Shown piece by piece: positions 1 through 64,000 of a stretch of 64,000 nucleotides of DNA. A program made the translations under genes and the position numbers. This DNA comes from Candidatus Latescibacterota bacterium. GTDB taxonomy: Bacteria; Latescibacterota; UBA2968. The notes under the pieces are model-generated. The model was not told the origin of the DNA and searched no databases. It saw only the letters and a program-made list of their open reading frames with translations. How positions within the stretch are numbered: the stretch's first letter is position 1; every line of letters starts with the position of its first letter. The stretch is taken from contig OZ240241.1 of NCBI GenBank assembly GCA_965198115.1, positions 4,736,001 to 4,800,000 on the forward strand, given 5' to 3'.

Positions 1-144
1 GTAGAAGCTTGGTGGGACGCGTCTGACAATTTCGTGAGCTCGAACGCGAACCGTCGTTTGCCCCGGTGTGTATCCCGAGCGAAATCGAGGGGCCCACCTC
101 TTTGGTTACTGGTCAATGGTCATTGCGTCCTGTTCTCCGCGGCT

Positions 145-936
145 TTAGCGGACGCAACCTTCGTAGCTCTCCCCACTGATCGGATAGTACTCCGGCCCCT
201 CGCCATCCCCCGTAAACGTCGACTTCGCTGACATATATGACAACGCAATCGCGCGACGCCAGTTGTCTGATAGGTTCGGCGCCGTGTAGTGGGGCAGTAG
301 GGAATGAAAAAAGAGCCCACCACCCGCCTGGACCGGCGCCAGCACCATATCGTCGAAGCTGTAATGATCCTCATCGACAACGAAGTCGTCTGTCACGCGC
401 ACGTGTGGCAGGGGTCCGCGCTTGTGGGCGCCCGGCAAGACGCCCATACAGCCATTCTGCTCCGTCGCTGTGTCGACGGCGTACCAACACGAGCAGAGAT
501 TCATCGGCGCGATCGACCAGTAGGGCGAGTCCTGATGCATTCCCTTCTGTGATCCTACCTCCGGTGGCTTCAGAAGCATCGCGTTCCGGAACATCTTGAT
601 GTCCGGCCCCAGAATCTGCTGAATCACGCCGACGATGTTCGGATGCTTCCCCAACCCGTTGTAGAGATCGTCCCCTTCGACCAGTCCGTCGATCTTCCGA
701 ATCCCGTCACCCGGATGGTCGACCCTCATCTCTCCGCGTTTTACCCGCGGCTCCACCTGAATCCTCAGCTTTTCCGTCGCACGATCCCCGTGCGTATATT
801 GCCGCAAGCGATCCTGTAGTGCGGTCACTTCTTCAGGCGTCAGAAGATTCTCCACAATCGCAAAGCCATCCCGGTCGTAGGCTTCCAACTCATCATCCGT
901 CAACGGCCGAGGTTCTTCGAGTCTAACCATCGTCAT
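145..936 (-). CDS. Phytanoyl-CoA dioxygenase (PhyH) family Fe(II)/2OG oxygenase
   Basis: HQD iron motif (GMHQDSPYW), NGCMGVLPGAH, distal HSLLPH and RRAI; N-terminal YDRDGF. Confidence 0.9.
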   Translation of the reverse strand: MTMVRLEEPRPLTDDELEAYDRDGFAIVENLLTPEEVTALQDRLRQYTHGDRATEKLRIQVEPRVKRGEMRVDHPGDGIRKIDGLVEGDDLYNGLGKHPNIVGVIQQILGPDIKMFRNAMLLKPPEVGSQKGMHQDSPYWSIAPMNLCSCWYAVDTATEQNGCMGVLPGAHKRGPLPHVRVTDDFVVDEDHYSFDDMVLAPVQAGGGLFFHSLLPHYTAPNLSDNWRRAIALSYMSAKSTFTGDGEGPEYYPISGESYEGCVR

Positions 937-1183
937 TCTCCTTCGGGTGCAAACGGAAACAGGACAGGATCACGTCTTACAGAACATAAAGAATGGCTGG
1001 GCACCATTCTATCAACTCGTGAAAAATTCGATCAAAAGGACCTCGCAAGGGCCCACGCAGCCTCTGTTCGAATTGGCACCGTCAACCGCCCACCGTCCAC
1101 CATCTTCTACTATGGGACGAAGCCGTCACCCCTGTACTCTGTCATCTGAATCCTGACCTCTGAAATCTGACCTTCCAGGTTCT

Positions 1184-2652
1184 ATGCGCATCGCCATCGC
1201 TTCCTTCGGCCAGGAAACCAGCAGCTTCAGCCCCGCCCTCACGACGCTCGACACGTTTCGTCAGTACGGCCTGTATGAGGGACAGGAAGTGCTCAGGCAC
1301 TGTCGGGGCGTGCCCGCTGTCGGCGGCTTTCTGGAGGTTGTCGACGAAACGATCGATTGGGAACCCGTGCCCATCATCCACGGATGGGCGGGCGCCCACG
1401 GACCGCTCACACCCGACACCCTCGCCTTCTTCCACGACAAAACCGTCTCCGGTCTGCAGTCAGCGGGCAAAATCGACGTGCTTTACTTCGCCCTCCACGG
1501 CGCCGGCGAAGCGCAGAACGAACCGGATACGGAGGGTCACCTTATAGAGGCCGCGCGAGCCGTCGTCGGGCCCGACGTCCCCATCGTCATCTCACTCGAT
1601 CACCACGCCAACCTGACCGAACGGATGATGCGAAATTGCGACGCCCTCGTCGCGCATCGCACGCAGCCCCACGACCAGCCCGACACGGGTCGGCTCGCCG
1701 GAGAGATGCTCGTCGACATCGTCCGGGGCAACGTCGTGCCCACGATGGCCTACCGGAAGATTCCCCTCATTACTCATCAGGAACAGTTTCTCACATCCCG
1801 TGGGCCGATGAAGGAATGGTTCGACCTCGCCTGTAACATCGAAACACGCGATGGCGTCGTCTCCGCTTCCAACTTTCCGATGCAGCCCTGGCTCGACGTT
1901 CCCGAAGGTGGCTGGGCAACCGCCGTCGTCACGAATGGTGATCAGGTCTCGCAGAACGATGCGCCGAAGAACTCGCGCGAAAGGCGTGGGATCTGCGCGA
2001 AGCTTTCGTGGTGCAGGAATCCATTCCACCGGCAGAAGCAGTCCGACGCGCGGAAGCCGCCGCGAAGGGACTCGTCATCCTCTCCGACACGGGGGACAGC
2101 GTCTTCGGCGGTGCAACAGGCGACAGCACGTGCCTCCTGGCCGAAATGCTCGAACAGAACATCCAGTCCATCACCCTCGTTCCGATGACGGACGCAGCCG
2201 CCGTCACAAAGGCCGTCGAGGCCGGAGTCGGGGCCACCATCACCGTCTCACTCGGCGGCAAGCTGGACACGAACTTCTATCGCCCCGTCGACGTCACGGC
2301 CACCGTGGCCGCTATCGGCGGCGGGCGAATCGACGTCGAGGTCACCAGCCACGGCTCTTTCGATATGGGCCGCGCCGTCCTGCTCGAAGCGGGCCCCATC
2401 CATATCGCAGTCAGCGAACAACGGGATATCGGTGGCAACCATCCTATCGTCTATGAGCATTTCGGCCTCGACATCGCCGACGCCAAAATCGCCGTCCTCA
2501 AAACTGCCAGCAACTGGCAGTACTACGCGCCGTGGACGAGCGAGATCATCCGCGCCGACACGCCCGGCGCGACGATGAGCAACATCGCCGGCTTCGACTG
2601 GAAGCACCTCCCGCGCCCCATCTATCCCCTCGACCCCTATACGAGATTCTAA
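1184..2652 (+). CDS. M81 family metallopeptidase (MlrC-like), frameshift near 1945
   Basis: QETSSF, ALHGA, SLDHHAN and HRTQPHD motifs in ORF 1184..2188; continues in ORF 2008..2652 (DTGD...GGATGD, C-terminal LPRPIYPLD). Confidence 0.85.
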
Positions 2653-2775
2653 GAGCCTGCACCAATCGCACCTTTGCCACCGTTCATCCTGAGTGATCTC
2701 CGAGTGCAACAAACTTGTGCGTAGCTGCACTGTGTAGACACAGAGAAGATCGTATCGAAGGGCGAACGGTGCCCA

Positions 2776-4905
2776 TCACCGTCCTTCTGAACGCGCAGCC
2801 CTTTCTATCTTGTCTAAAAGCTCCCGCGCTCGAACATCGTTCGGGCGTCTCTCCAGAATCTTCCGAGCAAATCGATCCGCATCCGAGAAGCGACCCTCGG
2901 ACAGATGAATCATCGCCAGGTTGCCGAGTGCCGGTACGAACGAAGGATCAAGTTCCAGTAACCGATTGAACCTCGCCGTCGCCTCATCGATCCGCCCTTC
3001 CGCTAGATCCACGGTACCCAGATTCTGCAGCGCCATCTTGTGATCCGGATCGAACCGCAAGGCAGTCTCGAGATACTTCCTGGCCGTTGCCCGATCTTCG
3101 ACCTGGAAAGCATAAATATCGCCCAGGTTGTTCAGGGCCGCCACATCGTCAGGCAGCAGACGGACGGCCCGTTCGTAGGCGACGATCGCAGCATCGATAT
3201 GTCCCTGCGCGGATAGGACGTTCCCCAGATTGTTGTTGGCGACCACATAGCCCGGGGCGATGTCGATCGCTTTCACATACGCCTGTCGGCTCGGCTCCAA
3301 CTTGCCCAGTCTTTGCAGTCCGAGACCCAGGTGAAACCAGGCGAGCGCATCCGCGGGGTCGAGGTCGATCACGCGTTCGAACGCCACCACAGCGTCCTCG
3401 ATCCGCCCAACGTGGAGCAAGGCCTTCCCCAGGTAGTAACGACCCTGGGTGTCGTCGGGAAACGCCCTCAAACCGGTTTCCAGAGCCTGTATCCCTTTTC
3501 TCAGATACGTCGGATGCGCGTGCTTGGCCTCGTAGTAGCGCACGTAGGCCATCCCTTCCTGGAGATCGTCTTCGGCGAGTGCCAACGAGTCTGTTGCTAT
3601 CTCGAACATACCCCAGTAGGACGTGAGTATCGCGACGTTCCCCATCGTACGCGAACGCGCCTCCGCCACGGACACCGACAGAGGCTCGGGATGCGCCCGA
3701 ATCCAATGATCCGTGAAGTTGACGTGCAGAATGTTCGACGTTTCACCCTGGCGCATATGGCAGGCCACACAATCTGAGCCGGCGGAGTGATCCACGCCGA
3801 TGGTCGAAGTCGAAAGCGCATCGCTCGGATGGCAGGACCCACACGCTTGACGATACTGTGCCCTGGTCGTCTCACCCGGCGGACGATGCGGGTCGTCACA
3901 CGTCGTGCAAACCATCTCCCGATTCGACGCCCGGTAGCATCGGCTCATCATCATCCGCTCTCCGTGACTCGCGATCCCGAAGTCTCCCGTCACACTGAGC
4001 GGAGCCTGTCCTGAGCGGAGTCGAAGGGTCGAAGTGTCGGCGTCACGAACGAACACGCTCCGGACATCACCCAGCCGCATCCCGGGTCTGAAGGCCGTTT
4101 CCGAGTGGTCGTGCACGAGCGCTGACATCGCGCCCTGGAGGTGGCATTGCAGGCACACATCGACCTGCCGCGCCTTCGACAGATGCGCCGGATTCACGAT
4201 CGACGGATCGTAGGCCTCTGAGCGCGCGTCCTCTTTCTCACCGTAGTGACGATTGATGTGAAGCTGCCCCGGTCCGTGGCATCGCTGACACCCGATCCCT
4301 TCCGGCACGGTCGGGTATCGGTGCTCCGAAGCAACATTCGATGGTGCATAACTGTTGTGACAGTTCATACACTCCGGGACAATCGGCCGCCCGAACCGCA
4401 GGTTCCTCTCGTGATACCCTGGACTCAAGTCCCAGACGCCCTTTTGCGTGTACCACGTCAGCGGCATTTCATACAAGAACCCGTTCTGGCTACGGATGTA
4501 GGAGCGGTTGTGATTCCCGGAGCCGATGATGTAATCGACTCTGTACTCCAATTCGTGAACCACCCTTCCGTCCCCGTCGGTCCGAAACTCCCTTTGGTAC
4601 AAACCGTCCGCCCGTCGCAGGGGAACGTAGTGGAGATCGAGTGACGGATCGTAGATCGGGTCGATCCCATAGTCCTCGATCACAGGGGCAGTCGTCGCAT
4701 CGTAGAACGATCGTCGCATCCCCGACCGCTCGAACGTCTCCGCGATCTCCGAATGGCAAAACGCACACTCGGAATCGGCCACATAGGCCACGTCAGTCGT
4801 CAGGTTTAAAAGCAACTGCTCAGCGGCCGTCACCGACGAATAACAGAGCCCGCTCGCCACAGCCACGACGATCCAGAGCGTGGGATATGAAATTGGACGT
4901 ATCAT
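2776..4905 (-). CDS. Exported multiheme c-type cytochrome with C-terminal TPR repeats
   Basis: Signal-peptide-like N-terminus; CxxCH motifs CAFCH, CMNCH, CQRCH, CLQCH, CGSCH, CVACH plus degenerate CTTCD; several TPR units (NNLGNVL, ALNNLG, ALQNLG). Confidence 0.85.
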   Translation of the reverse strand: MIRPISYPTLWIVVAVASGLCYSSVTAAEQLLLNLTTDVAYVADSECAFCHSEIAETFERSGMRRSFYDATTAPVIEDYGIDPIYDPSLDLHYVPLRRADGLYQREFRTDGDGRVVHELEYRVDYIIGSGNHNRSYIRSQNGFLYEMPLTWYTQKGVWDLSPGYHERNLRFGRPIVPECMNCHNSYAPSNVASEHRYPTVPEGIGCQRCHGPGQLHINRHYGEKEDARSEAYDPSIVNPAHLSKARQVDVCLQCHLQGAMSALVHDHSETAFRPGMRLGDVRSVFVRDADTSTLRLRSGQAPLSVTGDFGIASHGERMMMSRCYRASNREMVCTTCDDPHRPPGETTRAQYRQACGSCHPSDALSTSTIGVDHSAGSDCVACHMRQGETSNILHVNFTDHWIRAHPEPLSVSVAEARSRTMGNVAILTSYWGMFEIATDSLALAEDDLQEGMAYVRYYEAKHAHPTYLRKGIQALETGLRAFPDDTQGRYYLGKALLHVGRIEDAVVAFERVIDLDPADALAWFHLGLGLQRLGKLEPSRQAYVKAIDIAPGYVVANNNLGNVLSAQGHIDAAIVAYERAVRLLPDDVAALNNLGDIYAFQVEDRATARKYLETALRFDPDHKMALQNLGTVDLAEGRIDEATARFNRLLELDPSFVPALGNLAMIHLSEGRFSDADRFARKILERRPNDVRARELLDKIERAARSEGR
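3987..4040 (+). repeat. Nested CTGAG/CGAAG hairpin repeat inside the cytochrome CDS
   Basis: 3987-4004 plus 4029-4040 equals the reverse complement of 13943-13972 (30/30); 24-bp related unit inserted at 4005-4028. Confidence 0.85.
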
Positions 4906-5068
4906 CGTTCGAGTAATAGTATGACATCCGGGAAGGGAACGAAGGAAGTGATCGTTCTCCGCCCGGGCCCAGCACTTCGGGATGGCTTTCAGATCGACGC
5001 ACCCCGCAGGCTGATCAGCCGGTATTCTCAGTGCCCTCAGTGTGCTCAGTGGCTGCCTCGGTCTTTCT

Positions 5069-5521
5069 ATGACAATCTACATCGACGCCGACGCCTTTCC
5101 CCGCCCACTACGTGACATCTTGCTCCGTGCGTCAAGGCGTTTATCCATCCCCGTCACCTTCGTAGCCAACCGATACATCCGGCTTCCCGAATCGGACCTC
5201 CTCACGTGTGTCGTCGCACCCGAGGGTCCCGACCAGGCCGATGACAGGATCGCCGAGCTGGCCTTGGAAGGAGACCTCGTCATCACCGCCGACGTCCCCC
5301 TCGCCGATCGCGTGATCGCTAAGGGAGCGAACGCACTCGACCCACGTGGCACTCTCTACACACCGGACAACATCAAAGAGCGGCTCGCCACCCGAGACCT
5401 GCTGTCCGACCTCCGCGATACGGGCCTGGTTACGGGCGGCCCAGCGGCCTTCAACCCCAAGGACGTGCAGTCCTTCGCCGACGGACTTAATCGATTTTTG
5501 TCCACGATGAGATTCGGTTAG
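5069..5521 (+). CDS. YaiI/YqxD (UPF0178) family protein
   Basis: IYIDADAFP, ADDRI, GDLVITADVPLA motifs; ATG at 5069. Confidence 0.9.
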   Translation: MTIYIDADAFPRPLRDILLRASRRLSIPVTFVANRYIRLPESDLLTCVVAPEGPDQADDRIAELALEGDLVITADVPLADRVIAKGANALDPRGTLYTPDNIKERLATRDLLSDLRDTGLVTGGPAAFNPKDVQSFADGLNRFLSTMRFG

Positions 5522-5647
5522 CGGGGATCCAAGGCAGTTGCTTTTCTGACCCCGAAGGGATCGAGTCCCTCAGCCCAGTTTTCCAAGGATTCGGTGAACC
5601 CTTGGCTCGGTGACAACCCCTCCGTGTTGCCCGCAATGACCAATATG

Positions 5648-5679
5648 AAAAAGCCCGCCAGGATTCGCTCCTGACGGGC
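5648..5679 (-). terminator. Intrinsic terminator of the DEAD-box helicase gene
   Basis: Minus-strand hairpin GCCCGTCAGGA-gcgaa-TCCTGGCGGGC followed by TTTTT, about 25 bp after the stop. Confidence 0.8.
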
Positions 5680-5702
5680 CTCCTTAGATCTTCGGCGTTA
5701 GG

Positions 5703-7010
5703 TTACCGACTGGTTCTTCGTCCTCTTCCGTATCGTGGCGTTGGCGGGGCGGTCTTTTCCACTTCCTGCTGTCGACCACGCCCATTCCTGACGGCCCGAC
5801 TTCGCACCTTGCCATTCGTCTTCGGACCCCGTGATTTCGGTGCCGGTCTGACCATCTGCATCGTCGCGATGGCCTCACAGTGAAACCGATGATCGTTGTG
5901 ACACGTCAGCGGGATTCGTGTCAGTTTCTCGATGTCCCTCAGGAGCGGCACCTCATCGTGCGCGCAGAAGGACAATGCCACCCCCGATGCGCCTGCCCGA
6001 GCCGTTCGCCCGATTCTGTGAACATAGCTTTCGGGTTCATTCGGAAGCTCATAGTTGATGACGTGCGTGATGCCTTCGACATCGATACCCCGCGCCACGA
6101 TATCCGTCGCGACCAACACCTTCGTGTGGCCGAGGTGGAACGACGCCAACGCCTTCTGCCGGGCGCCCTGCGTCTTGTTCCCGTGGATCGCATCGGCCTT
6201 AATTCCCTTCCGCGACAGCTGAGCCGACAGTCGGTTGGCCTTATGCTTCGTGCGTGTGAAAACGAGTGCTCGACTGAAATCCAACGTCCCCAACACATCG
6301 GTAAGCAGGGCACGCTTGTCCGACTGGTCCACGAACATCACCTTCTGGTCGATCGAGCCCACGACGGTCGCTGGCGGAGCCACCTCGACCCAAACCGGAT
6401 CGTCGAGCATCCCCGAGGCCAGGTCGATGATCTCCCTCGGCAGAGTCGCCGAGAAGAGCATCGTCTGACGTTTCTTGGGAGTCGCGGATACGATTCGTCG
6501 AACATCCTGAACGAACCCCATATCCAGCATTCGGTCCGCCTCGTCCAAAACGAGTATTTCGACACGGTCGAGTCGAACGACTTTCTGACCCATCAGGTCC
6601 AGCAGTCGCCCCGGAGTCGACACAAGAATGTCCGGATCTTTGCGAAGACGCTTGATCTGCGCCCCCATCGGAACACCGCCCATCACGCATTCCGTATTCA
6701 GCGCGATGTGGCGACCATACGCGCGGAAGCTGTCCTGCACCTGCAGCGCTAGTTCGCGCGTCGGCGCCAGGATCAGTCCGCGTATGAATCGCTTGCCCTT
6801 CGACCCTCGCTCACCCAGTGTGTGCAGCATCGGAAGTGAAAAAGCGGCCGTCTTTCCCGTGCCTGTCTGGGCGGTGCCCAGCACATCGCGACCCTGCAGG
6901 ACCGCAGGAATGGCGTCGGCCTGAATGGGCGTCGGCTCTGTATAGCCCTCGTCCTTCAATGCCTGGAGGATAGACGGGTGCAGCTGTAGATCTGAAAACT
7001 TGGTACTCAT
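5703..7010 (-). CDS. rhlE: DEAD-box ATP-dependent RNA helicase (RhlE-like)
   Basis: Q motif PTPIQ, AQTGTGKT, PTRELA, DEAD, SAT, ARGID, HRIGRTARAG; basic C-terminal tail. Confidence 0.9.
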   Translation of the reverse strand: MSTKFSDLQLHPSILQALKDEGYTEPTPIQADAIPAVLQGRDVLGTAQTGTGKTAAFSLPMLHTLGERGSKGKRFIRGLILAPTRELALQVQDSFRAYGRHIALNTECVMGGVPMGAQIKRLRKDPDILVSTPGRLLDLMGQKVVRLDRVEILVLDEADRMLDMGFVQDVRRIVSATPKKRQTMLFSATLPREIIDLASGMLDDPVWVEVAPPATVVGSIDQKVMFVDQSDKRALLTDVLGTLDFSRALVFTRTKHKANRLSAQLSRKGIKADAIHGNKTQGARQKALASFHLGHTKVLVATDIVARGIDVEGITHVINYELPNEPESYVHRIGRTARAGASGVALSFCAHDEVPLLRDIEKLTRIPLTCHNDHRFHCEAIATMQMVRPAPKSRGPKTNGKVRSRAVRNGRGRQQEVEKTAPPTPRYGRGRRTSR

Positions 7011-7160
7011 ACTTCTCCTGTCTTGGATAGACCCCTCGGGGCTATCTCGTGCCCGAGACTAACGGCGGCTTTCTCTCGTGCGGGTTCTGACAGGACCTGA
7101 AGCGAGGAACGACGCAGGAAATCTTCGGAGGTAAAAAGGTGGGTTACTTAACTTGGCCAT

Positions 7161-7189
7161 AACCTACAGATAAATCGTGGTTTAGACAA
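7161..7189 (-). promoter_or_regulatory. Putative sigma70 promoter of the helicase gene
   Basis: Minus strand TTGTCT-17 bp-TAGGTT, about 150 bp upstream of the ATG. Confidence 0.5.
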
Positions 7190-7257
7190 GGGGTGTTTGC
7201 AACTTTTCCGGATCCGGGCGATGTCCTACCTTGGGTGAACCTCGAAGGATAGTGGCT

Positions 7258-7920
7258 ATGAACCGATTATCGTCCTCGAAACGGCCTTGCATTTTCGCGA
7301 TTTACGGCCTCGTATCCACCGTAGTGATGTTCGGGACAGCTTCGGGACAGCCCGGGCCCGCACGACAGCCGCCGAACCCAGTCCGGCATCCCTTGCTCGT
7401 TGCCCGTCAGACCTTTTACGATGCGGTCGAAAACAAGCAGCTGATCGACGTCGGCGTCGAGAGATTCGAGCGCCTAGCGGAGTCGGACCCCGATCTGGCC
7501 GTGCGGGCAAGTGCCTATCTGGGATCCCTCAAGGGGCTCAGGGCGAAACACGCGATCTTCCCGCTGAGCAAGATCATCTGGGTACGGCGGGCACTCAGGC
7601 AGCTCGATGCCGCACGCGCAGACGCGCCCGACGACCTCGAAGTCGCTTTCTTACGGGGCGTCATCTGTCATCATCTTCCGTTTTTCTACGGACGACGTGG
7701 CGACGCGGTAGCCGATTTTCGATACATCATCGACCGCCTGCCTGATTCACACACCAGGTATGACATCCGAATACTGAACGACATCTTCAACGTCGTCATC
7801 GAAAAATCACGTCTTCGACCGGAAGAAATCTCTGAGGCCGTAAGGCTCCGCGAGGAACTGAACTATCCCAAACTCCCAGCGAAACGGCACGAATTACTGG
7901 CACAACCCCGCACGAACTAA
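7258..7920 (+). CDS. Hypothetical exported helical protein
   Basis: Hydrophobic N-terminal segment then helical TPR-like region (YLGSL...HLPFFYGR); start uncertain (7231 or 7258). Confidence 0.6.
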   Translation: MNRLSSSKRPCIFAIYGLVSTVVMFGTASGQPGPARQPPNPVRHPLLVARQTFYDAVENKQLIDVGVERFERLAESDPDLAVRASAYLGSLKGLRAKHAIFPLSKIIWVRRALRQLDAARADAPDDLEVAFLRGVICHHLPFFYGRRGDAVADFRYIIDRLPDSHTRYDIRILNDIFNVVIEKSRLRPEEISEAVRLREELNYPKLPAKRHELLAQPRTN

Positions 7921-7954
7921 CACCCTGTCCCCCGAGGGTGTCTCTATCGATCTT

Positions 7955-7978
7955 AAAAGTGGCCCCGAGGCCACTTTT
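7955..7978. terminator. Bidirectional terminator-like hairpin
   Basis: AAAAGTGGCC-ccga-GGCCACTTTT perfect inverted repeat. Confidence 0.7.
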
Positions 7979-8210
7979 GCACCTGGGAATAAGCTCATTT
8001 GTTATAACATACTGTTTAAATTACGCTTACAATGTATATAGTCTTCCTGAACACCGACACCGCCTGCCCGCCGCAGCCCGTAGGGCGAAGGTGGGAACAC
8101 CCACACCCCACTGATATGCCTCTGGCTGTAGCATCGTTCGAAACACTTCGCGCAATCCCCACGTCTGACAGGTGTCGAAACGGATCCGAACCACTGCCCT
8201 GGAGGTAACG

Positions 8211-9018
8211 ATGAAATCTTCAGTCAACGTGTCTCGATTCACCCTAACCCTCTTTCTGCTCCTGACGTTCGGCTGCGCTTCGATCGTCCAATCGAGCGAT
8301 CGCGCCAGCGTCACTCGGGAGGACGAGATTTCGCAATCGGTCGACGGGGCCATCTCCCTCTCGGCGAAAACTCACAACGGATCGATCAAGATTTCCGGCA
8401 CGGACGGTGACGCCATTTTGGTGAAAGCGCTGATCAAAGCCAAGGCACCCCGCCGAACGACCGCAAAGGACCTGCTCTCGCAAACTCGCGTGAAGCTACG
8501 ACGCTCGGGATCGAAATGGGTGGTCGATGTCGAGAGGCCCAAGACAAGGAACAATCAGTCCGTCCACGTCGACGTCGAGGCGCCGAGAGGATTGGCTTAC
8601 GAATTCAAGACCCACAATGGCGGAGCCACCGTCGTCGACGTCGCCAGTGTGAGTGGAACGACGCACAACGGCGGCATCAAAGTGAACGACATCGCCGGTG
8701 CGGTTGCTGTAGAATCCCACAACGGCTCGATTCGCGCTTCCAACCTGGGTGGCGCAATCTCGATCGAGACACACAACGGTTCCGTCACTGTTCAGCTCGA
8801 CGATGTGTCGAGCTCAACCTGCGCGATCGAAACCCACAACGGCAAGATCGATTTCGACGCGCCCGATGACTTCTCCGCCCAGGTAAGCGTCAGAGCCCAC
8901 AATGGAAGCATCACGACCGGTTTTCCCGTTACCGTGGTGGGTACTCGAAGGCACGATCGGCGCCGGTGAAGGACAGCTGAGCCTCAAGACGCACAACGGC
9001 TCTATCAAGATCAGATAG
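8211..9018 (+). CDS. DUF4097-type beta-strand repeat lipoprotein, frameshift near 8945
   Basis: GGAGG RBS before ATG 8211; lipobox LTFGC; repeated THNG(S/G)I motifs; last repeat KTHNGSIKIR* is in another frame ending at 9018. Confidence 0.8.
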
Positions 9019-9229
9019 ACGCCACCGAACCCACGGGCCCATCCATTCACGCCGTCGGACTCAGTCCGGCGGCGTTGCTATATTGGGGATTCTAGAAAGA
9101 AGAAGGTCGACCGATGGGAGCCGCGACTTTCGACATACTACTCACTCGGTGTTTCGTGGTTCCTTGGTGTCTTGGAGTCTTACTTGTCCTGAGTAGCAAC
9201 CGAAGGTTGCGTATCGAAGGGGTGTTCAA

Positions 9230-9969
9230 GTGTCTCTACAATTCTTCACGATCGCCGAACGCCCCGATCTTCGTGATCGCCTGAGCGAAGTCATCGACGC
9301 CGTCTGGCCTGAGTATATGTTTCACGATCCAATCGCGAACAGGAACTGGCCTCGACTGTTCGACGATTTCCCCGAATACCAGACCGTGCTCCTGGACGGC
9401 GAGGCGCTCGCTGGCGTCGGGAATTCGATCCCATTCGCCTGGGATGGTGTGTCCGAGGAACTCCCCGAGGAGGATGGGACTGGGGACTTGAAACGGCGAT
9501 CCGCGACTGGGACTGCGACCGGAAACCAGTCACCCTCCACGGACTCCAGATCGCGATCGCGCCTGAATTCCAGGGCCGGCGGCTCAGTCACCGGTTCGTC
9601 GAACGTCTCCGCAGCCTCGCAGTCGACAACGGGCTTGCTCGACTCATCCTTCCAATCCGTCCCACTCTGAAGCATCGCTATCCCCTCACCCCGATCGATC
9701 GTTACATCACGTGGGAACGGGACGGTGCCCCCTTCGATCCCTGGTTGCGGATCCACGTTCGCGCGGGCGCCCGAATCATCAAGCCGTGCAAGAGAGCGAT
9801 GACCATCCCGGGGACGGTTTCCGAATGGGAAGCCTGGGCTGATATGGCTTTCCCCGAATCGGGCACCTACATCGTGACCGGCGCGCTGGCTCCCATCCAG
9901 ATCGATCGCCAGAACGACACCGGACTCTACATCGAACCGAACGTCTGGATCGAACACCCCCTTCCTTGA
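9230..9969 (+). CDS. GNAT-fold N-acetyltransferase-like protein, frameshift near 9471
   Basis: WPEYMFHD N-terminus; second frame from 9472 reads GWDWG...QIAIAPEFQGRRL...FDPWLRIH...YIEPNVW to the stop at 9969. Confidence 0.8.
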
Positions 9970-9972
9970 GAA

Positions 9973-11253
9973 ATGACTCTATCGACGACTTCACGTACGG
10001 GACTCTTCCTCGACCTCGGGGATACCCTCGTCCGAACCCGAGACGACGAAATCCACCTGACCGCGGACGGACGCGTCACCTTCCTGCCGAACGTGATCGA
10101 TCTACTCAGATCCCGTGCTACCGACTTCGACACTGTCTTCGTCATCACGAATCAGTCCGGGATCGAAAGAGGATACCTCACACCAGAAATCTCCAATGCC
10201 ATATGCGAGCAGATCGATCAGGCAATGCACGGTAAACTGACCGACTTCTGGGCGTCGCCTCTCAAGGCATCGGCCTATCGGAAACCGAACACGGGAATGA
10301 TCCTGGGCCTCGCAGATAAGCACTACATCGACCTCGAACGATCGACAATGGTCGGCGACTCGGAGAGCGACCGTCAGGCTGCTGAAGCTGCGGGAATCGG
10401 GACGTTCCTCTGGGCGAATGAGTTCTTCGGTTGGGAGAATGAGGACGGTGCAGAGGGAACGGAAATACTGACCCCTCGCAGTCCCCTCCACGAAAACGAA
10501 GTCTTCAAACGGGGCGACGTCGTCATCAAAGACGCCAGTGAGTGGACTGCTTCCGTGCATACGTTGCTGCGCCATCTCGAAGCACGTGACTTCCCCGCGC
10601 CACGGCTCGTCGGATCGGGTCGAGACGAGACCGGTCGAGAAACGCTCTCATACATCGACGGCGATGTGGGATGGACTGGCGCACTCAGTCTCGAAGACGC
10701 CATCGCGATCGGTCAGATGATCCGGCGTCTTCACGATGCGACGGCAACGTTCACCCCGCCACCCGATGCGGAATGGTACCCCTGGTGCGGCCGATCGCTT
10801 GGCGGACCCGATCGTGTCATCGGCCATTGTGATATTGCACCGTGGAACATCATCTGTCGCGATGGTCGGCCGGTCGCGTTCATCGACTGGGACTTCGCCG
10901 GACCCACGGACCCGCGAGTCGACCTCGCCCAGGCCTGCTGGCTTTCGGCCAAGCTACACGACGATCTCGTCGCGGAGCACGAGGGATTGCCGCCACTGGA
11001 AGATCGGGCCAGGATCCTTCGCGCCATCGTCGACGGATACGGTCTGTCCGCGGATCAGCGTGCCGGCTTCATCGACCTCATCATCGAATTCATCATCCAC
11101 TTCAATGCCTGGCAAGCCGACGAATTTCACATCACGTCGCAGCAGCATCCCTCCGACCCCATCATCGGTTGGGCGTTCGCCTGGCCATCCCGTTCCGCGG
11201 CCTGGATCCACCGCCATCGAAGCACCCTTCAGAACGCGCTCACCAGGGAGTAG
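9973..11253 (+). CDS. Fusion of HAD-IIIA phosphatase and APH-family phosphotransferase
   Basis: DLGDTL, TNQSG, RKPNTGM, MVGD (HAD-IIIA); GHCDIAPWN and IDWD (APH/choline kinase fold). Confidence 0.8.
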   Translation: MTLSTTSRTGLFLDLGDTLVRTRDDEIHLTADGRVTFLPNVIDLLRSRATDFDTVFVITNQSGIERGYLTPEISNAICEQIDQAMHGKLTDFWASPLKASAYRKPNTGMILGLADKHYIDLERSTMVGDSESDRQAAEAAGIGTFLWANEFFGWENEDGAEGTEILTPRSPLHENEVFKRGDVVIKDASEWTASVHTLLRHLEARDFPAPRLVGSGRDETGRETLSYIDGDVGWTGALSLEDAIAIGQMIRRLHDATATFTPPPDAEWYPWCGRSLGGPDRVIGHCDIAPWNIICRDGRPVAFIDWDFAGPTDPRVDLAQACWLSAKLHDDLVAEHEGLPPLEDRARILRAIVDGYGLSADQRAGFIDLIIEFIIHFNAWQADEFHITSQQHPSDPIIGWAFAWPSRSAAWIHRHRSTLQNALTRE

Positions 11254-11440
11254 CCATCGACAGTTCGAAGAAGATCGAAATCCGATACCCGAGTAATGAC
11301 ATCTGATCTAAGAGATCTCAAGTATCGGATATCTCTGATCGGATCTCTGGTATCGTCCCTTCGTTTCTTGTCTTCCTCCCACGTCCGATCTCTCTCTATC
11401 TTGTTGTTCTCTTGGCCAGATCCTCACTCAGACTCACGCA

Positions 11441-12325
11441 ATGGCTCATAGCGTCTTTATCTACGGTACCCTGAAGCGGGACTTCCCCAATCACGACGAC
11501 CTAGGACTGTCCCCGTATTACGTTTCGGAAGCCAGGACTCTCGTCTCGTATCCTCTCTACGTGACGGGCCGTTGGTATTCCCCCGCCGTCGTCGACGAGC
11601 CTGGTTCGGGGTATCCGGTGACCGGCGAAGTCTACGAAGTCGACGATGCGACGCTCGCTCGAATCGATGCGCTCGAGTCCGTCGGCAGACCCGGCGGGTA
11701 TCGCCGGCTATGCGTGGAGATCGAAACGGGACAGCAACGGGAAGAGGCCTTCATCTACGTGATGGACCGACACGATCTCGAGGTGATTCATTGTGAAGAA
11801 TGCGGCAGCTATCTGGACAAACGCTACATCCATCGTCGAAAACGTCCCACGCCCCCGTGCGAATCCGTCAAAGACATCGCATTCATTGCGCACGACCCGA
11901 TGGCCTACGAGGACGTGACGGTTCGGCTCGAGTCGACGCGTCCCGCCGATCACGGACGAGCCTTCGTGCCCGCTTACAGTATGGGCGTTTACGATTCCGA
12001 AGGCGCGGTCCGTTATGGACAGATCACCTTGCGCGTGGGGGAAACCGACAACATCGTTCAATACGCCGGTCACGTCGGCTACGGCATCGACGAACCCCAT
12101 CGTGGGAAAAAACGGGCGGCCAAAGCGTGCTTCGCAATCCGCCCCCTCGTCCGAAAACATTACGTTCAGCTCATCATCACAACTAATCCCGACAACCGAG
12201 CATCCCAACGAACCCTCGACCGCATCGGCGCCCGACACATCGAAACCGTCGACGTCGACGAGAACAGCCCGACCTTCCTGATCGAAGGAAGTCGCAAAAA
12301 GATGCGCTACCTCTGGGCCCCGTAG
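11441..12325 (+). CDS. Fusion of gamma-glutamylcyclotransferase and GNAT acetyltransferase
   Basis: VFIYGTLK, GEVYEV, DALE (GGCT/AIG2-like); GHVGYGIDEPHRG, NPDNRAS (GNAT). Confidence 0.8.
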   Translation: MAHSVFIYGTLKRDFPNHDDLGLSPYYVSEARTLVSYPLYVTGRWYSPAVVDEPGSGYPVTGEVYEVDDATLARIDALESVGRPGGYRRLCVEIETGQQREEAFIYVMDRHDLEVIHCEECGSYLDKRYIHRRKRPTPPCESVKDIAFIAHDPMAYEDVTVRLESTRPADHGRAFVPAYSMGVYDSEGAVRYGQITLRVGETDNIVQYAGHVGYGIDEPHRGKKRAAKACFAIRPLVRKHYVQLIITTNPDNRASQRTLDRIGARHIETVDVDENSPTFLIEGSRKKMRYLWAP

Positions 12326-12538
12326 CATAAAGGCCTAAGCGGCCATAACAGCTGTTGACAGACGTCCGTCGTCAGTTGTCAGACCTTATCTGAGCACACA
12401 TCCGGTTGCCATCGATGTTACGAAATGGCAACCGCGGGGAACTACCGGATAGCCTCCCCGGATAGGGTCGGGATCTCCCGGTCGAGTCACATCCGTGTTC
12501 ATCTGTGGTTCCCGTCTTGTCTGGCAAGAGGCACAGCT

Positions 12539-13839
12539 TTGAGTTCGAAATCGGGAAAACCCAACATCCTCATCATCCTCGCCGACGATCACGGCTGGGG
12601 CGACGTCTCCTACCACGGCGGCCCCCACCTGCTGACGCCCAACATCGACCGAATCGCGAACAGTGGCATCCGACTGTCTCACTTCTACGCCAACTCATCC
12701 GTCTGCTCGCCCAGTCGTGCCGCCCTGTTGACCGGCCGCTACCCCGACCGGGTCGGGGTGCCAGGGGTGATCCGCACGCATTCCGACCGCAGTTGGGGCT
12801 ACTTGAGCCCGTCAGCAGTGATCCTGCCCACCGTCCTCAAAAGAGCTGGATACCACACCTCCCTGATCGGCAAATGGCACCTCGGACTCGACGGTGACAG
12901 CCATCCGTGTCACAGAGGATTTCATCATTTCAAGGGTTTCCTCGGCGATATGATGGACGACTACCTAACCCATCTGCGTCACGATATCAACTATATGCGG
13001 CTCGACACGATGGAGATCCATCCAGAGGGTCACGCAACGGATCTGTTCACCCAGTGGTCGGATCGACTATATCGAAGAACGAGAAGATCACGACCAGCCC
13101 TTCTTCCTTCTTCTCGCTTATAATGCCCCACATACACCCATCCAGCCGCCCGACGAGTGGGTCGAAAAAGTCCGAGAGCGAGAACTGAACGCTTCCGACG
13201 AACGCGTCCGATACGTCGCCCTCATCGAACATATGGATGCAGGTATCGGCCAAGTTCTCGATACGCTCGATGCGACAAACCAGCTGGAAAACACGCTCGT
13301 CATCTACACTTCGGACAACGGAGGCCAAATGACAGTCGGGGCCACCAACGGACCTTACCGAGGGCAGAAGGGCGAAATGTACGACGGTGGCATCCGCGTT
13401 CCGGCCTGTGCAATGTGGACGGATCACATCGAACCCGGATCTGAAACCGACCAGGTTGCCCTCCTGATGGATCTCTTCCCGAACGGCCTGTCTCGCGGCT
13501 GGCGCGGAGTTCGATCACGAAATCGAAGGCCGGTCTATCCTGCCGACGCTCCTCGGCCACGCACAGGACCTGGGCGACCGCGTGCTCTACTGGGTACGGC
13601 GCGAAGGCGGCTCGGACTTTTATGGACTCACACAGCAAGCTGTGAGGAAGGGAGGCCTCAAGCTGCTGCAGAACCGGCCCGACAGTCCACTCGAACTGTT
13701 CGATGTGGACGTCGATCCGTACGAATCGAGCAACCGCATAGATGATCAGGAACAATCCGAGACAATGACCGCCATCCTACGCACCGAGATCCAAAAGGCA
13801 GGCGCTGTCCCCTGGCAAAAACCTGACGATCCAGAGTGA
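12539..13839 (+). CDS. Arylsulfatase (formylglycine-dependent), frameshifts near 13062 and 13480
   Basis: KPNILIILADD, CSPSRAALLTG, GKWHLG, SDNGG, KGEMYDGGIRVP across three frames. Confidence 0.85.
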
Positions 13840-14070
13840 TCCAGCGCATTTCTCATTAGCAAAGGTCTTAGATCGGATTCTGTTCTGGCTTTCTGTTGAA
13901 ACAATTTGATTACTTGGAATCGGAAAGGAGCCGTTCCGACTACCGACACTTCGACTCCGCTCAGTGTGACGGTGCGTTGCCGGGCATTGTTTTGGCTCGA
14001 ACACTTGGTTGTAACAGCCAGGCAATGTTATTGTTGCTGCGAATCGTTTCCTGACAACTGAGGTTTCTCA

Positions 14071-15513
14071 ATGGGCATCCTACACGGGAACATCGTCGAC
14101 GCAGAGACCGGTCAACCCATCAGCGCCAAAGTCCACGTCCTGACCTCGAGCGGCCGCTTTTGCCACCCGGAGGACGCGATGCTGAAACGGGGTCCCGGTA
14201 CACCCTTCTTCTTTTGCGAAGGGTCGTTCGAAGTCACTGCGAATCGTGGACGGATCGACGTCCTTGTCGAGCGCGGGACCGAATACGAGCCGCACCGTGC
14301 CGTGGTAGAAATGCCTGCGCACGGCGCGAAAGACGTCGAGATTCGGCTAAAACGCTGGTATCACCCGCAAGAATCCAACTGGTACCCCGGCAACACCCAC
14401 ATCCACTACGATGAAAAAGAGACGCGCCCCGACGACCGTCTCGCCATCGACAGCAGCGTCGAGGGCTACAACGTCACCGTCGTCAGTGTGCTCGACCGTC
14501 GACAACTCCCCTATGCGAGCAACAAGTATCCGATCGGCGTGATGAACGAATTCACGACCGCTCACCACGTCCTCGACATCGGCGAGGAGAACCGGCACTA
14601 TGGCGAACATTCGCCCTGGGGAATGGGCTACGGCCACGTGATGTTCCTCAAACTCCGGAATCTCGTCCAGCCCGTCAGCAGAGGTCACATCCTCACTGCC
14701 CAGTTCGATCCCGACTATCCTCCCCTTTGCTTCTGCTGCGACGAAACACGCGAGCAAGGTGGCATCGTCATCTGGTGTCACAACGGCAAAGGACTGGAAG
14801 CTCCGATCGCCGCCGTCCTCGGCAAGCTCGACGCCTTCAACCTGTTCGACCCCTTCTGGGCGGATCCCGAGTACGATATTTGGTACAAACTCCTCAACTG
14901 CGGCATCCCCCTCCCCGCGTCAACCGGAACCGACTGGTTCGTCTGCTCCAACAACCGCGTCTACGTCAACACCAAGGCGGATTTCTCCTACGAAAGTTGG
15001 ATCGACGGAATGAAATCGGGCAACACATTCATCACAAACGGTCCCGCCCTCGACCTCCGAGTCAACGATCACGAGATGGGACAGACCGTCGACCTCGGAG
15101 GCGCCGGTGATCTCGACATCGAAGGCACCTTCACGTCCTTCTATCCCGTCCACAGAATCGAAATCATCCACAACGGCCACCTCGTTCACGCAGAGTCGTG
15201 GCCCGAAGGCAAGAGAGAGGGCAACATCCGCCACAAGATGAATGTCGAACGCGACGGCTGGATCGCCCTTCGCGCCTGGGGCGATCACCGGGACAGCTTT
15301 GATCAGTCCATCTACGCCCACAGCAGCCCCGTCTATTTCGATTGCGGCGTCGTCCCCGCCGAGCGAGAGGAATGCGTACAGCACTTCCTGTCCGGAATCG
15401 AAGAATCGTTCAAATGGATCGACAGCTACGGCCGCTACAGCAACGACCAGCAACGTGAGGACGTGAAAGAATTGTTCAGGAAGGGAAGAGACGCCTACAG
15501 TGCACTGCTGTAG
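14071..15513 (+). CDS. CehA/McbA family PHP-like metallohydrolase
   Basis: WYPGNTHIH, GEENRH, GHV, WCHNG, TGTD, FITNGP, AHSSPVY. Confidence 0.8.
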   Translation: MGILHGNIVDAETGQPISAKVHVLTSSGRFCHPEDAMLKRGPGTPFFFCEGSFEVTANRGRIDVLVERGTEYEPHRAVVEMPAHGAKDVEIRLKRWYHPQESNWYPGNTHIHYDEKETRPDDRLAIDSSVEGYNVTVVSVLDRRQLPYASNKYPIGVMNEFTTAHHVLDIGEENRHYGEHSPWGMGYGHVMFLKLRNLVQPVSRGHILTAQFDPDYPPLCFCCDETREQGGIVIWCHNGKGLEAPIAAVLGKLDAFNLFDPFWADPEYDIWYKLLNCGIPLPASTGTDWFVCSNNRVYVNTKADFSYESWIDGMKSGNTFITNGPALDLRVNDHEMGQTVDLGGAGDLDIEGTFTSFYPVHRIEIIHNGHLVHAESWPEGKREGNIRHKMNVERDGWIALRAWGDHRDSFDQSIYAHSSPVYFDCGVVPAEREECVQHFLSGIEESFKWIDSYGRYSNDQQREDVKELFRKGRDAYSALL

Positions 15514-15547
15514 GCCGGATCAGCTTGGCAATTGTACTCGTGTACAA

Positions 15548-15653
15548 AGGGCTAAAGCCCTTCGCTAAGAGAGCGAACCCGGCTGAAGCCGCCTATTGTC
15601 AATCAGCCCGCTTCAGCGGGCTTTGCGTTCGTAGCGTGGGGATTCATCCCCGC
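15548..15653. repeat. REPIN-like inverted pair of REP-type palindromic units
   Basis: GGGCTAAAGCCC..CGCTA..GCTGAAGC unit followed by its diverged inverted copy (GCCCGCTTCAGCGGGC...GTAGCG.GGGGATTCATCCCC). Confidence 0.7.
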
Positions 15654-15722
15654 GTGCTCTGGAACGATCGTTCATTGACCGGGTTTTCCGGTTTCGGCCA
15701 GGCAAAGTAAAGGCGAGTTCCT

Positions 15723-17073
15723 TTGAGCCAACCCAACGTCATCTGGATCTTTGGCGATCAACACCGCGCGCAGGCAACCGGTTATATGGGCGATCCCAAC
15801 GCGAGAACGCCCAATCTCGATCGAATGGTCGCCCAGGGCGTCTCCTTCAGGCAGGCCATCTCCGGTTGTCCGTGGTGCACACCCTTCCGTGGCTCCCTCA
15901 TCACCAGCCGCTACACGCATCGTGCCGTCCAGCGCACCCCACAGGCGCTCGACACGAGCCTGCCCACGATCGCCGATACCTTCAACGAAAACGGCTATCG
16001 AACGGCCTGGTTCGGCAAGTGGCACCTCACTGGCGACAACGGCTTGATTCATGTCCCTCGTGAGGCTCGCGGACGTTTCGAGACCTGGATCGGTTACGAA
16101 CAACAACGCCCAGTACAAGTGCTGGGTCCACGGCCACGACGAAGACGGCCGCGACGACACAGATCCATTGCAGGAAAAACTTGAAATCTACGAAACCGAC
16201 GCCCTAACGAATCGCTTCATCGACTACATCGAAAAACGAAAGGACGGCGATCCTTTCTTCGCCGTCCTCAGCGTCCAGCCGCCGCACGGACCCTATGTCG
16301 CACCCCCGGAGTACGAGGCGCACTACAGTCCGGAATCAATCGTACTCCGTCCCAACGTCCCGGATCTACCACGGATCACAGACCGAGTTCGGAAGGATCT
16401 CGCAGGATACTACGCACAAATCGAAAACCTGGACTGGAACGTCGGTCGTATTCTCGACACCCTGGAGAAGCTCGGACTCTACGACAACACACACGTCTTC
16501 TTCTTCAGTGACCACGACGACTCACACGGCTCGAACGGCTCGAACGGCTACTTCGCGAAGAGCAATCCTTTCGAAGAATCTCTGCGGATCCCGTGTATCG
16601 TTCGACCCGCCGGTGGTCGGCGTGTGATCGAATCGAGCGACGCGGCCTTCAACACGGTCGACTTCGCACCAACCACGATGGGGCTATGTGGGATCGACAA
16701 ACCGAACTGGGCGGAGGGCACCGACTACAGCCATCACGTCATCACCGGTCGTCCGCAACCCGAGTCGGAACCAACGTCCGCTTACACTCAACAGTGCGTT
16801 CGCAAGCAGGCCCACTTCGATCGAACCTGGCGAGGCATCCGCACCAACGACGGATGGAAGTACATTTGCATCGAGGGCCAGCCATTCGTGATGTTCAACC
16901 TGAACGAGGACCCCTACGAGACGGTCAACCTCGCCTTCCAGCACGGACACCTTGAAAAACGCCAGGAGCTGCAAACCGAGCTCGCCACCTGGATCGAGCG
17001 CACGCACGATCAGTACCCATTGCCAGAACTGTATGGGGCGACCCACGTGTCGCCCCATAGCCCACGCACGTAG
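15723..17073 (+). CDS. Sulfatase, frameshift near 16098
   Basis: PNVIWIFGDQHR, CTPFR, GKWHL; second frame PPHGPY, SDH, EESLRIP, FNLNEDPYE. Confidence 0.85.
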
Positions 17074-17105
17074 ATACGCCATCGTCCGCCAATGGAGCCG
17101 TTCGA

Positions 17106-18119
17106 ATGAACCGTGCCACACGCTTCACCCTATTGATGGTCCTCGTCACGTCTGTTCCCGCGTGGGCCTGGAATGATACCGGCCACAGACTCGTCGCTCT
17201 TATAGCCTGGGAACAGCTGCCACAAACCAGTCGCACCGAGATCGTCAGCACCCTGCGCACCCACCCTCGCTTTGCCACAGATTTCACCCTCCCCACCGAC
17301 ATCACGAAGGCCGATCGGACGACCCAGGACCGCTGGCTCTTCGCCCACGCTGCGACCTGGCCCGACATCGCCCGGGGTCTCGACGGTGAAGAAAGGAAAA
17401 CTTACCATCACGGCACGTGGCACTGGATCAACGTCCCGTTCTACCTGACCGACGCGGATCACGAAGAGTTGGAGCCCGATCTGCCCACCAACCTGGAGCT
17501 GACGTGGGACGAGGACGTCCACGGCGCTGGCCGGCTCAACGTCGTCCAATCCATCGCGCGTTCCAGACACATTCTCAAACAGAAAAGCGCTTCCTCATCC
17601 GAGAAAGCGCTCGCCATCTGCTGGTTGTTTCACACGGTTGGAGACATCCATCAGCCCGTGCACTCGACCGCTCTGTTCACGAGTCGGCGATTCAGACGCG
17701 GCGACGCGGGCGGCAACGGCATTACGATCGAAGGCGTCGAGGACCTGCACGCCTTCTGGGACGACCTGGCCACCGACGTCGTGACGCTCGCGGATCACGA
17801 CGCCCTGATCGATCGGTTCACATCCGACGCCGGGGTCGTTCGGCAAGCGGTCACCGGCGCCCAAACGACGGAAACGGTCGGTTGGCTCGACGAAAGCCAC
17901 GACCTCGCCCGCGACGTTGTCTACAACGACCTCATCCTCGACACCGTGGCCGCGAACGAAGCCGTCTATGACACGTCCAAGTCCTGGCGCGACCAACCTT
18001 ATCTTCCCGAGGTCGCGCTATCGGATCATTACCGCCGTCGAGCCGAACGCGTCGCCATTCGCCGCCTCGTCCTCGCCGGCCACCGCCTCGCCGTCGTACT
18101 CAGAGAGGTTGGATTTTAG
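17106..18119 (+). CDS. Secreted S1/P1 nuclease
   Basis: Signal peptide ending AWA then WNDTGH; ATWPD, WHWIN, HTVGDIHQPVH, GGN, LHAFWD. Confidence 0.9.
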   Translation: MNRATRFTLLMVLVTSVPAWAWNDTGHRLVALIAWEQLPQTSRTEIVSTLRTHPRFATDFTLPTDITKADRTTQDRWLFAHAATWPDIARGLDGEERKTYHHGTWHWINVPFYLTDADHEELEPDLPTNLELTWDEDVHGAGRLNVVQSIARSRHILKQKSASSSEKALAICWLFHTVGDIHQPVHSTALFTSRRFRRGDAGGNGITIEGVEDLHAFWDDLATDVVTLADHDALIDRFTSDAGVVRQAVTGAQTTETVGWLDESHDLARDVVYNDLILDTVAANEAVYDTSKSWRDQPYLPEVALSDHYRRRAERVAIRRLVLAGHRLAVVLREVGF

Positions 18120-18133
18120 TTCACGCTCGTTAT

Positions 18134-18183
18134 CCGGGGTTCTCCGAACCCGGGCTATCGACACGACCCCGTTGGGGTCGAAA
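18134..18183. repeat. REP-like double hairpin, related copy near 5542-5576
   Basis: CCGGGGTTC..GAACCCGGG followed by CGACCCC-gtt-GGGGTCG; reverse complement resembles GACCCCGAAGGGATCG...CAGCCC at 5548. Confidence 0.5.
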
Positions 18184-18240
18184 ACGAGACATTTCAGTTT
18201 CTCGCAGCCTCCCTCAGATCTTTCGCGTCTTTGAGCCTTA

Positions 18241-19502
18241 GTGCATGGTTTCATAAACATTATTACGTATGTCCTGAACATTATTTGTAGCTTATGTTCT
18301 CCTTCAAAAGGAGGAGAACAATGCCAAGACGTTCGCCTTATGTGGTGCTACTGTCTGAGAAGGAACGGGTCGACCTCGAGCGAATGGCTGGACAATATAC
18401 GTTACCGTATTATCAAGTGATCCGATCGAAAATCGTGCTTCTCGCCGCCGAGGGATTATCCAACAAGATTATCGCCCAACGGTTGGATGTCCCGCGTCCG
18501 ATCGTAAGCAAATGGCGTAAGCGCTTTTTCGAAGAGCGTCTTTCGGGACTCGAAGATAGATCTCGTCCCGGGCGCCCGCCCGGTTTTCCCCCCTCAGGTG
18601 GTCGTTCAGATCAAGGCGCTGGCGTGTGAACTACCGAGCGAGAGCGGGATACCGCTCTCGCGGTTCAGCTGTTCCGAGATTGCCGCCGAGGCAGTGCAAA
18701 GGGGCTTCGTTGCCAAGATCAGCGGCGCCACTGTCTGGCGCTGGTTGAACGAGGACGCGATTCGTCCTTGGTATCATCGCTCCTGGATTTTCCCACGGGA
18801 CCCGGACTTCCAAACCAAAGCAGGTAGAGTCCTTGATCTGTATCACCGCCAATGGCAAGGAAAGCCTTTAGGGCCGAGGGAATATGTACTTTCTGCCGAC
18901 GAAAAGACCAGTATTCAAGCACGAGCTCGCAAGCACGTTACCCTACCGCCAGCCTCGAACAGAGCGGCACGCGTTGAAACACGAATACGAGCGGAAAGGA
19001 GCCCTGGCCTATCTGGCTGCTCTCGACGTGCACAATGGTCGAATCTTCGGTCTCTGTGAGTCTTCTTCGGGTATCGAGCCCTTCAACCGGCTCCTGAGCC
19101 TGATCATGAGCCGGAAACCCTATTGCTCGGCAAAGAAAGTCTACCTCATCGTGGATAATGGCTCCTCGCACCGAGGGCAAACATGCATCGACCGTATCCA
19201 GGGGAAGTGGCCAAACATCCACCCCGTTCACCTTCCGATCCACGCAAGCTGGCTCAATCAGATCGAGATCTACTTCTCGATCCTCAAACGCAAGGCTCTG
19301 ACACCTATCGAATTTGCATCGCTCGAAGAGCTTGAGGCAAGAATCCTCGGTTTTCAGGAACGCTACGGACGTATCGCCACACCCTTCAAATGGAAGTTCA
19401 CACGAACAGATCTCGCGGAGATGATCGACAAACTCAGGTTCTACGATACGCCCTTGGCAAAGTCTGCTTAGAATACGTCACCGTATTTGAGAACAGGAGT
19501 AC
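18241..19502 (+). mobile_element. IS630-family insertion sequence (type A)
   Basis: Flanking TA duplication (18239-40, 19503-04), imperfect terminal IRs ending ACGTAT; transposase with HTH, ADEK, DNGSSH, SWLNQIE. Confidence 0.9.
18321..19471 (+). CDS. IS630 transposase in three frames (slippery T4C6 at 18584; further indel near 18976)
   Basis: ORFs 18294..18629, 18598..19059 and 18884..19471 together give HTH plus DDE domain. Confidence 0.85.
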
Positions 19503-19566
19503 TAAGCGTCTTCGCGTCCCTGGCGTGCATTCTGCGTAATGTAGCCATTCGTCTCGGTGTAACTAT

Positions 19567-21699
19567 ATGTCCGATACGCCTATAATCTGTCTGATCACCA
19601 TCCTCATCGTTTTCACCATCTTTGCGTGGCCGACCCTCGATCACGAGGCCCGCGACGCTAGAATGCTCCAGGTGATCTCGCTCGATGAGGCCGGATTTCT
19701 GAACGTTGTCCAAAATCTCCACGAAACAGGCGATCTGTCGATCGGCCATTTCACCTATCCAGCGCTATACCCCTACCTCGCCCTCATCATCGCAAAAGGG
19801 CAGGGTCTATTTGGAGCCATCACCGACGCGGCAATCATCAAGTCTCTACGTCTGATCTGCCTGGCAGCCGCGCTCCTTACTCTTCTGCTCGCCTATCGCA
19901 TCGGTGCATCCGCCTTCGACCGCGAAACAGGTGTAACGGCCGTTGCCCTCCTCGCCTCGGTCCCCGTCTTCTTCCGCTGGTCGGTCGAAGCGCACCCCGA
20001 TCTGCCACAGCTCGCTTTCCTGACCGCCGGCGTGTACGCCCTGTCACGTGCAGCCAAGCTCGAAACCCTGGGTGACCTGATTGCATCATCGTTATTCGCC
20101 GGTCTCGCCTTCGGCACAAAGTATGGGGGGTTCCTGCTGGTTCCGGCCATCGGGTTCGTGATTTTCAGGGTCGCCACCGATTCACGAACGAAACTTCAGG
20201 CGGGCCTCGCCTGTCTTCTCGTCTTCGCGGCAGCGTTCACGCTCACCAATCCCTACGTCATAGGGAATTGGGACCGGTTCACAGCCGATCTCTCCTTCGT
20301 CGGCAGAATCGTATCCGACGAACCGGATGTGTCACCACTCGCCTGGTTTGGGATTCTCTTCTCACCAGCCATCGGTTTGTTCATCGGAGTGCTACTCGCG
20401 TTAACCTGCGTTTTCTCTCTGACCGGCAAGGGCCCCCTCGCCCGACGAGAAGATCATCTTGTGCTCATCGTATTCGCGGCCACTTGCCTTGTCTTCCTCT
20501 TGATCCGAATCAGGTTCATCCAAGGACAGTATCTGTTGCCGGTCCTACCTGTCTTCGCCGTGGTGGCCGCAAGCGTCTTGCCCAGCCGATGCCGGGCGTG
20601 GGGGCTGCCGGCCAGTGGACGAATCGCTGTTGTCCTCGCCGTGGCCGTCGTGCAAGCCAGCTTCTCTCGCGATGCGTGGTCCGCGCGAGTCCGCGACCTC
20701 ACCGAGGATCCCATCATCGCATCCGGTCTCTGGCTCGAAGAAGCGTATGGATCGAACACCACCATTCTCTTCGACGCCTACGCGTATGTACCCTCGAAAT
20801 TCACCCGCGCGCAGAGCGTGTTCGGACCGTCCTATTCCTTGATCCATCTCCTTGCGCCTGACCTGCTCCTTACCCGATCGAGCATCCGCGATCGATATCG
20901 GAGCCCCGACACGCCCACCGACTTCCGTCTGACCGACGACGCAGCCGAGGCCGCGGACTTCCTCTACCTCCAGAACCAGCGCTACCGAGACATCCACGAC
21001 ACCTACAGCTATCTGGAGAACGGTGTGATCCCGGAATACAGCCTGGTTCGCGATTTCGGTGACGTCACCCTCTACGCCCGACGGGAGCGTGTCGATGCCG
21101 CTCGGTGGGATCGAATCCAGCACGCGCACACAACCGGCACCCTCCCGGCCGTCGCCGCTGCGGGATCGTTTATGTCATTTGGAACCCTGCACGCCACGGC
21201 GGGCAACTACCCCCAGGCCTCCATCCAATACCGAAAGGCGGTCGAAGCCCTTCCCGACAACGCGATGGCCAAGGACCACCTCGCGGCGTCGCTCGCCCAT
21301 CAGGACAGCGTTGAAGTCGCCTGGTCGTTGTGGGAGGAAGCAGAGACGCACTCGAACGACACGGCAAGCATCTGGATCCGCGCCGGCTGGGCGCTCTATG
21401 CGTCAGGCCACTACGAGGCTTCGCGAAACGCCAGCCAACGCGCCATCGAATCGGCACCTGAACATCCTTACCCGCGATTCAACATCGCGCTTGCCCACCT
21501 GGCCGAGGGCAACGTCACAGCTGCGGATTCAGTCTATTCCGCCGCCCTCGAGAACCACGAACTACCTGAAGCCACCGCCAACATTCTCGCTGAACTCAAA
21601 CAAAACGAGGGCCTCTCCCTCGAAGGAATAGCCCTCGTCAATCGCTTGCTGGTGGAACGGGGAAGTTCAGGACGAACCCAGTCCGATCATCCTGAGTAG
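19567..21699 (+). CDS. GT-C/PMT (ArnT-like) membrane glycosyltransferase with C-terminal TPRs
   Basis: Multiple TM helices, DE motif (SLDEAG), HPD, GTKY, TNPY; TPR-like C-terminus. Confidence 0.75.
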   Translation: MSDTPIICLITILIVFTIFAWPTLDHEARDARMLQVISLDEAGFLNVVQNLHETGDLSIGHFTYPALYPYLALIIAKGQGLFGAITDAAIIKSLRLICLAAALLTLLLAYRIGASAFDRETGVTAVALLASVPVFFRWSVEAHPDLPQLAFLTAGVYALSRAAKLETLGDLIASSLFAGLAFGTKYGGFLLVPAIGFVIFRVATDSRTKLQAGLACLLVFAAAFTLTNPYVIGNWDRFTADLSFVGRIVSDEPDVSPLAWFGILFSPAIGLFIGVLLALTCVFSLTGKGPLARREDHLVLIVFAATCLVFLLIRIRFIQGQYLLPVLPVFAVVAASVLPSRCRAWGLPASGRIAVVLAVAVVQASFSRDAWSARVRDLTEDPIIASGLWLEEAYGSNTTILFDAYAYVPSKFTRAQSVFGPSYSLIHLLAPDLLLTRSSIRDRYRSPDTPTDFRLTDDAAEAADFLYLQNQRYRDIHDTYSYLENGVIPEYSLVRDFGDVTLYARRERVDAARWDRIQHAHTTGTLPAVAAAGSFMSFGTLHATAGNYPQASIQYRKAVEALPDNAMAKDHLAASLAHQDSVEVAWSLWEEAETHSNDTASIWIRAGWALYASGHYEASRNASQRAIESAPEHPYPRFNIALAHLAEGNVTAADSVYSAALENHELPEATANILAELKQNEGLSLEGIALVNRLLVERGSSGRTQSDHPE

Positions 21700-21808
21700 A
21701 CGCCTCGCCAGATCCAACGTACGCGACATTTCTAAAGGAGTGTGATCGTCATATCGAAGGACGATCGGACCCTTCTCCCTACTCACTCTCCGTCCTCTTC
21801 CCTTTCCC

Positions 21809-22216
21809 CTACGGCGTCAGCAACGGAATGACGCGTCGCCCGAAGCGGCGATAGCTCCTGAAGTCACTGTCCAAGGTAAACACCCTGTGATCCGGATACA
21901 ACTCGGACATTCGCACGAGACACGCATCCGCGAGCGACATCGGTTGGTCTGCGTATTTCTCCAAGAGTTTCAGAACTTCATCAATCTCAGCTTCCAATGA
22001 AAAGGAGGCCTTCAGGAAGCCTCGCTCCAGCATCGCCCTCAGGCCCGCTGCACCGCTGAACGTTCTGCGTTCGAGTAGGTGAAACGATTCGGTCAACACC
22101 GCCTCGCAAGTAAGGAGTGGCGGCGCAAGCGGATCTGCAGCCTCTATACACCAGTGGTGATAAGGCTCGCTGGGATTGAGTAATGAAACGATGGGTCCAG
22201 CGTCAGCGATGGTCAT
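21809..22216 (-). CDS. vapC: PIN-domain ribonuclease toxin (VapC-like)
   Basis: IADAGP, CEAVLTE, MSLADACLV, FTLDSDF acidic PIN motifs. Confidence 0.9.
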   Translation of the reverse strand: MTIADAGPIVSLLNPSEPYHHWCIEAADPLAPPLLTCEAVLTESFHLLERRTFSGAAGLRAMLERGFLKASFSLEAEIDEVLKLLEKYADQPMSLADACLVRMSELYPDHRVFTLDSDFRSYRRFGRRVIPLLTP

Positions 22217-22473
22217 TTCTTTCGACCGGTGCCGAGGCTGTCTTCACCCAGATCCTCGAGATACTTGGGGTTCGTAGAAAGGTCCGCAGGCCCGTCTACG
22301 GTACCAACGAGATCTCGTATTAGATCCAATGCAGATTGATTCTTTTCGCTCTTTGTCAAGTAGGTCACCAGGGCCTCTCGAACGAGGGAAGACTTGCTAA
22401 CACCCTGTCTCTGTGCCTCGTAAACAATTTCTTTATCGAGCGAATCCGGAACCTTGATCGTAATCGCCTTCAT
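22213..22473 (-). CDS. RHH/CopG antitoxin, copy 3
   Basis: MKAITIKV beta-ribbon, GVSKSSLVREAL, C-terminal GPADLSTNPKY; ATGA overlap with toxin. Confidence 0.85.
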   Translation of the reverse strand: MKAITIKVPDSLDKEIVYEAQRQGVSKSSLVREALVTYLTKSEKNQSALDLIRDLVGTVDGPADLSTNPKYLEDLGEDSLGTGRKK

Positions 22474-22754
22474 TTTTGACTCCTCCTCTGCAACTGGAGA
22501 TGTCCCAAGCTATCTGTCCCAAAGTCCTCCATATATTTCGGATTCGTTGAGAGGTCACTTGGACCTTCACCGTCTGAATCCAACAAGTCTTTGATACGAT
22601 CGTAGACCGAGGGCTCTGAAGAATTCGATGGTTCTGCCAGGTAGGAGGCCAGGGCCTCTCGCACGAGTGACGACTTGCTGATCCCCTGCCTCTGTGCTTC
22701 GTATCTGACTCTCTCATCTATTTCTTCGCTTACTTTGAGCGTAATCGTTTTCAT
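22470..22754 (-). CDS. RHH/CopG antitoxin, copy 2
   Basis: MKTITLKV, GISKSSLVREAL, GPSDLSTNPKY; ATGA overlaps on both sides. Confidence 0.85.
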   Translation of the reverse strand: MKTITLKVSEEIDERVRYEAQRQGISKSSLVREALASYLAEPSNSSEPSVYDRIKDLLDSDGEGPSDLSTNPKYMEDFGTDSLGHLQLQRRSQK

Positions 22755-23026
22755 CGCTCCTCCGCATTCGAATACCCGAGACTGTCCCGACCGAGTCCTT
22801 CCAGGTGTTTCGGGTTAGTAGATAGATCTCCCGGGCCGTCAAACGATCCGATCAGGTGCTTCATCCCTCCATAGACCGACTTTGGTTCATCCTGCTTCTT
22901 GCCATCTCCCAAATAGGCAGCCAGGGCCTCCTTGACGATAGACGACAGGGATACTCCCCTGCGACCCGCCTCGAGCCTGAGCTTCTCCTCGATTTTTTCC
23001 GGAATTCTGATTTTCATCGTCTTCAT
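22751..23026 (-). CDS. RHH/CopG antitoxin, copy 1
   Basis: MKTMKIRI, GVSLSSIVKEAL, GPGDLSTNPKH. Confidence 0.85.
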   Translation of the reverse strand: MKTMKIRIPEKIEEKLRLEAGRRGVSLSSIVKEALAAYLGDGKKQDEPKSVYGGMKHLIGSFDGPGDLSTNPKHLEGLGRDSLGYSNAEER

Positions 23027-23046
23027 CGCACAGCTCTTTCCATTTC

Positions 23047-23093
23047 GTATTACCGTCTGCGCAAAAGGTATTACCTTTGTAGGGTGGCGTCAA
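23047..23093 (-). promoter_or_regulatory. TA operon promoter with overlapping palindromic operator
   Basis: Minus strand TTGACG-17 bp-TACCTT; palindrome AAAGGTA-T-TACCTTT (23064-23078) covers the -10; second GTATTACC at 23047-23054. Confidence 0.7.
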
Positions 23094-23380
23094 TCCCTGC
23101 TGTTCTCTGACTTCCACTCTCTGATCTCCGTCTCCCCACGACAAACCTGCGACCCTGCAGGTGGTCTTGGACGAATCTGATTAAACCGAGCGGGAGATCG
23201 GTAGAGGATCCTCCTCCGCTGAAGCTTCGGAGGACAGGGAGAGCGGGCGAACTGTGGTGAAATGCGGGTTAATCGACCGTTTCGCTCCGGCATTCTCTTC
23301 TTTCCCCACAAACTGCCGCTTCTTGTATAAGAAAATCTAAAACTTGTGACGGGTGTCACTAAATTAGGATCCTGTGCCTA

Positions 23381-23410
23381 TTGATGCACAATCAGCTTCA
23401 GACATATAAT
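23381..23410 (+). promoter_or_regulatory. Putative sigma70 promoter of the surface-protein operon
   Basis: TTGATG-18 bp-TATAAT. Confidence 0.6.
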
Positions 23411-23527
23411 TGAGGTGCAAACCTTGAGTCGGGAACATCTGAGCCCAGCTTCGTTGTATCGGGACAGCGGAGTGGCACCCAATGCGGTCGTGATGTTCCG
23501 CGATAACGTTTCCTCTGAGCGTTAAGC

Positions 23528-23576
23528 AGCCCCAAGTAGGCCTTGCAGAGGGGCCTGCGTGGGGCTTTCTGTTTTT
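23528..23576 (+). terminator. Terminator-like hairpin in the 5' leader (possible attenuator)
   Basis: AGCCCCA.GTAGGCC...GGCCTGC.TGGGGCT followed by TTCTGTTTTT, about 50 bp before ATG 23625. Confidence 0.6.
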
Positions 23577-23624
23577 GCGTTGGGAGCTTGTGGGTTTCGG
23601 ACTTTCCGACCGCAGACCAACCAA

Positions 23625-25396
23625 ATGACAAGCCGTTATTCCCTCGCCTTCGTCTGCTGCCTCATTCTCGTCTGCCTGACGTGGACACCCAGGTTGCACG
23701 CTGCAGCCATCTCTTGGGACGGCGGCGGCGACGGCATCAGTTGGGATGATAACACCAACTGGAGCGGGGACGTCCTACCTGGCGGCGCCGATGACGTGAC
23801 CATCAACGTTGGCGGTACTCCAACCATTCTGCACTCCACCGGCACCACTACGATCAACAGCCTGTCTTGCGACGAGAACCTCATCCTTTCAGGCGGATCG
23901 TTGGATCTCGCGGCTGCCTCAACCATTACTGCGAACGGCGCACTCTCCCTGACAGGTGGCACCTTGACGGGGGCCGGCACGTTGACGGTGAACAGTGCGA
24001 TGACGTGGTCGTCCGGCGCGATGAGCGGCACCGGCACCACAGAGATCGCCGGCGGCGCGACGCTGACCATCTCCACCGCCACCGCAAAGACGCTCTCCCA
24101 GCGCACGCTCTCGATCCTGAACACCGGCATCGCCAACGTCACCGGCACCGGACAGATCGGCTTGCAAACCTCCGCCGTCATCGACAACCAGGCCGGCGGC
24201 ACCTTCGACGTCCAGGTCGACGCCAACATCGCCCACACCTTCGGCGCGGTGGTCACCATCAACAACGCCGGCACCTTCCAAAAATCCGGCGGCACGGGCA
24301 CCACACAAATCGGCGGCGGCATCGCGTTCAACAACACAGGATCCGTAAAAGTCCAGATGGGAACCCTCGATTTCGCCGGCACATTTTCAAGTTTCTCGGG
24401 TACAACCCTTACTGGCGGAACCTACGATGTCTCTGGCATATGCAGTTTCCCAGCGCCGACATCGTCACGAACGCGGCCACCATTATCCTGGATGGTGCAG
24501 GTTCACTGATCGAGCCCACGGGCGGGGGCGCCGATGCCATCACGAACTTCGCGACGAACGCGGCTGCCGGCAGTTTCGAGATCAAGAACAGCCGCAATTT
24601 CACGTCGGCTGCGGCCCTGAGCAACGCCGGAACGGTCACGATCGGCACGGGCTCGACATTGACCGTACCCGCCGCCGCCAATTATACGCAGACGTCCGGA
24701 ACGACGACCGTCGACGGCACGCTTACGACAACTGGTATCGTCGACATTCAAGCGGGTTCATCGTTGCTCGGCACCGGGAATGTCAACTCGAACACGACCA
24801 ACGCGGGGTCTACTGGACCGGGAACTTCCGCCGGTCAATTGACGGTGACCGGCAACTACACACAAACATCCGCAGGCACGCTGGATATCGAGCTCGGCGG
24901 CACCACCGTCGCCACACAGTACGATCAGCTGATCGTCACAGGCACGGCTCCCACTTTCAGATGGATCGAGGTTTACGCGGCCAATGGAACGATCAACACC
25001 TCCGACCGGCGCAGGAAGCGCGACATTCGGGACATCGACTACGGGCTGGATGAACTGCAGAAGTTGAAACCGGTCCGATACCGCTGGAAAGATCATCCCG
25101 AACGGGGAGAGCGACTCGGGCTGATCGCGCAGGATGTGCAGGAGGTGATTTCAGAAGTCGTCAACGTCGGAAACGACAAGGACCAAACGCTCGGGGTGTA
25201 TTACTCGGATCTAATTCCGGTACTCATAAAGGGGGTGCAGGAACAGCAGGCAATGATCGAGAGACAGGGAAATGAAATCGAAGAACTCAGGAAGATGGTT
25301 CGTGAGCTCGGCCTCAAGACGGCGGGTGCTGAAGCGGACGTCGATCCAACTTCGGTGTCGCTCGAAAGGGTAACTGACAAAAACGATAAGTCATGA
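23625..25396 (+). CDS. Secreted beta-helix/adhesin-like protein with C-terminal peptidase S74 intramolecular chaperone, frameshift near 24438
   Basis: Signal peptide, ISWDGGG..WDDNTNWS, G/T-rich passenger-like repeats; TSDRRRKRDI...KLKPVRYRW...GLIAQDV...YSDLIPVLIKGVQE and coiled coil. Confidence 0.8.
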
Positions 25397-28300
25397 AACC
25401 ATCGATGCGCACCATCATTCTCACGGCTCTGGCACTGATCTGGAGTCTCACCTCCAACGCACTCGCCCAGATCAATCAGCCGCGCACTGTCGTCTCCAAC
25501 GGTGGCGAGAAGTCCACTGCCGCGGGCCAGATCCTGCACAGCACCTTTGGCCAGGTGTTCGCCGGGACGACCAGCAACGCCTCCAACACAAACGAGATCG
25601 GGTTCTGGCACACGCTCTATCAGAACAACCAACCGATGGCCACACCACAGACGGTCGGCACGAACGAGGACACGGACGTCACGGTCACCCTCGGCGGGAC
25701 AGATGCCGACGGGGATCCCTTGACGGCTCTGATCTCCACGTTGCCGGCGAACGGATCCGTCTATCAGACGCCGGATGGAACGGCTCGCGGCGCCCAGATC
25801 ACGAGCGTGCCCACAACCGTCACTGACGCATTGCGCCGCATCATCTACGTCACCGCCTTGAACGGCACGGGCAACGGCCACGGAAGCATCGGCTTTAAAA
25901 TGAACGATGGATCGCTCGACTCACCCGAGGCCACCATCACGGTCGATGTAACCGCGGTCAACGACGCGCCCACCCTCAACGCTATCGCCAACCCGTCGCA
26001 GATCCAGGAGAATGCTGGCCAGCAAACGGTCAACCTCGCCGGCATCGGTCCTGGAGGTGGCACCGACGAATCCGGCCAGACCCTGACGGTCACTGCCACG
26101 TCCAACAACACCAGTCTGATTCCCAACCCGACAGTGACCTACGCGAGTCCAAACAGCACGGGCAGTCTCGTTTACGTGCCCGCCTCCAACCAGGATGGCT
26201 CGGCCGTCGTCACCGTCACGGTTGCGGACAACGGAGGAAACGCCAACGGGGGCGCGAACACCATCAGCCGGACCTTCACGGTATCCGTCGCCGACGCGAG
26301 CGCGCCACCTCCTCCACCTCCACCACCGCCACCACCGCCACCCGCGAACAACCCGCCGACCATCGCTTCTATCGCCCCCCTGTCGGCGGTTCAGAATACG
26401 CCCATCACCTTCAACGTTCCGGTTTCCGACGAGAACGTGAGCACCACCGACATCATCGTGTCGGGGCATGACGCGTCCCTGATTCCGACCGTACAGATTT
26501 TGAGAAAATCGATCACCGTCACCCCGATCGATGACGTCTTCACGACGACCATCAGCCTCGTCGCCAGAGACGCAAGCGGCCAGAATTCATCCCAAGTCAC
26601 CGTCATCCTCACCTGGACACAGCCTCCCAACGAATTACCAACATTCGTCGATGGATCCTTCTTCCCTCCCGACGGAGCCGTAGACCAGTCCACTTCAATC
26701 TTCCTTTCGTGGGAAGGCCAGGACGGCGATGGCGACGCCCTGCTGTTCACCGTATTAACCGGCCCGTCAGCCGATGACCTGACCGTCCAGGCCGTCGATC
26801 TGACCGACACGACCTTCCTCCTCGACAACCTCGACCATCTCCAGACCGTCCATTGGCAGATTACCATCGACGACAGCAAGGGCGACCCGGTCCCCGGACC
26901 GATATCATCGTTCACGACCCTACCCCCGCCCATCGTCGGTCCCATCACCTTCATCAGTTTCCAGCCCGCCGACGGCGCCACGGACGTCTCGAGAGCGGTC
27001 GAGCTTCGGGGCCAGCCGGACATACCGGAAGGCACACGGTGACGTATTCCGTGCGGCTCGGCGACGCAAGCAACGAACTCGTTACGATTGCAGAAAACCT
27101 GACCGAGCCCCGTTTCTCGGTACTGCGGGCGCATTCCAGCAGCACGTTCTGGCAGATGGTGGCCATCAGCGGAGAGGAAGTTTCCGAGGGCCCGATTCTC
27201 ATGTTCACAGTAGTCGGGGATACACGAGCGCCCACCCTCCGCGGTGACGCTGTCGACATCGGGCCGACCACCGCCCGCATTATCGGGACAGCGGACGAGT
27301 CGGTGACCGGCGAAGTCCGGTTCGGACGCCAACCCGATCTGTCGGATGGAACGACGGTCACGTCGGACGCCGGCTTGGGGCGCAACGTGTCCGTGGACCT
27401 GACTGAACTGACCGATGGCGTCTACTACTATGAGGTGATCGGGATCGACGGCTCCGGCAACGTGGGCCGAAGCGCCATCCGCAGCTTCAGCCCCTTGCGT
27501 GCAGCCGATACAACCCCTCCGGTCTTTCTCGCCGGCCCCACCGTGGAAGGGATCGAGGATGTCACCGCCGTCGTGCGCTTCCGGTTGAACGAACGGTCGG
27601 CCGTCGAAGTCGCTCTTTCGGGCAATGGGGTCCTTGAGACGATTTCATCGGACCCCGCATTGATTCACATCATCAGACTCGACGGCGACCCGTCCACCGA
27701 ATACGAGATCGTCGTGACCGTCACCGACGCGGCCGGAAACGAGGCGCAGAGCCCTGTAATCACCTTCCAGACCAGGGAGTCGCCCGACATTGAACCGCCC
27801 GTCTACGTCCAGCGGCCCCAGACCGACCGTTCCCACATCGGCGCCATCGCGACGTGGGAGGTCAACGAACCCGTCTTTGGCGAGCTCAGATTCGGGCCGG
27901 CGTCGGGAGACCTGACAGAATCGGTATCCACCCTCGCGCCCGGGTTCGTTGTCTCCCTTGAAATCACTGATCTCGAGCCCAACACGACCTACGCGTTCCA
28001 GGCCGTGTCGACGGACCTTTCCGGAAACGTTCTGACAGGCGCCATTCGCACCTTCACGACCTTCGCCGCCCCTGACACGACACCGCCCATTGTCATCCAA
28101 GGGCCATCCGTGCGTGGTCTCTTGCAGGATCAGGCCATCGTCGCCTGGAAAACGAACGAGACCGCCTTTTCCCGCATCGTCTTCGACACTGAGGACATCT
28201 CTCTCCGGTCCTTCCGCACGCCCCTCAGCACGGAAGCCAAGACCGAACACGTACGGCGTCTGACCGGTCTCGACGCGGCCACACGATACAACTTCCAGGT

Positions 28301-31300
28301 CGTCAGCATCGATCCGGCCGGAAACATCAGCACCGTTGACGGCGGCGCGTTCAATACGTCGGCCGAGCCCGACACGACGCCACCCCGGCTGATCGTTGCG
28401 GCTACCGTGACGGAAATCAGGTCCGACGGGTTCACCGTTTTCTGGGAGACCGACGAACCTGCCACCACCGAACTGCTCCGGGAGCGCGTGGTCACGGGCA
28501 ACGACCCGACCCCGGGCGATCCGATCCGCCGGATCGTGGAAGATCTGGTTCAAAGCCACAACATCTCCCTCTTTGGTCTGATCCCGGACTCGGACTACCG
28601 GCTCACCATCCGATCTCTGGATGCGACCGGCAATGAATTCATCGCTGTGCTTCCGGTCGTGCATACCGCGCTGGAGTCCGACGTCGATCCGCCGGTCATA
28701 ACCGTGCATCCCTTCGTCCTCGGGCTCTCGGAAGCGACAGCTCAGATCGCCTGGCGCACCGACGAGCCGGCCACCGGCTTTGTCGAGTTCGATGTGCTTG
28801 CCGATTTTTCAACCTCGCGAACCGTCGGCTCAACGAGACCCGTCAGTAACCACGTCATCACATTGACTGGCCTGGAACCACAAACTCGACATTTCTACCG
28901 AACCCTGTCGGCAGACATCTCGGACAACGGTCCAAACGTCTTCCCCGCGATCGAGAGCGATCCTCTCGAATTCACAACCCTGGCGACACCCGATGTGACC
29001 CCACCCGAAATCGCGGAGGGACCCTTCGTCCTGTCGAAAGACGATGCCTCGGTCACCCTGAAGTTGGTGACGAGCGAACTGGCACGGACCCTATTCGTCT
29101 TCGGGACCGACCCGGAGGACCTGTCGCGCAGCCTGTCGGCGCCCGAGTTCACGATCGAACACATCGAAACGCTGACCGGTCTCGACCCGGCCACCGAATA
29201 CCACTACCAGGTCCACGCCTTCGACGTAGCAGACAATGGGCCTGCTATCAGCGTCATCCGGACCGTCGCGACCGACGACGTTCCCGATACGCGTCCACCG
29301 GTGATCATAAGCGGCCCATCGTCAGATGTGACAGCAACGACCGCCTCGATCGTCTGGGCTACGGACGAAGTGACTAACTCCCTCGTCTTACTCGAAGGGC
29401 GACAGGTTGCGGGCGATCCGAAGACCGAAGGGCATCGGGTACTGGTCACCAATCTGGCACCGGAAACGAGGCATTCCTACATCGTCATCTCAGCCGATCC
29501 TGCCGGAAACGAGTCCCGTAGTATCGAAAAGTTTTTCCGCACGCAAGCCGAGCCCGACATTGAACCGCCCATTGTCCTAGAGGGACCGTCTATCCCCTAC
29601 CTGTCAGATAGGCAAGTCACCTTCTGCCTTCTGACCAATGAGCCCTCGAGCACAGAACTCGTCGTGGGAACGGAAGAGGACTTCGTGACGCGGCCTCTGC
29701 CGTCGGTTGTCCGCAGAGACCTGAAACGATTCCGCTGCATCACGATGGGCGGGTTTGGAAGTGGAATGCCGCACCTCTTCCGGATCGTGGCGACCGATGG
29801 AGCAGGCAACCAGACGGTCATCGGGGATCCGCGGGGCTTCACACGGAAAGCCGGCGTCGTCACGAAGTTCCTCCAGGTACCGGGTGGGACCGGCAGCTTC
29901 GTCACAACGACCGAAGAGGATACGCAGAGACCCGCCATCCTCCGGGGTCCGCACGCCGTGGCCTCCACCACGACGACGCTCACCATCGAGTGGGAGACCG
30001 ACGAAAGCAGCGACAGCGGCATCGACTTCGGGATCGACGACATGGGCTTTCGCGTGGAAGCGGGCGAAGACGTCCTCGTCCACCGGATGGTCATCACCAA
30101 CCTGCTGCCTGGAACGACCTATCAGTATCAGGTCGGCTCGACAGACCCTGCGGGCAACGCTTCTACGAAAGGCATCTTCCTGGCCAGAACGGCGGCCGTC
30201 GAGGATCAGGCGGCCCCGCGGATCGTGGCTCCTCCATCGGTCATCTACCTGACCGAACGAAGTGCCGCGCTCGCCTGGCAGACGGACGAGGCTGCGGAGA
30301 CCTTTGTCGAATTCGGAACCGAAGATTTCGATAAGCAGATTGCGACACCCGACTTCGTCACCGACCATCGGATCACTCTCACGAATCTCGCGCCGTCCAC
30401 CACCTATCGTTACCGCGTCCAGGCCACCGTCCGCTGGCAGACCAACGAGCTGTCGGACAGCGCCGTCCGGTTCGGCGTGGGGACGGACCTCGGCTTCGAG
30501 GCGTTAGGCCTGATCGTCGGTTCCGCCCGCGATGTCATGAACCACGAAGTCCATCTTACGAATCTCGAGCCCGACACCGACTACGGCTTCGCCGTCCAAT
30601 CCGTCGACCGAAGCGGGAACGGTCCTACGACCTCCGACGTCTTCTTCTTCCGAACGACCGACGCGGCCGACGAATCGCCCCCATCGGTTCCGGCCGACCT
30701 TCGCGTACGCGCTGCCGAAGGCGAAGTCGTCGTCGCGTGGACCCCGGTTTCCGATTCGGACGTCGCCGGCTACGACATCCTGCGAGCGATCGGCGAGGAC
30801 GATCTGACTGAAGTGGTCACCCTCGTGCCCGGCCCCGAATACAGAGACGATGGACTCGACCCGGACCTCACCTACCGCTATGCGGTCCGGGCGGTCGATG
30901 CCGCGGCGAACGCCAGCGAGCTATCGGCCATCATCGAAGCCACGCCCGACGGATCGGGCCGGCCTTCCGCGCCTTCACCCTTGCCCCCATCCGGAGAAGG
31001 ACCCCTCCTCCAAGTCGGCAACGCCGAAAGCGAGGCCAACCTCACCTACAACTTCGAAGTCGCGCTCGACGAGGGCTTCGAAGAGATCGTCGCGCAGGCG
31101 TCCGGCATCCCCGAAGGTACCGGCGGCCTGCAGACGAATGTCACCGGCTGGCGGGTGGATGTAGCCCTCGAAGCCGAGCAGACCTACTTCTGGCGCGCCT
31201 GGGCTTTTGACGGGGTCTTCGACGGAGCCTTTTCGGCAGTGGGCGAGTTTGTTGCGGGAGAAGTCGCCATCGCCAACCCGGGAGACATCGACGGAGATCT

Positions 31301-31463
31301 CACCGTCGGGTTCACCGACTTCCTCGTTTTCGCGAGTGCCTTCGGATCAGCAATCGGAGAGGATCGCTTCGTGCCCCTACTCGATTTAAGTGGAGATGGT
31401 CGGATCGATTTTTCCGACTTCCTGCAGTTCGCGATGCTGTTCGGAACGGCCTACACCGGGTAG
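25393..31463 (+). CDS. Giant secreted Ig-like/fibronectin type III repeat protein (~2000 aa) with C-terminal dockerin/EF-hand-like duplicate, frameshift near 27005
   Basis: Signal peptide; NEDT/VNDAP Ig-like units, poly-Pro linker, about ten units of D..PP....P...W.TDE...H...L..L.P.T.Y; tail GDIDGDLTVGFTDF...DLSGDGRIDFSDF; ATGA overlap with upstream gene. Confidence 0.85.
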
Positions 31464-31731
31464 TGTGGCGTGGCCGTAGCCCCCGAGATGGGCCCGAGGT
31501 CAAAGCTTGCTATCGGATGTCATTCAGGATGGACCTGAGAAGCTGAGCGGGGGAGGAGAGAGCGGGAGAATGCGAAAGGCGTTACTACTGAAGATGATCG
31601 AAATTTCTTTTATATCTCCTGAGCGATGGTCTCAACCGGTTCTCATCGACGTTGCGTATGGTGGACGTAGAGCACCAGCAGATCACTTCCCCGAATAGGG
31701 CCACGATCGTCAGGCTTCCACACATTCGTGT

Positions 31732-32463
31732 TCATTTGTGGTTCCCTGCCTTCAGGTCTTCCAGCTTGTTCGCTTCGTTCGTCAACACCACATCGATGCC
31801 CATCTCGACGTAGGCTCGCGCGTCTTCCAACTCGTCCGACCAGAACAGATTGTTGATCAGACCCTCTTCGTGCGCGTGGGCAGCCCCCTCTGCTGTCACC
31901 TTCCGCGAGAACTGAAGCCGGGAACACGCATACTTCAGCGAACGATCGATCTGTTCGTCCGGTGTGCTTTGAGCACACAGACAGCAGCGTGTCACATCGG
32001 GCGCATAATCGAGCGCTACCTCGAGCACATCCTCCACACCGGCGATGTAGGCCACGTCGATCAAACCGCGAGAGCGAATCTCATCACACACGTATTTGAC
32101 GAGTCTGCCGTCCGGTCCCGGGTCTTTAATGTGGATGTTGTGCCCCGCCCGATCGCTCACCGCATTCAGCACATCCTCGAATCGGGGAACGCGAACACCC
32201 GACCATAGTTCGCCCGTCTTCACACCTGCATCCAGAGCCCGGATCTCGTTCCACGTCATCTCGGTGACATGGCCCTCTCCGTTCGTCGTCCGATCGACCT
32301 TCGGATCATGACACACCACGGCAACACCGTCCGCACTCAGCCACAGATCATACTCCACCTCGCCCACCCCGAGCGCCAACGCCGCCCCGAACGCAGGCAA
32401 CGTATTCTCGGGGCACGCGTGACTCAACCCCCTGTGCGCGCAAATCTCGACCCCATTTTTCAT
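31732..32463 (-). CDS. Glycerophosphodiester phosphodiesterase family protein
   Basis: AHRG, PENT, EYDLWLSADG, HD..VDRTT. Confidence 0.9.
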   Translation of the reverse strand: MKNGVEICAHRGLSHACPENTLPAFGAALALGVGEVEYDLWLSADGVAVVCHDPKVDRTTNGEGHVTEMTWNEIRALDAGVKTGELWSGVRVPRFEDVLNAVSDRAGHNIHIKDPGPDGRLVKYVCDEIRSRGLIDVAYIAGVEDVLEVALDYAPDVTRCCLCAQSTPDEQIDRSLKYACSRLQFSRKVTAEGAAHAHEEGLINNLFWSDELEDARAYVEMGIDVVLTNEANKLEDLKAGNHK

Positions 32464-32478
32464 TATGCACTCTACCTC

Positions 32479-32850
32479 CTAACTTTCGTCAACAGCGTGT
32501 GTCTGCAAGTCCTCCAGGTTGGCGAATTCCAATGCTGAAACGTGTGTCGCTTCCAACACGACCGGCGGCGCCATCCCTTCTTCCAGCGCCTCGGTCCAAC
32601 GCGTCACACACAGGCACCAGCGATCGCCCGGTTTCAGACCCGGAAAGTGAAATTCGGGCACCGGTGTTGACAGATCGTTCCCCCGGCTCTTGCTAAACTC
32701 GAGAAAATCGGCCGTCATCTCCGCGCACAGAATGTGCAACCCCTGATCCTCACCCCCTGTTCGACAACACCCATCCCTGTAGAAACCCGTCATTGGATCC
32801 GTACTGCAACCCTGCAGCTCACCACCCAGTATGTTCCGTCCAAGACTCAC
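32479..32850 (-). CDS. DUF2237 family protein
   Basis: TGFYRDGCC, GNDLSTP, FPGLKPGDRWCLC; GTG start. Confidence 0.9.
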   Translation of the reverse strand: MSLGRNILGGELQGCSTDPMTGFYRDGCCRTGGEDQGLHILCAEMTADFLEFSKSRGNDLSTPVPEFHFPGLKPGDRWCLCVTRWTEALEEGMAPPVVLEATHVSALEFANLEDLQTHAVDES

Positions 32851-33251
32851 GATCGATCCCCCTATGAACCCCGATAGTCACACTCCGAAGCATCCACAGA
32901 CCAGGACTCAGGTCGGCCAGGAAGATAATCCAGGAGAGGCCGTCCTGAAACGGCAATGAGCACCAGTCAGGTCATCGCGCCCACCACCGACTGCCTCCCG
33001 ATTCGAAAACGATCCTCCAGAACTGACTCCGACGGAATGAATTGTAACTTTGCGGATTCAGAACGAATTTCTTGTCCTAACACCTTTCAAAACCTTATAT
33101 TACACCGATCAATGAAGGACGCGCACCGTCCAAACATTCTGCCGGTGCGCTTTTTTTTCCTGCATCGCGAAAGGATTAGATCCTGGCCTCACAGAGCCAA
33201 GACATCGAACTCACGGTTCCACCCTATGACCTGAGCAAGCTGGCGTTCGTC

Positions 33252-34067
33252 GTGGGAACCCACATCGCAGCTGTGATAGGCCTCGTGCTGTGGGTCGCAG
33301 GCGTTCTAACCGTGTCGGCAGCCACCCTCTGGCTGGCGCTCGGGGTTTTCATCTTCAGCTCTACCGCCATAACGGCGGGCTATCATCGACTTTACTCGCA
33401 TCGAACCTACCAGGCGGCCTGGATCCTGCGTTTCTACTATCTGATCGGGGGCGCAATGGCCCTTCAGGGATCTGCACTCCAGTGGGCGGCCCAGCACCGC
33501 GATCATCACACCTTTTGCGACGGGGCGAAGGATCCGTACAACATCAATCTGGGTTTCTGGCACGCCCACCTCGGATGGGTCATTCGCCAGACCGACCCCG
33601 ACTACGGCCGCGTTAAAGACCTGTCTTCCGAACGCATTAACCGATGGCAGCACAACTACTACGGTACCGTGGCCGTTGTCACTAGCTTCCTCTGTCCGGC
33701 GGCCATTGGCGCGCTCTGCGGAGAATTTTGGAGCGCCTTTCTCGTGGCGGGTGCCGTTCGTCTCGTCGTCCAGTGGCACATGACGTTCTGCGTGAACTCT
33801 GTCGCTCACTATTGGGGAAGCCAGAAATACTCGCAGCACCACACGGCACGCGGCAGCTGGTGGTTGGCCTTTCTCGTCTGGGGCGAAATGGACCATAACT
33901 ACCATCACACGTTCCCCAACGATTTTCGGACCGGCACTCGCTGGTATGATTTCGACCCGGGAAAGTGGTTCATCTCGGCCGCATCGACCGTCGGACTGGC
34001 GCGAGATCTCAAGAAGGCCGACCAGGGACGAATCGAGCGGGTCACGTCGACACAGATAGACGACTAA
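33252..34067 (+). CDS. Acyl-CoA/acyl-lipid delta-9 fatty acid desaturase
   Basis: His boxes HRLYSH, HRDHH, HNYHH, also NSVAH; frame is open upstream to about 33180 so true start may be CTG 33183. Confidence 0.9.
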   Translation: MGTHIAAVIGLVLWVAGVLTVSAATLWLALGVFIFSSTAITAGYHRLYSHRTYQAAWILRFYYLIGGAMALQGSALQWAAQHRDHHTFCDGAKDPYNINLGFWHAHLGWVIRQTDPDYGRVKDLSSERINRWQHNYYGTVAVVTSFLCPAAIGALCGEFWSAFLVAGAVRLVVQWHMTFCVNSVAHYWGSQKYSQHHTARGSWWLAFLVWGEMDHNYHHTFPNDFRTGTRWYDFDPGKWFISAASTVGLARDLKKADQGRIERVTSTQIDD

Positions 34068-34134
34068 TCGCCACGAGAATCAGCACCCGGGAGACCCGGC
34101 GCATCCTACGATGGGGCGCGGGGTTTTTGTGTTT

Positions 34135-34824
34135 ATGACCCTCTTCGAAGAACTCGACCACGCGCAGACCGACCTGGGTGAGCTCATCCTGCGGCGACGC
34201 GTGACGACCCAGGGCATCGAGGTGTTCGAAGTCAAACCCGATGGCACATTCCTGATGTCCAGCCTCATCAACGACTCGGAAATCGCGCTCGCAGAAATCG
34301 GACTGGACAAAGTCGAAGGCACGGAACTCCGCATCGCGATTGGAGAACTCGGATTGGGACACACGGCCGCGGCCTCCCTCGATCACCCTGGTGTAGAATC
34401 CGTCGTCGTCGTCGAGGTTCTGTCAGAAGTCATCGCCTGGCACACCAAAGAGTTTGTGCCCCTCGCCCCAAGATTGACGGGAGACCCGCGCTGCACCCTG
34501 GTCAACGCGGACTTCTACGATTGGCTGTCTGAATCCAACGATCGGTTCCACGCGATCCTCGTCGACATCGATCACTCACCCGATAACCTGCTGTCGGACG
34601 CTCACCGGTCTTTCTACGAACCGGATGGACTCGATCGGGTCCGAGAAAAACTCCATCCGGGTGGTGTCTTCGCGCTCTGGTCGGGCGATCTGCCCAGCGA
34701 GAGTTTCATCGCGAAGCTCGAGTCGACGTTTGCCGCCGTAAGTGATCATCCTGTCAACTTCCGTAATCCGCTGCTCGACATCGACGACACGAACACCATC
34801 TACATCGCGCAGTCGGAATCCTGA
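34135..34824 (+). CDS. Spermidine synthase-like SAM-dependent methyltransferase fold protein
   Basis: GELILRRR, FLMSS, SEIALA, LGLGHT, ILVDIDHSP. Confidence 0.8.
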   Translation: MTLFEELDHAQTDLGELILRRRVTTQGIEVFEVKPDGTFLMSSLINDSEIALAEIGLDKVEGTELRIAIGELGLGHTAAASLDHPGVESVVVVEVLSEVIAWHTKEFVPLAPRLTGDPRCTLVNADFYDWLSESNDRFHAILVDIDHSPDNLLSDAHRSFYEPDGLDRVREKLHPGGVFALWSGDLPSESFIAKLESTFAAVSDHPVNFRNPLLDIDDTNTIYIAQSES

Positions 34825-34975
34825 ACCATCTCGTTTCTTCTCACACAGCCTCACCCCATCAGCCCACCGCTTCACCCCAGCGATCTCGAACGGAGATGGC
34901 ATCCGCCCCTCCATTTTCCCTTTTGCATTCTGAATTTTGCCTTTCCTTCTAGTACCCCGTTCAAAGGAGGAACCG

Positions 34976-36619
34976 ATGGGCAACAAGATCACCGTTCTCA
35001 ACCCGATGGCCTACCCACCCAAGATCAAGCAGCTTGGGATGGCCGATCGTCCCGATTCGTTGAAGGACCGCACGGTCTACCTCGTCGACTGCCGATTCGA
35101 CGACGGCGACATTCTGATGCGCCAGATGGCGGAATGGTTCGTCGAGAGCGAGCCCGGCGTCAACGTCGAAGTACGTCGGAAATCGGACGTCTACACCCGG
35201 CGCGATGATGCACTCTACGAGGAAATAAGAGAGAAGGGAGACGCCGCCGTCATCGGCGTGGGCCACTGAAGCACGTGCGCCCCGGCGGTCGCCGACCAGT
35301 GCATCACGATGGAAGTCGAATACGGAGTGCCCACCGCATCCGTACAAACAGACATCTTCGAGCCTCTCGCTCGGGCCCAGGCCCACGCTCGGGGAATGCC
35401 CAGGCAGCGGTTCGTCTTCGTTCCGCAGCCGGTGATGGGCAAGTCACCCGCGGAATTGCGCGCCTACGTCGACGGACCAGACCCCGTCACGGGGCGGCCG
35501 TTCATGACCGAAGTGTTCGAAGCCCTCACGCGTCCTTTGAGTGACGAAGAAACGGAAGTCCGCAGTTTCGATCGCTCCACACCCCGACTCTGCGAGCCGG
35601 ACTCTGAAGAGAGCCTGCACGAGCTCTTCCTCTTGGAAAACTGGACGGACAAGCTCCCCATCGTCCTGCCCACCGAAGAACGTGTCGAGGCGATGCTCAG
35701 CGGCACGAGTCACAGTCCCGACGAAGTCGTGGGCCAGATGAGACCCACAGGCCCCCGCGAAGCCTGGGAGTACACGGTCGAAAAGGTTGCCGTCAACGCC
35801 GTGATGGCTGGCGCCAAACCCGAATACTTCCCCGTCATCCTCGCACTCGCATCGACCGAAGTCACGGCGCGCGCGAGCACCACGAGTTCCGCCGCAGCGA
35901 TGGCCGTCGTCAACGGACCCGTCCGCGAAGAAATCGACATGAACTGGGGCGTCGGCGCGATGGGGCCCTACAACCACGCCAACGCCACGATCGGACGAGC
36001 CTATGCGCTTCTGTCGCAGAACGGCCAGGGCGGCTCGCTCCCCCTGCACACTTACCTCGGCTCACAGGGCAACAACTACGCCTACAACAGCATCTGCTAC
36101 GCGGAGAACGAGGAACGCAGCCCGTGGGACCCGTTACACGTGCAGCACGGATTCCAGAAAGGTGATAGCGCCGTCAGCGCTTTCTCCGGCTGCCGATCCA
36201 CGGCCTTCACCCTGGGAGTCCGCGAAAAGTACTGGGAGACTCACATCGTCCAGATGCTCAGGGGAATGGACCCGCACGAGAACCCGACGTTCGTCCTCGA
36301 CCCGATCACGGCCAACCAGTTCGTCGATCGTGGCGGATTCGACACAGTCGACAAGCTCATCGATTGGATCCACGAAAACGGAACGATGCAGGCCGACGTC
36401 TACTGGGATTACCAATTGATCGAGAACTATGTCGAGCCACGTGCCCTCGTCGGCGTCGAACCGTATGCCACGATGCACAAAGCCAAAGACGACGAAATGA
36501 TCCGCATCTGGCCAAAGGAGCAGATCAACGTGGTCGTCACCGGTGGCGAGACCAACGGCTACTGGCGCATCTTCGGCGCCAACTATGGAAAGACTGCCTC
36601 CGTCGACGAATGGCGATAG
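34976..36619 (+). CDS. UGSC-type selenoprotein (thioredoxin-like UxxC; Sec at TGA 35267-35269), 547 aa
   Basis: AGGAGG RBS; ORF 34937..35269 and ORF 35309..36619 share a frame and join as GVGH-U-STC-APAV; downstream LPIVLPTEERV, EKVAVNAVMAG, ANATIGRA, ENEE.SPW. Confidence 0.85.
35267..35306 (+). promoter_or_regulatory. Putative bacterial SECIS element
   Basis: Apical CGGC-GGTC-GCCG hairpin with loop starting 18 nt after UGA; lower stem TGAAGCAC/GTGCATCA. Confidence 0.7.
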
Positions 36620-36807
36620 TCAACAGACACTGAACGGAAGTAAAGAGGGCCGCAGCGAGTGATCATGCTGTGGCCCTCTTTCTTTCTATCCAGGTACGAG
36701 CTTGAATCTTCCGCATTCAAACGGCATCCCCGTCCAGTTAAGGCTTCCAGGTCATCTGTGTTTTCGTGTGTTTCGTGTATTTCGTGGTAGGCATTTGATT
36801 TTTGCAT

Positions 36808-37686
36808 TTACACTTCAGACCTTCCCTGATACCCGCTCTCTCGGTAGATCTCCTCGAAATCCTCCGTCTCGATCATTGCGTTCACCGCCTCCGTCCCTCG
36901 ACCTCTGGCCACGTAGGCCCTGCAGATCTGGCACCCGACAAAGGCCCCGAGACGAGGCGGCCACCCATCGGTTCGGGTCGCACCCCCCAGCCACGAATCG
37001 AGATCGCCTTCCCTCATCCCTTCTCTGAAAGCTTGCCACACCTCGGATTCACGGGCACGGCCAAAGAGGTGCGGCACGCTGTCGTCCCGTCTTCGTGTGA
37101 CGAGCTCGGCCGTCAGAACGGCAACACCCTCCCGAACCGCCCCCACCAGTAGCGAATCCTCGCTCCCGAAACCGGCGCGCTGCTGCACGTGAACCAACTC
37201 GTGGATGACCGCGTCGGGCAACGCGGCCAATGGTCTGAGCGCCCACAGCTCGGCGCGATCGAGTTCATCCGACACTGTGGACTCCGTGCGTCCGAACAAC
37301 TCGGCACCAATTAGAATCCCACTCTCCGCTCTCTCCGAGTGACACGACAGAGTCCCGATCACGCAGGTGACGTTCGGAATCGAGACGGGCGGATACAGCC
37401 TTCTGAACCGACGATAAAAGTGACGAATCTCACCCTCGAACTCGCGAATCCGATGCATCGAGAATCGAATCGATCGATAAAAGGCATCGCGGTCCTTCAC
37501 CGTACGGGTGAATGCCTCTGGGTCTTTCAGATACTGTGAAGCGAAATCTCGGAATCCCCGCGAGCCCCGGCTCAGATACAAATCTTCGTAGATCCGAACC
37601 TGATCGCGCTCGCGCATCCCTTCGGCCGCATCGAAAGCACGCCAGAAATTGTCCACATCGTTGGTAATGAAATCGGGCATGGTCAC
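36808..37686 (-). CDS. Putative Zn-dependent protease (DUF2268-like)
   Basis: HELVH zincin motif followed by EG; DVDNFWRAFD N-terminus. Confidence 0.7.
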   Translation of the reverse strand: MTMPDFITNDVDNFWRAFDAAEGMRERDQVRIYEDLYLSRGSRGFRDFASQYLKDPEAFTRTVKDRDAFYRSIRFSMHRIREFEGEIRHFYRRFRRLYPPVSIPNVTCVIGTLSCHSERAESGILIGAELFGRTESTVSDELDRAELWALRPLAALPDAVIHELVHVQQRAGFGSEDSLLVGAVREGVAVLTAELVTRRRDDSVPHLFGRARESEVWQAFREGMREGDLDSWLGGATRTDGWPPRLGAFVGCQICRAYVARGRGTEAVNAMIETEDFEEIYRESGYQGRSEV

Positions 37687-37962
37687 AGTTGGAACACAAG
37701 ATCGTGGCCCGTTATCCGTTGGCCGTTTGCCGGTCGTACATCTCTGACATCAGATATCCTGTATCGGATCTCGGATATGCGCCCTGCTTACCTACTAGGG
37801 CAGGAAGCCGTCGAGGCTGTCATCTGCCGTCTGTCCACTGTCATCTGCTCTAGGGGTGAAGCCCTCTTTCTCGTTCACCGTCACTGTCCACCGTCCACCA
37901 AAGCTTTCCCCCGATAATCCTCCGATGTATCTTCTCCCTCATCAGTCAAGGAAGGAGTCTGA

Positions 37963-39081
37963 ATGTCGAACCGAATCATCAAAGTCGCCATCGGCGGCCA
38001 GGGTCGAAGCGGCTACAAGATTCACGCAAACCGGGTGTCGAAGGATACCAAACGATATGACCTCGTCGCCATCGCCGACCAGCTTCCGGAACGGCGGGAG
38101 GATGCGGAGGTCGAGTTCACGGCACGCGTCTACGATGACTGGCGTCCCCTGCTCGAGGATGGCGGATTCGACCTGTTCGTCAACGCCCTCCCCTCTTCCC
38201 TTCACGTCGATGCGAGCATCGAAGCGCTGAACCGTGGATTCCACGTCATCTGCGAAAAACCGATGGCCCGAACCGTCGCCGACTTCGACCGAATCGTCGA
38301 TGCGGCGGAGAAAAACGATCGCAGGATTTTCCCGTTCCTGAACAATCGCCTGCAGCCGTTTTTCGACAAAATTCAGGAGGTTCTCGCGAGCGGTGTCCTC
38401 GGCGAAATTGTCCACATCCGAGCCGCGTTCAGCGGCTACCGTCGTCGATGGGACTGGCAGACACGGCAGGACCTGTGGGGCGGCAGCCTGCTGAACACGG
38501 GTCCTCACGTGGTCGATCAGGCACTCTGTCTCTTCGGCTGGGACCGCACACCCGAAGTCTTTTGCCGCATGGACTGTCGCAACCCGTTCGAGGGCGATGC
38601 GGAGAACCACGTCACGCTCACGCTCTGGGACACTGATCGCAAAGCGCCGCAGATCGACATCGACATCAGTTCCCTCGTCACCTACGGAGAGCCTTACTCC
38701 TACAACATCAGCGGAACGTGCGGGGGGCTTATCGGCGGCGCGAGGGAACTGAACTGGAAATACTTCGACCCCGACACGGCCACCAGGCACGACATGTGGC
38801 TCTGGTCGGTCGATCACCAATACAATCGCGAGGAACTCGACTACACCGAAGAATCCTGGACCCTCGATGAAGCCCAGACCGAAGGGTCGGTCGGCTACAC
38901 GCTCGAATCGATGCAGAGCGGCCCCGAGCGGATCTACAACAACATTTACGACGTCCTCAACAACGGCACGGAACTCCTCATCCGCCCCGAGCAGACTCGT
39001 AAACAGATCGCAGTCCTGGAAGAAGCCCATCGCCAGAATCCACTTCCCCGGAAGCCCCAGAGCCTCGACTTCAAACTGTAG
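37963..39081 (+). CDS. Gfo/Idh/MocA family oxidoreductase
   Basis: GQGRSG, ICEKPM, GGSLLNTGPHVVD. Confidence 0.9.
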   Translation: MSNRIIKVAIGGQGRSGYKIHANRVSKDTKRYDLVAIADQLPERREDAEVEFTARVYDDWRPLLEDGGFDLFVNALPSSLHVDASIEALNRGFHVICEKPMARTVADFDRIVDAAEKNDRRIFPFLNNRLQPFFDKIQEVLASGVLGEIVHIRAAFSGYRRRWDWQTRQDLWGGSLLNTGPHVVDQALCLFGWDRTPEVFCRMDCRNPFEGDAENHVTLTLWDTDRKAPQIDIDISSLVTYGEPYSYNISGTCGGLIGGARELNWKYFDPDTATRHDMWLWSVDHQYNREELDYTEESWTLDEAQTEGSVGYTLESMQSGPERIYNNIYDVLNNGTELLIRPEQTRKQIAVLEEAHRQNPLPRKPQSLDFKL

Positions 39082-39303
39082 GCTGATGCTTTCCCGAACA
39101 ACTGAACACTGAACACCTCGTTTGCGAGAACAGGCGACCCTGCTTCCGGTCGTGCCGTCATCGAATTGCTCCATTCTACAGCGCACCCAGAGGGTGTTAT
39201 TCGCGCCTCTCCCTCCGTGTCCCGAGCGGAGTCGAGGGGTGTCCTCAGTGGTTCGTCTTGTTTTTCGCTTTGTACCCAGCTCTCCCATTCGCATCTTTAT
39301 TAC

Positions 39304-40320
39304 ATGAGACGGAACAGTACGGTTCTCCAGAATTTCAGAACAGCGGCGAACCGGCAGCAGCCACAGCTTGCGTGGGAAGCTCGATCCAGGCGTGAACACG
39401 CCACGTGGCGACGCAGATTCCGGGCAAAACTTCGGAAGCTCGTCGGTCGAACACCCGAGCGAGTCGACCTCGATGTACGGGAAACCGAGCGTGTCGATCT
39501 CGGCATCGTCGTCCGAAGAAAAATTTATGTCCGTTCCGAATCGGACTATTGGATCCCCGCTTACTACTTCGTCCCCAAGTTGATCTCCGAGCCATCCCCG
39601 GCTCTGATTTGTCTCCACGGCCACAGCGGCATTTTGCCTTACATTCGCGAGGGAGACGCCGCCCAACGCAAAAAGGGTCGGGATCTCGACCTCGACTACG
39701 CCGTCTACCTGGCAGAACACGGATACGTCACGATTGCGCCCATCCAGCGCGGGTGGAACGAGACGGCCCTCGCACAGGACCAGGCCCGTGGCACGCACAG
39801 CTGTCACCGGGTCACGATGGACGCGTTTCTTCTCGGCTCGACACCGGTCGGGCTCAGATGCTGGGATGCCTCTCGGCTCGTGGACTTCCTGGAAACGGAG
39901 GAACTGGTCGACGCCAAGCACATCGGCGTAGCGGGTCTGTCCGGCGGTGGCACCGTGGGACTTTTCTTCTCGGCCCTCGAAAATCGCGTCAAACTGGCCA
40001 TGATCGGCGGCTACTACTGCACGTTCAAAGATTCGATCTATTCGATTCACCATTGCATCTGCAACTGCGTGCCCGACATGATGTCGTGGGGTGACATGCG
40101 TGACATCGCCGCTCTGTTCGCCCCCAAACCCATGCTCGTCATCAGCGGAACGAAAGATCCGATTTTTCCCATCGCCGCGACACGACGAGCCTACCGCGAT
40201 CTCCAAGAGGTCTATGACCAGCTCGGAGCCGCAGGGGCGCTCGACAGAGATTTTTTCGACGGACCCCACGCGTGGAGTCACCGGAAAACCATTCCCTTCC
40301 TCAAGGAGCACTGGCCGTGA
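39304..40320 (+). CDS. Alpha/beta hydrolase (dienelactone hydrolase/acetyl xylan esterase-like)
   Basis: CLHGH, GLSGGG nucleophile elbow, GTKDPIFP, GPH. Confidence 0.85.
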   Translation: MRRNSTVLQNFRTAANRQQPQLAWEARSRREHATWRRRFRAKLRKLVGRTPERVDLDVRETERVDLGIVVRRKIYVRSESDYWIPAYYFVPKLISEPSPALICLHGHSGILPYIREGDAAQRKKGRDLDLDYAVYLAEHGYVTIAPIQRGWNETALAQDQARGTHSCHRVTMDAFLLGSTPVGLRCWDASRLVDFLETEELVDAKHIGVAGLSGGGTVGLFFSALENRVKLAMIGGYYCTFKDSIYSIHHCICNCVPDMMSWGDMRDIAALFAPKPMLVISGTKDPIFPIAATRRAYRDLQEVYDQLGAAGALDRDFFDGPHAWSHRKTIPFLKEHWP

Positions 40321-41249
40321 GTCAAACGCAGGTTCCCCGAAGGACGTGGGGAAAAACGGGACTGTCGATCCCCGTCATTCCTTTCGGATCGCAGGGCTTC
40401 GGAGACAATTTCGGCCCCGTGACCGACGTTGAAGCGTGCGAACTGATTCGTTACGCCGTCGATCGTGGCGTCGATCACTTCGACTGCGCGCGCTGCTACG
40501 GCAATTCACTCCGCAAGCTCGGACTCGCCATCAAACAGGGCGTCGTCAGCCGGGACGAAATCATCGTCAGCGGCCGAGTCTGCTGCCACAGTGGCGCGGA
40601 ATGGGGAGGCTACGGGGAAGGGCGTCCAGACTACTCGAAGACACGCGTGCTCGCCGACGTCGAAGACCAGCGCAGCATCCTCGGCATCGAGCGCTTCGAC
40701 GTCCTGTTCATCCAAGATCCAGCCGAAATCGAACCGACTCTCGAATCCGGCGGCACCCTCGAAGGCCTCGAGGAAGCGCGAAGCAGGGGATGGGTCGACT
40801 ACCTCGGCTACGGGATGCAGCCACACGATTTCCATCTGGCCGTTATCGAATCGGGTCGGACGGACGCCTTGCTCACCTTCAATGACTTCAACCTCCTGCG
40901 CCAGACCTCGACCGAGGACATCATCCCAGCCGCGGCCGCCAACCACCTCGGCGTGATCAACGGATGGTCCATCAAGCGAGGATGGCTCACGGGCAAGCCC
41001 GTCGAAAGCTTCGTCCCACGAGAGAAGTGGGGCGAGGATCACCATCGCGCCGAAGCAATGCGATCGTGGTGCGAAGAGCACGATGTAAGCCTCCTCGCGC
41101 TGGCCCTCCAGTTCTGTCTGCGCGACGAACGCGTTCACGGCAACCCGATCGGCAGTCTGAATCGCGAACAGCTCGGCGCCAACATCCAGGCGACCCTCAC
41201 ACAGATCGATGACAAAACACTCAACGCGTTCCTCGAGGCGGGGCTTTAG
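40317..41249 (+). CDS. Aldo/keto reductase
   Basis: RRTWGKTGL, FDCARCYG, ALQFCL; GTGA overlap with upstream stop. Confidence 0.8.
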   Translation: MSQTQVPRRTWGKTGLSIPVIPFGSQGFGDNFGPVTDVEACELIRYAVDRGVDHFDCARCYGNSLRKLGLAIKQGVVSRDEIIVSGRVCCHSGAEWGGYGEGRPDYSKTRVLADVEDQRSILGIERFDVLFIQDPAEIEPTLESGGTLEGLEEARSRGWVDYLGYGMQPHDFHLAVIESGRTDALLTFNDFNLLRQTSTEDIIPAAAANHLGVINGWSIKRGWLTGKPVESFVPREKWGEDHHRAEAMRSWCEEHDVSLLALALQFCLRDERVHGNPIGSLNREQLGANIQATLTQIDDKTLNAFLEAGL

Positions 41250-41254
41250 AAACT

Positions 41255-41623
41255 ATGCCTGAAGAAGAAGAGACCGAAGAGGGCATCGACCTGTCCAGCA
41301 TCTCGCTCGACCGCCGGGCGCAGACCGATCGACGCGGTGACGAACGTCGTCACGAGGCGAGACGATCGGACGAAGATCGGCGAAATGACGATCGCGAAAT
41401 CGACTTCGGCGAACGACGCCAGGGCGAACGCCGCGAGGCGGAACGACGTCAGGACGACCGACGTGTCGATTTCCGTCGTGAAGCAGCCGATCTGGAAGAG
41501 CTGCCCGAAATCGACTGGGAGTCCGAACAACTGCCTGTCGAATCGAAATCGCTGCGCGGATCGTTTCGCCTGATCATACTCCTACTCGCTGTAGCGGCTG
41601 TCATTGCCCTCGTGCTCTACTGA
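41255..41623 (+). CDS. Small membrane-anchored protein with tandem (D/E)RR repeats
   Basis: About ten xRR triplets followed by one C-terminal TM helix; packed within the operon. Confidence 0.65.
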   Translation: MPEEEETEEGIDLSSISLDRRAQTDRRGDERRHEARRSDEDRRNDDREIDFGERRQGERREAERRQDDRRVDFRREAADLEELPEIDWESEQLPVESKSLRGSFRLIILLLAVAAVIALVLY

Positions 41624-41637
41624 ACGGAGGGGAACGC

Positions 41638-42432
41638 ATGATCTCTTCATACATGGGTCTCTTTGCCGAGAAGCACCACAAACAATTCGACGAGTTCGGT
41701 TACCTCCGGCTCGGGAAGCTTCTGTCCATCGATGAATTACGCGACCTGTGCGATCGTGTGGACGCGCTCATGGTAGGGGAGCTCAAATACGACGACATGC
41801 AGTTTCAACTCGATGGCGACGCACCGGGCTACGACAAACTCGAATCCCGAACGTCCGCACCGACCGAACTGTCCCTGAACTATCGAAGAATCGACGGGCT
41901 CCACAACGACCCCTTCTTCCTCACCTACATGCAACATCCTGTGTTTCGACAGATCACACGCCGATACGTATCCGAGGACGTTTCGGTCTTCCGATCCATG
42001 ATCATGAACAAGCCCGCCGGGTTGGGTACCGAACTCCCGTGGCACCAGGACATCGGCGAGGGCTGGGGCCTCGATCGAAATCCGACCGTGACGGTGTGGA
42101 CCGCCCTCGATGCCGCTACGGTCGACAACGGAGCCATGCAGATCGTACCCGGCAGTCATAAACTCGGCATCCTGAACAAGGGTCATTACGCGTCGGACGA
42201 GGACATCGAGGCGCACGTCGAATCGAACGACGTCGTAGATCTCACAGCAGAAACCGGTGAAGCCATCCTCATCCACAACTGGCTGCTCCATCGATCCGGA
42301 ATCAACAACACGACCAGACCTCGTCGCGCCTTCAGCAGCGCCTACATGGATGCCGACACCGTCAGCGCGAAAACGGGGGAATCGTATCCCGTCATCTTCG
42401 GAAACCATGCCCTGAAGGTCGAGCTCGCCTGA
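41638..42432 (+). CDS. Phytanoyl-CoA dioxygenase (PhyH) family protein
   Basis: PWHQD, WTALD, NGAMQIVPGSH, HRSG.N. Confidence 0.9.
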   Translation: MISSYMGLFAEKHHKQFDEFGYLRLGKLLSIDELRDLCDRVDALMVGELKYDDMQFQLDGDAPGYDKLESRTSAPTELSLNYRRIDGLHNDPFFLTYMQHPVFRQITRRYVSEDVSVFRSMIMNKPAGLGTELPWHQDIGEGWGLDRNPTVTVWTALDAATVDNGAMQIVPGSHKLGILNKGHYASDEDIEAHVESNDVVDLTAETGEAILIHNWLLHRSGINNTTRPRRAFSSAYMDADTVSAKTGESYPVIFGNHALKVELA

Positions 42433-42437
42433 ATCGA

Positions 42438-43211
42438 ATGGCTAAATTGCTGGAAGGGAAAGTGGCGCTCGTCACCGGAGCCGCATCCGGAATCGGGCGG
42501 ACATCCGCCGTGACCCTCGCAAAGAAGGGCGCCAGAGTCGTCGTGACCGATGTCGACGCAGAGGGTGGCGAAGCGACCACACATCAGATCTGCGAAGCAG
42601 GTGGGGATGCGATTTTCCAGACGCTCGACGTGTCCGACGCCGACCAGGTATCAGCCGTCGTTCGTCGAGCGGTAGATCACTATGGCCGCCTTGACTGCGC
42701 GCACAACAATGCGGGAACGGAAGGGACGGTCGAGGACGCGCGCGGAACCCTGGAGACGACCGAGGCGGAATGGGACCGTCTCATGGCTATCAACCTGAAA
42801 GGCATCTGGCTGTGCATGCGCGCCGAGATACCCGCCATGCTCGAAGTTGACGCGGGCGCGATCGTCAACTCCGCCTCCATCTCCAGCCTGGTCGGTTCAA
42901 CGAGCGGATTCGTCGCCTACTCCGCGAGCAAAGCTGGGATCCTCGGCCTCACGCGATCCGCTGCCCTGGAATTCGCGACACGAAACATTCGTATCAACGC
43001 CATCTGCCCCGGCTATATCGCTACGCCACTCTGGCAAAAATACTTCGACGCCGATCAGACCGTCGCTGACCGTGTCACCAAGCTCCAGCCCATCGGCCGA
43101 ATGGGAACCCCCGAGGAAGTCGCCCAGGCGGTAGCCTGGCTCCTCTCCGACGCCGCCACCCTCGTCACCGGCATCGCCCTCCCCCTCGACGGCGGCTTCA
43201 CCGCCCAGTAA
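42438..43211 (+). CDS. SDR family NAD(P)-dependent oxidoreductase
   Basis: TGAASGIG, NNAG, YSASK, DGGFTAQ. Confidence 0.95.
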   Translation: MAKLLEGKVALVTGAASGIGRTSAVTLAKKGARVVVTDVDAEGGEATTHQICEAGGDAIFQTLDVSDADQVSAVVRRAVDHYGRLDCAHNNAGTEGTVEDARGTLETTEAEWDRLMAINLKGIWLCMRAEIPAMLEVDAGAIVNSASISSLVGSTSGFVAYSASKAGILGLTRSAALEFATRNIRINAICPGYIATPLWQKYFDADQTVADRVTKLQPIGRMGTPEEVAQAVAWLLSDAATLVTGIALPLDGGFTAQ

Positions 43212-43247
43212 CCGCCTCAACTTCGGTCACTTGTCACTGGTCAGTTG

Positions 43248-44770
43248 TCACTGCTGCCTACTGGCCGTCCATCCATAGCTGCCGTATTCCATCCGATTCA
43301 ACGGCCCAGGCGCACTCTGCCCCTCGCTCCCCACCTCCACGGTTCCCGACATCTCGTCAGGCTTCACGTCCCCCTCGAACGTGTAAACGAGATGCGTCCC
43401 CTCGTAGCGATGCTCTGTCACGAGTCGCACTCGCTCACCGTTCACCTCACCCCGAATCGCGTTTTCAAGAAACACTGTCCGGTGTGTCCCACCGATTTCA
43501 GATCCGTTCTGCTCGAGCACCATCGTGTGATCAGCGTCGGCGACGGGGTAGGAAATCGTCACATTCCATTCCCCGCAAACATTCGCGACATCCGGTCCCC
43601 CTCTCCCACTCTCCCCCTCACCCGCTCGGTTCTGGCTTCCCCCAGCCCCCCTGCTGCCTTCAAGGACTTCCCGAATCCGTCCACCCACAATCTCCGCCTC
43701 GCCCTCCTGCAGGGAAAACGGCAGAATGAACACGCTCCCGTCAGTCGAGAATCGGTCATCCAGCATGATACGTGGTTCCGTATCCAGCAGGGTTTGCCGA
43801 AGATCCAACCCGTGGATCGGCATCGTTGAGGGGTCCCATCGGATCTCCAACCGGGGCGTGGGCGATTTCTCCGATTTCGGCGCGAGCAACTCCGTCGCAA
43901 CACCATCCGCCTGTGTCACGATCGTAGCGATCGTTCGCAAATCCGTCTCCCACCGGGCGGCTTCCACACCGCCATCGCGTCCGCCCGCCCAATATTCGAG
44001 GGCCGCCAGGAGTCCCATGATCTCCTCTTTCCCCACCTTCATCATCCGACCGAACGTGTGGTGGGGCGCCGCATTGGTCCAGGCAGCCCGTAGCCACGAC
44101 TCCGACCCGAGCAGCAGCCCGGTCGGCTGCGGCCCTCTCAAATACTTTCCGCCGCTATAGGCGACCATCGTCGCTCCTGCTTCGAGATAGGGATTCGGCC
44201 GCTTCAGGTGTTCCGAAGCCGCATCGACCAGGATCGGAATCCCACGGGAAGCCGCCAGGTCCGCAACATCGTCGACCGACAGCCTCCCCGCTGCCTCGTC
44301 CGATCCGAGCAGCGCCACCATCGCTGCGCGCTCGTCCGACAGCGCTATCTCCATCTCTTCGCGAGTGCCCACCTCGACGATCGTCACGCCGACCGATCGA
44401 ATCGCCTGGTCGTAGGTGAACCGCCCCGTCTTCAGCATCACCACACGATCCTTCAACCCATCCAGCTGAGGTAGCCGGAGAATCTTTTCGGGGTCGCCAC
44501 CCGTTACCGCCGTTGCGGCGGCAACACAGAGCGCGCCCGCACCCCCGACGTGACGATCGCAGCCTCTGCGCCCGTCAGCTCGGCCAAACGCGCGCCCACG
44601 CCATCCATCAGCTCATCCACATTCACAAAACGCTTCGACGCCTCGGCCATCGCTTCCCGGACACACGGCCACATCAGCGTACCGCTGTGGATCGTTCGGG
44701 TTCCGCAACAGTTGATGAACGGCCTCACGCCGATCCGACGATATTCGTCACCTTCAGTCACGCTATGCAT
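43248..44770 (-). CDS. SelA/DgaE-like PLP-dependent enzyme with C-terminal extension, frameshift near 44545
   Basis: GVRPFINCCGT, LTGAEAA, VDAASE, YSGGKYLRGPQ (PLP Lys), MKVGKEE. Confidence 0.8.
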
Positions 44771-45005
44771 CCTCCCACGAATGTGGCCAACGACTCACAA
44801 TGTTCGGCACAATTCAGGTTTCTACTGCAAAGAACCGTTTTGAACGCCGTGTGTGTACGCAAATCTGCCTTACTTCGCAAAAAAGGGTCCTATATCCACA
44901 AACCGATTGACGGCGACCCGCGTCGAAGCCAATTTCGGGATCTCTCACAGGTCCGCACCACGTTTTTCTGGATCTCCGGTTCCCGGTTCTTCGATAGAGG
45001 GCTAC

Positions 45006-45968
45006 GTGCAATACACAACGCTTGGTAGCACCGATTTACGGGTCAGCGTAGCCGGTCTCGGATCCGGCGGATTCAGCAGGATCGGCCAGGGAACCGGGAA
45101 GAGCGAAGCGGAATCGGTGTCGATCGTCCATCAGGCACTGGACTTCGGCGTCAACCTCATCGACACAGCCGCGGCCTACGGAACCGAATCCATCATCGGA
45201 AAGGCCATCTCCAGTCGGAATCGAGACGAAATCGTCCTCTCGACCAAGGCGAACGTCGGAAGGGGCGGAGATCTGGAATCTGCCCATTCCCTCGTAGGTA
45301 GCCTGGACCGATCTCTCACCAACCTCGGTGTGGACTGCATCGACGTATTTCACCTCCACGGCGTCGCACCCGATGCCTACACACACGCGATCGAAAACCT
45401 GGTACCCGCGGCCCTGCGAGAGAAGGAGAAAGGGAAATTCAGGTTTCTGGGCGTCACAGAAGTCCCACCTTTGGATGCCCGACACGAGTCTCTCACCCAG
45501 GCCGTGCAAACGGACTGTTTCGATGTCATCATGATCGCCTACCACATGCTGCACCAATCCGCGAGGAAAATCTTCGCCCGAACGATCGAAAAAGACATCG
45601 GTGTACTCAACATGTTCGCCGTCCGTGTGCTGTTCAGCGAAGACGGTCGACTGAGACGTGTCGTCGATGGCCTCGTGCGCGACGGGCTACTGCCGTCGGA
45701 TCTCGCCGGGGAGTCGAACCCCCTTGGTTTTCTGCTTCACGATGCAGGCGCCCGGACCGTGATCGACGCCGCGTATCGTTTTTGCAGACACACGAACGGC
45801 TCGGATGTCATCCTGTTCGGAACAGGAAACCCCGAGCATCTGAAAGAGAACATCGATTCCATCCTCAGTCCTCCCTTGCCGGAAGCCGACCTGGAAAAAC
45901 TCGAAACGCTCTTCGGCGCCCTTGTTGACGTGGGTCTGGATGCCCCCGGTAGCGTAAAGCCCGTCTGA
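45006..45968 (+). CDS. Aldo/keto reductase
   Basis: LGSTDLRVS, IDTAAAYGTE, STK, IDVFHLH; GAGG RBS before GTG 45006. Confidence 0.9.
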   Translation: MQYTTLGSTDLRVSVAGLGSGGFSRIGQGTGKSEAESVSIVHQALDFGVNLIDTAAAYGTESIIGKAISSRNRDEIVLSTKANVGRGGDLESAHSLVGSLDRSLTNLGVDCIDVFHLHGVAPDAYTHAIENLVPAALREKEKGKFRFLGVTEVPPLDARHESLTQAVQTDCFDVIMIAYHMLHQSARKIFARTIEKDIGVLNMFAVRVLFSEDGRLRRVVDGLVRDGLLPSDLAGESNPLGFLLHDAGARTVIDAAYRFCRHTNGSDVILFGTGNPEHLKENIDSILSPPLPEADLEKLETLFGALVDVGLDAPGSVKPV

Positions 45969-45988
45969 TCCCCATCGTCACAACAGCG

Positions 45989-46030
45989 TTCGACATTCGA
46001 AGTTCGATATTCGGTGTTCGACATTCGTTT
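45989..46030. repeat. Degenerate heptamer tandem repeat (TTCGnnn x6)
   Basis: TTCGACA TTCGAAG TTCGATA TTCGGTG TTCGACA TTCGTTT. Confidence 0.8.
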
Positions 46031-46248
46031 CACAGGATCGTGTCTCCGATATCTACATAACCTCGCCACTCAATGGGATTTCCGCAGAGGTTCTCGTGAT
46101 CAGAGCTTGCCGAAATCTGATTGACGTCCCCGCATGGAAGTAGCACATTGAAACGTCCGCCCCCTCGGAGAAGTCCCCGGGGGTTTTTTGTTTGGTTGAT
46201 TGCAGTGACCACTTATCACACTGGAGGCGATTCAATGGGCAGAGTCAT

Positions 46249-46883
46249 GACCTCCGGCAAAGCCGGAGGCTTGAAAACTTGTGAACCGCTCAAAGCGGTT
46301 GGAAACCAAGCGCCACCTAAAGGTGGCGATTACCTGAAAATGTTGAGCTGGTCGAGACGCCGGTCCTCCCGCTCCTGGTTCTGGATATACTCCCGAACCG
46401 TCTGTTCATCCTTGCCAACGGTGGAGACCCAGTAGCCTCTTGCCCAGAAATGCTGCCCGGTGAAGTTCGACCTGCGTCCCAGATAGTTCCGAGCAATGTG
46501 AATCGCACTCTTTCCTTTGATGAACCCTACCGTCTGAGCTACTGAGTGCTTCGGCGGGATCGAAATCAACGTGTGCACATGGTCGGATCGCAGGTGACCC
46601 TCTTCCACACGGCATTCCTTCTGTGCGGCCAGATCCCGAATCACCTCCCAGATAGCGACGAATTTCACCATACAACACTTTTCTACGATACTTCCGAACC
46701 CAAACAACGTCATACTTGCACTCCCATACCGTGTGACGTAGACTCCTTACGTTGTTCATTAGAGAGCCTTCCTTCCGTGTGCTTTGAGCGGTCCACGGCA
46801 AGGGAGGCTCTTACATATTTCTGGAACTGTCAAACTCTGGGAGTCTCCCCGGCAGAGCCGGGGGCTTACCAAGGTTTAGTTAT
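46249..46883 (-). mobile_element. IS200/IS605-family element (tnpA only)
   Basis: Subterminal hairpins CCTCCGGC-aaa-GCCGGAGG and CCCCGGC-aga-GCCGGGG; no TIR; ends defined by reconstructing the mddA frame (2-bp ambiguity). Confidence 0.85.
46330..46759 (-). CDS. tnpA: Y1 HUH transposase TnpA, frameshift near 46648
   Basis: HTVWECKY, KYRR, DHVH (HUH), KGKS, FWARGY, EYIQNQE. Confidence 0.9.
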
Positions 46884-47660
46884 CGCACTTCTGTACGACG
46901 CGGCTTCCTACCTCATCTTCTTCGTCACCTTCCTCTATGCAATCGGCTTCGTGGGCAATGTGTTCGTCCCGCGGTCGATCGACGTACAGCCCCGCGAACC
47001 GGGTGCATTCGTTCAGTCCGTTCTCATTAACGCCGCACTCCTCCTCCTTTTCGCCGTGCAGCACACGATCATGGCCCGACCGGCCTTCAAGCAGTGGTGG
47101 ACACGAATCATTCCACGGTCGGTCGAGCGCAGCACCTTCGTCCTCCTGGCCAGCCTGATTCTCATCCTCCTGTTCTGGCAATGGCGCCCGCTAACCGGGC
47201 AGATCTGGAGTGTCGAACACGCGGGCAGTCGGCTCGCTTTGACTGCCCTCTTCTGGATCGGATGGCTCACCGTACTTCTGTCGACCTTCATGATCGGACA
47301 CTTCGATCTCTTCCGACTGAACCAGGTCTACAAAAATCTTCGCCAGGAAGAGATCCCGAAGCCCGAATTCAAAACACCGGGGCTCTACAAGCTCATCCGT
47401 CATCCGATCATGCTTGGATTCATCATCGCGTTTTGGGCGACGCCGGACATGACCGTCGGTCACCTGATCTTTTCTGTCGCAACGACCGGCTACATCCTGA
47501 TCGGGATCTGGTTCGAGGAAAAGGACCTCATCGATTTCTTCGGTGACACTTACCGTCAATACAAGCGCGACACCGGCATGCTCATCCCGCTCCCCAAAGG
47601 TGGCAAAGCCGAGGAGCCTGCCCCTGACGCATGATCGATGCGCTTCTCCGCGTCGGTTTC

Positions 47661-47692
47661 CGCCCCGGGCCCCACGCGCCCGGGGCTTTCTC
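47661..47692 (+). terminator. Intrinsic terminator after mddA
   Basis: GCCCCGGGC-loop-GCCCGGGGC followed by TTTTCT. Confidence 0.7.
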
Positions 47693-47826
47693 TCATAGCC
47701 CGCACAAACACCACCTCTGACTGCCCGAAAACGTCCTGTTGCGCGAGCCGGGGATTGCCAACACCTTACTCGACGTCGCGATCGAACTCCTTCTACCCCA
47801 GTTCCACGCAACCCCGGGAGGTCACC

Positions 47827-50328
47827 GTGGAAGGCTACGAACCGCTCGACCTGACATCTCTCACCAACGCCGATTTGAACGTCCTCGAGGAAGGCCCATC
47901 TGCCCCCACGGGCGAGCAACAGTTTCACGGTCTCCCGTTTCTCGTCGGAGCCTCGAGTGGCAATGGATCCTGTTTCATCGCCGCTGGAGGCGACCGTGGC
48001 ACCAAGGCCTTCGACATCCCGGTCGGCAGAGCCGCGCACCACGTGATCGTCGCCCATCGCCTTCTGAATTCTGAGATCCTCGAAAGCGGACCGATCGGCA
48101 ACGCCGTCGCCGACTACGTCTTCCATCTCAAAGGCCAGGATTCGATCAGCGTACCCATCCGGGAGCGCTTCGAAATCGCCACCGTCCCGCACGCAGGAGG
48201 AGCCCCCTTCGACGCGTTTCCCGACCAGAAAGACGGGCTTCAAGCGCGATACGAGGGCCGGTGGGAGGAAGCTGGTCGTCGTCAGATGGAAGCGTCCAGA
48301 GGCACGTCCAGAGGGTATGTCCTGTGGGATTGGGAAAATCCGAATCCGGATGCGGAAATCGATAAGATCGAAGTCATCCCTGCGGGGCCCGGGTTCATCA
48401 TCGCGGCCGTCACGCTCGGAACTTTGGATGAACGCCCTTTCTCCGTCAATGCGCCAGACGAAGTCATCATCACCCTACCCAAATCGGAGGATGCCGACGC
48501 CCCCTTCGACCTCGAGGTCGAAGTCGACCGCGGAATCGCCACCTACCCCTATCCCCTTCCCAGAACATCGAGCGATGATTTCATCGACGGGTCCGACAAG
48601 GGCTGGGGCCAGAAGCGGAACGACCACAACAGTCCCGCCTACGTCGAGGTCGCCGCGACACCCTCGGCTACCGTCAAGGTCAAGACCTCCGACGACGTGC
48701 TCGGCGAAGTGAAGTGGAAAGAACTGACGGAAAAGGGCGAAGTCGACGCCTCCTCGCGTCTCAACGTGCGCCTCGTCAGCGGCGGGAGAAACTGGGTCCA
48801 TACCAAGGTCATCGACGACGCCACGGGCAAGCCCGTTCCCTGTCGCGTCCACTTCCGCTCGCCCGATGGCATTCCCTACGCTCCGCACGGCCACCACGCC
48901 CACGTCAATTCCGACATGGGGACCTGGCACATCGACGTCGGCGGCGATGTCCGTCTCGGTCAGGCCTCCTACGCCTACATCGACGGGACGTGCCAGGGTT
49001 GGCTCCCCCGTGGTGAGGTCATCGTCGACGTCGCACGCGGCTACGAGTACGAACCGATTCGCCAGAAGGTCTCCATCCAATCGGGCCAGCGCGAACTCGA
49101 GCTCCGCATCAAGCGATGGTATCACGCGAACGAAAGCCGGTGGTTCAGCGGCGACTCACACGTTCACTTCCTCTCAACGCAGGGAAGCCACACGGAGGCG
49201 CAGGGAGAAGACCTGAATGTCGTCAACTTGCTCCCCTCGCAATGGGGCAGTCTCTTCACCAACTCCGAGGAATTCACCGGACGCGAGAGTGTCTCTCCAG
49301 ACGGCAACAGCATCGTCTACGTTGGATCCGAAAACCGACAGCACTTCCTCGGTCATCTGATCCTGCTGGGCTTGAAAGAAACCGTCATGCCCTGGTGTAG
49401 CGACGGCCCCGGGGAGGCTGAGCTGGGCGGCACACTCGAAGTGACCATGTCCGACTGGGCCGACCGGACACACGCGCAGGGTGGGACCGTCATCATCCCC
49501 CATCTCCCGAACCCCAACGGTGAGCCCGCCGCCCTCATCGCCACGGGTCGCGCCGACGCCGTCGAGATGCTCCGTCACGGGATGTACAACCATCTCGAGT
49601 ACTATCGATACCTCAACGGGGGTTACAAACTTCCACTCGTCGGTGGCACGGATAAAATGAGCAGCGACGTCCCCGTCGGCATCTATCGCACCTACGTCTA
49701 CATTCCACCCGACGAGCCGTTCACCTACGAGTCGTGGTGTCGCAATCTCACCGCTGGCCGCACTTACCACAGCGGGGGACCGATTCTCGACTTCACCGTC
49801 GACGGCCATCGCATCGGCGATACGGTCAACCTGCCCGGCAACGGTGGCACCGTCGAAGTCAGCGCGACCGCCGAATCGATTCTGCCGATTCACTCGCTCG
49901 AAGTCGTTCAGGAGGGCCGTGTCGTCGCCTCCGCCGAGGACAACAACGGCACAAGGAAGCTCTCGCTCAGCGCGAAGGTGGATGTTTCGGGGCATTCGTG
50001 GCTGGCGATCCGCTGCGGCGGGCCCGGTTACACCACATCGATTCCCCACCACGACGGCTGGGGCCGCGGTCTGATGGCCCACACGTCGCCAGTCTACATC
50101 GCCTGTGGCGAGGAGTGGTGGATGTTCAACCAGGACACCGCCCAGTACATGCTCACCATGATGGACGGCTGTATCACCTACATCGAAAACACCTCGCGGC
50201 AGCATCGTTCGGAGGACATCACCCATCATCACGGCGAAGACGACCACCAGGCCTATCTCGAGCGCCCCTTCGTCGAAGCACGCGAGGCGATCCATAAGCA
50301 AATGCATCAGCTGGGGATTCAGCACTAG
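47827..50328 (+). CDS. CehA/McbA family metallohydrolase with N-terminal beta-sandwich extension
   Basis: WFSGDSHVH, ENRQHFLGH, PH, GGTDK, AHTSPVY; GGAGG before GTG 47827. Confidence 0.8.
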   Translation: MEGYEPLDLTSLTNADLNVLEEGPSAPTGEQQFHGLPFLVGASSGNGSCFIAAGGDRGTKAFDIPVGRAAHHVIVAHRLLNSEILESGPIGNAVADYVFHLKGQDSISVPIRERFEIATVPHAGGAPFDAFPDQKDGLQARYEGRWEEAGRRQMEASRGTSRGYVLWDWENPNPDAEIDKIEVIPAGPGFIIAAVTLGTLDERPFSVNAPDEVIITLPKSEDADAPFDLEVEVDRGIATYPYPLPRTSSDDFIDGSDKGWGQKRNDHNSPAYVEVAATPSATVKVKTSDDVLGEVKWKELTEKGEVDASSRLNVRLVSGGRNWVHTKVIDDATGKPVPCRVHFRSPDGIPYAPHGHHAHVNSDMGTWHIDVGGDVRLGQASYAYIDGTCQGWLPRGEVIVDVARGYEYEPIRQKVSIQSGQRELELRIKRWYHANESRWFSGDSHVHFLSTQGSHTEAQGEDLNVVNLLPSQWGSLFTNSEEFTGRESVSPDGNSIVYVGSENRQHFLGHLILLGLKETVMPWCSDGPGEAELGGTLEVTMSDWADRTHAQGGTVIIPHLPNPNGEPAALIATGRADAVEMLRHGMYNHLEYYRYLNGGYKLPLVGGTDKMSSDVPVGIYRTYVYIPPDEPFTYESWCRNLTAGRTYHSGGPILDFTVDGHRIGDTVNLPGNGGTVEVSATAESILPIHSLEVVQEGRVVASAEDNNGTRKLSLSAKVDVSGHSWLAIRCGGPGYTTSIPHHDGWGRGLMAHTSPVYIACGEEWWMFNQDTAQYMLTMMDGCITYIENTSRQHRSEDITHHHGEDDHQAYLERPFVEAREAIHKQMHQLGIQH

Positions 50329-50481
50329 AGAGGCACCACGAAGACGCCCCCCTCCACCGACACCCCGAGCGGGAGCATGGTGGAGGAAGAGTCCAAGCGC
50401 ATGACAGTTCGTGAACGTTTTCGAAAACCAAACTGGCGTGCTGTCATCCCGGCGTGCTTGAGGCCGGGATCCCTTCTTGCT

Positions 50482-51565
50482 CTAGTGTCGTGTCCCGCGA
50501 ATAAGTTTTAGAAGTCTGTTGAGTTTGTCGAGGATCGAGTCAGCGGTTGCCGTCCACACGAAAGGCTTTGAGTTCTGATTGTATTGGTCTGTGAACTTCT
50601 GGATGCAGGTGATCAGATCCTTGACGTTCCGAAAGGTTCCTCGTCGGATTGCTCTTTGTGTGATGATGCCGAACCAGATCTCTACCTGGTTTAGCCAGGA
50701 GGCATACGTTGGTGTGTAGTGCACGTGGTATCTTTTACGTGAGGTGAGCCAACGTTTGACGTTCTGGTGCTTGTGAGTGCCGTAGTTATCGACGACCAGA
50801 TGGATGTCGAGATCCTTCGGGACGTTTTTGTCAATGTGCTTGAGGAACTGAAGGAACTCTCTGTTGCGATGTCTGGGCTTGCACTGAGTCAGGACTTTTC
50901 CTGATGCGATGTTGAGCGCCGCAAAGAGGGTAGTCGTGCCGTGTATAGCTGTGAGTGACGCCCTCGACATACCCGAGGCCCAAAGGGAGAATCGGTTGCG
51001 TCCGTTCGAGTGCTTGAATCTGGCTCTTCTCGTCTATGCAGAGCACCATTGCGTTGTCCGGCGGGTTCAGGTATAAACCGACGATATCCCTGACTGTCTC
51101 GACGAAGAAGGGATCGTTCGACAGCTTGAAGTGCTTCTGACGATGCGGCTGCAGTCCAACGGCTCTCCATACACGTTGCACTGTGGACTTTGAGAGGCCC
51201 GTCTCATCGGCCATCGCTCGACAGGTCCAGTGGGTGGCACTCTTCGGCTTCTTCTTGAGCGTCTTGTAGATGAGTGAGGAGATCTCTTCGTCGCTAACGG
51301 ACCGCGGACCACCAGGACGTAACTCGTCATACAGTCCCATCAAGCCTTGCTCGCAGAAGCGACGGCGCCATTTGCCAACGGACGCTCCGGACAACCCGAC
51401 TCGTTCGGCGATCTCCTGATTGGTCAGACCACCATCGCTCAGCAGGACGATCTTCGCCCGACGCACCAGAGCGTGAGGCATGCTGCGCGAACCGGACAAC
51501 GACTGGAGTTGATCGCGGACTTCATCACTGATGTTCAGTGGTTGTAACGGACGACCTCTTGCCAT
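50482..51565 (-). CDS. IS630 transposase, frameshifted near 50945
   Basis: HTH, IDEKSQIQAL in ORF 50831..51565; HGTTTLFAAL, DNYGTHK, SWLNQVE in ORF 50482..50970. Confidence 0.9.
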
Positions 51566-51645
51566 CGGTTCCTCCTCACAATGAGTGCCTGAGGAACCTT
51601 ACGACTGTATCACGAATTTTTATAGTTATTCCTGAGACGAGACAC
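50485..51645 (-). mobile_element. IS630-family insertion sequence (type B, full length)
   Basis: IRs GTGTCGTGTCCCGCGAATAA / GTGTCTCGTCTCAGGAATAA, TA duplication in CTAG context; transposase stop codon comes from the target site. Confidence 0.9.
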
Positions 51646-51959
51646 TAGAGGAGTCCAGCAGAATACTGTTCCGACAGCGAGCCTGCCACAGGCCCTGTCC
51701 GGGGAAAGGCCCATTCTGATTTTGCCGCTCATTGGTCGTCCTATGGGCGGCGAGAATAGATCCTCCCTCACGTTCGTTGGGACAGGCTCCCAAGAGGCGT
51801 ACCGGGATGACACGCCTCTCATAACGAGCTATCATCGTCGTGTCACACCGAGCGCACTGCGCAATACGATGAAACGGGCTTCCACGATGGTCCGATGAGC
51901 TACGTGGCCCGTCTACCGTCTTTCCTGACCTCTGACCCCCGACGTCCTGAAAACTGACC

Positions 51960-52820
51960 GTGAACATCACCCCCCTCTCCCCCATCCTCGGCGCGGAAGC
52001 CACTGACGTCGACGTCACCCAGATCAGCGAAGATGCCTTCGTCGAAATTCGTCGGGGCCTCTGCGATCACAATGGAGTGCTCGTCCTACGCGATCAGCAC
52101 GTCACTCCCGAGCAACACATCGATTTCAGTCGTCAGTTCGGAGAGCTCTTCGGTGAAACCGAACCCTATCAGGACACGGTCACGAAGTACCTCCTGCCAG
52201 GTTATCCACAGATCTTCCGTGCCTCCAACAAAGTCGTCGACGGGGAACCACAGGGCCGAACGCGAGCCGGCAACTACTGGCACTCCGACGTCTCTTTCCG
52301 GCCTCGCCCGGCGATGGTTTCCATTCTTCACGCCATTGAGATTCCTTCCATCGGCGGCGACACGCTCTTCTGCAACATGTACTCTGCGTACGAACGCCTC
52401 TCCAAGCCCGTGCGGGGGTTTCTAACCGACTTGACCGCGCGTCACGACTTTGCAAAGAACACAACCGTCGGATTCTCACACGAAAACATCGCACCCGACG
52501 ATCTCGACGGATTCAACGCGGCCGAACATCCGGTCGTGCGCACACATCCGGAATCCGGACGCAAATGTCTCTTCGTCAACCCGGGCAACACGTCGGCCAT
52601 CGTCGGACTGCATTCGCAAGAAAGCGAAACCCTTCTCGAATTTCTCTACGAACACAGCACACAGTCGGAATCGATCTACCGTCATCGATGGTCGGTCAAC
52701 GATCTCCTCATCTGGGACAACCGCTGCGTGATGCATTACGCCATTGCCGACTACGACGAAGATCGCTACATGCATCGCACGACCGTCATCGGCGAGCGCC
52801 CAGTGCCAGTGTCTTCCTGA
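51960..52820 (+). CDS. TauD/TfdA family dioxygenase
   Basis: WHSD, GGDT.F, HPVVRTHPESGR, WDNR..MH. Confidence 0.9.
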   Translation: MNITPLSPILGAEATDVDVTQISEDAFVEIRRGLCDHNGVLVLRDQHVTPEQHIDFSRQFGELFGETEPYQDTVTKYLLPGYPQIFRASNKVVDGEPQGRTRAGNYWHSDVSFRPRPAMVSILHAIEIPSIGGDTLFCNMYSAYERLSKPVRGFLTDLTARHDFAKNTTVGFSHENIAPDDLDGFNAAEHPVVRTHPESGRKCLFVNPGNTSAIVGLHSQESETLLEFLYEHSTQSESIYRHRWSVNDLLIWDNRCVMHYAIADYDEDRYMHRTTVIGERPVPVSS

Positions 52821-52957
52821 ACACTGCCTGCCTGAGCCGTGTCCTGGGTAAGCGACCGAAGGTCGCTCTACCGAAGGGCAGCCGTCGCCTCACCATCGGA
52901 GCTCTCGAGATCCACGCATCCTCTTAATCCAATCACAGCAGCACGGAGGACGGCCTT

Positions 52958-54157
52958 TTGGACATCCCACGCATGAAAAGCTACATGGAAGAACACGAAT
53001 TGGACGCGGTGCTGGCCTTCGATCAATTCACCACCGCCTATCTTCGCGGCTTCTGGCAGGGCGGGCACATTCGAACCCTGCGGTTCGACGACCATCCGTG
53101 CTTTCCGGTGTTCCCGCGTAAAGGGGATGCGTTCGTCATCGACTTCATGAGCTGGGTCCCGCCGGAAGAGGTTCGGCCAGACTGGTTCAAGGAGTATTAC
53201 AAAGGCCGAGGATCTGGCATGGACGGGGAACACATCAACCTCGAGGTGCTGGCGAAGGCGCTTCGCGAACGTGGGCTCGACCGCAGCCGAATCGGCCTCG
53301 ATCTCGACGAAGCCCCCTACTCTGCGGTCACATACCTGCAGGAATTACTGCCGCACGCAGAGTTGGTGAATGCCCAGGTGCTGTTCTGCGCGCTTCGGGC
53401 AGTCAAGGAACCGTGGCAAATCGATCTGATCCGCGATGCCGTCGCGATTCTCGAAGCTGCCTATCTCGATACGCTGAAGCAGGTAGAGGAAGGGATCACT
53501 GCACGTGATCTGGCCCGCCATCAGATGGCGGAGTGCGTCAAGGGCGGTATGATCATGTCCTGGTGTTCGCCGCTGGACATCGCCTCGAAGTGGTTTCCGG
53601 AGCAACCCAAGGAATTGCATCTGTATATGTCGGATGAAGACTGGCCGGTAAAGCGGAATGACGAGATCGAAATCTTCTGGGACATGGGTGGCGAGTACCA
53701 GGGCTACAACGCTGACATGAGCCGCGCCTTTTACCTCGGCACGCCCCCGGCCGACATGGTCGAGAAATACGAACAGCTTGCCCAATGGCACGTTGTCGCT
53801 CGAGACACCATCAAACTCGGTATGCCGGTCGCCGAGGCCTACGAAGCCATGCGTGCCGCGTTGAAGAAGGAGTTCGGATTCGTGTGGGGCTTTTTCCACG
53901 GCATCGGCATCTTCGCGCACGAAAATCCCTATCTGGATCTCGGTCTACCTCTCGAGCGGCTGACCACGGCACGAAACGATCTGTGCTTCGAAGCCGGCAT
54001 GGTCATGGCATTCGAGCCGTTCAGAAAGATCGACCCGGACGATCCTGACGGGATCAAGGGAGAAGAGGGCGGCTGTATCGAAGACGACTGGCTGTTGACC
54101 GAAGACGGCTGGCAGAGGCTCGGGTCCCTCCCGCAGAAGCTCTTCGTGATCGACTGA
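52958..54157 (+). CDS. M24 (Xaa-Pro peptidase/creatinase) family protein
   Basis: RAVK, D.GG...GYNADMSR, HGIG...HE, EP, IEDD. Confidence 0.85.
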   Translation: MDIPRMKSYMEEHELDAVLAFDQFTTAYLRGFWQGGHIRTLRFDDHPCFPVFPRKGDAFVIDFMSWVPPEEVRPDWFKEYYKGRGSGMDGEHINLEVLAKALRERGLDRSRIGLDLDEAPYSAVTYLQELLPHAELVNAQVLFCALRAVKEPWQIDLIRDAVAILEAAYLDTLKQVEEGITARDLARHQMAECVKGGMIMSWCSPLDIASKWFPEQPKELHLYMSDEDWPVKRNDEIEIFWDMGGEYQGYNADMSRAFYLGTPPADMVEKYEQLAQWHVVARDTIKLGMPVAEAYEAMRAALKKEFGFVWGFFHGIGIFAHENPYLDLGLPLERLTTARNDLCFEAGMVMAFEPFRKIDPDDPDGIKGEEGGCIEDDWLLTEDGWQRLGSLPQKLFVID

Positions 54158-54228
54158 ACCCGGCACCAGAGGTCGATCGTAGGGCACGGCATCGCGCATT
54201 CTGACAGCTAAACCCAAAGCGAGATCGC

Positions 54229-55607
54229 ATGACTCAGGCATCAGCGGACAAGATCGTGCAGGCTGGCGTGATTGGCACCGGACAGTACACCACCGCCATC
54301 GTCACGCAGGCTCAGAGCATTCCCAACCTGAACGTCCCGATCGTGGCCGACACGAACCTCGATGCCGCTCGCAATGCTTATGAATTGGCCGGCGCCGACG
54401 ATATCATCGTCGGCGAGAGCCGGGCGGATGCGCTGGCTGGAATCGAGGGCGGCAAAAAGGTTGTCGTGCAGGATAGTGCTCTGCTGATGGATCTTCCGCT
54501 CGACGTCATCGCGGAGGGGACGGGCAATCCGTCGGCCGGCGCCGTTCACGCGGCCGAAGCGCTCCGAAGCGGCAAGCACGTCGTCATGATCACGAAGGAA
54601 ACAGAGGTCGCCGTCGGTACTGGTCTGCGACGGATTGCAAAGAGCGAAGGCCGGGTCTACACCGCTGCAGACGGAGATCAGCCCAGCCACCTCATCAGCC
54701 TTTTCGAGTGGTGTCGAGAAATCGGGTTGGAAGTCTTGTGTGGCGGCAAGTTCGGAGAGAAAAGGCTATGGATCGACGTCCCGAACCAACAGATACGCTT
54801 TCGTAAGGGCACAACGCAGGACCTGAGCCCCGAGGAGGCTGAACTATTCCGGCCACTGCTTGAGAAGGAAGATCAACCCCACTTCGAGGAGATCATCGCC
54901 AAGAAAAGAGCTTCTGGGCGACTCGATCGACGTCCGGACCGATGACCTGACGGAACTGGCCATCGTCGCCAACGCCACGGGCCTCACCATCGAGCGCGAT
55001 CGGTTCCATCACCCCGTGGTCTGGCCGAACGAGATGCCTGGCGTGCTGGCGCCGAAATCCTACGGCGGCATTCTCGAAGGCCGGGGCATCATCGAGCAGT
55101 CGACGTATCTGAGAGCGTACAACGACACCAGCATGGGAGGGGGCGTCTACGTCACCGTGCACGCCGACAACGAATATTCGCGCAGTATCGTATCAGGGAA
55201 GGGGCACATCTGCAACGCCGACGGCACGTCGAGCATGTTCTTCCGGCCCTACCACCTCTGCGGCGTCGAAACGCCCTACTCGATCCTGTCTGCCGCGCTC
55301 AGAGACACCCCGACCTCGGGTTGGGAGATGGCACAGCACTACGACTCCTTCGGCCGAGCGAAGCAGAACCTGCCCTCAGGGACCGAACTCCACGGTGCAC
55401 ACGATTCCAACTGGGAGACGTTTTTAGCGCCGGCCGTCCAGCTCAGCGATGATGCATCGGCCGATCCCATTCCTTACCACATCGCAACCGATCACAGGCT
55501 GACGGAGAATGTATCCGCTGGAACAGTTCTAACACAAAACCTAGTCGCGCGCGTCCACCGAGTCTCCGCTATGGCAACTGCGGGCGGAGCAGGACCGTAG
55601 CGACTAA
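54229..55607 (+). CDS. Homoserine dehydrogenase-like NAD-binding oxidoreductase with C-terminal SAF domain, frameshifts near 54905 and 55548
   Basis: GVIGTGQY, EGTGNP, ADGDQP, RPYHLCGVET; last frame ends SPLWQLRAEQDRSD* at TAA 55605-07. Confidence 0.75.
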
Positions 55608-56901
55608 GGGTTTGCCACGAAATAAGTGCTGCACTTTTCAAGGTAATGATCTTACGCTCGGAGTGTGGACGTCGAAACTCTCCGAACGAAGTATGAAGCC
55701 TTGGCTCCGGTGCTGACGGAACGCACGCGTCGTCTGTGGGCCGCCACGGAAGCCGAAGCGTTGGGTCACGGTGGGATCGCGATTGTGGCTCTGGCGACAG
55801 GAATGTCCAGAGAGCGGATCTTTCGTGGCATTCAGGAGTTGAGGTCGGACGAACCTTTGGACCCGGCTCGCATCCGGCGTCCAGGCGGCGGTCGTAAGCG
55901 GAAGGCCGACACGGACCCGACGCTGTGGCAGGACCTGAATGATCTGGTCGAGCCAACGACTGCGGGGTCGCCTGACGACAATCCTCTGAGATGGACATCG
56001 AAGAGCACTCGCAAACTGGCCGCCGAGTTGCAAGCGATGGGGCATTCGGTGAGCCCCAGGATCGTTGCCAATCTCCTGCACGAACACGATTACACGCTGC
56101 AGGCGAATCGGAAGACAAGGGAGGGATCTGCACACCCGGATCGGGACGCTCAGTTCGTTTACCTCGATGATCGGATTAGCCAGCAGCAGCAGCAGGGCCT
56201 TCCCGTTATCTCGGTGGACACCAAGAAGAAAGAGTTGATCGGCGACTTCAAGAATCCTGGCCGAGAATGGCGACCCAAGGGAGACCCGGAGCGTGTGAAG
56301 GTACACGATTTCATAGTGCCTGCTCAGGGCAAGGCGATCCCTTATGGAGTGTATGATCTGAGCCGTGATGAAGGCTGGGTAAGTGTCGGTATCGATCACG
56401 ACACGGCCAGCTTCGCCGTGAATGCGATCCGAAGTTGGTGGAAGAACATGGGACGGCCCGCCTACGGCACTTCGACGCATCTGCTAATCACGGCGGACGC
56501 AGGCGGCAGCAACGGCGCCAAGACGCGGCTGTGGAAGTGGGAGCTGCAGCGCTTTGCGAATCGCACTGGCCTGACGATCACCGTATGCCACTACCCTCCT
56601 GGCACTAGTAAGTGGAACAAGATCGAACATCGCCTGTTCTCCTTCATCGCTATGAACTGGCGAGGCAAGCCCCTGGTCAGCCTGGCTGCAACCGTGAATC
56701 TCATTGCCGGAACGACCACTCAAGCCGGTCTCCGAGTACGCTCCGAGATCGACAAGCGACCCTACCCTAACGGGGTCAAGGTGACCGATGAACAGATGAC
56801 CCAAATCGATCTCACTCCGCACGATTTCCACGGCGACTGGAACTACACGATCCGGCCAATGGCTCAACATTGAGATCGACCGTTTATTTATTCGCGAACC
56901 C
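55608..56901 (+). mobile_element. ISAzo13-family insertion sequence
   Basis: Ends GGGTTTGCCACGAAATAA / reverse GGGTTCGCGAATAA; TAA on both flanks. Confidence 0.85.
55665..56873 (+). CDS. ISAzo13 (Rhodopirellula-type) DDE transposase
   Basis: RRPGGGRK, SVDTKKKELIG, DHDT, DAGGSNG, SKWNKIEHRLF, HGDWNY. Confidence 0.95.
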   Translation: MDVETLRTKYEALAPVLTERTRRLWAATEAEALGHGGIAIVALATGMSRERIFRGIQELRSDEPLDPARIRRPGGGRKRKADTDPTLWQDLNDLVEPTTAGSPDDNPLRWTSKSTRKLAAELQAMGHSVSPRIVANLLHEHDYTLQANRKTREGSAHPDRDAQFVYLDDRISQQQQQGLPVISVDTKKKELIGDFKNPGREWRPKGDPERVKVHDFIVPAQGKAIPYGVYDLSRDEGWVSVGIDHDTASFAVNAIRSWWKNMGRPAYGTSTHLLITADAGGSNGAKTRLWKWELQRFANRTGLTITVCHYPPGTSKWNKIEHRLFSFIAMNWRGKPLVSLAATVNLIAGTTTQAGLRVRSEIDKRPYPNGVKVTDEQMTQIDLTPHDFHGDWNYTIRPMAQH

Positions 56902-59900
56902 TAAGCACCGGCCGAGCTTCCACGGACCTCTTCGTCATCGACAACCACGTGTGGTTGGGCGGAGCAGCCGGTGCCATCCGATACAACGGGAGGGTCTGGA
57001 CCCGGTATACCACATCAGATGGGCTGATTGACGGTTCGGTCTCGGCGGTTCTGAGGGGAAGGACGGCAGTCTCTGGGTCGCCGGGCAGCACCTCGGCAGG
57101 AGCGGGGCGGTTCGGTTCGACGGGCAGAAATGGCAGGTGTTTTCTTCGGAAGACGGCCTGGTCGGAGAGAACATCTACACGGGGTATGTCGCCAGCAACG
57201 GTGATGTCTGGTTCGGAACAAAATGGCCAGGAGCCGCAGGCCAAGCAACGGGCCTGATCCGGTATGATGGGCAGGGATGGGTTAACTACACAACGGATGA
57301 CGGCCTTATTCACAATACCGTCTACACCATCACCGAAACCGCTGACGGCGCAATGTGGTTCGGCACACTCGGGGGACTCAGCCGATTCGATGGCGTGGCC
57401 TGGACTAACTACACACCCAACGATGGCGGCGGCAATCAGGCCCAGAAGATACGCACGATTCTGCCCGTCCGAGATGGCAGTCTCTGGGTTGGCCAGGCCA
57501 GGCCCTATTGGAGGGCTTCATCACTTCGATGGGTCGGACTGGACCCAATACGGGGAGGGAGAAGGGCTTGGCGGGAACCAGGTTGATAGGATTATTCAGG
57601 CGAAGGACGGCACACTCTGGTTTGGAAAGAGTCAAGGTCTCGTGCGTTTTGACTGGACGAATTGGGCACTTTACCCCAAGACCCAGATTCCCATCTCGCT
57701 GGGTGTGGGCATGGAGGACATCGTGGGAACCCCTGATGGGGCACTGTGGCTGAGGAGCCCACACACTGGCGATGTTGCTCGCTTTCTTCCCGATCCGAAT
57801 CCACCCGAAACGTCACTGGAACCAACCCCTGATCGAGTGACCTCGTGGGATGACACGCCAGCAGAGCTTGTCCGCTATCAGTGGCGGATTGATGACGAGG
57901 CGTGGTCGTCCGCATCACGGCGGAGCGCGGTGGCGTTTACCTCGTTGTCCACTGGTGACCACCGGTTTGAGGTCCGCACAATTGGCCGCGATGGCAACGT
58001 AGACCCGACGCCCGCCATCCACGCGTTTATCGTCGAGGCCCCCTGGTGGCGCAACCCAGTCGTGGCAGGTCCCGGCGTTCTGCTCATCCTCGGCATCCTG
58101 TTCCAGTCCGCCCGTGTCGTGCAGGCCAAACGGAAGCTACAGGATTCGGTGAATGCGCTCTCATCGGCCAACAACGAACTGTTTCAGGTCAACGTAGACC
58201 TCCAGCGCGAGCAGGTGCTGGAGTGGCTGCGGGGTCAGGCGCAGGGGATGCAGTCGAGTGAGGATATCGGACCGGTTGTAGAGGCCGTGCATCGAGAGCT
58301 GACCGGGCTTGGGCTACCGCTGATTAATTCGGGATTTTCAATTACCATTTCGGAAACGAAGGCCGAGAGGTGGACCACGGACGTAGACGGTCGTGCTCTG
58401 GAGCCGTTTGTCGTAGACCTTGAAGGTGTAGTTGCCCGCCCAGTCCTTGAAGCTCGCCGCCGCGGCGACGACTATTACCACTATCACGTGGAGGGTGAGG
58501 AAGCCGAAGAGGCGATCCGCCAGCAGATCGAGCGCGGTAATCCTCACTGGAAGGGCGTTCCAGAAAAGCAATGGCCCCCAAAGTATGATGCTTACATCGT
58601 CTTCTTTGTGGGAGGCAGTGTCGTAGTCATGTCGGAAGAACCCGTTGCCGAAGAATATCTGATGCTCATCAAGCGGTTTGGCGAGGTCTTCGGCTACGCC
58701 CACTCACGTTGGGAGGAGCTGAAGCAGAAGGAAGCGCAAAACCGCCGGCTTGCGGTAGAGGCATCAGTCCAGCGGCTCCGTGCCGAAGTGCAGTCGATGG
58801 ACGCAGCGGGCGATTTTGAGGAGATTCTCGGCCTGTTGACAGAAGACCTGAAGTCCATCGGACTCGAATTCGAATCTTGCGACATCGACGTACTCGACGA
58901 GCCCGTCGAGTCACCGACGATGACGTTGTTCGAATCAAACGGCTTTCGATACACGACCTTTACCCTCGATCCGAACGGACACGTTACCTCCGAATCCTTT
59001 GCGGTTGCGGCCCCCTTCCCCGCCGTCAACCGTCAGACGATCGAGCGGTTCATCGCTGGCGAGCCGTGGCAGGCGGTGATCGAGGAGGAGACGACCATCC
59101 TAGAAGTGCCCGCAGGCAGCTATGGACGTCTCAGACTGACAGCGTCGGGTCGTGAACGCTATACCGACGACGAAATAGCTACCCTCCGCGAGTTCGCCGA
59201 CGCTGTCGCCCTTGGCTACGCCCGCTATCTCGACATCCGCGAAATTCAAGAGCAGACCGAACGCAAGTCCGCTTTCCTCGCCTCGATGTCCCACGAGCTG
59301 CGTACACCGATGAACGCCATCAAGGGGTTCACGAATCTGGTGCTTAACCGCGAAGGTGATAAACTGTCCGAGCGAGGCCAGGGGAACCTGCAGAAGGCGA
59401 CCCAAGCATCCGACCATCTGTTAGCGATGATTGATGACCTGCTGGACCTGTCGAAGTGAAGCGGGAAGTATGGACGTGAACCCCGAGCGGTTCAATGTGA
59501 AGGAACTGGTCACGTTGGCGTGCGACACCGTCAGTCCGCTGATCCAGGATGGTGTGGAGCTACGCCAGGACGTGACCGACCCTTCGGCAAGCTCAGGGCA
59601 GGCTCAGCTAATGGCGAACACCGACAAGGCGCGGTTGCAGCAGATGGTCATCAACCTGTTGTCCAACGCCATCAAGTTCACCGACAGCGGCAGTGTGACC
59701 GTGAGCGCGAGCCAGGCGGACGGTGAGCTGGTCATCGCTGTCAGCGACACCGGCAAGGGCATCCCCGTCGACGAGCTGCCGTCCATCTTCGATGAATACC
59801 GTCAGGCCGAAGGGTCGGAGAGCAGCGTGCAGAAGGGCACGGGCCTGGGGCTGTCCATCACGAAGAAGTTTGCGGAGCTGCTGGGTGGGACCATCGGTGT

Positions 59901-59973
59901 GGAGAGCGAAGTGGGGAAGGGCAGCACGTTTACGGTGAGGGTGCCGATGAGCTATCAACAGCCTGAAGCCTGA
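56902..59973 (+). pseudogene. 5'-truncated sensor histidine kinase (beta-propeller sensor, Y_Y_Y-like domain, TM, HisKA, HATPase), several frameshifts
   Basis: Propeller repeats (DG..WFGT, YTT.DGL), PWW-TM, FLASMSHELRTPMN, NLLSNAIKFT, DTGKGI, GTGLGL; frame runs open to the IS end with no start or signal peptide. Confidence 0.8.
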
Positions 59974-60293
59974 AATCCAGAATCACTATCGAGAAGGCCG
60001 AGCCCCAGCGATGGACTGAGGCGCCCTGGCTGATCGCCGACCTACCGGGCACGCGCTAGCCATATAGACTTGCCACTGACCTGACTCGAACAACCCTGAC
60101 ACCAGGAACCCGGTATATTCAACCCGTCGAACCGGCATGGTGTGTAGGACGGGCCCGTAAGCACATCCTACAGCACCCACCTACCTCAAAGCAAGTCCGA
60201 AAACCCTTTGTTCAGACCAACGATAATACCCTACATATGCACTATGCGTAATCCATAATTGCTCTCGCCCAAAAGCTGGAGGCTTACAATAGT

Positions 60294-60345
60294 ATGTCAA
60301 AAAACATCACATTTGTAGTAGTCGCAGGCGCACTCATTTTAGTTG
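60294..60345 (+). pseudogene. 5' stub of a gene interrupted by IS256
   Basis: GGAGG upstream; ATG then MSKNITFVVVAGALILV (signal-peptide-like) running into the IS256 end. Confidence 0.45.
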
Positions 60346-61719
60346 GAGCTCAGGTCAATAGGTGTGTAAAAGAAATCAGGCGGCCATCTTCCCGGCTTCG
60401 ACCTGCGGTCCGGTTGAGTGTTTCTGATCGTAGACTTGTTGTAGCAAGTGTGGCGCGGTGAGTTTCCTGAATCGGCTCTCTGCGACCTTGAGCGTACGCC
60501 AGATGAGAGCCGTGGCGTTCCTGACTTTCTTGAATCGCCTGGCGGCGTTTGTGCGAAGCCGAACGGAAGCAAAGGGGCTCTCGACGACGTTCGTGGTTCT
60601 CAGGTGTTTCCAGTGTTCCTTCGGGAAGTCGTAGAACGTGACCATCCGATCCCAGTCTCTTTCGAGCGTCTCCACGGCGGCAGGGAACTGTGAGCGATAC
60701 CGTGCGGCAAAGCGTTTCCGGAGCTTCTCGGCCTCCTTTTTCGTGCCGGCATAGGGGATCTGGACGAGCAGTGCGCGGGCTTCAGCCTGTGCACGCTTGG
60801 CGACCTTGTCGAGCACGTTGAGGATCTTGTGGTTCCAGCACCGTTGTTGCCGGCTCTCTGGCCAGACCTGATCAACGGCCGCCCAGATGCCCATATTCCC
60901 GTCCGCGGCGATCAGGACAGGATGTTCGAGCCCGCGATCCCGGAGATCCCGGAGCACCGTGAGCCAGGATTCTGTAGACTCTCGATAACCGGGTTCTATC
61001 GCCAGGATCTCCTTGCTGCCGTCGCTCATCGCGCCGATCACGACCAGCAGACACGCCTTCTCGCGCTCGAGCCCGGCTTTGACGTAGATGCCATCAGCCC
61101 AGGCGTAGACCAGTTCGCGATTATCCAGACGCCTTTCTTTCCAGTCCTGGAAGTCGACCTCCCACTTCCCTCGAAGACGAGCGATCGAGGTCGGCGAAAG
61201 CGGCGCGCCATCACCGAGCAGCGCACGCAAAGACAACTCGAAGTCGCCCTGGGAGAGACCGTGGAGATAAAGGTCGGGAAGCAGATCTCCAATGGCCCTG
61301 GTTCTCCGGGCGAACAGGGGGAGGATGCGGCTTTCAAACCGCTCTTCCAGACCACGAACCCGGGGACGCCGGACCTTGATCGTTCCGCAGCTCGTCGAGA
61401 GACGCCGGGGCTTGCCGTAGCCGTTCCTGTAGCCCGTGGAGCTATCGACCTCGGCTCGGCGCTCATACCACGACCGGCCCAAGAACGCGGTCGCCTCCTC
61501 CTCCAGAATGGACTGGAACCGGCCCTGGATCTCTTCACGGATCCAATCGTCAACCGTCTCCCACGTCGGCATGGACTTCAATGGGGCTCTATGCGTATGT
61601 TCCTTCACGGCGATCCTCCTTCCCAACCGGGCCTCTCACCCGGTTTTGTGTGAATCAACTATCTCACGGGAAGGGTAGGGTCGCCCTTTCTCTTTTTCCA
61701 CACCTTTTGATTATAGCTC
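60346..61719 (-). mobile_element. IS256-family insertion sequence, copy 1
   Basis: IRs GAGCTATAATCAAAAGGTGTGG / GAGCTCAGGTCAATAGGTGTGT. Confidence 0.9.
60376..61626 (-). CDS. IS256 (Mutator) transposase, intact
   Basis: YRNGY, WADGIY, ADG..G, QRCWNHK, TTNVVES. Confidence 0.95.
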   Translation of the reverse strand: MGRRIAVKEHTHRAPLKSMPTWETVDDWIREEIQGRFQSILEEEATAFLGRSWYERRAEVDSSTGYRNGYGKPRRLSTSCGTIKVRRPRVRGLEERFESRILPLFARRTRAIGDLLPDLYLHGLSQGDFELSLRALLGDGAPLSPTSIARLRGKWEVDFQDWKERRLDNRELVYAWADGIYVKAGLEREKACLLVVIGAMSDGSKEILAIEPGYRESTESWLTVLRDLRDRGLEHPVLIAADGNMGIWAAVDQVWPESRQQRCWNHKILNVLDKVAKRAQAEARALLVQIPYAGTKKEAEKLRKRFAARYRSQFPAAVETLERDWDRMVTFYDFPKEHWKHLRTTNVVESPFASVRLRTNAARRFKKVRNATALIWRTLKVAESRFRKLTAPHLLQQVYDQKHSTGPQVEAGKMAA

Positions 61720-61722
61720 TTA

Positions 61723-64000
61723 GTGTATCGTCTCAGGAATAACTATAAAAATTCGTGATACAGTCGTAAGGTTCCTCAGGCACTCATTGTGAGGAGGAAC
61801 CGATGGCAAGAGGTCGTCCGTTACAACCACTGAACATCAGTGATGAAGTCCGCGATCAACTCCAGTCGTTGTCCGGTTCGCGCAGCATGCCTCACGCTCT
61901 GGTGCGTCGGGCGAAGATCGTCCTGCTGAGCGATGGTGGTCTGACCAATCAGGAGATCGCCGAACGAGTCGGGTTGTCCAGAGCGTCTGTCGGCAAATGG
62001 CGCCGTCGCTTCTGCGAGCAAGGCTTGATGGGACTGTATGACGAGTTACGTCCTGGTGGTCCGCGGTCCGTTAGCGACGAAGAGATCTCCTCACTCATCT
62101 ACAAGACGCTCAAGAAGAAGCCGAAGAGTGCCACCCACTGGACCTGTCGAGCGATGGCCGATGAGACGGGCCTCTCAAAGTCCACAGTGCAACGTGTATG
62201 GAGAGCCTTTGGACTGCAGCCGCATCGTCAGAAGCACTTCAAGCTGTCGAACGATCCCTTCTTCGTCGAGACAGTCAGGGATATCGTCGGTTTATACCTG
62301 AACCCGCCGGACAACGCAATGGTGCTCTGCATAGACGAGAAGAGCCAGATTCAAGCACTCGAACGGACGCAACCGATTCTCCCTTTGGGCCTCGGGTATG
62401 TCGAGGGCGTCACTCACAGCTATACACGGCACGACTACCCTCTTTGCGGCGCTCAACATCGCATCAGGAAAAGTCCTGACTCAGTGCAAGCCCAGACATC
62501 GCAACAGAGAGTTCCTTCAGTTCCTCAAGCACATTGACAAAAACGTCCCGAAGGATCTCGACATCCATCTGGTCGTCGATAACTACGGCACTCACAAGCA
62601 CCAGAACGTCAAAGAGCTATAATCAAAAGGTGTGGAAAAAGAGAAAGGGCGACCCTACCCTTCCCGTGAGATAGTTGATTCACACAAAACCGGGTGAGAG
62701 GCCCGGTTGGGAAGGAGGATCGCCGTGAAGGAACATACGCATAGAGCCCCATTGAAGTCCATGCCGACGTGGGAGACGGTTGACGATTGGATCCGTGAAG
62801 AGATCCAGGGCCGGTTCCAGTCCATTCTGGAGGAGGAGGCGACCGCGTTCTTGGGCCGGTCGTGGTATGAGCGCCGAGCCGAGGTCGATAGCTCCAGGGG
62901 CTACAGGAACGGCTACGGCAAGCCCCGGCGTCTCTCGACGAGCTGCGGAACGATCAAGGTCCGGCGTCCCCGGGTTCGTGGTCTGGAAGAGCGGTTTGAA
63001 AGCCGCATCCTCCCCCTGTTCGCCCGGAGAACCAGGGCCATTGGAGATCTGCTTCCCGACCTTTATCTCCACGGTCTCTCCCAGGGCGACTTCGAGTTGT
63101 CTTTGCGTGCGCTGCTCGGTGATGGCGCGCCGCTTTCGCCGACCTCGATCGCTCGTCTTCGAGGGAAGTGGGAGGTCGACTTCCAGGACTGGAAAGAAAG
63201 GCGTCTGGATAATCGCGAACTGGTCTACGCCTGGGCTGATGGCATCTACGTCAAAGCCGGGCTCGAGCGCGAGAAGGCGTGTCTGCTGGTCGTGATCGGC
63301 GCGATGAGCGACGGCAGCAAGGAGATCCTGGCGATAGAACCCGGTTATCGAGAGTCTACAGAATCCTGGCTCACGGTGCTCCGGGATCTCCGGGATCGCG
63401 GGCTCGAACATCCTGTCCTGATCGCCGCGGACGGGAATATGGGCATCTGGGCGGCCGTTGATCAGGTCTGGCCAGAGAGCCGGCAACAACGGTGCTGGAA
63501 CCACAAGATCCTCAACGTGCTCGACAAGGTCGCCAAGCGTGCACAGGCTGAAGCCCGCGCACTGCTCGTCCAGATCCCCTATGCCGGCACGAAAAAGGAG
63601 GCCGAGAAGCTCCGGAAACGCTTTGCCGCACGGTATCGCTCACAGTTCCCTGCCGCCGTGGAGACGCTCGAAAGAGACTGGGATCGGATGGTCACGTTCT
63701 ACGACTTCCGAAGGAACACTGGAAACACCTGAGAACCACGAACGTCGTCGAGAGCCCCTTTGCTTCCGTTCGGCTTCGCACAAACGCCGCCAGGCGATTC
63801 AAGAAAGTCAGGAACGCCACGACTCTCATCTGGCGTACGCTCAAGGTCGCAGAGAGCCGATTCAGGAAACTCACCGCGCCACACTTGCTACAACAAGTCT
63901 ACGATCAGAAACACTCAACCGAACCGCAGGTCGAAGCCGGGAAGATGGCCGCCTGATTTCTTTTACACACCTATTGACCTGAACTCATCTGGTTCGGCAT
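61723..64000 (+). mobile_element. IS630 type B, second copy, interrupted by IS256 at 62613/63987; runs off the window
   Basis: 61723-62613 nearly identical to reverse complement of the 50485-51645 element; last 14 bases ATCTGGTTCGGCAT match its interior. Confidence 0.9.
62614..63986 (+). mobile_element. IS256-family insertion sequence, copy 2 (transposase 62707..63956 with 1-bp indel near 63708)
   Basis: Near-identical inverted copy of 60346-61719. Confidence 0.9.

Follow-up and report, generated by a model that had tools for sequence, protein, structure and literature searches.

A rare VapBC operon with three diverged antitoxin genes upstream of one PIN toxin in a Latescibacterota bacterium

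The window, a stretch of 64,000 nucleotides from a Candidatus Latescibacterota genome, carries on its minus strand a four-gene operon, in which three RHH antitoxin genes (A1, A2 and A3) are followed by the gene of a single PIN toxin, T (Table 1). At all three junctions (A1/A2, A2/A3 and A3/T) an ATGA sequence forms the overlap between stop and start. A preliminary description of this DNA had recognized three consecutive, intact RHH paralogs with shared motifs, coupled by ATGA and placed before one PIN toxin, and our analysis confirms this layout. The three antitoxins all pass the Pfam RHH_1 cut-off of 20.5 bits (A1 23.1, A2 29.2, A3 27.9). They are full-length homologues, each with both domains, and have their motifs in common. 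Their C-terminal motif scores are within the range of the family (9th, 19th and 26th percentile). The RHH part of A1 drifts faster (9th percentile), which is only suggestive. No NCBIfam model exceeded its cut-off for the proteins of the operon, and the four proteins matched none of the PADLOC defence-protein families at E 0.01.

Table 1. Genes and signals of the operon, with positions in the window.
Feature	Position	Strand	Remarks
Sigma70-like promoter TTGACG-17-TACCTT	23065..23093	-	Read from the sequence; -35 at 23093-23088, -10 at 23070-23065
Operator box 1, GTAATAC	23068..23074	-	Centre of a 15-bp palindrome (23064-23078); overlaps the -10
Operator box 2, GTAATAC	23047..23053	-	21 bp from box 1
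A1, RHH antitoxin, 91 aa	22751..23026	-	Its subtype apparently accompanies another toxin subtype in other genomes
Shine-Dalgarno (SD) GGAGGAG for A2	22757..22763	-	Within the tail of A1; duplex -9.5 kcal/mol
A2, RHH antitoxin, 94 aa	22470..22754	-	C-terminal subtype of its own
Shine-Dalgarno AGGAGGAG for A3	22480..22487	-	Within the tail of A2; duplex -11.9 kcal/mol
A3, RHH antitoxin, 86 aa	22213..22473	-	Likely cognate partner of T
Predicted hairpin burying the T start codon	22190..22250	-	No SD; -22.7 kcal/mol, z -2.6
T, VapC (PIN) toxin, 135 aa, VapC20/26-like	21809..22216	-	D5, E43, D97 and D116 intact

The four-gene stretch is covered without a single mismatch by contigs of the runs X1 and X2, which possibly derive from the source sample. 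In a second sample, X3, one contig of depth 2.8 reaches across the A2/A3 junction. Together these contigs rule out an assembly artefact behind the triple antitoxin. In the surroundings, a sulfatase-like gene and the gene of a repeat-rich secreted protein are split across frames (window positions 15723-17073 and 23559-25396). The X1 and X2 contigs carry the same letters there, hence these neighbouring frameshifts are not errors of this assembly alone. An IS630-family element (18261-19490) encodes HTH and DDE_3 parts in split frames. It has 66 genome matches above 1 kb, the top ones being 100% identical, and its contig depth is ~700x vs 8x for the flanks; this is a recent IS expansion. Just downstream of T lies a REP-like element of ~86 bp with conserved ends (21683-21768), of which the genome has 8 other partial or full copies, and a search of Rfam that included it gave no match.

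Against the Pfam PIN model, T reaches 22.1 bits (E 2.4e-4), 1.5 bits below the cut-off of 23.6. Its AlphaFold model (pLDDT 94.6) finds VapC26 and VapC20 as best Foldseek matches in the PDB (TM 0.83-0.84, ranks 1-4; 0.84 for 5X3T). The same two toxins were the sole matches when a profile of 39 T relatives was compared with solved structures (best E 2e-13), and T is 19-26% identical to them. The acidic active-site residues D5, E43, D97 and D116 are conserved in 118, 120, 120 and 119 of 120 homologues, respectively. Judged by its model, T is a soluble PIN-fold toxin, VapC20/26-like. By analogy, free T may be an RNase, possibly one that cuts the 23S sarcin-ricin loop. The locus thus combines the features of VapBC systems, i.e., a PIN fold with its acidic residues, a coupled upstream RHH antitoxin and operator repeats over the promoter, and departs from their two-gene operon in having four genes.

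The presence of several antitoxins raises the question of what they neutralise. The preliminary description had suggested that orphan VapC paralogs could be neutralised in trans, and there are at least 12 other PIN genes in the genome that A1 or A2 could serve in this way. Yet all 12 adjoin an upstream ORF of their own (65-101 aa, judged by position and length), none is of the T subfamily, and no further member came up with a profile built from 120 T homologues, the next best domain having an E of 0.72. This explanation is already largely refuted, and we consider it very improbable.

The promoter and the palindrome over it had been named in the preliminary description, and both were found as described. 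For the operator as a whole, which had been taken for the palindrome plus a half-copy, a pair of GTAATAC boxes with a spacing of 21 bp is the better reading, and the 8.4-Mb genome has no other such pair. A generic promoter scan missed the promoter because its -10 matches at just 3/6 positions. The boxes are a property of the family: among de-duplicated stretches of 80 nt ahead of family antitoxins, 76 of 145 contain GTAWTAC, against 0 of 141 control regions taken 300 nt further upstream. With a looser box pattern, the spacing between two boxes in the family is mostly 21-22 bp, and the distance of 19 nt that separates the -35 from box 1 in the window is the commonest one (20 of the 33 matches among 75 box-bearing family loci).

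The residues of the ribbon may tell which antitoxins use this operator. A2 and A3 have T5, K7 and K27, whereas A1 has K5, R7 and L27. K7 accompanies the box in 74/112 loci and R7 in 1/25, counts that are not independent since the loci are related. At position 5, 129 of 134 family loci have S or T and none has K. Since the canonical residues occur in A2 and A3 and not in A1, we predict that the former two recognize the operator as repressors and that A1 does not. Five verrucomicrobial loci (L031, L032, L042, L045 and L058) have, instead of GTAWTAC, a repeated upstream box that is TGTCTTGC-like. Taken together, the box variants and the table of ribbon residues suggest a readable RHH-operator code.

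The translation signals of the four genes are uneven. SD pairing is weak for A1 (-3.3 kcal/mol), comes to -2.4 kcal/mol for T and reaches -9.5 and -11.9 kcal/mol for A2 and A3. Single-pair antitoxins of the family have a median of -3.8 kcal/mol and only 10/100 reach -9, so that the internal sites of A2 and A3 outdo 90 of 100 single-pair starts. By this predicted pairing, both internal SD sites are of unusual strength; each is embedded in the end of the coding sequence of the antitoxin gene before it. At the start of T, a fold as stable as the predicted hairpin is seen at only 3 of 77 single-pair family toxin starts. With no SD and a buried start codon, T would be made solely by ribosomes finishing A3, which would ensure an excess of antitoxin.

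The three antitoxins had been described as diverged yet intact, and this holds. Their pairwise identity is 45-56%, synonymous sites are saturated (pS 0.79-0.81, pN 0.27-0.33) and all frames are whole. The monophyly of A1, A2 and A3 is rejected (AU test, p=4.85e-5, 22 rows). On the sequence evidence, the three antitoxins are not a local duplication, and a recent local triplication is ruled out by the saturated pS together with the AU test. The ATGA overlaps are weak evidence of selection, because 74 of 108 family antitoxins begin with ATGA anyway, and we discounted them as proof of it. Still, the saturated synonymous sites, the strong internal ribosome-binding sites and the family-conserved operator support a three-gene array that is old, intact and beyond chance. 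Hence, that part of the earlier proposal of a selected array stands; the part that took the genes for simple in-place paralogs does not, as the copies have closer relatives elsewhere.

How common are such arrays? Our survey took in 160 related loci: from genomes, the 80 best of 415, and from metagenomes, the 80 best of 339. Of the 160, 144 have at least 350 nt of upstream sequence. A single antitoxin per toxin position was found in 159 of the 160, in line with the one-antitoxin rule stated in the preliminary description, and the search that it had advised for PIN genes with tandem RHH genes returned, besides the window, one rare case (L099). Three other surveyed loci carry a second, separate weak module. 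Relatives with single antitoxins, which the preliminary description had listed as counting against a selected array, are thus the norm, and in two other tandem loci the upstream copies are broken. In L099, whose DNA we examined, a frameshifted upstream copy is ATGA-coupled to the intact antitoxin, and P0001 is a frameshifted A2-like piece running into an A3-like antitoxin. P0242 begins with the tail of an upstream antitoxin, and the A3-type P0007, the A1-type P0248 and the toxin P0125 have the same longest-contig size (1421101 bp). From these traces, at least three other loci of the clade appear to be tandem, two of them with a broken upstream copy. All the tandem signs (L099, P0001/P0242, and P0007 with P0248 and P0125) fall in the clade of A1-A3. 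The three-antitoxin VapBC is real and it is rare. Family members are present in 19 of 167 other genomes of the phylum, none of them adjacent by coordinates, and the family is absent from the one same-genus genome. Synteny with relatives gave no guidance, the flanking gene being just ~30% identical.

A tree of 110 rows indicates where the antitoxins belong. A1 joins P0005, P0008 and P0248 (98/89) and A3 joins P0006, P0007, P0009 and P0010 (99/97), both inside one clade of 16 rows (100/92) that includes one long-branch row, L055. A3 is 69-76% identical to its four companions (76% to P0006), A1 is 63% identical to P0005, and A2 is ~60% identical to both groups. We paired antitoxins with toxins by identical longest-contig size; adjacency itself was seen in DNA just for the window and L099. 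On this basis, the A3-type P0242, P0246 and P0245 pair with the T-like toxins P0255, P0259 and P0260 (25669, 3097 and 978 bp), and the A1-type P0005, P0008 and P0248 with the toxins P0123, P0261 and P0125 (8116192, 7406310 and 1421101 bp). P0409 pairs in the same way with the toxin P0124. The P0255 cluster contains the nearest relatives of T (~75% identical), and the P0006 cluster shares contigs with the closest relatives of T. In a quick tree, the T-like toxins and the partners of A1-type antitoxins form separate branches (99 and 95). A3 is therefore the likely cognate partner of T, as far as such pairings can tell. For the A2 subtype, no partner toxin turned up. In the toxin lineage nearest T, the P0122/P0255 cluster of 7 members, G replaces the first catalytic D in all five full-length members seen, and G also stands at position 118. 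This toxin type, from a tandem-antitoxin locus, is possibly inactivated, and the loss of the first catalytic D means that the whole sister module may be decaying.

The toxins of the clade have a near-constant C-terminal third and variable N-terminal two-thirds. T and P0125 are 35% identical over residues 1-86 and 98% identical over residues 87-135, and the N-terminal two-thirds of T have a median identity of 42% with 112 other toxins, so that in this part the clade toxins are as far apart as unrelated members of the family. Among 9 clade toxins, 25 of the 28 pairs with a C-terminal identity of at least 82% have an N-terminal identity below 50% (the count omits three pairs at about 80% C-terminal identity and five lower), vs 4 of the 86 pairs with a C-terminal identity of at least 80% among 103 background toxins, a contrast that is inflated because the clade toxins were retrieved by their likeness to T and picked after the tree. 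The antitoxins mirror this pattern: A2-P0006 and P0005-P0008 are 78-85% identical in the RHH part and 52-62% in the C-terminal half, which puts them in the top 0.5% of 203 background pairs. According to PMC5737657, the antitoxin arm of VapBC26 binds a valley formed by toxin helices 1-4, and this region is the variable part of the clade toxins. Over the 3' third, the DNA of T and of the L099 toxin differs at numerous synonymous positions, so that a recent conversion between the two is excluded, and rapid divergence of the interface is as good an explanation as recombination. It is possible, if on balance doubtful, that VapBC modules of the clade swap a cassette, made of the antitoxin's C-terminal half and the toxin's N-terminal two-thirds, between constant ends, and archive the displaced antitoxins upstream. 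Equally tentative is the idea that such an archive, expressed under the same operator, would act like orphan immunity, recording past toxins and protecting against them. Polymorphic toxin systems have orphan immunity arrays and a variable cassette between constant ends. They differ from the A1-A3/T locus, which has no secretion system.

What could maintain three antitoxins before one toxin? We propose, at slightly under an even chance, that antitoxins of differing specificity were stacked upstream of T and retained as anti-addiction immunity. A3 would neutralise T, its C-terminal arm blocking the PIN active site, and RHH dimers or antitoxin-toxin complexes would repress the promoter via the two boxes, both steps being modelled on VapBC26. 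A1 and A2 would stem from sister modules whose toxins differ in specificity, would still be translated and would confer immunity against those toxins, A2 repressing in addition. Such a stack could arise if a new antitoxin-toxin pair replaced the old toxin behind the same promoter: cells keeping the old antitoxin would survive the left-over old toxin, and so antitoxins would accumulate upstream. Later on, they could persist as an anti-addiction safeguard against related modules or, like copies in other loci, decay. In favour of a stack are the rejected monophyly, the different groups that A1 and A3 join, the contig-size pairings with separate toxin branches, the variable N-terminal part of the clade toxins and its mirror in the antitoxins, the other tandem signs, the SD strengths and the ribbon residues. 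Moreover, paralogous TA pairs that are ~41% identical are insulated from one another (PMC7669267). Against it, a profile search of the genome brought up no toxin subtype that would match A1 or A2. The family is also nearly absent from viral and plasmid collections (one partial match each), and these therefore do not name an invading element.

The GPxDLSTNPK motif is kept in A1, A2 and A3, so each of them could bind T. This argues against the stack and fits an alternative modelled on SpoIISABC: old duplications within the module would have been kept because the copies divide the labour, and T would be bound by A1, A2 and A3 alike. The outcome could be a higher dose of antitoxin or a repression tuned by mixed RHH dimers, and A1 would be a toxin-binder that weakens DNA binding. 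The C-terminal motif scores within the family range and the strong internal SD sites agree with this, and the observed non-monophyly is likewise expected if the duplications predate the divergence of the lineages sampled. There is a precedent, since SpoIISA is neutralised by both SpoIISB and SpoIISC (PMC4926146 and PMC4803016). However, over residues 49-64 A1, A2 and A3 share only 31-38% identity, vs 75-88% within subtypes (this part of A1 is 81% identical to P0005 and 31% to A3). Furthermore, an A1-type gene appears to be the sole clade antitoxin on two large contigs, where the toxin is 35-40% identical to T N-terminally, and the broken upstream copies of two other loci sit badly with shared work on one toxin. 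We regard such a division of labour as unlikely, but as a serious contender.

The same frameshifted copies in L099 and P0001 indicate that upstream copies can be lost, which weakens our proposal of a retained stack and favours yet another explanation: A1 and A2 could be recently orphaned leftovers, now neutral and not yet decayed, whose low dN/dS was earned while they guarded former toxins. A near-identical strain pair appears to be one antitoxin apart (P0007 on the 1421101-bp contig, none listed for the 7406310-bp one), A1 has lost K27, T5 and K7, and many orphan antitoxins are degraded TA systems according to PMC7354431. Yet both A1 and A2 have kept their full length and reading frame, the internal SDs are stronger than most single-pair starts, and A1 has a long branch of its own (0.49-0.53) without a stop or frameshift. 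We find this explanation improbable.

Comparisons with known systems underline these points. VapBC26 and VapC20 of Mycobacterium tuberculosis (PDB 5X3T and 5WZF; PMC5737657) are the best match in sequence and fold and likewise have an RHH antitoxin upstream of a PIN toxin, a palindromic operator and the acidic active-site residues. They differ in having one antitoxin instead of three and in an identity of 26%, and the GPxDLSTNPK arm and the GTAWTAC operator belong to the family studied here. SpoIISABC of Bacillus resembles our locus in joining one toxin to adjacent paralogous antitoxins, and longer forms with four antitoxin genes exist (PMC4926146, PMC4803016). There, however, the toxin SpoIISA is a membrane protein, the genes have separate promoters, and both antitoxins, born of a duplication within the lineage, neutralise the one toxin, whereas here T is a soluble PIN protein and the antitoxins are non-monophyletic and map to different toxin subtypes. 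The tripartite paaR-paaA-parE, omega-epsilon-zeta and pasABC systems also have more than two genes and may split repression from neutralisation, but there the third gene encodes a distinct regulatory or helper protein (PMC4803016), while all three here are full antitoxin paralogs. Orphan antitoxins, or anti-addiction modules, have no cognate toxin in the cell and were proposed to act against incoming toxins. PMC7354431 describes their role as true anti-addiction modules as generally undemonstrated. Unlike them, A1 and A2 are stacked within a type II operon that would be active and autoregulated and whose toxin is cytoplasmic. We found no VapBC with several paralogous antitoxins in the literature; the counts of multi-gene pseudo-operons in TASmania (PMC6504116) may include antitoxin-antitoxin-toxin layouts.

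For the question whether orphan antitoxins act as anti-addiction modules, the locus is a natural test matrix, with three antitoxins, one resident toxin and several sister toxin subtypes that have a near-identical catalytic C terminus. It also suggests how TA pairs could acquire a new specificity while bypassing a lethal intermediate. Even if T is bound by all three antitoxins, it would still be a three-antitoxin VapBC, new against the literature found.

Two further traits of the family concern how its genes overlap and fuse. In some single pairs (P0014-P0020, P0015, L116-L119 and L053/L057) the antitoxin does not end before the toxin start but continues across it in the +1 frame, which creates tails of the DS(M/L) type; an overlapped toxin start of this kind may be the origin of the DSLG tail in A1-A3. 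No fusion of two clade antitoxins was seen among 5 matches to longer proteins, which is weak evidence. The search among representatives yielded one 240-aa protein with two repeats, P0267, outside the clade. Together with P0262, P0263, P0279 and P0352, also outside the clade, it carries two GPxDLSTNPK arms per chain, and some of these proteins have no clear RHH.
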